Virus genome (UHGV): UHGV-1619847
Direction: 5' to 3' (one strand)
Origin: a virus
Length of the DNA stretch: 11,386 nt
In this document: positions 1 to 11,386 of the stretch, piece after piece
How positions within the stretch are numbered: the stretch's first letter is position 1
Layout: every line of letters starts with the position of its first letter
Notes under the pieces: generated by a model
What the model saw: the letters and a program-made list of their open reading frames with translations, nothing else
Database searches by the model: none
Told to the model about the DNA's origin: nothing
Program-made: the position numbers and the translations under genes

Positions 1-265
1 TCAATTATTACCGTCTCCGAAGTGGAATCGACAAGATAACCGCGCAGGTTAACTATCTGCAGGAATACATCAGGACGCAATGCCTTCGATGATAGCGATA
101 ATTTTACTCATCATCCTTCACATCTGGCTCTGTAGACAGGGTGGTGATCACTTCTGGAGTAAATCCAGATTAAACATCTCATTGCTGATGCTTGATATTG
201 AGCATCTTGCGCGCGGTAAGGGGCTGCGTTGAGATAAGAGCCAGTCATTACAAATACCAGGATTT

Positions 266-292
266 AGCCTCGTATTCGCGGGGCTTTTTATT
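266..292 (+). terminator. Putative rho-independent terminator for rightward transcription
   Basis: Stem AGCCTCG / CGGGGCT (7 bp including one G.U pair) around loop TATTCG at 266-285, followed directly by TTTTATT (286-292). Hand-folded, not computed. Confidence 0.45.
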
Positions 293-301
293 GTCATTAC
301 A

Positions 302-327
302 AAAGCCACTCCCTACAGAGTGGCTTT
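302..327 (-). terminator. Putative hairpin/terminator for leftward transcription from the AT-rich cassette
   Basis: Perfect 10-bp inverted repeat AAAGCCACTC ... GAGTGGCTTT with 6-nt loop; read on the minus strand the stem is followed by UUUUGU. Sits back-to-back with the 266-292 hairpin. Confidence 0.35.
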
Positions 328-546
328 GATAATGGTTTATACCCTACACGGGATAACTTAACTGATATCCCTTTTAAAGGATAAAGGTATTCAAGCCTGA
401 CACATCATGCGCTGTATCGTCGCCGTATTCCCGTATTAACAGAGACCGTAGCCCGACGGGGAACTCCTTCTGCGCGAGTGTGTGGGAATAATCAAAAACG
501 ATGCACACCGGGGTTACCGGGTACACATATTTCATCATGCCAGCGA

Positions 547-575
547 GTCCGGTTCTGGCACGGAAGAAACCGGAC
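547..575 (-). other. Stem-loop immediately 3' of the unknown-protein gene (no U-tract)
   Basis: 8-bp inverted repeat GTCCGGTT (547-554) / AACCGGAC (568-575) with a 13-nt loop, 9 nt beyond the stop codon at 584-586. No T-run on either side, so not a classical intrinsic terminator. Confidence 0.25.
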
Positions 576-583
576 GTTATGAT

Positions 584-994
584 TTAGTGCGGAAATATTT
601 GTGTAGTGTTCTGAATGTTCTCAGTAAAGAGTAATGAATTATCAAAGGTATAGTAATACCTTTTGTTTTCGTGGATATTTGTAATCCATCTGAAAACCCC
701 TGCTGTAGCAAGATTTTTCCTGTATTCGTAAAATGATAACTCTCCTGATTTGAATCCTTTTAAGGTGGCTTCTATAAGGCATTTATTTTTTGAAAATCTT
801 ACATTTACAACCTTACCCTGTCCTTTTATTAAAACCGTATTATCGTTTTCAAGAACAAGATGAATATTCTCTGTGGCTAAATAGTAAATGTAATGTGAGA
901 CATTGTGACGTTTTAGTTCAGAATAAAACCAGTGATAGTTTAAATTATTTCGCACTTTATCGAATATTTGTTTAAAAATGGCAACCTGAGCCAT
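584..994 (-). CDS. Hypothetical protein, no recognisable family (candidate effector of the AT-rich cassette)
   Basis: Minus-strand ORF in a roughly 33% G+C region, where a 136-141 codon open frame is unlikely by chance. The ATG at 994 is preceded by GGAAGG with 7-nt spacing (rc of 995-1012 = CACATGGAAGGTACTACA). The longer ORF-track start at 1009 has no Shine-Dalgarno (preceded by CCCCTCATATCAC), so 994 is preferred. Protein is rich in Tyr/Phe/Asn/Lys; I see no known catalytic motif. Confidence 0.5.
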
Positions 995-1050
995 TGTAGT
1001 ACCTTCCATGTGATATGAGGGGCGTAGTCTGCACGATTATCTAAATTGCT

Positions 1051-1284
1051 TCAATCTGGTCTGATCTGTTTTCTGAGCAATTCAGTAATGTCACTCTTTT
1101 CTTTGTTTGCTTCAGGAGAAACTCTTTTTTCTGAGCACAGTCTCCGGCGGCAGGCTTCAATGACCCAGGCTGAGAAATTCCCGGACCCTTTTTGCTCAAG
1201 AGCGATGTTAATTTGTTCAATCATTTGGTTAGGAAAGCGGATGTTGCGGGTTGTTGTTCTGCGGGTTCTGTTCTTCGTTGACAT
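1051..1284 (-). CDS. Ribbon-helix-helix (Arc/Mnt/CopG-like) DNA-binding protein, 77 aa
   Basis: Basic N-terminal tail (KNRTRRTTTR) followed by NIRFPNQMIEQINIALEQKGSGNFSAWVIEACRRRL, which lines up by eye with the P22 Arc core (FNLRWPREVLDLVRKVAEENGRSVNSEIYQRVMESF): beta-strand R-F/W-P, helix, G-x-S/N turn, helix. GGGA lies about 8 nt upstream of the ATG (rc of 1282-1284). Same strand as and 56 nt upstream of the 584-994 ORF. Confidence 0.55.
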   Translation of the reverse strand: MSTKNRTRRTTTRNIRFPNQMIEQINIALEQKGSGNFSAWVIEACRRRLCSEKRVSPEANKEKSDITELLRKQIRPD

Positions 1285-1432
1285 GAGGTTGTCCCGTATT
1301 CAGTGTCGCTGATTTGTATTGTCTGAAGTTGTTTTTACATTAAGTTGATGCAGATCAATTAATATGATACCTGCGTCATAATTGATTATTTGACGTGGTT
1401 TGATGGCGTAGATGCACGTTGTGACATGCAGA

Positions 1433-1447
1433 TGATAATTATTATCA
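1433..1447. promoter_or_regulatory. cosQ: cosQ-region palindrome TGATAAT-T-ATTATCA
   Basis: Perfect 7-1-7 palindrome about 37 bp upstream of the cohesive-end sequence. Lambda has the equivalent TGATAAT-C-ATTATCA in its right-end cosQ region (from memory). Exact cosQ boundaries are not determinable here. Confidence 0.4.
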
Positions 1448-1483
1448 TTTTGCGGGTCCTTTCCGGCGATCCGACAGGTTACG

Positions 1484-1495
1484 GGGCGGCGACCT
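1484..1495. other. cosN: cosN cohesive-end sequence (12-nt 5' overhang GGGCGGCGACCT); mature left genome end begins at 1484
   Basis: Exact lambda cohesive-end 12-mer GGGCGGCGACCT, preceded by the lambda right-end sequence ...CCGACAGGTTACG and followed by CTCGCGGGTTTTCGCTATTTATGAAAATTTTCCGG as in lambda's left end. Confidence 0.85.
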
Positions 1496-1529
1496 CGCGG
1501 GTTTTCGCTATTTATGAAAATTTTCCGGT

Positions 1530-1650
1530 TTAAGGCGTTTCCGTTCTTCTTCGTCGTAACTTAATGTTTTTATTTAAAATACCCCCTGAAAAGAAAGGAA
1601 ACGACAGGTGCTGAAAACGAGCTTTTGGGCCTCTGTCGTTTCCTTTCTCT
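1530..1650 (+). promoter_or_regulatory. cosB: cosB terminase (gpNu1) binding region with R3, IHF-site spacer, R2 and R1
   Basis: R3-like CGTTTCCGTTCT at 1536-1547; AT-rich spacer (TAACTTAATGTTTTTATTTAAAATACC) where lambda has IHF site I1; R2 GAAAGGAAACGACAG (1593-1607) and R1 CTGTCGTTTCCTTTC (1633-1647) form a perfect 15-bp inverted repeat. Lies directly upstream of nu1. Confidence 0.7.
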
Positions 1651-1672
1651 GTTTTTGGCCGTGGAATGAACA

Positions 1673-2192
1673 ATGGAAGTCAACAAAAAGCAGCTGGCTG
1701 ACATTTTCGGTGCGAGTATCCGTACCATTCAGAACTGGCAGGAACAGGGAATGCCCGTTCTGCGAGGCGGTGGCAAGGGTAATGAGGTGCTTTATGACTC
1801 TGCCGCCGTTATAAAATGGTATGCCGAAAGGGATGCTGAAATTGAGAACGAAAAGCTGCGCCGGGAAGTTGAAGAACTGCGGCAGGCCAGCGAGACAGAT
1901 CTCCAGCCAGGGACTATTGAGTACGAACGCCATCGACTTACGCGTGCGCAGGCCGACGCACAGGAACTGAAGAATGCCAGAGACTCAGCTGAAGTGGTGG
2001 AAACCGCATTCTGTACTTTCGTGCTGTCGCGGATCGCAGGTGAAATTGCCAGTATTCTCGACGGGATCCCCCTGTCGGTGCAGCGGCGTTTTCCGGAACT
2101 GGAAAACCGACATGTTGATTTCCTGAAACGGGATATCATCAAAGCCATGAACAAAGCAGCCGCGCTGGATGAACTGATACCGGGGTTGCTGA

Positions 2193-2218
<26 letters not shown>
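1673..2218 (+). CDS. nu1: Terminase small subunit gpNu1
   Basis: 181-aa product MEVNKKQLADIFGASIRTIQNWQEQGMPVLRGG... matches lambda gpNu1 (N-terminal winged HTH). Directly downstream of cosB; overlaps A by 26 nt as in lambda. Confidence 0.95.
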
Positions 2219-5899
<3,681 letters not shown>

Positions 5900-5919
<20 letters not shown>

Positions 5920-7219
5920 TCTCCCGCATATTGCCAGCATGGCCTTTAATGAGCCGCTGATGCTTGAACCCGCCTATGCGCGGGTTTTCTTTTGTGCGCT
6001 TGCAGGCCAGCTTGGGATCAGCCGCCTGACGGATGCGGTGTCCGGCGACAGCCTGACTGCCCAGGAGGCACTCGCGACGCTGGCATTATCCGGTGATGAT
6101 GACGGACCACGACAGGCCCGCAGTTATCAGGTCATGAACGGCATCGCCGTGCTGCCGGTGTCCGGCACGCTGGTCAGCCGGACGCGGGCGCTGCAGCCGT
6201 ATTCGGGGATGACCGGTTACAACGGCATTATCGCCCGTCTGCAACAGGCTGCCAGCGATCCGATGGTGGACGGCATTCTGCTCGATATGGACACGCCCGG
6301 CGGGATGGTGGCGGGGGCATTTGACTGCGCTGACATCATCGCCCGTGTGCGTGACATAAAGCCGGTATGGGCGCTGGCCAATGACATGAACTGCAGCGCA
6401 GGTCAGCTGCTTGCCAGTGCCGCCTCCCGGCGTCTGGTCACGCAGACCGCCCGGACAGGCTCCATCGGCGTCATGATGGCTCACAGTAATTACGGTGCTG
6501 CGCTGGAGAAACAGGGCGTGGAAATCACGCTGATTTACAGCGGCAGCCATAAGGTGGATGGCAACCCCTACAGCCATCTACCGGATGATGTCCGGGAAAC
6601 ACTGCAGTCCCGGATGGATGCAACCCGCCGGATGTTTGCACAGAAGGTGTCGGCATATACCGGCCTGTCCGTGCAGGCTGTGCTGGATACCGAGGCTGCA
6701 GTGTACAGCGGTCAGGAGGCCATTGATGCCGGACTGGCTGATGAACTTGTTAACAGTACCGATGCGATCACCATCATGCGTGATGCACTGGATGCACGTA
6801 AATCCCGTCTCTCAGGAGGGCGAATGACCAAAGAGACTCAATCAACAACTGTTTCAGCCACTGCTTCGCAGGCTGACGTTACTGGCGTGGTGCCAGCGAT
6901 GGAGGGCGAAAACGCCAGCGCGGCGCAGCCGGACGTGAACGCGCAGATCAACGCTGCGGTTGCGGCAGAAAACAGCCGCATTATGGGGATCCTCAACTGT
7001 GAGGAGGCTCACGGACGCGAAGAACAGGCCCGCGTGCTGGCAGAAACCCCCGGTATGACCGTGGAAACGGCCCGCCGCATTCTGGCCGCAGCACCACAGA
7101 GTGCACAGGCGCGCAGTGATACTGCGCTGGATCGTCTGATGCAGGGGGCACCGGCACCGCTGGCTGCAGGTAACCCGGCATCTGATGCCGTTAACGATTT
7201 GCTGAACACACCAGTGTAA
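5900..7219 (+). CDS. C: Head maturation protease gpC (S49-type prohead protease)
   Basis: GTG start at 5900 gives MTAELRNLPHIASMAFNEPLMLEP..., the lambda gpC N-terminus, and 439 aa, the lambda gpC length. The ORF-track start at 5765 would add 45 residues lying wholly inside B. AGGAGGAGAAGAG precedes the GTG. Confidence 0.88.
6614..7219 (+). CDS. nu3: Scaffolding protein gpNu3, in-frame nested within the 3' third of C
   Basis: In-frame ATG at 6614 (ATG GAT GCA = MDATRRMFAQKV...) gives 201 aa sharing the C stop, the same nested arrangement and length as lambda nu3. Start assigned by homology of arrangement; the RBS is weak. Confidence 0.6.
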   Translation: MDATRRMFAQKVSAYTGLSVQAVLDTEAAVYSGQEAIDAGLADELVNSTDAITIMRDALDARKSRLSGGRMTKETQSTTVSATASQADVTGVVPAMEGENASAAQPDVNAQINAAVAAENSRIMGILNCEEAHGREEQARVLAETPGMTVETARRILAAAPQSAQARSDTALDRLMQGAPAPLAAGNPASDAVNDLLNTPV

Positions 7220-7228
7220 GGGATGTTT

Positions 7229-7561
7229 ATGACGAGCAAAGAAACCTTTACCCATTACCAGCCGCTGGGCAACAGTGACCCGGCTCATACCGCAACCGCG
7301 CCCGGCGGATTGAGTGCGAAAGCGCCTGCAATGACCCCGCTGATGCTGGACACATCCACCCGTAAGCTGGTTGCGTGGGATGGCACCACCGACGGTGCTG
7401 CCGTTGGCATTCTTGCGGTTGCTGCTGACCAGACCAGCACCACGCTGACGTTCTACAAGTCCGGCACGTTCCGTTATGAGGATGTGCTCTGGCCGGAGGC
7501 TGCCAGCGACGAGACGAAAAAACGGACCGCGTTTGCCGGAACGGCAATCAGCATCGTTTAA
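7229..7561 (+). CDS. D: Head decoration protein gpD
   Basis: 110-aa product [52 protein letters not shown]... matches lambda gpD. The ORF-track start at 7223 (MFMTSKE) is 2 codons upstream; 7229 gives the lambda N-terminus. Confidence 0.9.
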
Positions 7562-7581
7562 CTTTACCCTTCATCACTAAA

Positions 7582-7603
7582 GGCCGCCTGTGCGGCTTTT
7601 TTT
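7582..7603 (+). terminator. Intrinsic-terminator-like hairpin between D and E
   Basis: GGCCGC-CTGT-GCGGCT stem-loop (6 bp, one G.U; flanking AA/TT could extend it) followed by a 7-T run (7597-7603), 20 nt after the D stop and 14 nt before the E start. Confidence 0.45.
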
Positions 7604-7616
7604 ACGGGATTTTTTT

Positions 7617-8642
7617 ATGTCGATGTACACAACCGCCCAGCTGCTGGCGGCAAATGAGCAGAAATTTAAGTTTGATCCGCTGTTTCTGCGTCTCTTTTTC
7701 CGTGAGAGCTATCCCTTCACCACGGAGAAAGTCTATCTCTCACAAATTCCGGGACTGGTAAACATGGCGCTGTACGTTTCGCCGATTGTTTCCGGTGAGG
7801 TTATCCGTTCCCGTGGCGGCTCCACCTCTGAATTTACGCCGGGATATGTCAAGCCGAAGCATGAAGTGAATCCGCAGATGACCCTGCGTCGCCTGCCGGA
7901 TGAAGATCCGCAGAATCTGGCGGACCCGGCTTACCGCCGCCGTCGCATCATCATGCAGAACATGCGTGACGAAGAGCTGGCCATTGCTCAGGTCGAAGAG
8001 ATGCAGGCAGTTTCTGCCGTGCTTAAGGGCAAATACACCATGACCGGTGAAGCCTTTGATCCGGTTGAGGTGGATATGGGCCGCAGTGCGGCGAACAACA
8101 TCACACAGTCCGGCGACACGGAGTGGAGCAAGCGTGACAAGTCCACGTATGACCCGACCGACGATATCGAAGCCTACGCGCTGAACGCCAGCGGCGTGGT
8201 GAATATCATCGTGTTTGATCCGAAAGGCTGGGCGCTGTTCCGTTCCTTCAAAGCCGTCAGGGAGAAGCTGGATACCCGTCGCGGCTCTCATTCCGAGCTG
8301 GAGACAGCGGTGAAAGACCTGGGCAAAGCGGTGTCCTATAAGGGAATGTATGGCGATGTGGCCATCGTCGTGTATTCCGGACAGTACGTGGAAAACGGCG
8401 TCAAAAAGAACTTCCTGCCGGACAACACGATGGTGCTGGGTAACACTCATGCACGCGGTCTGCGCACCTATGGCTGCATTCAGGATGCGGATGCACAGCG
8501 CGAAGGCATTAACGCCTCTGCCCGTTACCCGAAAAACTGGGTGACCACCGGCGATCCGGCGCGTGAGTTCACCATGATTCAGTCAGCACCGCTGATGCTG
8601 CTGGCTGACCCTGATGAGTTCGTGTCCGTACAACTGGCGTAA
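7617..8642 (+). CDS. E: Major capsid protein gpE (HK97-fold)
   Basis: 341-aa product MSMYTTAQLLAANEQKFKFDPLFLRLFFRESYPFTTEKVYLSQIPGLVNMALYVSPIVSGEVIRSRGG... matches lambda gpE. The ORF-track start at 7590 lies inside the upstream hairpin and is rejected. Confidence 0.93.
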   Translation: MSMYTTAQLLAANEQKFKFDPLFLRLFFRESYPFTTEKVYLSQIPGLVNMALYVSPIVSGEVIRSRGGSTSEFTPGYVKPKHEVNPQMTLRRLPDEDPQNLADPAYRRRRIIMQNMRDEELAIAQVEEMQAVSAVLKGKYTMTGEAFDPVEVDMGRSAANNITQSGDTEWSKRDKSTYDPTDDIEAYALNASGVVNIIVFDPKGWALFRSFKAVREKLDTRRGSHSELETAVKDLGKAVSYKGMYGDVAIVVYSGQYVENGVKKNFLPDNTMVLGNTHARGLRTYGCIQDADAQREGINASARYPKNWVTTGDPAREFTMIQSAPLMLLADPDEFVSVQLA

Positions 8643-8645
8643 TCG

Positions 8646-8672
8646 TGGCCCTTCGGGGCCATTTTCTCTCTG
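8646..8672 (+). other. Stem-loop with UUCG tetraloop and U-rich tail between E and FI
   Basis: TGGCCC-TTCG-GGGCCA (6-bp GC-rich stem, UUCG loop) at 8646-8661, followed by TTTTCTCTCTG, then the FI RBS GGAGGAG (8674-8680) and ATG at 8684. Confidence 0.45.
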
Positions 8673-8683
8673 TGGAGGAGTTC

Positions 8684-9070
8684 ATGACGAAAGATGAACT
8701 GATTGCCCGTCTTCAGGAGCTGGGTGAGCAACTGAACCGTGATGTCAGCCTGACGGGAACGAAAGAAGAACTGGCGCTCCGTGTGGCAGAGCTGGAAGAG
8801 GAGCTTGATGACACTGCCGATCAGGATACCCCTATCAGCCCGGAAAATGCGCTGACCGGACATGAAAATGAGGTTGTATCAGCGCAGCCGGATACCGTGA
8901 CTGATACGGCTGATCTGGTCACGGTTGTGGCACTGGTGACGCTGCATACTGATGCACTTCACGCCACGCGGGATGACACTGTGGCATTTGTGCTGCCGGG
9001 AACGGCGTTCCGTGTCTCTGCCGGTGTGGCAGCTGAAATGACAGAGCGCGGCCTGGCCAGAATGCAATAA
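8684..9070 (+). CDS. FI: DNA-packaging/head assembly protein gpFI
   Basis: MTKDELIARLQELGEQLNRDVSLTGTKEELALRVAELEEELDD... with RBS GGAGGAG 4 nt upstream. 128 aa, four codons shorter than my recollection of lambda gpFI (132 aa). Confidence 0.88.
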   Translation: MTKDELIARLQELGEQLNRDVSLTGTKEELALRVAELEEELDDTADQDTPISPENALTGHENEVVSAQPDTVTDTADLVTVVALVTLHTDALHATRDDTVAFVLPGTAFRVSAGVAAEMTERGLARMQ

Positions 9071-9081
9071 CGGGAGGCGCT

Positions 9082-9435
9082 GTGGCTGATTTCGATAACC
9101 TGTTCGATGCTGCCATTGCCCGCGCCGATGAAACGATACGCGGGTACATGGGAACGTCAGCCACCATGACATCCGGTGAGCAGTCCGGCGCAGTAATACG
9201 TGGTGTTTTTGATGACCCTGAAAATATCAGCTATGCCGGACAGGGCGTGCGCGTTGAAGGCTCCAGCCCGTCCCTGTTTGTCCGGACTGATGATGTGCGG
9301 CAACTGCGGCGTGGAGACACGCTGACCATCGGTGAGGAAAACTTCTGGATAGACCGGGTTTCGCCGGATGATGGTGGAAGCTGTCATCTCTGGCTTGGGC
9401 GGGGCGTACCGCCTGCCGTTAACCGTCGCCGCTGA
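9082..9435 (+). CDS. FII: Head-tail connector protein gpFII
   Basis: GTG start at 9082 preceded by GGGAGG. 117-aa product MADFDNLFDAAIARADETIRGYMGTSATMTSGEQSGAVIRGVFDDPENISYAGQG... matches lambda gpFII. Confidence 0.9.
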   Translation: MADFDNLFDAAIARADETIRGYMGTSATMTSGEQSGAVIRGVFDDPENISYAGQGVRVEGSSPSLFVRTDDVRQLRRGDTLTIGEENFWIDRVSPDDGGSCHLWLGRGVPPAVNRRR

Positions 9436-9446
9436 AAGGGGGATGT

Positions 9447-10025
9447 ATGGCCATAAAAGGTCTTGAGCAGGCCGTTGAAAACCTCAGCCGTATCAGCAAA
9501 ACGGCGGTGCCTGGTGCCGCCGCAATGGCCATTAACCGCGTTGCTTCATCCGCGATATCGCAGTCGGCGTCACAGGTTGCCCGTGAGACAAAGGTACGCC
9601 GGAAACTGGTAAAGGAAAGGGCCAGGCTGAAAAGGGCCACGGTCAAAAATCCGCAGGCCAGAATCAAAGTTAACCGGGGGGATTTGCCCGTAATCAAGCT
9701 GGGTAATGCGCGGGTTGTCCTTTCGCGCCGCAGGCGTCGTAAAAAGGGGCAGCGTTCATCCCTGAAAGGTGGCGGCAGCGTGCTTGTGGTGGGAAACCGT
9801 CGTATTCCCGGCGCGTTTATTCAGCAACTGAAAAATGGCCGCTGGCATGTCATGCAGCGTGTGGCCGGGAAAAACCGTTACCCCATTGATGTGGTGAAAA
9901 TCCCGATGGCGGTGCCGCTGACCACGGCGTTTAAACAGAATATTGAACGGATACGGCGTGAACGTCTTCCGAAAGAGCTGGGCTATGCGCTGCAGCATCA
10001 ACTGAGAATGGTAATAAAGCGATGA
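9447..10025 (+). CDS. Z: Tail completion protein gpZ
   Basis: 192-aa product MAIKGLEQAVENLSRISKTAVPGAAAMAINRVASSAISQ... preceded by AAGGGGGA. Same length as lambda gpZ; ATGA overlap with U. Confidence 0.9.
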   Translation: MAIKGLEQAVENLSRISKTAVPGAAAMAINRVASSAISQSASQVARETKVRRKLVKERARLKRATVKNPQARIKVNRGDLPVIKLGNARVVLSRRRRRKKGQRSSLKGGGSVLVVGNRRIPGAFIQQLKNGRWHVMQRVAGKNRYPIDVVKIPMAVPLTTAFKQNIERIRRERLPKELGYALQHQLRMVIKR

Positions 10026-10417
10026 AACATACTGAACTCCGTGCAGCCGTACTGGATGCACTGGAGAAGCATGACACCGGGGCGACGCTTTTTGATGGTC
10101 GCCCCGCTGTTTTTGATGAGGAAGATTTTCCGGCAATTGCCGTTTATCTCACCGGCGCTGAATACACGGGCGAAGAGCTGGACAGCGATACCTGGCAGGC
10201 GGAGCTGCATATTGAAGTTTTCCTGCCTGCTCAGGTGCCGGATTCAGAGCTGGATGCGTGGATGGAGTCCCGGATTTATCCGGTGATGAGCGATATCCCG
10301 GCACTGTCAGATTTGATCACCAGTATGGTGGTCAGTGGCTATGACTACCGGCGCGACGATGATGCGGGCCTGTGGAGTTCAGCCGATCTGACTTATGTCA
10401 TTACCTATGAAATGTGA
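10022..10417 (+). CDS. U: Tail terminator protein gpU
   Basis: 131-aa product [67 protein letters not shown]... matches lambda gpU. Confidence 0.92.
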
Positions 10418-10424
10418 GGACGCT

Positions 10425-11165
10425 ATGCCTGTACCAAATCCTACAATGCCGGTGAAAGGTGCCGGGACCACCCTGTGGGTTTATAAGGGGAGCGGTGACC
10501 CTTATGCGAATCCGCTTTCAGACGTTGACTGGTCGCGTCTGGCAAAAGTTAAAGACCTGACGCCCGGCGAACTGACCGCTGAGTCCTATGACGACAGCTA
10601 TCTCGATGATAAAGATGCAGACTGGACTGCGACCGGGCAGGGGCAGAAATCTGCCGGAGATACCAGCTTCACGCTGGCGTGGATGCCCGGAGAGCAGGGG
10701 CAGCAGGCGCTGCTGGCGTGGTTTAATGAAGGTGATACCCGTGCCTATAAAATCCGCTTCCCGAACGGCACGGTCGATGTGTTCCGTGGCTGGGTCAGCA
10801 GTATCGGTAAGGCGGTGACGGCGAAGGAAGTGATCACCCGCACGGTGAAGGTCACCAATGTGGGCCGTCCGTCGATGGCAGAAGATCACAGCACGGTCAC
10901 AGCGGCAACCGGCATGACCGTGACGCCTGCCAGCACCTCGGTGGTGAAAGGGCAGAGCACCACGCTGACCGTGGCATTCCAGCCGGAAGGCGCAACCGAC
11001 AAGAGCTTCCGTGCGGTGTCTGCGGATAAAACAAAAGCCACCGTGTCGGTCAGTGGTATGACCATCACCGTGAACGGCGTTGCTGCAGGCAAGGTCAACA
11101 TTCCGGTCGTATCCGGTAATGGTGAGTTTGCTGCGGTTGCAGAAATCACCGTCACCGCCAGTTAA
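10425..11165 (+). CDS. V: Major tail tube protein gpV with C-terminal Ig-like (Big_2-type) domain
   Basis: ATG at 10425 preceded by GAGGA gives [31 protein letters not shown]..., 246 aa as in lambda gpV. C-terminal roughly 80 residues ([34 protein letters not shown]...ITVTAS) have Ig-like strand periodicity. The ORF-track start at 10395 lies inside U. Confidence 0.92.
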
Positions 11166-11180
11166 TCCGGAGAGTCAGCG

Positions 11181-11386
11181 ATGTTCCTGAAAACCGAATC
11201 ATTTGAACATAACGGTGTGACCGTCACGCTTTCTGAACTGTCAGCCCTGCAGCGTATTGAGCATCTCGCCCTGATGAAACGGCAGGCAGAACAGGCGGAG
11301 TCAGACAGCAACCGGAAGTTTACTGTGGAAGACGCCATCAGAACCGGCGCTTTTCTGGTGGCGATGTCCCTGTGGCATAACCATCC
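11181..11386 (+). CDS. G: Tail assembly chaperone gpG, 5' partial (runs off the window)
   Basis: ATG at 11181 preceded by GGAGAG; MFLKTESFEHNGVTVTLSELSALQRIEHLALMKRQAEQAESDSNRKFTVEDAIRTGAFLVAMSLWHNH... matches the lambda gpG N-terminus. The G/GT frameshift site is downstream of the window. Confidence 0.85.
   Translation, partial: MFLKTESFEHNGVTVTLSELSALQRIEHLALMKRQAEQAESDSNRKFTVEDAIRTGAFLVAMSLWHNH

Follow-up and report, generated by a model that had tools for sequence, protein, structure and literature searches.

Background

Among the accessory genes of phage lambda, bor and lom are 'moron' genes, expressed in the lysogen and encoding outer-membrane proteins with a known phenotype. A further cassette, composed of a ynfO/ylcI-type gene (family DUF3950) and a ydfO/ybcV-type gene (family DUF1398), lies in the slot between the lysis genes and cos; it is already catalogued and is a very common feature of lambdoid prophages (lambda, Qin, DLP12). 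In DLP12 the order is borD, ybcV, ybcW, ylcI, nohD, which corresponds to the layout of lambda, and in Qin the genes ynfO (b4533) and ydfO (b1549) stand beside nohA, a homologue of Nu1, in the order nohA-ynfO-ydfO. A 1.4-kb block carrying the PGAP labels DUF1398, YlcI/YnfO and nohD was matched in 4881 of 5426 complete E. coli genomes.

No functional study of the DUF1398 or the DUF3950 family, nor any report of toxicity, was found in the literature searched. Transcripts of both ybcV and ydfO have been reported for K-12, ydfO being strongly induced by ionic liquid (PMC4077768) and changing when DicC is over-expressed. The same paper (PMC4077768) states that over-expression of YdfO raises the resistance to oxidative stress and cites Wang et al. 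2010 for it. The portion of the latter publication available to us (PMC3105296) contains no mention of YdfO and names instead YfdK, YfdO, and YfdS of prophage CPS-53; as far as this portion goes, YdfO seems to have been cited in error for YfdO, and the phenotype was not retained as a functional lead.

Layout and base composition of the interval

The stretch of DNA analyzed here (hereafter the window), 11,386 nucleotides of the virus genome UHGV-1619847, contains the right end, cos and the late operon of a lambda-like phage; among phage records, Escherichia phage Kati is the closest (98.8% identity over positions 60–1700). Positions 1–85 are the 3' terminus of a spanin gene of the Rz type, recognized by a sequence match to an annotated relative. 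The boundary on the other side is marked by cosN (1484–1495, plus strand), the 12-nt lambda cohesive-end sequence GGGCGGCGACCT, the equivalent 12 bases of which are annotated as 'cos site' in the record of phage DE3, and Nu1 (1673–2218) and A (start at 2193) follow. Between Rz and cos, two adjacent, co-directional ORFs were found on the minus strand, at 584–1009 (141 aa) and 1051–1284 (77 aa), separated by 41–56 bp; the start of the smaller gene is 200 bp away from cosN. Both lie on the strand opposite to the late operon and are antisense to the late transcript. The spacer from the ynfO-like start codon to cos (1285–1483, minus strand), where the promoter of this gene is presumed to lie, has a GC content of 40% and is 96.5% identical to lambda.

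The original prediction for this interval had described two AT-rich, co-directional minus-strand genes immediately before cos, and this description was confirmed. It had also placed a sharp drop in G+C over about 850 bp. The drop itself is real, with a GC content of 0.31–0.32 at positions 601–1000 vs. 0.55–0.675 in the late genes (200-bp segments), but the length given for it overstates the sharp part, because the deep trough is confined to the DUF1398 gene (31.4%, z = −3.8 against all 411-bp segments of the window), while the ynfO-like gene upstream is only moderately low (44.4%).

Three attributes of moron genes were found here, namely a deviating composition (GC 31% vs. 55–57%), a position at a module boundary (the Rz–cos slot) and dispensability, lambdap78, the DUF1398 gene of lambda, being non-essential by CRISPRi (PMC10695390). 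Like bor and lom of lambda, the pair is AT-rich, non-essential and located at a module boundary, and like bor it is read in the direction opposite to the late operon; unlike Bor and Lom, neither of the two proteins has a signal peptide or a transmembrane segment. The view of the original prediction that the AT-rich pair is accessory cargo of foreign composition, placed where two modules meet, is supported.

The content of the Rz–cos slot varies among relatives, which may carry bor, KilA-N, lambdap79, or Ant there. In the window, positions 86–583 hold only short ORFs and no bor-like ORF, unlike in lambda and DLP12; the same place is occupied by a KilA-N gene in ev099 and by an Ant gene in YYZ-2008. 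One of the short ORFs (374–538, minus strand, 54 aa) is listed as 'hypothetical' in relatives and matched no family. Scans of positions 1–2300 for Rfam families and tRNAs gave no matches.

The DUF1398 gene and its product

For the gene nearer to Rz, the ATG at position 994 was considered the better start, as it is preceded by GGAAGG 7 nt upstream, whereas the ATG at 1009 has no Shine-Dalgarno sequence. The gene delimited in this way (584–994, minus strand) encodes 136 aa, as annotated for YdfO and YbcV of K-12. The chance of 136 open codons at the local composition is approximately 1.4e−5 and the dN/dS values among DUF1398 paralogues range from 0.12 to 0.37; on these two grounds the ORF was taken to be genuine and to evolve under purifying selection. 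The ynfO-like ORF was likewise regarded as a real gene.

The product, which had originally been described as a 136–141 aa protein of no recognized family, is a member of Pfam DUF1398 (PF07166), with a score of 147 bits vs. a cutoff of 22 and residues 13–131 aligned on profile positions 1–119 of 119. It can be aligned end to end with E. coli YdfO, for which an NMR structure exists (PDB 2HH8; E 1e−69), and has the same three-dimensional fold as this solved member. Sequence identity amounts to 102 of 136 residues with YdfO (Qin), 105 of 136 with YbcV (DLP12), and 76% with lambdap78. The family is small, with 196 representative clusters at E ≤ 0.001 among 1.84 billion, and all the members with a named source come from Enterobacterales.

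An AF2 model of good confidence (pLDDT 87.8) shows a tandem pseudo-duplication in which a helix-helix-strand-strand-strand unit occurs twice. The protein is basic (pI 9.4) and soluble, with neither a signal peptide nor any transmembrane or hydrophobic segment. The conserved positions of the family (R15, L27, Y35, T41, N43, G99, R112, and Y114) are not typical catalytic residues, which points to binding rather than catalysis. Judged by these sequence features, the product would be a soluble basic binding protein devoid of a catalytic signature, an orphan-fold protein that probably binds a ligand or a partner. The labels 'head protein' (PHROG 413, RefSeq) and 'envelope protein' were judged to be propagated annotation and were rejected, because the protein lacks a signal peptide and transmembrane segments, is non-essential, is not encoded among the head genes, and has homologues that stand alone in chromosomes.

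The small protein and the ribbon-helix-helix fold

The 77-aa product of the second gene (1051–1284, minus strand) was assigned to Pfam DUF3950 (PF13132; 75.7 bits vs. 25, E 2.5e−21) and to the NCBIfam family YlcI_YnfO_N (NF041551; 36.7 bits vs. a cutoff of 30), and all but two of its 77 residues (75/77) are identical to K-12 YnfO. It has a pI of 10.6, an arginine-rich N-terminal arm and a variable C-terminal tail.

The small protein had been predicted to be an Arc-like ribbon-helix-helix protein. It does resemble Arc in the AF2 and Foldseek results, although no test of this reached significance. The AF2 model (pLDDT 64.7) has an extended N-terminal arm followed by helices at residues 19–32 and 34–51, a topology compatible with the ribbon-helix-helix fold, and the best Foldseek hits (Arc, TCP domains, NikR, Reg576, ParD, and ArtA) are nearly all ribbon-helix-helix or related proteins, at E-values of 1.7–10. 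With hhalign, for which an Arc sequence identical to 1ARQ/1PAR was used, residues 11–33 were placed on Arc residues 8–30 in the expected register, at a probability of only 2%. Weak PHROG matches were to HicB-like proteins for 11 of 15 family members (E 0.009) and to Arc-like proteins for 5 of 15 (E 0.07). Pfam and PDB HMM searches gave no match linking DUF3950 to ribbon-helix-helix families, and in a profile search against 5.8 billion proteins the 120 matches listed comprised only close YlcI/YnfO relatives.

In comparison with Arc and Mnt of P22, the small protein is alike in its size, in a gapless register (...RNIRFPnqmIEQI...KG... on ...FNLRWPrevLDLV...NG... of Arc), in the predicted arm and two helices, and in having ribbon-helix-helix proteins as its nearest structural neighbours; it differs in that no significant sequence or profile match was obtained and in that its gene lies beside cos and not in an immunity region. 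The modelled structure suggests that the protein probably has an Arc-like ribbon-helix-helix core at residues ~11–51, with every test below significance. If so, it would form an Arc-like dimer that contacts DNA through a beta-ribbon and the arginine-rich arm and may serve as a small regulator.

Comparison with lambda, Qin, and DLP12

The original prediction could not say whether lambda has the same cassette. Both genes are in fact carried by lambda, as lambdap78 and an unannotated ylcI-like ORF, and likewise by Qin and DLP12; in lambda and DLP12 the homologues occupy the corresponding slot, with the lysis genes on one side and cos on the other, and lie on the same strand as in the window. The two proteins do match lambda right-end ORFs, although these are ORFs without known function. 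In lambda and its derivative DE3, the ylcI-like ORF has 64 codons, the first 49 residues being identical to the small protein of the window and the C-terminal tail being different (64 aa in lambda vs. 77 aa). This ORF is intact and lies ~200 bp from the right end of lambda (about 48.11–48.30 kb, minus strand; L002:2242–2436 in DE3), and no annotation for it is present in RefSeq NC_001416.1 or in the DE3 record. As for lambdap78 (L002:1175–1708; L012:1143–1676), it is annotated as a 177-aa 'head protein' with a GTG start and is probably over-extended, since its homologues start at Met-42 (MAQVAIF...), the codon that in the window is preceded by GGAAGG at 7 nt.

The gene order and orientation of the window are those of Qin, including the position beside the terminase gene Nu1, and the tail of ynfO runs into the upstream block of ydfO in an identical manner. 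Three differences from Qin were noted: the DUF1398 allele of the window is a variant of its own, with about 75% identity to each of YdfO, YbcV, and lambdap78; there is one mismatch in the palindrome of its upstream block (GATCAGACC); and the window copy belongs to a phage that appears intact and has its whole late operon, while Qin is a decayed prophage.

Lambda and DLP12 depart from the window in having bor to the left and an insert of ~610 bp, with the plus-strand gene lambdap79/ybcW, between the two genes. The segment is missing at the window junction 1067–1122 (compared with L002:1660–2274). According to a 2026 preprint, lambdap79 activates the NADase defence Vulcan, and escapers of lambda-vir delete lambdap79 through recombination with Qin (bioRxiv 10.64898/2026.09.04.749371); such recombination between lambda-vir and Qin would yield the gene arrangement seen in the window.

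Distribution and linkage of the two genes

The YlcI N-terminus was detected in 153 phage records, many Stx phages among them, and DUF1398 in 43, nearly all of which are lambda and close relatives. In the E. coli genomes, 9861 YlcI places were counted (at most 12 per genome), a full-length DUF1398 was present in 3011 genomes and any DUF1398 match in 5376, most of the partial matches across the latter being due to ycgX. This third E. coli paralogue is a solitary chromosomal gene located beside bluR. A tblastn match to YlcI in a Pasteurella phage was regarded as spurious, as it lies on the strand opposite to an annotated gene.

In lambda and DLP12 the 610-bp insert, with its opposite-strand gene, parts the DUF3950 and DUF1398 genes, and both remain intact. 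In YYZ-2008, a phage of the Stx type, homology to the window begins exactly at the ATG of the DUF3950 gene, with none upstream of it; the gene stands between Rz and an HNH/TerS packaging module, and no DUF1398 is present. The distant DUF1398 genes (Klebsiella aerogenes, Raoultella, and other contigs) are solitary, their chromosomal surroundings vary and include no ribbon-helix-helix gene next to them; such lone genes were seen on ~900–1000 contigs each in K. aerogenes and Raoultella. One lone gene of the K. aerogenes type, on a metagenome contig (L003:3600–4650), sits in a low-GC islet (0.37–0.46 vs. 0.54–0.66 in the flanks), with genes for a lipoprotein and an adenosine deaminase on either side.

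These data bear on the proposal that the cassette is a toxin-antitoxin, an abortive-infection or a repressor-effector pair. For a type II toxin-antitoxin or abortive-infection system, the ribbon-helix-helix protein would be the antitoxin and DUF1398 the toxin, a reading suggested by the location in a prophage cargo slot, by a small gene of the DNA-binding type lying 5' of a gene for ~136 aa with a short spacer between them, and by the weak similarity to HicB-like antitoxins in PHROG (E 0.009). Against it, either gene is widespread without the other, the insert in lambda and DLP12 uncouples them while leaving both intact, and DUF1398 stands alone both as ycgX and on the K. aerogenes and Raoultella contigs; the obligate operon structure and co-occurrence of type II pairs were not found for DUF3950 and DUF1398. 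No toxin family or fold was matched by the DUF1398 protein, and PADLOC (PADLOC-DB 2.0) returned no defence model, with a single chance-level match of DUF1398 to Csx23 (E 0.025, 12.6 bits) and nothing for the small protein. In view of the co-occurrence, the synteny and the lack of toxin or defence homology, the toxin-antitoxin or abortive-infection pair was rejected, and we would give it very little credence indeed. The originally proposed pairing, also in its repressor-effector form, is not supported: the genes are no obligate pair, neither product matches a toxin or defence family, and DUF1398 relatives are found alone in host chromosomes.

A role of the small protein at the late boundary was also considered, in which a ribbon-helix-helix protein would bind near cos or modulate read-through into the terminase genes and DUF1398 would be unrelated cargo. 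The DUF3950 gene lies directly beside the packaging genes, in divergent orientation, in phages with two different types of terminase (Nu1/A in lambda, HNH-TerS in YYZ-2008), and it has been reported in capsid-forming PICIs together with TerS and TerL genes (PMC13612085). Such a role is very unlikely nonetheless, given that the gene runs antisense to late transcription and that defective prophages with broken packaging modules retain it. A shared operator 5' of the DUF3950 gene was not found, the upstream DNA being unrelated in YYZ-2008, and this difference between the two phage types argues against a shared binding site; the repeat scan for an operator in the window returned only short, chance-level repeats.

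Taken together, we consider it likely that the interval consists of a ynfO/ylcI gene (DUF3950) and a ydfO/ybcV gene (DUF1398) in the Qin-type arrangement, two independent and dispensable pieces of cargo between lysis genes and cos, and no toxin-antitoxin system.

Upstream region and expression

Upstream of the DUF1398 gene lies a conserved block of ~70 bp (995–1068, minus strand) that contains the Shine-Dalgarno sequence and a palindrome. When the window, Qin, DLP12, and lambda were aligned together, the four sequences proved homologous from the palindrome onward, irrespective of what precedes it; in the Qin-type layout, ynfO ends with six codons that are this conserved DUF1398 upstream block read through. 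The palindrome, ~70 bp upstream of the DUF1398 start, reads GGTCAGACC in Qin, DLP12, and lambda, and the version of the window (1058–1066) differs from it by one base. In a genomic SELEX study, peaks of PdhR were obtained at ybcV/ybcW and ynfO/ydfO, where GGTCAGACC is the reported PdhR box, and the ybcV mRNA was 10-fold lower in a pdhR mutant (PMC7660256). The single change between GATCAGACC and this box could alter the control of the window allele by the host factor.

The same block can also be read in favour of a regulator-effector system, in which the ribbon-helix-helix protein represses or tunes DUF1398, or both genes form one operon in the Qin-type layout, the palindrome being its operator instead of, or besides, a PdhR site. 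In the window the genes are adjacent, co-directional and 41–56 bp apart, so that co-transcription is possible; they are neighbours on the same strand in Qin as well and stay in one neighbourhood in lambda and DLP12, and the conserved palindrome lies ~70 bp upstream of the DUF1398 start. A fused variant of the ORF also exists. This read-through fusion (P0013, 233 aa, corresponding to 584–1284 of the window, minus strand) joins DUF3950 and then DUF1398, the ynfO stop being changed to Trp and the frame restored, and belongs to a cluster of 761 public sequences; it may be real, or an artefact of assembly or gene calling, and could hint at a functional link. On the other hand, a DUF1398 gene is absent from the vicinity of most YlcI/YnfO copies, relatives of DUF1398 elsewhere occur without such a partner, and the palindrome is bound by PdhR in vitro, with a pdhR-dependent ybcV mRNA (PMC7660256). 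A regulator-effector relationship is in our opinion unlikely.

Under the preferred reading of two independent cargo genes, the DUF3950 and DUF1398 genes would be separate transcription units with promoters of their own, expressed outside late lytic transcription, and DUF1398 would be transcribed from the conserved block of ~70 bp that precedes it and carries the host-factor (PdhR-type) palindrome. Silencing of the DUF1398 gene by H-NS is likely because of its low GC content. A sigma-70 consensus scan found no minus-strand promoter for either gene and no minus-strand terminator was detected; promoter-like sites are no more numerous in the region than in shuffled sequence. The best sigma-70-like match within 300–1700 lies on the plus strand (1421–1448; GTGACA, 16 nt, TATCAT; 10/12) and points toward cos and Nu1, overlapping a 16-bp palindrome, GATGATAATTATTATC (1431–1446), just left of cos.

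Conclusions

The DUF3950 and DUF1398 genes are those nearest to the right end of lambda, and this position is kept in lambda-type phages. That the pair, or DUF1398 by itself, provides an undescribed function in lysogenic conversion, superinfection exclusion or counter-defence appears quite unlikely to us; the orphan fold of DUF1398 may have a new activity, or the putative ribbon-helix-helix protein may regulate host genes.

The main value of the analysis is one of correction. The protein that could not be placed is a member of a family that has a name and a solved structure, the ylcI-like ORF is missing from RefSeq lambda, where lambdap78 also appears over-extended, and the 'head' and 'envelope' labels appear baseless. 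For work that assigns functions to uncharacterised genes of E. coli or lambda, the two genes are cheap test targets.

What the first reader, a model, noticed from the sequence alone, without database searches (positions are those of the whole stretch)
584..1009. Unassignable 136-141 aa protein with ambiguous start, the candidate effector of the cassette
The long open frame in AT-rich DNA argues for a real gene. Two in-frame ATGs are 5 codons apart (1009 and 994) and only the second has a Shine-Dalgarno (GGAAGG, 7-nt spacer). The product ([61 protein letters not shown]...) has no signal peptide, no obvious transmembrane segment and no motif I recognise (no Walker, HEPN Rx4-6H, PIN or Doc/Fic signature), so it is plausibly cytoplasmic.
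Basis: seen in the sequence. Interest (0 to 1): 0.65.

Follow-up and report, generated by a model that had tools for sequence, protein, structure and literature searches.

The report
Known YbcV/YdfO (DUF1398) prophage accessory gene
The ORF is a real gene, but it is the YbcV/YdfO-type DUF1398 gene that phage lambda, E. coli K-12 and about half of all E. coli genomes also carry; its structure is solved, its function is still unknown, and nothing here supports a toxin paired with the neighbouring small regulator.

Summary

The true start is the second ATG (window 994, 136 aa). In lambda and ybcV a 1-nt indel puts the upstream ATG out of frame, while the SD and second ATG are kept. K-12 curation and PGAP also use 136 aa.

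The gene is AT-rich (31% vs 57% GC), under purifying selection, antisense to the late operon and about 490 bp from cosN. That is a classic moron position.

The "cassette effector" idea is not supported:
- DUF1398 genes occur without the RHH gene, and the RHH gene occurs in 155 phage records against 43 for DUF1398.
- A mosaic joint lies between the two genes.
- Lambda and DLP12 carry a truncated, displaced RHH gene next to an intact DUF1398 gene.
- No toxin homology was found.

The "head protein" and "envelope protein" database labels are also unsupported.

Verdict: ordinary and already known, with function still unknown. Most likely it is a non-enzymatic cytoplasmic binding protein expressed from the prophage.

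The parts
584..994 (-). DUF1398 (YbcV/YdfO-type) coding sequence, 136 aa, stop included
995..1009 (-). Five-codon in-frame upstream extension (MEGTT). It is most likely untranslated leader that holds the ribosome-binding site.
   Evidence: In lambda/DE3 and K-12 ybcV the same ATG lies 16 nt before the conserved start, so it is out of frame. Here and in ydfO it lies 15 nt before. The spacer bases vary freely while the flanks are conserved.
1002..1007 (-). Shine-Dalgarno GGAAGG, 7 nt before the ATG at 994
   Evidence: Read from the sequence. Conserved in the window, ydfO, ybcV and lambda.
1054..1070 (-). AACAGATCAGACCAGAT, the counterpart of the PdhR gSELEX boxes reported upstream of K-12 ydfO and ybcV. 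It lies in the last codons of the RHH gene.
   Evidence: Alignment with Qin and DLP12. Boxes AAcaGGTcagACCAgaT and AtcTGGTctgACCtcTT, and a 10-fold drop of ybcV mRNA in a pdhR mutant, are reported in PMC7660256. Binding at this allele is inferred, because one half-site reads GAT instead of GGT.
1051..1284 (-). Neighbouring YlcI/YnfO (DUF3950) gene, 77 aa, a probable ribbon-helix-helix regulator
   Evidence: Pfam PF13132 E=2.5e-21 and NCBIfam YlcI_YnfO_N. Weak match to the HicB-like C-terminal domain. Predicted helices at 18-30, 37-51 and 57-74, at low confidence. No solved homologue.
302..327 (-). Strong hairpin (AAAGCCACUCU-GUAG-GGGAGUGGCUUU) with a partial U tract. It is a candidate terminator for leftward transcripts.
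   Evidence: RNA fold -32.9 kcal/mol, z=-5.1 against shuffles. The consensus terminator scan did not list it, so its function is inferred.
1484..1495 (+). cosN, GGGCGGCGACCT. The gene therefore sits at the extreme right end of the packaged genome.
   Evidence: Exact match. A cos feature is annotated at the equivalent place in phage DE3.
1673..2218 (+). Nu1 small terminase gene (context). It starts the rightward late structural operon, which runs opposite to the finding.
   Evidence: Pfam Phage_Nu1 E=4e-101.

Best explanation
This is the YbcV/YdfO-type DUF1398 gene of a lambda-like prophage. It is translated from the ATG at 994 into a 136-aa, 16.3-kDa, basic, soluble cytoplasmic protein.

Shown:
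- Family membership.
- The fold: two tandem helix-helix-three-strand units forming a pseudo-dimeric sheet-plus-helices domain, matching the solved YdfO structure.
- Purifying selection.
- AT-rich composition.
- Leftward orientation, between the lysis genes and cos.
- A patchy presence among related phages.

Inferred: it is an accessory ('moron') gene, meaning one that serves the lysogen rather than virion production.
- It has its own ribosome-binding site.
- It probably has its own regulatory region in the ~80 nt upstream. That stretch is kept even where the RHH gene has been broken away.
- Homologues are controlled by host factors (PdhR, Hha/YdgT-type silencing, strong stress induction).

Most likely mode of action (inferred, weakest step): it works by binding a macromolecule, either protein or nucleic acid, rather than by catalysis. 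No polar catalytic-type residue is invariant across the family, and the conserved positions are mostly aromatic, Gly or Ala.

The upstream RHH protein is a separate, more widely distributed regulator that travels with the cos/terminase block. It is not a dedicated partner.
For: Identity:
- Pfam DUF1398 and 2HH8.
- All 13 diverse homologues match PF07166.
- Same gene in K-12 (ybcV, ydfO, ycgX) and in lambda as lambdap78.

Start site: the frame-breaking indel and the 136-aa curated annotations.

Accessory status:
- GC is 31% against 57% for the head genes, and dN/dS is 0.21-0.37.
- It lies on the strand opposite to Nu1-A-...-V.
- Lambdap78 knock-down leaves plaque formation intact, EOP 1.9 and 1.3 (PMC10695390).
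- It is present in 43 phage records, while the RHH gene is in 155.
- Homologues stand alone in chromosomal islets.

Expression of homologues from prophages:
- ybcV mRNA is PdhR-dependent (PMC7660256).
- ydfO is induced 116-fold by an ionic liquid (PMC4077768).
- ycgX is de-repressed in an hha/ydgT mutant (PMC3686432).

Independent unit:
- About 80 nt of upstream homology is retained in DLP12 and lambda despite a ~650-bp insertion.
- The mosaic joint lies at the ORF start.

Non-enzymatic: the only invariant or near-invariant positions are L27, Y35, T41, N43, G84, A96, G99, W103 and Y114.
Against: - No function has been shown for any member. A 2025 K-12 study could draw no inference for ycgX (PMC12356324), and only 5 held papers mention DUF1398.
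- No consensus sigma-70 promoter was found on the minus strand, so independent transcription is unproven.
- In about 95 of the related loci the RHH gene lies directly upstream on the same strand, so co-transcription and regulation by the RHH protein remain possible.
- Binding rather than catalysis rests only on the absence of conserved catalytic residues.
- Structure searches gave no informative neighbour, and afdb50 was unavailable.
Confidence: 0.6

Rival explanations
1. Type II toxin-antitoxin-like cassette. The RHH protein (YnfO/YlcI) is the antitoxin and repressor, and the DUF1398 protein is the toxin or effector.
For: - The gene order is RHH first, then the larger gene, on the same strand with a 56-nt gap.
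- This adjacency is kept in about 95 related prophage loci.
- The RHH protein has a weak HicB-like antitoxin DNA-binding-domain match.
- The ybcV ASKA clone gave a glycogen-deficient phenotype in the same screen list as hokA and yoeB (PMC2853380).
Against: - DUF1398 genes lack any RHH neighbour in K-12 ycgX, in 20 Enterobacteriaceae chromosomal loci and in two metagenomic loci. Six lambdoid loci also gave no RHH match, although those were checked by tblastn alone.
- The RHH gene occurs without DUF1398 in more than 100 phage records, for example BP-4795.
- In lambda and DLP12 the RHH protein is cut at about residue 55 and displaced 687 nt, yet ybcV and p78 stay intact with dN/dS 0.12.
- The RHH protein is 95-99% identical across alleles while DUF1398 drops to 75%, with a sharp joint between them. 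There is no co-divergence.
- There is no match to any toxin, PADLOC or PDB toxin fold.
- YdfO was produced in E. coli alone for NMR (2HH8; this is inference).
- In K-12 TraDIS, true antitoxins score as essential, but here it is ydfO that is insertion-free, and ynfO is not listed (PMC5821084).
- An AF2 model of a natural YnfO-YdfO fusion shows no confident docking. This is a weak test.
Confidence: 0.07
2. Virion structural protein, the 'head protein' of PHROG 413, or 'envelope protein' as in the old lambda annotation.
For: phrog_413 is labelled 'head protein', E=1e-89. Phage records carry 'head protein' or 'putative envelope protein'. The gene is adjacent to the packaging genes.
Against: - It lies on the strand opposite to the late operon and has a foreign GC content.
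- It is dispensable for lambda plaque formation.
- It is absent from most related phages that share the same head genes or RHH gene.
- Homologues are stand-alone chromosomal genes.
- It has no signal peptide or membrane segment.
- The 177-aa 'envelope' ORF of lambda is an over-extension upstream of the conserved start.
Confidence: 0.03
3. A specific kind of accessory gene: an anti-phage (superinfection exclusion or abortive infection) or anti-defence factor carried in the Rz-cos moron slot.
For: It sits in the variable slot that holds bor, ant and other cargo in related phages. It is AT-rich and patchily distributed. Loss of ydfO was listed in one phage-resistant APEC mutant (PMC8711792; this is anecdotal).
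Against: There is no PADLOC match (best E=0.025 to Csx23). There is no partner genes or enzymatic domain. Chromosomal homologues sit among stress and biofilm regulators rather than in defence islands. No experimental report was found.
Confidence: 0.15

Closest known systems
E. coli K-12 YdfO (Qin prophage; PDB 2HH8, NESG target ER251)
   Different: It is a different allele. Identity falls to 64-66% in the central third (residues ~50-82), and the DNA downstream is unrelated. The 2HH8 construct began at the upstream MEG... start, which is probably not the native one.
Phage lambda lambdap78 and K-12 YbcV (DLP12)
   Same: 76-78% identical, in the same position and orientation between the lysis genes and cos, with the same SD and start.
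   Different: In lambda and DLP12 the RHH gene is truncated (residues 1-55) and pushed 687 nt away by an insert carrying ybcW/lambdap79, and bor lies downstream. The window has a full 77-aa RHH gene 56 nt upstream and no bor. Lambda's 177-aa annotation is an over-extended ORF.
K-12 YcgX and stand-alone enterobacterial DUF1398 genes
   Same: Same Pfam family and the same conserved motifs: YY..F..TGN, AGVF(K/R)W and R.YY.
   Different: They are 33-46% identical. They are chromosomal, with no RHH or phage genes nearby: next to bluR/iraM, yeeE-yeeD/gapA, sopE, or GGDEF and csp genes.
Type II toxin-antitoxin modules with RHH antitoxins (e.g. RelBE, ParDE, CcdAB; the HicB C-terminal domain)
   Same: A small RHH gene lies first, followed by a ~130-aa gene on the same strand, on a mobile element.
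   Different: Co-occurrence is not conserved, there is no toxin homology and no co-divergence, and the RHH tail is dispensable in lambda and DLP12 (see the membership test).
Lambda moron genes (bor, lom)
   Same: Foreign base composition, orientation or placement that breaks the late operon, dispensable for lytic growth, and variably present.
   Different: Bor and Lom are envelope proteins with known lysogen phenotypes and mapped promoters. This product is cytoplasmic, and neither a promoter nor a phenotype is known.

Membership tests
DUF1398 (PF07166) / YdfO-like | Score above the Pfam gathering threshold over the whole domain | tested here: met
   147 bits against a cut-off of 22, profile positions 1-119 of 119.
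DUF1398 (PF07166) / YdfO-like | YdfO fold: a duplicated helix-helix-three-strand unit | tested here: met
DUF1398 (PF07166) / YdfO-like | Family-conserved positions are present | tested here: met
   L27, Y35, T41, N43, G84, A96, G99, W103 and Y114 are all present.
Type II toxin-antitoxin system (RHH antitoxin + toxin) | Two adjacent co-oriented genes, antitoxin first, with a short gap | tested here: met
   The RHH stop is at 1051 and the DUF1398 start at 994, on the same strand.
Type II toxin-antitoxin system (RHH antitoxin + toxin) | The partners co-occur and are inherited together | tested here: not met
   DUF1398 occurs without the RHH gene. The RHH gene is in 155 phage records against 43 for DUF1398. 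A mosaic joint lies between them. The RHH gene is truncated and displaced in lambda and DLP12.
Type II toxin-antitoxin system (RHH antitoxin + toxin) | The second gene belongs to, or folds like, a known toxin family | tested here: not met
Type II toxin-antitoxin system (RHH antitoxin + toxin) | Growth inhibition by the toxin, neutralised by direct binding of the antitoxin | not testable with these tools
   Only indirect evidence exists. YdfO was produced alone for NMR. The ybcV ASKA clone was viable enough to be screened. The AF2 fusion model gave no confident contact (no PAE available).
Phage head / structural protein (label of phrog_413) | Encoded within, and co-oriented with, the late structural operon | tested here: not met
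   It is on the minus strand, left of cosN, whereas Nu1 to V are on the plus strand.
Phage head / structural protein (label of phrog_413) | Required for production of infectious particles | tested here: not met
   From the literature on the lambda homologue: CRISPRi knock-down gave EOP 1.9 and 1.3, scored non-essential (PMC10695390).
Phage head / structural protein (label of phrog_413) | Physically present in virions | not testable with these tools
   No virion proteomics could be consulted.
Prophage moron / accessory gene | Base composition unlike that of the surrounding phage genes | tested here: met
   31.4% GC against 56.8% for window 1673-11386.
Prophage moron / accessory gene | Present or absent among otherwise related phages, and dispensable | tested here: met
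Prophage moron / accessory gene | Its own promoter and terminator, and expression in the lysogen | tested here: inconclusive
   A hairpin at 302-327 is plausible as a terminator. No consensus promoter was found on the minus strand. Transcripts of the K-12 homologues are detected and regulated, but nothing was measured for this allele.

The most novel reading that the evidence does not exclude
DUF1398 proteins, including lambda p78, could be a family of small cytoplasmic modulators carried by prophages and AT-rich islets. They would bind RNA or single-stranded DNA, or a host signalling protein, through the Tyr/Arg-rich open face of their pseudo-dimeric beta-sheet, and would alter host stress physiology in the lysogen. 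That would make p78/YbcV/YdfO an unrecognised lysogenic-conversion function of lambda, with the cos-linked RHH protein tuning its expression.

The evidence here does not exclude this. The protein has pI 9.4 and 16% aromatic residues. Homologues sit beside csp genes (Qin, Kluyvera) and beside connector or anti-adaptor genes (ycgX near iraM and ymgAB).
Probability: 0.12. Interest if true: 0.5.

Novelty: already known. Interest (0 to 1): 0.13.

Why it matters
It matters little as a discovery. The gene is in lambda, is present three times in K-12, and occurs in about half of complete E. coli genomes. It has had a Pfam entry and a solved structure since 2006.

The useful outcomes are corrective:
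1. The native start is the second ATG, giving 136 aa. The 141-aa and 177-aa models, and the 2HH8 construct, carry non-native N-termini.
2. The labels 'head protein' (PHROGs/Pharokka) and 'envelope protein' are unsupported and are being propagated.
3. The RHH neighbour is a separate, cos-linked gene, not an antitoxin for this protein.
4. A citation in the literature that credits YdfO with oxidative-stress protection confuses it with YfdO.

The family remains a genuine function-unknown item of the E. coli 'y-ome' and of lambda's last uncharacterised ORFs.

Tried and rejected
- PADLOC defence models gave only a chance-level Csx23 hit, E=0.025.
- NCBIfam gave nothing for the protein.
- PDB sequence searches with the single protein and with the A2 profile found only 2HH8.
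- Foldseek against BFVD found no hit at E<=1e-3.
- afdb50 was not installed.
- Rfam on window 1-1750 gave only sub-threshold chance hits.
- The consensus promoter scan found nothing on the minus strand.
- An AF2 model of a natural YnfO-YdfO read-through fusion (P0014) was used to look for docking. The RHH part had pLDDT 31-53, so the result is uninformative.
- An alignment spanning all distant homologues was too divergent for the locus scan. A distant-subgroup alignment worked.
- HEPN was rejected. The R-x4-6-H strings are present but unconserved, and the fold is wrong.
- 'YdfO protects against oxidative stress' was rejected. Wang 2010 names YfdK, YfdO and YfdS, not YdfO.
- The 54-aa ORF at 374-538 was rejected as a conserved gene, because its lambda counterpart is split across two frames.
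- The lambda ribosome-profiling paper was not held, and the paper cap stopped further reading.

Full report
**Setting.** The window is a lambda-like phage or prophage read across its cos junction.
- On the plus strand it holds the end of Rz (about 1-92) and a small conserved ORF (80-232).
- After cosN (GGGCGGCGACCT, 1484-1495) come Nu1 (1673-2218), the large terminase gpA (2193-4118), and ORFs in the lambda order that PGAP or Pharokka annotate as portal, S49 protease, decoration protein and major capsid protein in near-identical loci.
- The finding and its upstream neighbour lie on the minus strand between the lysis genes and cos. That places them at the extreme right end of the packaged genome, antisense to late transcription.

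**Observation.** The gene is real.
- dN/dS against ydfO, ybcV and lambda p78 is 0.21-0.37.
- The >=99% identical allele is in 1063 of 5426 complete E. coli genomes, and megablast-level homologues are in 2717.
- There is no membrane segment (maximum KD19 0.39). The protein has pI 9.4 and a mass of 16.25 kDa.
They are unconserved and the fold is alpha/beta, so this does not matter.

**Identity.** The protein is not unassignable.
- It matches Pfam DUF1398 (PF07166) at E=3e-43 across the whole profile.
- It matches E. coli YdfO, whose NMR structure is PDB 2HH8, at E=1.4e-69.
- PGAP annotates the same CDS as 'DUF1398 domain-containing protein' WP_000079508.1.
- K-12 has three paralogues: ybcV in DLP12, ydfO in Qin, and ycgX next to bluR.
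- Phage lambda's own lambdap78 is a homologue at the same position.
- Nothing else in the PDB or BFVD resembles it meaningfully, so the fold is an orphan and gives no functional lead.

**Start codon.** The four loci differ in how far the upstream ATG lies from the conserved start.

| Locus | Distance from upstream ATG to conserved ATG | In frame? |
|---|---|---|
| Window | 15 nt | yes |
| K-12 ydfO | 15 nt | yes |
| Lambda/DE3 | 16 nt | no |
| K-12 ybcV | 16 nt | no |

CACATGGAAGG and ATGGCTCAGGT are conserved in all four, while the bases between them vary freely. That is the behaviour of an SD-start spacer, not of coding sequence. Curated K-12 annotation (NP_415090.2, NP_416067.2) and PGAP both give 136 aa. 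The start is therefore 994. The 141-aa models, lambda's 177-aa 'envelope protein' and the 2HH8 construct (MEGLSM...) are over-extended.

**Is it the effector of a cassette with the RHH protein?** The neighbour (1051-1284) is a YlcI/YnfO DUF3950 protein and plausibly a ribbon-helix-helix protein. Five tests go against an obligate pair.
1. **DUF1398 occurs without the RHH gene.** This holds for K-12 ycgX, for 20 chromosomal loci in Kluyvera, Klebsiella, Pseudocitrobacter, Raoultella and Salmonella with ordinary neighbours such as yeeE/yeeD-gapA, sopE, GGDEF and csp genes, and for two metagenomic loci. Six lambdoid loci also gave no RHH match, although those were checked by tblastn alone.
2. **The RHH gene occurs without DUF1398.** tblastn finds the RHH gene in 155 phage records and DUF1398 in 43. 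In Stx phage BP-4795 the RHH gene sits between Rz and HNH-TerS-TerL with no DUF1398 gene.
3. **There is a mosaic joint.** Against Qin, identity is 96-100% from Nu1 through cos and the RHH gene down to about position 1000. It then falls to 64-92% inside the DUF1398 ORF and disappears below 580. The RHH protein stays 95-99% identical while DUF1398 alleles differ by 25%. The RHH gene therefore travels with the cos/terminase block.
4. **Lambda and DLP12 break the pair.** There, RHH codons from about 56 onward are replaced by ~650 bp carrying ybcW/lambdap79. The remnant is 687 nt away, yet ybcV and p78 remain intact, and only ~80 nt of upstream homology is kept.
5. **There is no toxin or defence homology**.

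Indirect points agree. YdfO was produced alone for NMR. The ybcV ASKA clone was screenable. In K-12 TraDIS the true antitoxins higA, hipB and relB score as essential, whereas here ydfO is the insertion-free gene and ynfO is not listed. An AF2 model of a natural YnfO-YdfO fusion gave no confident contact, but that is a weak test.

**Database labels.** 'Head protein' comes from phrog_413, and 'envelope protein' comes from the old lambda annotation. Neither fits.
- The gene is antisense to the late operon and has foreign base composition (31% against 57% GC).
- The protein has no export signal.
- The gene is absent from most relatives.
- Its lambda homologue is dispensable for plaque formation (EOP 1.9 and 1.3; PMC10695390).

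**Most likely role.** The anatomy is that of a moron: AT-rich, in the variable Rz-cos slot that holds bor or ant in relatives, with its own SD, a retained ~80-nt upstream region and a strong downstream hairpin at 302-327 (z=-5.1).
- That upstream region includes the counterpart (1054-1070) of the PdhR gSELEX boxes of ydfO and ybcV.
- ybcV mRNA falls 10-fold in a pdhR mutant (PMC7660256).
- ydfO is induced up to 116-fold by an ionic liquid (PMC4077768).
- ycgX is de-repressed in an hha/ydgT mutant (PMC3686432).

Across homologues down to 21% identity, the invariant and near-invariant positions are aromatic, Gly, Ala, Thr and Asn, with no catalytic-type set. I therefore favour a small cytoplasmic binding protein that acts in the lysogen. 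This last step is inference.

No function is reported anywhere in the held literature. Only five papers mention DUF1398, and a 2025 K-12 study found no consistent inference for ycgX. One published claim, that YdfO overexpression protects against oxidative stress, is a mis-citation. The source paper names YfdK, YfdO and YfdS of CPS-53 and never mentions ydfO.

**Verdict.** Interest is low. The residual value lies in the corrected start, the corrected labels, and the separation of the RHH gene from this gene.

Noticed in passing
window 1051-1284 (-); L002 3272-3436 (-); L226 2501-2728: The YlcI/YnfO RHH gene is a conserved element of its own, placed between the lysis genes and the packaging genes in many lambdoid phages. 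It appears with lambda-type Nu1/A and with HNH-TerS-TerL in Stx phages, 155 phage records in all. Lambda/DE3 carries an unannotated truncated copy (residues 1-55, 96% identical). Its linkage to cos and terminase rather than to DUF1398 hints at a role of its own.
   Followed up: partly
protein P0014 (233 aa; Qin-type loci such as L085 4757-5458): A read-through fusion of YnfO and YdfO (stop TGA to TGG, '...[26 protein letters not shown]...') stands for 761 member sequences. It is possible only in Qin-type alleles, which have one extra C in the spacer. In this window the two ORFs are in different frames.
   Followed up: partly
window 1432-1448: A perfect 8-1-8 palindrome, ATGATAAT-A-ATTATCAT, lies 36-52 nt left of cosN and about 150 nt upstream of the RHH start. 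It overlaps the only strong promoter-like hit, which is on the plus strand (GTGACA-16-TATCAT, 1421-1448). It could be a cos accessory site or an RHH operator. Identity to Qin dips to 84% here, in an otherwise 96-100% identical block.
   Followed up: no
window 1054-1070: This is the counterpart of the PdhR gSELEX boxes reported for ydfO and ybcV, with one half-site changed (GGT to GAT). A conserved GATAAT lies 12 nt downstream, at 1036-1041. Together they may be the gene's own activator-dependent promoter.
   Followed up: partly
literature (PMC4077768 citing PMC3105296): The statement that YdfO overexpression increases oxidative-stress resistance is a gene-name mix-up with YfdO of prophage CPS-53.
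   Followed up: yes
window 80-232 (+) and 374-538 (-): A 50-aa ORF after Rz matches phrog_11822 (E=6e-38) and is annotated by PGAP as hypothetical. The 54-aa minus-strand ORF downstream of the DUF1398 gene has only DNA-level conservation and is frame-broken in lambda, so it is probably not a gene.
   Followed up: partly
K-12 ydfO (L085 5048-5458): ydfO is listed as 'essential only by TraDIS' (no insertions), although the whole Qin prophage can be deleted. This is probably an artefact of insertion bias or of paralogue read-mapping rather than true essentiality.
   Followed up: no
phage record MW057783.1 (hit H85): A record named Campylobacter phage CJLB-4 (48,361 bp) matches the query exactly as lambda does: 76.3% identity, same score, and the gene lies about 1 kb from the right end of the record as in lambda. 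That looks like lambda DNA in the record.
   Followed up: no

Follow-up and report, generated by a model that had tools for sequence, protein, structure and literature searches.

The closest described relatives of the gene considered here are ynfO of the Qin prophage and ylcI of the DLP12 prophage in Escherichia coli K-12. They belong to the YlcI/YnfO family (DUF3950 in Pfam), which is counted among the uncharacterised genes of that strain (PMC11551758), so membership of the family supplies a name but no function. Our literature search found no functional work on ynfO, ylcI or DUF3950. The ynfO and ydfO genes are given as an operon in K-12 annotations (PMC12218254), ylcI forms a transcribed convergent pair with ybcW (PMC12288877), and a 2026 survey lists a "YlcI/YnfO family protein", without a function, among the genes of cf-PICIs (PMC13612085). 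Phage lambda has an unnamed 64-aa ORF between the ybcW-like lambdap79 and cos, which is unannotated in the classic lambda records. Among well-described DNA-binding proteins, Arc and Mnt of phage P22, which control the ant/immI switch, offer the comparison from which this study started. In the Arc-operator structure, Gln9, Asn11 and Arg13 of Arc contact bases.

The stretch of DNA analysed here (the window, 11.4 kb in all) is the late region of a lambda-type (pro)phage. Its plus strand carries the genes for Nu1, terminase A (2193-4118), W, portal B, C, D and E, followed by downstream head and tail genes, and its bases 1-85 match the end of the lysis-cassette gene of a near-identical E. coli prophage. 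Two minus-strand genes lie between the lysis end and cos (Table 1), namely a DUF1398 gene and the ATG ORF under study, whose 77-aa product is MSTKNRTRRTTTRNIRFPNQMIEQINIALEQKGSGNFSAWVIEACRRRLCSEKRVSPEANKEKSDITELLRKQIRPD. The latter gene, referred to below as ynfO, reads inward, opposite to late transcription, and, given the position of the cos cut site, the right-hand terminus of the virion DNA is 200 bp from its ATG. The 12-nt sequence GGGCGGCGACCT is the lambda cohesive end, and the phage 21 record annotates the heptamer homologous to GGGTCCT as cosQ. The segment at 86-583 (about 500 bp) contains no ORF with family support; because related prophages hold KilA-N, hypothetical or IS3 genes at the equivalent place (L002), it is a variable insertion hotspot.

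Table 1. Features at the ynfO end of the window (positions in the window).
Feature	Position	Strand	Basis or remark
DUF1398 gene (YdfO/YbcV-like), downstream of ynfO and co-directional	584-1009	-	Pfam DUF1398 E 3.3e-43; RefSeq start 994
ynfO/ylcI-family CDS, 77 aa (DUF3950)	1051-1284	-	Pfam, NCBIfam and PHROG matches; RefSeq annotation
Variable C-terminal tail, residues 51-77 and stop; mosaic junction (best reading)	1051-1134	-	Homology ends at codons 47-55
Predicted RHH core, residues 14-50: strand NIRF, helix A 19-32, turn GSGN, helix B from 37	1135-1245	-	
Basic N-terminal arm, residues 1-13 (MSTKNRTRRTTTR)	1246-1284	-	K/R and T/S character kept in distant members
5' leader and presumed ynfO promoter region	1285-1432	-	Proximal ~105 bp conserved in all lambda-type copies (alignment)
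Perfect 15-bp palindrome TGATAATtATTATCA	1433-1447	.	6 bp from the cosQ-like heptamer
cos: cosQ-like GGGTCCT (1454-1460) and 12-nt cohesive end GGGCGGCGACCT (1484-1495)	1454-1495	+	Positions found by sequence search
Nu1 terminase small subunit	1673-2218	+	Pfam Phage_Nu1 E 3.9e-101; divergent from ynfO across cos

The window gene shows no material difference from K-12 ynfO and ylcI and is another allele. Its product is 95-96% identical to database YnfO and has the same 77-aa length, and the DUF1398 gene, ynfO and a nohD/Nu1-type gene adjoin one another in the same way; like both K-12 genes, it occupies a lambdoid prophage site beside nohD/Nu1. At a 99.8% identical locus, RefSeq labels the product a "YlcI/YnfO family protein", with a "DUF1398 domain-containing protein" on one side and a "nohD DNA-packaging protein" on the other. 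The lambda ORF is identical to the window protein over its first 49 residues and has the same upstream DNA and distance to cos, whereas its tail is different and shorter (TSEKRAYTSIKSDEE), and about 560 bp with the ybcW-like gene, lacking in the window, separates it from the DUF1398 gene.

The ORF is a real gene under purifying selection. Pfam DUF3950 (PF13132) matched residues 21-50 with 75.7 bits (E 2.5e-21; curated gathering threshold, 25 bits), the N-terminal model NF041551 (YlcI_YnfO_N) of NCBIfam matched residues 10-47 with 36.7 bits (cut-off, 30 bits), and the PHROG match was phrog_949 (E 5e-34). Between codons 1-50 of the window copy and those of the diverged copy in the Stx phage BP-4795, we counted 11 synonymous and 7 non-synonymous codon differences, corresponding by the NG86 method to a dN of 0.085, a dS of 0.715 and a dN/dS of about 0.12. 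Homologues at 32-57% identity retain the same motif, which can be written [TS]-x-[KR]-x-I-R-F-P-x-x-L-I-E-x-I ... N-F-S-A-W-V-x-[ED]-A-C-x-x-[KR]-L; within it, the NFS(A)W element is complete in the window protein (N36, F37, S38, A39, W40), F37 being present in 26 of 26 distant members and S38 in 23. That the ORF is a chance one, or encodes a small protein that does not bind DNA, is extremely unlikely in the face of this selection, the Pfam match and the retained motif, to which the strong ribosome-binding site of the BP-4795 copy (GAGGAAAG) can be added, even though the window ORF itself has a weak Shine-Dalgarno sequence (GGGA, ~10 nt upstream), no sigma-70 promoter consensus was found for it, and the literature search gave no proteomic or ribosome-profiling evidence. 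The original prediction, made from the DNA alone, had described a minus-strand gene here, and both the ORF and every peptide string quoted for it were recovered from the sequence.

Of the 5426 complete E. coli genomes, 4643 gave a match to the 1.2-kb locus. The gene is a very common lambdoid-prophage gene that is already catalogued and has no characterised function. The family is narrow, since a full HMMER scan of 1.84 billion representative proteins returned just 192 relatives. Many apparent homologues in unrelated taxa, such as Staphylococcus, Bacillus, Streptomyces and Flavobacterium, and on a 3566-bp Arcanobacterium "plasmid", lie on contigs of ~3.5 kb (e.g. L092, L094, L099; also L103, L107, L109, L117 and L141) and match the lambda type at ~96% over residues 1-55, and many related database proteins are frameshifted. 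These copies look like contamination by a lambda-derived 3.6-kb sequencing control amplicon and not like true distribution. Orphan copies of 51-59 aa also occur among housekeeping genes in Rouxiella (L123 6001-6180) and Tatumella (L134, L142-L144), for instance immediately downstream of cytochrome bd-type oxidase genes; within 6 kb of them we found neither prophage nor satellite genes, and they gave no functional clue.

The fold of the conserved part, as modelled, resembles a ribbon-helix-helix (RHH) domain. In the AlphaFold monomer model, computed from a 34-sequence alignment, helices span residues 19-32 and 37-54 with pLDDT values of 79-88, and this two-helix core has RHH geometry. Residues 8-13 are helical and residues 14-18 are coil in the model, so that the strand is not formed, which is not decisive because RHH strands pair between subunits. 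The best structural superpositions are with RHH domains (1.2-2.6 Å over 39-45 residues, at most 28% identity), in particular those of the CopG/ParD/PutA/NikR type (e.g. StnY 9KKD, PutA52 2RBF, CopA_SO 6IYA and ParD2 7B22), with scores below significance. Foldseek lists against PDB and BFVD likewise consist mostly of RHH proteins, every E-value being above 1. HMM searches, to which the original prediction had looked for support, gave none, as the window protein matched none of the Pfam RHH, Arc, CopG, MetJ, ParD and RelB families at E<=1; RHH_6 was touched by 1 of 34 family members (E 0.092). Against PDB chain sequences the window protein gave only a chance match to uL16 (E 0.52), and the top match of the family profile was the CopG-family protein StnY, sub-threshold (E 0.39) and in register. 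Among distant members, columns 13, 15 and 17 of the strand are nearly invariant, columns 12 and 14 are variable and R16 is invariant; this alternation fits what would be expected of an RHH strand. N36-F37-S38, at the start of helix B, is conserved across the same members. Each of these pieces is weak alone, and together they are consistent.

We next consider the comparison with Arc and Mnt. The predicted topology and register are the same, as are the N-x-R-aromatic-P strand motif and the short basic N-terminal arm. When the family profile was compared by hhalign with Arc and Mnt sequences, a pairwise E of 0.024 and a probability of 2% were obtained over 22 columns, and T12, N14, R16, P18 and G33 of the family fell on Q9, N11, R13, P15 and G30 of Arc. 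N14 and R16 are identical to their Arc counterparts, and S38 corresponds to Arc S35. The by-eye Arc alignment of the original prediction is reproduced in its register, but this comparison gave no significant similarity to Arc or Mnt, and no Pfam Arc match was obtained. The setting also differs, since the window gene lies between cos/terminase and DUF1398 and not in an ant/immI context. At the level of the fold, the window protein is likely an RHH protein that resembles CopG/ParD/PutA-type domains at least as much as Arc/Mnt. The likeness of its N-terminus to the DNA-contacting arms of the Arc family holds for composition, as K/R occupies position 9 in 21 of 26 distant members and position 13 in all 26, and T/S occupies position 10 in 24 of them; contact of this arm with DNA would follow by analogy. 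Overall, the ORF most likely encodes a small RHH DNA-binding regulator.

An argument of a different kind comes from relatives outside E. coli prophages, which we found in Pectobacterium, Serratia, Klebsiella, Enterobacter, Xenorhabdus, Brenneria, Pantoea, Erwinia and Gilliamella. The DUF3950 gene (here H, 51-67 aa) is, at most of the loci, the lone plus-strand gene, and the opposite strand encodes a P4-type integrase, AlpA, an AntA-like protein, small ORFs and a Zn-ribbon/Toprim/D5 primase-helicase. The integrase-AlpA-AntA-primase set is the core of P4/PICI-like satellites. These Enterobacterales satellite proteins have an N-arm and RHH core homologous to those of the window protein (32-47% identity), and H, like the window gene, is the sole gene on its strand, antisense to the main transcription of its element; it differs in having no long tail, in its place, with the AlpA/AntA genes on one side and the primase operon on the other, and in the boxes upstream of it. 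Two to four copies of a GTG-N6-CAC box (12-14 bp) precede H, mostly near -98, -75 and -29 from its ATG (L124-L151 and L003, ~-200 to 0 of the DUF3950 gene; e.g. L131 5800-6000). The final copy overlaps a TATAGT -10 element, and the middle copy adjoins a conserved GTCAAG, whose complement contains TTGAC and thereby resembles a -35 element of the divergent operon. Relative to the remainder of the loci, the 130 bp upstream of H show a more than 200-fold enrichment of additional copies.

The box cores are alike within a locus and different between loci. Their divergence correlates with that of residues 12 and 14 (r 0.71; partial r 0.69 with both helices controlled; permutation p 2e-4) in a set of only 16-17 loci, which are related to each other and in which the pattern had been seen by eye beforehand, and an unbiased scan of the satellite branch ranked positions 12 and 14 first and second of 22 variable positions. 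The two positions align with the base-contacting Gln9 and Asn11 of Arc. This co-variation, which is indirect and covers the satellite branch only, is the strongest argument that DUF3950 proteins may read DNA with an RHH-type strand and that satellite H probably binds its own promoter region.

The satellite box region looks like an undescribed switch or immunity region. On the strand opposite H, at ~-190 to -115 of the DUF3950 gene in L124-L151, there is also a conserved GC-rich hairpin (e.g. GCCCGGCAGTGCGCCAACACTAACCGGGC), possibly a leader or regulatory RNA, ahead of a Shine-Dalgarno sequence and the beginning of the divergent operon. Rfam scans of window 1-2300 and of nine satellite loci returned a single tRNA as the only known RNA and no match for the hairpin, which had yielded a spurious conserved "peptide" (..CANTNRASDHNV..) in antisense ORFs.

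The C-terminal part of the window protein behaves differently from the rest. An extension had indeed been foreseen, at about 30 residues; the string quoted for it comprises 27 (51-77), and helix B reaches residue 54 in the model, which leaves an actual extension of ~23 residues with a pLDDT of ~57. DNA homology to the Stx-phage copies covers query positions 237-377 only, i.e. codons 1-47, and homology to the lambda copy stops at about codon 50-55. Beyond this, three unrelated tails were found in the window type, lambda and BP-4795/Stx (CSEKRVSPEANKEKSDITELLRKQIRPD, TSEKRAYTSIKSDEE and AADIKYARQLTIKKNDTQYALRWLFI, respectively), tail length and sequence differing among copies with near-identical N-termini, and distant members (51-67 aa) terminate shortly after helix B. 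Conservation, as judged from these alignments, is limited to codons 1 to ~50, and the tail is best explained as a junction of mosaic recombination rather than as a partner-binding segment. Mnt also has a C-terminal extension, but that extension is a conserved tetramerisation domain, and many CopG/ParD/PutA/NikR-type proteins, being antitoxins or regulators linked to enzymes, carry conserved partner domains that DUF3950 lacks.

The tail had been likened to those of antitoxins that neutralise their toxin, which in a type II system would cast the DUF1398 product as a toxin that the tail inactivates, the operon being autoregulated through the RHH domain. The product of the DUF1398 gene matches Pfam DUF1398 only, with no match to toxin models and none of note to PADLOC defence models, and is closely similar (E 1.4e-69) to PDB entry 2HH8, deposited as "Hypothetical protein ydfO" without an assigned function. 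The ydfO gene is stress-inducible, and overexpression of YdfO was reported to raise oxidative-stress resistance and not to be toxic (PMC4077768). The DUF1398 neighbour is optional across the family: it is not beside the gene in the Stx phages BP-4795 and Stx2a_F349, in L158 or in any of 27 distant loci, and in lambda and DLP12 the oppositely oriented ybcW sits between the two. A conserved co-directional partner, a conserved toxin-binding tail and a partner from a known toxin family were thus all missing, the tails being unrelated among lambda, BP-4795 and the window type and absent from the 51-67-aa members. We consider an antitoxin very unlikely and suggest that the toxin-antitoxin reading of the window gene should be dropped; the RHH-like fold and basic arm of the original prediction remain the likely reading. 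PHROGs calls the DUF1398 protein a "head protein" (phrog_413), which looks like an artefact of the adjoining head genes.

Which DNA the lambdoid protein would read was approached through the leader. Upstream of the ORF, scanning the minus strand for promoters yielded no sigma-70 consensus and inspection by hand gave weak candidates only, and no repeated or palindromic operator-like word in 1270-1450 rose above shuffled controls except the cos-proximal palindrome. Satellite-type GTG-N6-CAC boxes are absent from the lambdoid copy. For the palindrome TGATAATtATTATCA, zero chance matches are expected (200 shuffles); it is kept in all lambda-type loci and partly in phages 21 and N15. We rejected it as a YnfO-specific operator, since these two phages retain it without the gene. 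It is identical to the 7-1-7 Fur-box consensus, and the literature search found no support for Fur control of ynfO-ydfO. It also overlaps the -10 element of the best promoter-like match of the region, GTGACA-16-TATCAT, a plus-strand sequence directed into cos and Nu1.

In Stx phages such as BP-4795 and Stx2a_F349 (L152 3594-4228 in BP-4795; also L153), the gene is divergent from an HNH endonuclease-TerS-TerL block with only 41 bp between the start codons, so that its promoter must lie inside the HNH coding region. The lambda and Stx types share codons 1-47 only and have non-homologous flanks, and a common cis operator is not evident. This, together with the fact that the nearest non-lambdoid relatives are putative switch proteins of P4/PICI-like satellites, could point to a trans-acting regulator in phage-satellite or phage-host cross-talk, whose near-invariant head would target a site beyond its own locus, perhaps in host promoters or in the switch region of a satellite. 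A candidate target was not found, however, and short operators may exist in both flanks and have been missed here; we regard such a regulator as rather unlikely. Because the minus strand offers no promoter consensus, the leader no repeated box and the Stx flank no homology, a trans target for the lambdoid copy is nevertheless possible, and we name no operator of its own.

The same arrangement raises the question of packaging. Constant features of the lambdoid copies are the near-invariant, putatively DNA-reading head, the antisense position in the late transcription unit and the location directly before packaging genes, and the gene always adjoins a packaging module in two unrelated systems (Nu1/A across cos, and HNH-TerS-TerL in Stx phages). 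Two family members are, moreover, fused to a Terminase_2 small-terminase DNA-binding segment (E 1.6e-11), and the best promoter-like match faces cos and Nu1 across the palindrome. A packaging or cos accessory factor might bind near cos or to the small terminase and influence cos cleavage, the termination of packaging or the expression of terminase, for instance by silencing terminase or cos in the lysogen. In the satellite branch, however, the gene sits in a regulatory region beside the primase operon, away from packaging genes, and the palindrome near cos is kept by phages that lack the gene. The essential packaging genes and cos subsites of lambda are, furthermore, all known and located elsewhere, so that the gene should be dispensable for packaging in the laboratory. 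We find such a role unlikely and keep it, on account of the terminase fusions and the constant terminase adjacency, as a minority view. In the two fusion proteins (P0208 and P0250) the DUF3950 head is joined to an N-terminal DNA-binding segment of Terminase_2, and one such gene (L003 4714-5103) lies within an integrase-primase satellite-like island.

Taking these results together, we favour, with a little more confidence than doubt, a member of the YlcI/YnfO family that consists of a basic arm and an RHH domain, acts as a sequence-specific and probably autoregulating regulator, and ends in a tail without conserved function. The conserved part, residues 1 to ~50, would comprise the arm followed by the RHH domain, and dimerisation, as in RHH proteins generally, would join the NIRF strand of each copy into a two-stranded sheet. 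The sheet would sit in the major groove with T12, N14 and R16 facing outward to read bases, and the phosphate backbone would be gripped by the basic arm together with N36-F37-S38 at the N-terminus of helix B. The protein would most likely be a sequence-specific transcriptional regulator, and its likeliest target is its own promoter and hence the ynfO-DUF1398 accessory operon, which is transcribed against the late operon at the lambdoid right end. The ~25 C-terminal residues would be a variable by-product of mosaic recombination without conserved function. Dimerisation, DNA binding by the window protein, autoregulation and the identity of the target are inferred. A bolder proposal, which we consider a long shot, is that DUF3950 proteins as a whole are unrecognised RHH switch or immunity repressors: satellite members would read their own GTG-N6-CAC operators through residues 12 and 14 and control the divergent primase operon and their own promoter, and lambdoid phages would have captured the head at the first-entering DNA end, where it would act in trans on satellites, cos/terminase expression or host promoters and not as a simple autoregulator.

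The window gene is an ordinary, catalogued one, and the result is mostly clarifying. What is new is the argued fold with its read-out residues, the limitation of conservation to codons 1 to ~50, as it appears from the alignments, and the operator-like architecture of the satellites. YnfO/YlcI genes are present in most E. coli genomes and in phage lambda and are still uncharacterised, and a predicted fold, a T12/N14/R16 surface and a testable action supply a concrete hypothesis for what has been a "domain of unknown function". The satellite lead is worth following up in its own right: the satellite relatives form a natural series of specificities, from which the way these islands are switched on and off might be learned.

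What the first reader, a model, noticed from the sequence alone, without database searches (positions are those of the whole stretch)
7582..7603. Terminator-like hairpin plus U7 tract inside the late operon between D and E
Seen in sequence: a canonical intrinsic-terminator architecture immediately upstream of the major capsid gene. Established knowledge: lambda late transcription is Q-antiterminated and reads through terminators. Inference: the element may act as an RNA-stabilising or processing structure, or as a conditional terminator that matters when transcription is not Q-modified (e.g. in a lysogen), limiting read-through into E.
Basis: partly seen in the sequence, partly recalled or inferred. 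Interest (0 to 1): 0.4.

Follow-up and report, generated by a model that had tools for sequence, protein, structure and literature searches.

The report
Conserved terminator hairpin before lambda capsid gene
The hairpin plus run of seven T's between the lambda head genes D and E is a real, conserved, textbook-shaped transcription terminator that other phage records already annotate, so it is ordinary, although its exact job inside the late operon has never been tested.

Summary
Window 7579-7603 (lambda about 6097-6121) holds a GC-rich hairpin, AAAGGCCGC-CUGU-GCGGCUUU, ending in a T7 run. It lies 18 nt after the D stop codon and 13 nt before the E start codon. It is far stronger than chance. 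Across 90 non-identical D-E junctions (E homologues from 100% to about 25% identity), 69 carry a hairpin plus T-tract in the 110 nt before the capsid gene. The background rate is about 0.03 per 110 nt. Stems covary or are replaced outright, loops vary freely, every wobble is G·U on the + strand, and the T-tract is almost always on the 3' side.

The element is not new. It is in the lambda reference sequence and is annotated as a rho-independent terminator in HK629, 434, HK225, mEp237 and N15. A second conserved hairpin follows E.

My best reading is a genuine intrinsic terminator that stops RNA polymerase not modified by Q. Q-modified polymerase should read through it, and the hairpin may then also stabilise the upstream D message. 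No experiment on it was found, and the competing roles (insulator, partial terminator, RNA stabiliser) cannot be separated by computation. Novelty: already known. Interest: low.

The parts
7229..7561 (+). Gene D (head decoration protein). Its stop codon is 18 nt upstream of the hairpin base.
   Evidence: Pfam HDPD, E = 4e-22. The lambda J02459 annotation is D 5747-6079, and the window is offset by +1482. The mechanical ORF starts at 7223.
7579..7600 (+). RNA hairpin. Five G-C pairs join 7583-7587 to 7592-7596, G7582 pairs with U7597, an A-U extension joins 7579-7581 to 7598-7600, and the tetraloop CUGU is at 7588-7591.
   Evidence: Minimum free energy -12.2 kcal/mol, z = -3.5; core -9.3 kcal/mol. 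94.6% of cells are paired across 41 distinct relatives, with 5 pairs changed on both sides.
7597..7603 (+). Uninterrupted T7 (U7) tract directly 3' of the GC stem.
   Evidence: Sequence. Among the 69 junctions with a terminator-like element the T run is 7 nt in 35, 6 nt in 13 and 5 nt in 12. The mean is 6.6 T in the 8 nt 3' of the core, against 3.5 A in the 8 nt 5' of it.
7606..7619 (+). Translation initiation region of E: Shine-Dalgarno GGGA (7606-7609), U7 spacer (7610-7616) and ATG (7617-7619).
   Evidence: Sequence. ACGGGA is conserved in lambda-like and N15-like relatives, whereas the spacer changes to AAAAATCT. The median distance from core stem to start codon is 21 nt.
7617..8642 (+). 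Gene E (major capsid protein).
   Evidence: Pfam Phage_cap_E, E = 3e-71. Relatives are 98-100% identical in IMG/VR.
8646..8671 (+). Second hairpin, 3 nt after the E stop codon: GGCCC-UUCG-GGGCC with flanking pairs, followed by the U-rich tail AUUUUCUCUC. Together with the D-E element it brackets E.
   Evidence: dG -12.6, 6 T in 8. It is conserved in relatives and passes my U-tract criterion at 36 of 90 junctions. N15, HK225 and phi80 annotate a terminator downstream of the capsid gene.

Best explanation
The element is a genuine intrinsic (Rho-independent) terminator built into the D-E spacer of lambda-type head operons.

On the rightward late transcript, the GC hairpin forms just as the polymerase transcribes the U7 tract. 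Ordinary, non-antiterminated RNA polymerase should then release there. Any transcription entering from spurious or upstream promoters without Q would be stopped before the very efficiently translated capsid gene E.

During lytic growth, Q-modified polymerase reads through, probably with a small terminated fraction. In both terminated and processed transcripts the hairpin sits at the 3' end of the D message. There it should also block 3'-to-5' exonucleases.

Shown here: the anatomy, the strand polarity, and selection on the hairpin together with its U-tract. Inferred: actual termination, read-through by Q-modified polymerase at this particular site, and the fitness benefit.
For: 1. Canonical anatomy: a 5-6 bp GC stem, a tetraloop and U7, lying 18 nt past the D stop codon and therefore outside a terminating ribosome's footprint.

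2. Strong elements of this kind are rare by chance: 0.02 expected per shuffled window.

3. Positional conservation. 69 of 90 distinct junctions between an HDPD-family gene and an E-family gene carry a hairpin plus at least 5 T in 8. E identities run from 100% to about 32% in this group. Elsewhere on the + strand of the same loci the rate is 0.03 per 110 nt.

4. Unrelated stems occupy the same place, each followed by a T-tract of its own (uninterrupted runs of 5-7 T except L128 and L169, where the run is broken): GCCAC/GTGGC in L131, CCCTGA/TCAGGG in L139/L162, CCCGC/GCGGG in L161, GAGCC/GGCTC in L187-190, CCACAG/CTGTGG in L192.

5. Loops vary freely while stems stay paired. All wobbles are G·U as read on the + strand. 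No locus failed the detector because of an A·C mismatch.

6. Polarity: 69 junctions qualify on the + strand, 11 on both strands, 2 on the - strand only.

7. In L146 the hairpin plus U7 sits 50 nt from the start codon, so the U-tract belongs to the hairpin rather than to the ribosome binding site.

8. Independent annotators labelled the same element a rho-independent terminator in HK629, 434, HK225, mEp237 and N15.

9. Literature. Terminators inside late operons are common in lambdoid phages; the proposed roles are partial termination or stopping transcription that lacks antitermination (PMC8022706). A terminator serves as an insulator in the antitermination-controlled element Tn916 (PMC11658703 abstract). 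Terminators raise upstream mRNA stability (PMC11696848 abstract).
Against: No transcript 3'-end, in vitro termination or mutational data for this site were found in the searchable literature.

The stem is short (5 G-C pairs plus one G·U; core -9.3 kcal/mol), so efficiency could be modest.

By my recollection of Sampson et al. 1988 (not retrievable here), late genes are transcribed about equally and translation initiation sets their ratios. That leaves little room for substantial termination during lytic growth.

It is unclear what unmodified transcription would ever reach this site in a lysogen, because tR' and more than 7 kb lie between pR' and D.

Some relatives keep a hairpin but lack a U-tract (L125, L126, L165 and the high-GC group L209-215). 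Two lack any hairpin (L129, L150).
Confidence: 0.5

Rival explanations
1. The element is only an mRNA stability or processing structure. The hairpin is a barrier to 3'-to-5' exonucleases (PNPase, RNase II) after RNase E cuts in the U-rich spacer. This would give the D segment, and with the post-E hairpin the E segment, longer half-lives than the rest of the roughly 26 kb late transcript. Termination itself would be irrelevant.
For: Two conserved hairpins bracket E, the most abundant virion protein. The one after E has an extra-stable UUCG tetraloop and only a weak U-tract, which looks more like a stabiliser than a terminator. Several relatives keep the D-E hairpin without a U-tract (L125, L126, L165, L209-215). 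The U-rich single strand after the hairpin resembles an RNase E target (established knowledge). Terminator hairpins are reported to raise upstream mRNA stability (PMC11696848 abstract).
Against: A pure exonuclease barrier needs no U-tract. Yet independent stem lineages almost all retain 5-7 T's directly 3' of the stem, with strong 3' polarity. L146 keeps U7 although the element is far from the ribosome binding site.
Confidence: 0.25
2. The element is a translation-initiation aid for E. The hairpin insulates the E ribosome binding site from upstream RNA, and the U-rich stretches serve as a landing site for ribosomal protein S1 or a standby ribosome, giving E its very high translation rate.
For: The spacing is tight: the median distance from core stem to E start codon is 21 nt, range 18-50. 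The sequence from the U-tract to the Shine-Dalgarno is conserved as TTTTTTTACGGGA. A second U7 run, or an A-rich run in other phages, lies between the Shine-Dalgarno and the ATG.
Against: Disrupting the stem in silico does not change the predicted accessibility of positions -15 to +5 of E (mean unpaired probability 0.52 native against 0.50 mutant over 13 diverse loci). In L146 the element lies 50 nt from the start codon. The tight spacing may simply reflect a compact spacer.
Confidence: 0.1
3. The hairpin plus U7 is the 3' end of an Hfq-binding small RNA cut from the end of the D message. The precedent is the lambda sRNA PreS/LPR1, whose 3' end is the terminator tL2a inside the N-antiterminated early-left operon.
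For: A GC hairpin plus a poly-U tail is the standard Hfq-binding 3' module. PreS shows that a terminator inside an antiterminated lambda operon can define an sRNA (bioRxiv 10.1101/2024.10.31.621285).
Against: That RIL-seq study names only three lambda sRNAs (LPR1/PreS, LPR2 and 6S), none of them at D-E. Text searches of its truncated tables found nothing for D or E. No Rfam family matches above threshold; the isrK hit has E = 5.4 and the Leu_leader hit E = 5.6, which is only generic terminator resemblance.
Confidence: 0.05
4. The spacer holds an internal promoter for E, as annotated in the phi80 record FN582354 (-35, -10 and a transcription start site overlapping the hairpin). Alternatively the inverted repeat acts at the DNA level, for example as a recombination joint between gene modules.
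For: The phi80 record carries these features. Promoter-terminator coupling has been reported as common in bacteria (bioRxiv 10.64898/2026.08.19.745784 abstract).
Against: The sigma-70 consensus scan finds nothing in the D-E spacer of this window. The phi80 -35 and -10 sequences lie in the part of the spacer that is not conserved in lambda. The G·U-only wobbles and the 3' T-tract polarity point to a + strand RNA rather than a DNA cruciform.
Confidence: 0.04

Closest known systems
Predicted rho-independent terminators already annotated at the same position in lambdoid and N15-like phages (HK629, 434, HK225, mEp237; N15 stem_loop 5980-6004)
   Same: The position is the same, between the head decoration gene and the major capsid gene. 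The GCCGC/GCGGC stem, the tetraloop and the T7 run are the same or nearly identical. N15 and HK225 also annotate the partner hairpin after the capsid gene.
   Different: Nothing material. The window copy carries the same hairpin and T-tract as the lambda-type records fetched, HK629 (L003) and lambda J02459 (L004). J02459 itself carries no feature there. All these annotations are computational, not experimental.
Terminators inside the late operon of P22-like phages (phage L, P22)
   Same: These are intrinsic-terminator-like hairpins inside a single, antitermination-driven late operon, placed at the edge of the procapsid gene module. The hypotheses on offer are the same: partial termination, or a stop to non-antiterminated transcription (PMC8022706).
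   Different: The head genes are unrelated (P22-type coat protein, no D homologue upstream). There the terminator follows the procapsid module rather than preceding the capsid gene. The roles are likewise stated as unknown.
T7 T-phi terminator after the major capsid gene 10 (from my own knowledge)
   Same: It is a partly efficient terminator hairpin at the border of the most highly expressed capsid gene. It shapes message abundance and stabilises the 3' end.
   Different: It acts on T7 RNA polymerase rather than the host polymerase, involves no antiterminator protein, and lies downstream of the capsid gene. It therefore corresponds to the post-E hairpin, not to the D-E element.
Lambda tL2a / PreS (LPR1)
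   Same: It is a GC hairpin plus poly-U inside an antiterminated lambda operon whose terminated or processed product is stable.
   Different: It lies in the early-left operon under N rather than Q, and an Hfq-bound sRNA has been demonstrated for it. No such RNA is reported for D-E.

Membership tests
Intrinsic (Rho-independent) terminator | A GC-rich stem-loop that is stable as RNA on the transcribed strand | tested here: met
   Five G-C pairs plus one G·U and a tetraloop. The energy is -9.3 kcal/mol for the core and -12.2 kcal/mol with the A-U extension, z = -3.5. D and E are both on the + strand.
Intrinsic (Rho-independent) terminator | A U-rich tract of about 7-9 nt immediately 3' of the stem | tested here: met
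   An uninterrupted T7 run at 7597-7603. The feature is conserved, with a mean of 6.6 T in 8 over 69 junctions.
Intrinsic (Rho-independent) terminator | Placement beyond the stop codon, so a terminating ribosome does not prevent folding | tested here: met
   The D stop codon ends at 7561 and the hairpin 5' arm starts at 7579-7582, a gap of 17-20 nt. The ribosome footprint size is taken from established knowledge.
Intrinsic (Rho-independent) terminator | Evolutionary maintenance of the pairing and of the 3' U-tract polarity | tested here: met
   69 of 90 junctions against 0.03 expected. 94.6% of cells are paired, 5 pairs changed on both sides, and 0 of 500 shuffles reached the observed values (that alignment was chosen for having hairpins, so it leans towards the structure). 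Polarity is 69 on the + strand against 2 on the - strand only.
Intrinsic (Rho-independent) terminator | Actual release of RNA polymerase, with transcript 3' ends in the U-tract | not testable with these tools
   No Term-seq, S1 mapping or in vitro data were found for this site.
Terminator overridden by lambda Q antitermination | Read-through by Q-modified RNA polymerase, with termination of unmodified polymerase | not testable with these tools
   The site lies within the late operon, downstream of pR'/qut, by lambda synteny. Terminator resistance of Q-modified polymerase is established knowledge (PMC7547250 abstract). It has not been measured at this site.
Intercistronic mRNA-stabilising hairpin (3' exonuclease barrier) | A stable hairpin at the 3' side of the protected cistron | tested here: met
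   There is a hairpin after D and another after E.
Intercistronic mRNA-stabilising hairpin (3' exonuclease barrier) | Higher abundance or longer half-life of the upstream segment that depends on the hairpin | not testable with these tools
   This needs RNA decay measurements. The lambda RNA-seq paper of Liu et al. 2013 is not held.
Hfq-dependent 3'-derived sRNA | A terminator hairpin plus a poly-U tail | tested here: met
Hfq-dependent 3'-derived sRNA | A discrete small transcript enriched on Hfq | tested here: inconclusive
   The lambda RIL-seq study reports only LPR1/PreS, LPR2 and 6S. Its tables are truncated and returned no D or E entries. No Rfam family matches above threshold.

The most novel reading that the evidence does not exclude
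The D-E terminator and the post-E hairpin may together form a conserved 'capsid cassette'. It would turn the long late transcript into discrete, long-lived D and E messages. It might also release an Hfq-binding small RNA from the end of D, as terminator tL2a does for the lambda sRNA PreS. The terminator would then be a productive RNA 3'-end-forming signal during lytic growth, not merely a safety stop. The near-invariance of the GCCGC/GCGGC stem from E. coli lambda to Pseudomonas-type prophages (about 40% capsid identity) could also hint at recognition by a conserved factor.
Probability: 0.08. Interest if true: 0.55.

Novelty: already known. Interest (0 to 1): 0.22.

Why it matters
Lambda's late operon is the textbook case of one promoter, one antiterminator and one 26 kb transcript. 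The protein ratios are said to be set by translation.

Conserved terminators inside such operons, here bracketing the capsid gene across very distant relatives, are a small unresolved point. They could be safety stops against unlicensed transcription, fine-tuners of message dosage, or RNA stabilisers.

This D-E junction segment is present in 3200 of 5426 complete E. coli genomes. The element is therefore common, and a simple mutational test in lambda would settle its role. As it stands, the finding re-describes a known, already annotated sequence feature.

Tried and rejected
1. Rfam search of the whole window at E up to 10. Only sub-threshold hits overlap the site (Leu_leader E = 5.6, isrK E = 5.4). 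These reflect generic terminator shape, so I rejected them as family membership.

2. The tool's own terminator scan missed the site, probably because greedy stem extension uses up the T-tract (my inference). I replaced it with a custom detector and shuffle controls.

3. Ribosome-binding-site insulation. Partition-function accessibility of the E initiation region, native against stem-disrupted, showed no consistent difference in 13 loci.

4. Promoter reading from the phi80 record. There is no sigma-70-like match in the spacer.

5. sRNA reading. The text and supplementary tables of the lambda RIL-seq preprint gave no D or E entries, and the tables are truncated.

6. Literature. Eight full-text searches found no experimental work on the lambda D-E terminator. 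Liu et al. 2013 and Sampson et al. 1988 are not held.

7. The first viral-contig scan with lambda E returned only relatives of 98% identity or more. The scan with the L161 capsid protein found nothing. Diversity came from the genome-contig scan and from the scans seeded with L139 and L154.

8. The covariation count on alignment A2 is partly circular, because the sequences were chosen for having a hairpin. I therefore rest the case on positional enrichment and polarity instead.

Full report
WHAT IS THERE

The window is the left arm of a lambda-type prophage or phage. The 578 bases around the site are 99.3% identical to lambda J02459 positions 5741-6318, so window coordinates equal lambda coordinates plus 1482. 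The flanking genes are the head decoration gene D (Pfam HDPD, E = 4e-22; about 7229-7561) and the major capsid gene E (Phage_cap_E, E = 3e-71; 7617-8642).

The 55-nt spacer reads CUUUACCCUUCAUCACUAAAGGCCGCCUGUGCGGCUUUUUUUACGGGAUUUUUUU, followed by the E AUG. Its parts are:
- Five G-C pairs between 7583-7587 and 7592-7596, closing a CUGU tetraloop at 7588-7591.
- A G7582·U7597 wobble, and three A-U pairs that can extend the stem (7579-7581 with 7598-7600).
- An uninterrupted T7 run at 7597-7603.
- The E Shine-Dalgarno GGGA at 7606-7609, then a second T7 run at 7610-7616, then the ATG.

IS IT MORE THAN CHANCE?

The 31-nt segment folds to -12.2 kcal/mol (z = -3.5; 1 of 200 shuffles does as well). 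The same hairpin dominates the fold of the whole spacer. The core alone is -9.3 kcal/mol.

The built-in consensus scan did not list the site, probably because it extends the stem through the A-U pairs and so uses up the T-tract (my inference). That loose scan was also not enriched overall (16 found against 10.8 +/- 3.4 expected).

My own detector requires:
- a perfect stem of at least 5 pairs with at least 3 G-C pairs;
- a loop of 3-8 nt;
- base pairs whose 3' base is T counted as tail rather than stem;
- at least 5 T in the next 8 nt.

It finds 9 sites on the + strand of the window, against 3.8 +/- 1.9 in dinucleotide shuffles. Only three are strong (at least 7 T in 8 and dG of -11 or lower), against 0.02 expected. 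They are at 267-284, at 5969-5984 inside gene C, and at the D-E site. A fourth site at 8646-8661, directly after E, is nearly as strong.

COMPARATIVE EVIDENCE

I collected loci encoding E homologues from annotated phage records, IMG/VR and one genome per GTDB species. After removing duplicates there were 90 distinct junctions upstream of an E homologue, with E identity running from 100% to about 25%. The upstream gene is an HDPD-family decoration gene even in the 32-45% identity group.

- A terminator-like element lies in the 110 nt before the capsid start codon at 69 of 90 junctions. Elsewhere in the same loci the rate is 0.03 per 110 nt on the + strand and 0.05 on the - strand.
- The loop is 4 nt in 56 of 69.
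- The T run is 7 nt in 35, 6 nt in 13 and 5 nt in 12.
- The core stem ends a median of 21 nt (range 18-50) before the start codon.

From lambda to Pseudomonas-type prophages (about 40% E identity) the GCCGC/GCGGC core is nearly invariant, while the loop is essentially random: CUGU, CAGC, UUAU, AAAA, GCAA, UACA and others. Other lineages carry unrelated stems at the same place, each followed by its own T-tract, which is interrupted in L169:
- GCCAC/GUGGC in L131
- CCCUGA/UCAGGG in L139/L162
- CCCGC/GCGGG in L161
- GAGCC/GGCUC in L187-190
- CCACAG/CUGUGG in L192
- GACCGC/GCGGUC in L169

On a 41-sequence alignment:
- 94.6% of cells are paired.
- Five pairs show changes on both sides.
- No shuffle out of 500 reaches the observed covariation.
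- The slid controls drop to 35-69% paired.

That alignment was chosen for having hairpins, so I treat it as descriptive. The non-circular evidence is the positional enrichment.

Three further points bear on what kind of element it is.
- All wobble variants are G·U as read on the + strand. No locus failed the detector because of an A·C mismatch. This points to an RNA structure on the late-transcript strand.
- The element is polar: 69 junctions qualify on the + strand, 11 on both strands, 2 on the - strand only. There are 6.6 T in the 8 nt 3' of the core against 3.5 A in the 8 nt 5' of it.
- Among near-identical lambda-type copies, the substitutions seen fall in the loop (three different ones), in the T-run length, and once in the stem as a pairing-preserving C-to-U change (L044).

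The exceptions are informative.
- L125, L126 and L165 have a hairpin without a clean U-tract.
- A high-GC group (L209-215) has long GC hairpins without one.
- L129 and L150, with spacers of only 13-26 nt, have no hairpin.

A SECOND ELEMENT

Three bases after the E stop codon lies GGCCC-UUCG-GGGCC, followed by AUUUUCUCUC (8646-8671). It is conserved in lambda-like and N15-like relatives, and diverged phages carry other hairpins at that position. It meets my U-tract criterion at only 36 of 90 junctions. E is thus bracketed by two hairpins: the upstream one is terminator-like, and the downstream one looks more like a stabiliser.

WHAT IS ALREADY KNOWN

The element is not new. The hairpin and T-tract are identical in the lambda reference record J02459 fetched here, although that record carries no feature there. 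GenBank records annotate the same site as a rho-independent terminator:
- HK629 (5911-5931)
- 434
- HK225
- mEp237
- N15 (a stem_loop at 5980-6004 labelled 'putative rho-indep. transcription terminator', plus a second one after the capsid gene)

One phi80 record instead annotates a -35, a -10 and a transcription start site over it. The sigma-70 scan finds nothing there in this window.

Eight full-text searches found no experimental data on the lambda D-E site. Two papers likely to bear on it are not held: Liu et al. 2013 (ribosome profiling and RNA-seq of lambda induction) and Sampson et al. 1988.

HOW IT MOST LIKELY WORKS

The hairpin is conserved together with an immediately adjacent, 3'-polar U-tract, including in lineages that have replaced the stem and in L146, where the element is 50 nt from the start codon. 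That is the signature of an intrinsic terminator rather than of a bare stabilising hairpin. I therefore favour the following account, with confidence 0.5.
- It is a real terminator for unmodified host RNA polymerase.
- Q-modified polymerase bypasses it during lytic growth. This rests on established knowledge of Q, not on a test at this site.
- The hairpin additionally protects the 3' end of D-containing RNA.

The anatomy, polarity and selection are shown. Termination, read-through and the selective benefit are inferred.

Rivals:
- A stability or processing element only (0.25). The stabiliser-like partner after E and the relatives without a U-tract support it. The conserved U-tract argues against it.
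- An aid to E translation (0.10). The tight spacing and the conserved U-tract-to-Shine-Dalgarno block support it. Disrupting the stem in silico leaves predicted ribosome-binding-site accessibility unchanged (0.52 against 0.50 over 13 loci).
- The 3' end of an Hfq-binding sRNA (0.05). The precedent is lambda PreS, whose 3' end is terminator tL2a. The RIL-seq study does not name such an RNA at D-E, and no Rfam family matches.
- A promoter or a DNA-level element (0.04).

VERDICT

The feature is already known and annotated, so novelty is 'already known' and interest is low (0.22).

The modest added value here is the finding that the D-[terminator]-E arrangement persists across very distant lambda-type head modules, with stem turnover and strict polarity. 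The segment occurs in 3200 of 5426 complete E. coli genomes.

The decisive experiments are simple:
- In vitro transcription with and without Q.
- 3'-end mapping in induced, uninduced and Q-minus lysogens.
- Three classes of spacer mutant: disrupted stem, compensated stem, and hairpin kept with U7 replaced.

Noticed in passing
window 8646-8671: A second conserved hairpin lies 3 nt after the E stop codon (GGCCC-UUCG-GGGCC, a UUCG tetraloop, dG -12.6) with a weaker U-rich tail. With the D-E element it brackets the capsid gene. N15, HK225 and phi80 annotate a terminator downstream of the capsid gene.
   Followed up: partly
window 5966-5987: A strong terminator-like hairpin lies inside the coding sequence of gene C (GAACCCGC-CUAUGC-GCGGGUU followed by UUCUUUU, dG -12.0), 47 nt after the stop codon of the portal gene B. 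It is identical or nearly so in N15, phi80, HK225 and Perceval. It lies in conserved protein-coding sequence, so the conservation may be due to the protein.
   Followed up: partly
window 267-284 (+) and 324-305 (-): A convergent pair of strong terminator-like hairpins lies near the start of the window, upstream of the cos/Nu1 region (dG -11.5 and -16.5). It looks like the boundary between two oppositely transcribed units.
   Followed up: no
loci L089-L104, L106, L121, L124, L127, L132, L135-L144 and others: Short, low-coverage contigs 96-100% identical to lambda E turn up in genome assemblies of unrelated organisms. Examples are Chromatium, Neobacillus, Kitasatospora, Paenibacillus, Bradyrhizobium, an Akkermansia MAG, Corynebacterium and Prevotella. 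This is almost certainly lambda DNA contamination or spike-in rather than real prophages.
   Followed up: no
L002 1822-1856 (phi80 FN582354 6101-6135): This phi80 record annotates a -35 signal, a -10 signal and a transcription start site overlapping the same hairpin that other records call a terminator. The consensus scan gives no promoter-like match in the window's spacer.
   Followed up: partly
window 7610-7616: A second T7 run fills the space between the E Shine-Dalgarno and the ATG in lambda-type copies. The Erwinia locus L119 has the same T7 run and L131 a T6 run. In N15-like and Kluyvera-like relatives it is replaced by AAAAATCT, so only A/U richness is conserved there.
   Followed up: no
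window 7530-7680: This D-E junction segment is present in 3200 of 5426 complete E. coli genomes, with up to 5 copies per genome. 22 of the 4533 matching places are on plasmids.
   Followed up: no
window 8684-9070: The FI gene after E appears to end at 9070, giving about 128 aa, whereas the lambda coordinates would predict an end at 9082. The window therefore carries an FI variant and is not lambda itself, although D-E is 99.3% identical to lambda.
   Followed up: no

Follow-up and report, generated by a model that had tools for sequence, protein, structure and literature searches.

We confirmed a conserved RNA hairpin between the major capsid gene E and gene FI of a lambda-type phage, i.e., an intercistronic element at the 3' boundary of the capsid cistron in a long late transcript. 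Our favoured reading, which we hold tentatively, is that this E-FI element blocks 3'-to-5' exonucleases and so stabilises the E segment of the message. The capsid protein is present in about 400 copies per particle and is made from the same transcript as proteins present in few copies. How phages set the ratio of capsid to other proteins is only partly understood, and the hairpin offers a cheap and testable handle on this question. It is also a ready-made part that could be used to tune gene ratios in engineered phage operons.

The window, i.e., the whole stretch of 11,386 nucleotides (11.4 kb) that we analysed, corresponds to the left end of a lambda-type late operon. Across nearly all of its length it shares 98% identity with phages Kati and PhiR49_1 and 97% with lambda, and its open reading frames follow the lambda order (Nu1, A, W, B, C/Nu3, D, E, FI, FII, Z, U, V). 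A search of 5426 complete E. coli genomes found a 201-bp stretch around the E-FI junction (8560-8760) at 90% identity or more in 3205 of them, which makes it a very common prophage sequence. Gene E (7617-8642, + strand) was recognised from its translation, with 341 codons plus a TAA stop at 8640-8642. It has PF03864 homologues, and the E/FI region shows 94-97% DNA identity to lambda-type regions annotated as encoding the major capsid protein E. The first cistron 3' of the hairpin is an open frame at 8684-9070 (+ strand), which is FI, the DNA-packaging chaperone, in the matching phage records. Genes around this junction are co-oriented and tightly packed. The operon has just two non-coding gaps of appreciable size, one of which holds the hairpin, and the remaining gaps downstream of E within the window span 11-16 nt and contain no hairpins.

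Past the stop codon of E the RNA reads UC-GUGGCCC-UUCG-GGGCCAU-UUUCUCUCU-GU-GGAGGAG-UUC-AUG. From the sequence and its predicted folds, the 5' arm GUGGCCC (8645-8651, + strand) and the 3' arm GGGCCAU (8656-8662) form a perfect 7-bp helix with five G-C pairs, whose outermost pair is a G.U that involves U8662. The tetraloop UUCG (8652-8655) is closed by the pair C8651-G8656. The original prediction had described a GGCCC-UUCG-GGGCC hairpin 4 nt past the E stop. We confirmed this core at 8647-8651 and 8656-8660, and the addition of a U-A and a G.U pair makes the full helix begin 2 nt past the stop and end 21 nt ahead of the FI start. The predicted U/C-rich tail followed by a ribosome-binding site of FI was equally borne out: the tail UUUCUCUCU lies at 8663-8671 (+ strand), and the Shine-Dalgarno sequence GGAGGAG at 8674-8680 (+ strand), 3 nt ahead of the ATG at 8684. 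Together with U8662 the tail provides a proximal UUUU, a count that includes this G.U-paired U, and CUCUCU then follows.

Judged from the window, the hairpin is only mildly unusual. Its 18 nt have a predicted dG of -12.6 kcal/mol, and with flanks it reaches -13.2 (z = -3.75), with none of 200 shuffles as stable. The stem-loop falls within the range of an intrinsic terminator (about 5-12 bp, G+C-rich, short loop), and was called by a terminator-pattern scan. However, such matches are common (16 in the window against 10.8 +/- 3.4 in shuffles), the 71-nt context has a z of -1.79, and the hairpin ranks 11th in stability among the compact hairpins of the + strand, hence our reserve. We estimate that the chance of finding such a hairpin in a 41-nt gap is a few per cent. 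The idea that it is an energy outlier in the window was rejected on the same rank, and because coding sequence contains many longer, imperfect hairpins of greater stability. What sets the E-FI hairpin apart is that it is perfect, minimal and placed in a sizeable non-coding gap. A terminator acting on the minus strand was also rejected, since the fold of the reverse complement is weaker (-10.9) and lacks a U-tail. An Rfam covariance-model search of both strands of the whole window gave no match at the gathering score.

The original prediction stressed the UUCG tetraloop of an unusually stable hairpin, an emphasis that was not supported. The sequence C8651-UUCG-G8656 does correspond to a UNCG loop with a C-G closing pair, as in C(UUCG)G hairpins. 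Yet, replacing UUCG by AAAA changed the predicted dG from -12.6 to -12.2, i.e., by no more than about 0.4 kcal/mol under our energy model, and loop swaps overall shifted it by at most 0.4-0.8 kcal/mol. It is the five G-C pairs that give the predicted stability, and we rejected the loop as its source. The UNCG class was also not kept among homologues of the hairpin. Many members of the lambda/N15/phi80 clade have UUCG, UCCG or UGCG, which all fit the class, whereas the N15/phi80 branch carries AUUC, UGUC, UGUU and UUUC, and the rare variants UUAG, UUCA and UUCU occur among homologous stems. This variation across the clade indicates that tetraloop identity is not under strong constraint.

The stem itself is conserved in close relatives. 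In 82 of them, taken from IMG/VR plus lambda, the GGCCC/GGGCC core never varies. Two of these sequences have a loop variant (UUCU, UUAG), the basal pair of the stem is either A-U or G.U, and variation is greatest in the tail. We then used a wider set of 19 distinct lambda/N15/phi80 sequences with 86-99% capsid identity. The five inner pairs were invariant in this set. The sixth pair was U-A in 12, C-G in three and U.G in one, and the seventh, outermost pair was G.U in seven, A-U in six and G-C in four, e.g., G.U in the window, A-U in lambda and G-C in N15. Overall, 96% of the cells were paired and the covariation score exceeded that of all 500 shuffles. In this alignment the covariation of the two outer pairs is thus modest but real.

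Conservation extends well beyond the clade. We collected capsid loci from reference genomes and, with a profile of distant members, from viral contigs, and retained 85 non-redundant E-family junctions that range from 99% down to 34% protein identity to E of the window. In all 85, the space from the capsid stop to the following ribosome site held a compact G+C-rich hairpin, with a typical dG of -9 to -22 kcal/mol. The stem starts 2-36 nt past the stop in most of them, and the hairpins often abut either the capsid stop or the next Shine-Dalgarno. Their stems represent about 30 sequence types, the majority of them mutually unrelated. For example, phage-21-type phages have CGGGGGC-GAAAU-GCCCCCG, a Providencia prophage CGGCGGG-GAAA-CCCGCCG, and Parashewanella GUCACACC-UUCG-GGUGUGAC. 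Pseudomonas-type loci have GAGGCGCGC-UGCG-GCGCGCCU, with internal compensatory changes within the lineage (GCGCGC/GCGCGC vs GCGCAC/GUGCGC). The 50-nt segment after the capsid gene is usually in the top few per cent of its own locus for compact-hairpin stability, and combining the ranks of 14 independent types with unrelated hairpins gives a Fisher p of ~1e-8. It is on these comparative data across lineages that we judged the hairpin to be non-random. Conservation in related phages had been set beforehand as a check on the original prediction, which passed it through both the invariant core of the close relatives and the unrelated hairpins at the same position in distant lineages. The conserved position and pairing support a function at the RNA level, and the comparisons make it likely that the hairpin has some function.

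Among the reference assemblies screened, some from unrelated organisms contained near-identical lambda capsid-gene DNA (96-100% protein identity to E of the window), e.g., Chromatium, Kitasatospora, Bradyrhizobium, Paenibacillus, Akkermansia, Prevotella, Corynebacterium and more. These loci (L091-L106, L123, L126, L129, L134, L137-L146 and others) are mostly on short or low-coverage contigs, and most likely represent lambda spike-in or contamination.

Hairpins follow the capsid gene in unrelated capsid families too. Directly after it, HK97 has GGGCGGG-GAAA-CCCGCCC-UUUU and P22 has AGGGGC-UGCG-GCCCCU-UUCUUUAUGGAG; these stems are unrelated in sequence to that of the window and follow unrelated capsid protein families. 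The post-capsid hairpin is already known as a feature, given the existing annotations. The GenBank record of N15 describes the homologous stem-loop between genes 8 and 9 as a putative rho-independent transcription terminator, that of HK225 describes its homologue as a rho-independent terminator, and that of HK97 places a putative terminator directly after gp5. The RefSeq record of P22 has a putative stem_loop after gene 5, noted as located like those of HK97 and lambda. Annotation of the element reportedly goes back more than 20 years, to the N15, HK97 and P22 genome papers of about 2000-2003. The elements of N15 and HK225 are true homologues of the E-FI hairpin, with the same GGCCC/GGGCC core. 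All four share with it the location ahead of the next ribosome site, just past the capsid stop, as well as the size, the G+C-rich stem and the shortness of the loop, with loop sequences that differ (UUCG in the window, AUUC in N15, UGUC in HK225 and phi80, GAAA in HK97, UGCG in P22). In the literature covered we found no demonstrated function for the N15, HK225, HK97 or P22 elements, nor an experimental study of the lambda element in the full-text literature, where older lambda and P22 papers are only partly represented. Partial termination, or the stopping of spurious non-antiterminated transcription, has been offered as a possible role in a paper on phage L (PMC8022706).

The U-tract expected of an intrinsic terminator, with at least 3 proximal U in a U-rich stretch of 7-9 nt directly past the stem, is kept much less than the hairpin. 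We counted U in the 8 nt past the G+C core in the 30 hairpin types. Half of them (15) had a U-rich tail (at least 5 U), and 12 had at most 3 U. The U-tract of the window is interrupted (UUUUCUCUCU), that of lambda is weak (UUGUUUCUCU), and the N15/phi80 tail (CCUUUCUGG; CCUUUCUGGAG) and all Pseudomonas-type loci have none that is usable. In several types the stem adjoins the Shine-Dalgarno directly, e.g., ...GGGCACCC-AUGGAG and ...GCGCCC-ACCGGAG. High-G+C hosts, whose terminator tails may be different, account for many of the U-poor cases. Since the hairpin is kept and the U-tract is not, the conserved requirement appears to be a hairpin rather than a complete intrinsic terminator.

Gene E also has a hairpin on its 5' side. 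The gap between D and E (7562-7616) folds into AAAGGCCGC-CUGU-GCGGCUUUU leading into U7 (7579-7603, + strand). This hairpin has the shape of a canonical terminator, and was missed by the terminator scan because its stem extends into the U run. It is followed by ACGGGAUUUUUUUAUG, a U-rich leader for E with a weak Shine-Dalgarno. Most E-family loci, including those with as little as 41-48% protein identity, retain this GCCGC/GCGGC stem and U run ahead of the capsid start, with a loop that varies freely. The run measures U6-8 in most loci and is shorter in some distant ones (L156, L160). The homologue in mEp237 is annotated as a rho-independent terminator. We observed that the sequence of the D-E stem is conserved far deeper than that of the E-FI stem. 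The two hairpins thus bracket the capsid gene. It is possible, if rather doubtful, that the pair makes a discrete, selectively stabilised capsid message from an antiterminated transcript of more than 20 kb, and that the same solution arose independently in the lambda-E, HK97 and P22 modules. If so, mRNA processing and stability would help to set the capsid excess of tailed phages, besides translation initiation.

From the observed structure, position and conservation of the E-FI hairpin we infer read-through, cleavage, exonuclease blocking and an effect on protein ratios, in the following way. During lytic growth, Q-modified RNA polymerase would read through the hairpin. The late mRNA would later be cut by an endonuclease downstream, either at the U-rich tail or past it, or else where translation is less dense, from FI to the tail genes. 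Exonucleases working from 3' to 5' (PNPase, RNase II) would then degrade the RNA until they stall at the G+C-rich stem. Such a stall would let the segment containing D and E outlive the downstream segment, and so add to the excess of capsid over head-completion proteins. The D-E hairpin may act likewise, at the 5' side of E or at the 3' side of D. With polymerase lacking Q, the E-FI hairpin of the window may also terminate weakly, given its proximal UUUU. The roles of stabiliser and terminator are not exclusive, since a terminator hairpin also protects the 3' end that it makes. A structure-only barrier to exonucleases predicts a hairpin kept without a U-tract, which a canonical terminator does not.

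The mechanism would be of the type known as selective RNA processing and stabilisation in malE-malF. The REP element of malE-malF (E. coli), the cip-cel operon (Clostridium cellulolyticum) and many E. coli operons (Dar & Sorek 2018) resemble the E-FI arrangement in having a stable stem-loop 3' of the more abundant cistron. Such hairpins are conserved among relatives, need no U-tract and can occur several times per operon, as at E-FI. In E. coli operons, protective structures on the 3' (malE) and 5' (papBA) sides are often conserved, with several per operon (PMC5927463; PMC10667835). Two traits of the malE type are found here: structure is conserved rather than sequence, and a stable structure lies just 3' of one cistron. 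The likeness, which comes from sequence comparison, has its limits, as the E-FI stem is short (7 bp, 18 nt) relative to REP elements and its transcript, unlike those of the malE-malF type, is the product of an antiterminated polymerase on the late operon of a phage.

Several points argue against a stabiliser. A 7-bp stem is a modest barrier, and terminating ribosomes would melt its 5' arm each time, since it starts 2 nt past the E stop. The major tail gene V is also highly expressed and has no hairpin after it; we looked for one in the 16-nt gap between V and G and found none, and for this reason rejected the idea that every abundant structural gene is followed by a hairpin. Differing yields of lambda late proteins were reportedly put down mainly to translation initiation by Sampson et al. 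in 1988, which would leave little for mRNA stability to explain. At the V-G junction (11163-11184) the gap holds only a Shine-Dalgarno. The HK97 record, by contrast, places putative terminators on either side of the major tail gene.

One phage provides a natural disruption of the element. In PhiR70_1 (L166, PV340577.1) an IS4 element with the transposase InsG (2944-4420) is inserted inside the E-FI hairpin, at a site that corresponds to 8647-8658 of the window. The 12-bp target duplication GGCCCTTCGGGG leaves a truncated stem beside E and a restored core before FI. The insertion also brings its own strong hairpin with U7, about 80 nt past the E stop. The record gives E. coli C as propagation host, and PhiR70_1 apparently grows. 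Hence, an intact hairpin next to E seems to be dispensable for growth, and late transcription can seemingly cross a 1.4-kb insert with a strong terminator-like hairpin. This does not exclude a quantitative role of the hairpin.

Other explanations of the E-FI hairpin involve termination. It resembles canonical intrinsic terminators in its G+C-rich hairpin with a stable tetraloop, its pyrimidine/U-rich tail and its place after the most highly expressed structural gene, and differs from them in the interrupted U-tract, the translated stop 2 nt away and a polymerase that Q makes resistant to termination. In T7, the terminator T-phi lies after the capsid gene 10. The late operon of lambda is transcribed by Q-modified polymerase, for which terminator hairpins are blocked. 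The main rival of the stabiliser is a conditional terminator or insulator, which would stop RNA polymerase that lacks Q or outruns translation, e.g., when the lysogen is transcribed spuriously or by read-through. Polymerase carrying Q would ignore the hairpin, whose purpose would be the tight silencing of late genes, not the setting of ratios. The G+C stem with its proximal UUUU, the match in the terminator scan, the annotation of homologues or equivalents in N15, HK225 and HK97 as terminators, the U-rich tails of about half of the hairpin types and the full U7 run of the D-E companion all fit this explanation. Operons under processive antitermination are known to carry many internal terminators against spurious transcripts (PMC8955417), and the option was proposed for phage L (PMC8022706). 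Still, we consider it unlikely: 12 of the 30 types, including N15/phi80 and all Pseudomonas-type loci, lack a usable U-tract, the position is tied to the capsid gene instead of being scattered along the operon, the other gaps after E (11-16 nt) are free of hairpins, and a stem 2 nt past the stop is in the worst place for termination when the gene is translated. The other half of the original prediction, besides the stabiliser that we favour because the hairpin is kept and the U-tract is not, was a partial attenuator. This would end a fixed fraction of transcription in lytic growth, such that FI and the following genes receive fewer transcripts than E. The terminator-like shape in the window and the location, with a very abundant product on one side and scarcer ones on the other, are what one would expect of an attenuator, and partial termination is among the possibilities listed for such sites (PMC8022706). 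The proposal is nonetheless weakened to the point of being improbable. Polymerase loaded with Q is reported to have a narrowed RNA exit channel in which terminator hairpins cannot form (PMC9388147). Moving a stop codon from 28 to 5 bp upstream of a terminator lowered its efficiency from ~90% to <10%, owing to repression by the trailing ribosome (PMC4824070), and here the stem begins 2 nt past the stop of the late gene that is translated most heavily. Further, lambda has only a weak U-tract and many relatives have none, all essential tail genes, including the high-copy V, lie downstream, and PhiR70_1 still has a listed propagation host in spite of its IS4 terminator-like hairpin. Taken together, read-through by Q-modified polymerase, the proximity of the stop and the lack of a U-tract in half of the related elements point away from termination in lytic growth and towards a role that depends on structure only.

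Such a role could also be translational. A hairpin that re-forms behind the ribosomes terminating on E might insulate FI, by preventing sliding or re-initiation at its start, or might tune access to its ribosome site. This would need no U-tract, and all 85 hairpins do lie between the capsid stop and the next Shine-Dalgarno, often abutting one of them. We regard it as similarly improbable nevertheless, because pairing of the FI Shine-Dalgarno was not above that of shuffled-spacer controls (fraction at or below the observed value 0.28-0.56) and because insulation leaves the similar D-E hairpin, between two highly expressed genes, unexplained. The same comparison, made in the window, lambda, N15 and phi80, led us to reject sequestration of this Shine-Dalgarno by the U/C-rich tail or by upstream pyrimidines. 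Finally, the hairpin might have no RNA function and be an inherited palindrome, a site acting at the DNA level or a chance feature of a short spacer. Its rank as only the 11th most stable compact hairpin of the window, the frequency of terminator-pattern matches and the choice of the hairpin as an IS4 target in PhiR70_1 are in keeping with this. Set against them are the roughly 30 different stems at the same position, the same layout in the unrelated HK97 and P22 modules, the substitutions that preserve pairing, the invariant core beside a variable flanking tail in the 82 close relatives, and the weaker reverse strand (-10.9) that lacks a U-tail, which together make an absence of RNA function very improbable.

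We also considered whether the 5' base of the stem provides the start codon of an extended FI. The frame from the AUG or GUG at this place is open in lambda, N15 and phi80, and an in-frame ATG/GTG occurs in the window as well. The candidate was rejected, as about half of such codons are out of frame (e.g., in L147, L113, L109 and L117) and many lineages have no start codon there. The phi80 record (L004, NC_021190) starts FI at the GTG of the hairpin 5' base (953-1405), whereas in HK225 (L002), with the same sequence, FI starts at the downstream ATG with a Shine-Dalgarno (989-1405). The longer coding sequence of phi80 is probably an annotation artefact.

Other hairpins of the window lie further upstream. 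Within C/Nu3, near its start and just past the end of B, a terminator-like GAACCCGC-CUAUGC-GCGGGUUU is followed by UCUUUUGUG (5966-5987, + strand). Upstream of Nu1 there are two adjoining stable hairpins, AGCCUCGU-AUUC-GCGGGGCU followed by UUUUAUUG (266-285, + strand), and AAAGCCACUC-CCUACA-GAGUGGCUUU (302-327, + strand). Placed before the terminase genes, these two resemble the ends of transcription units.
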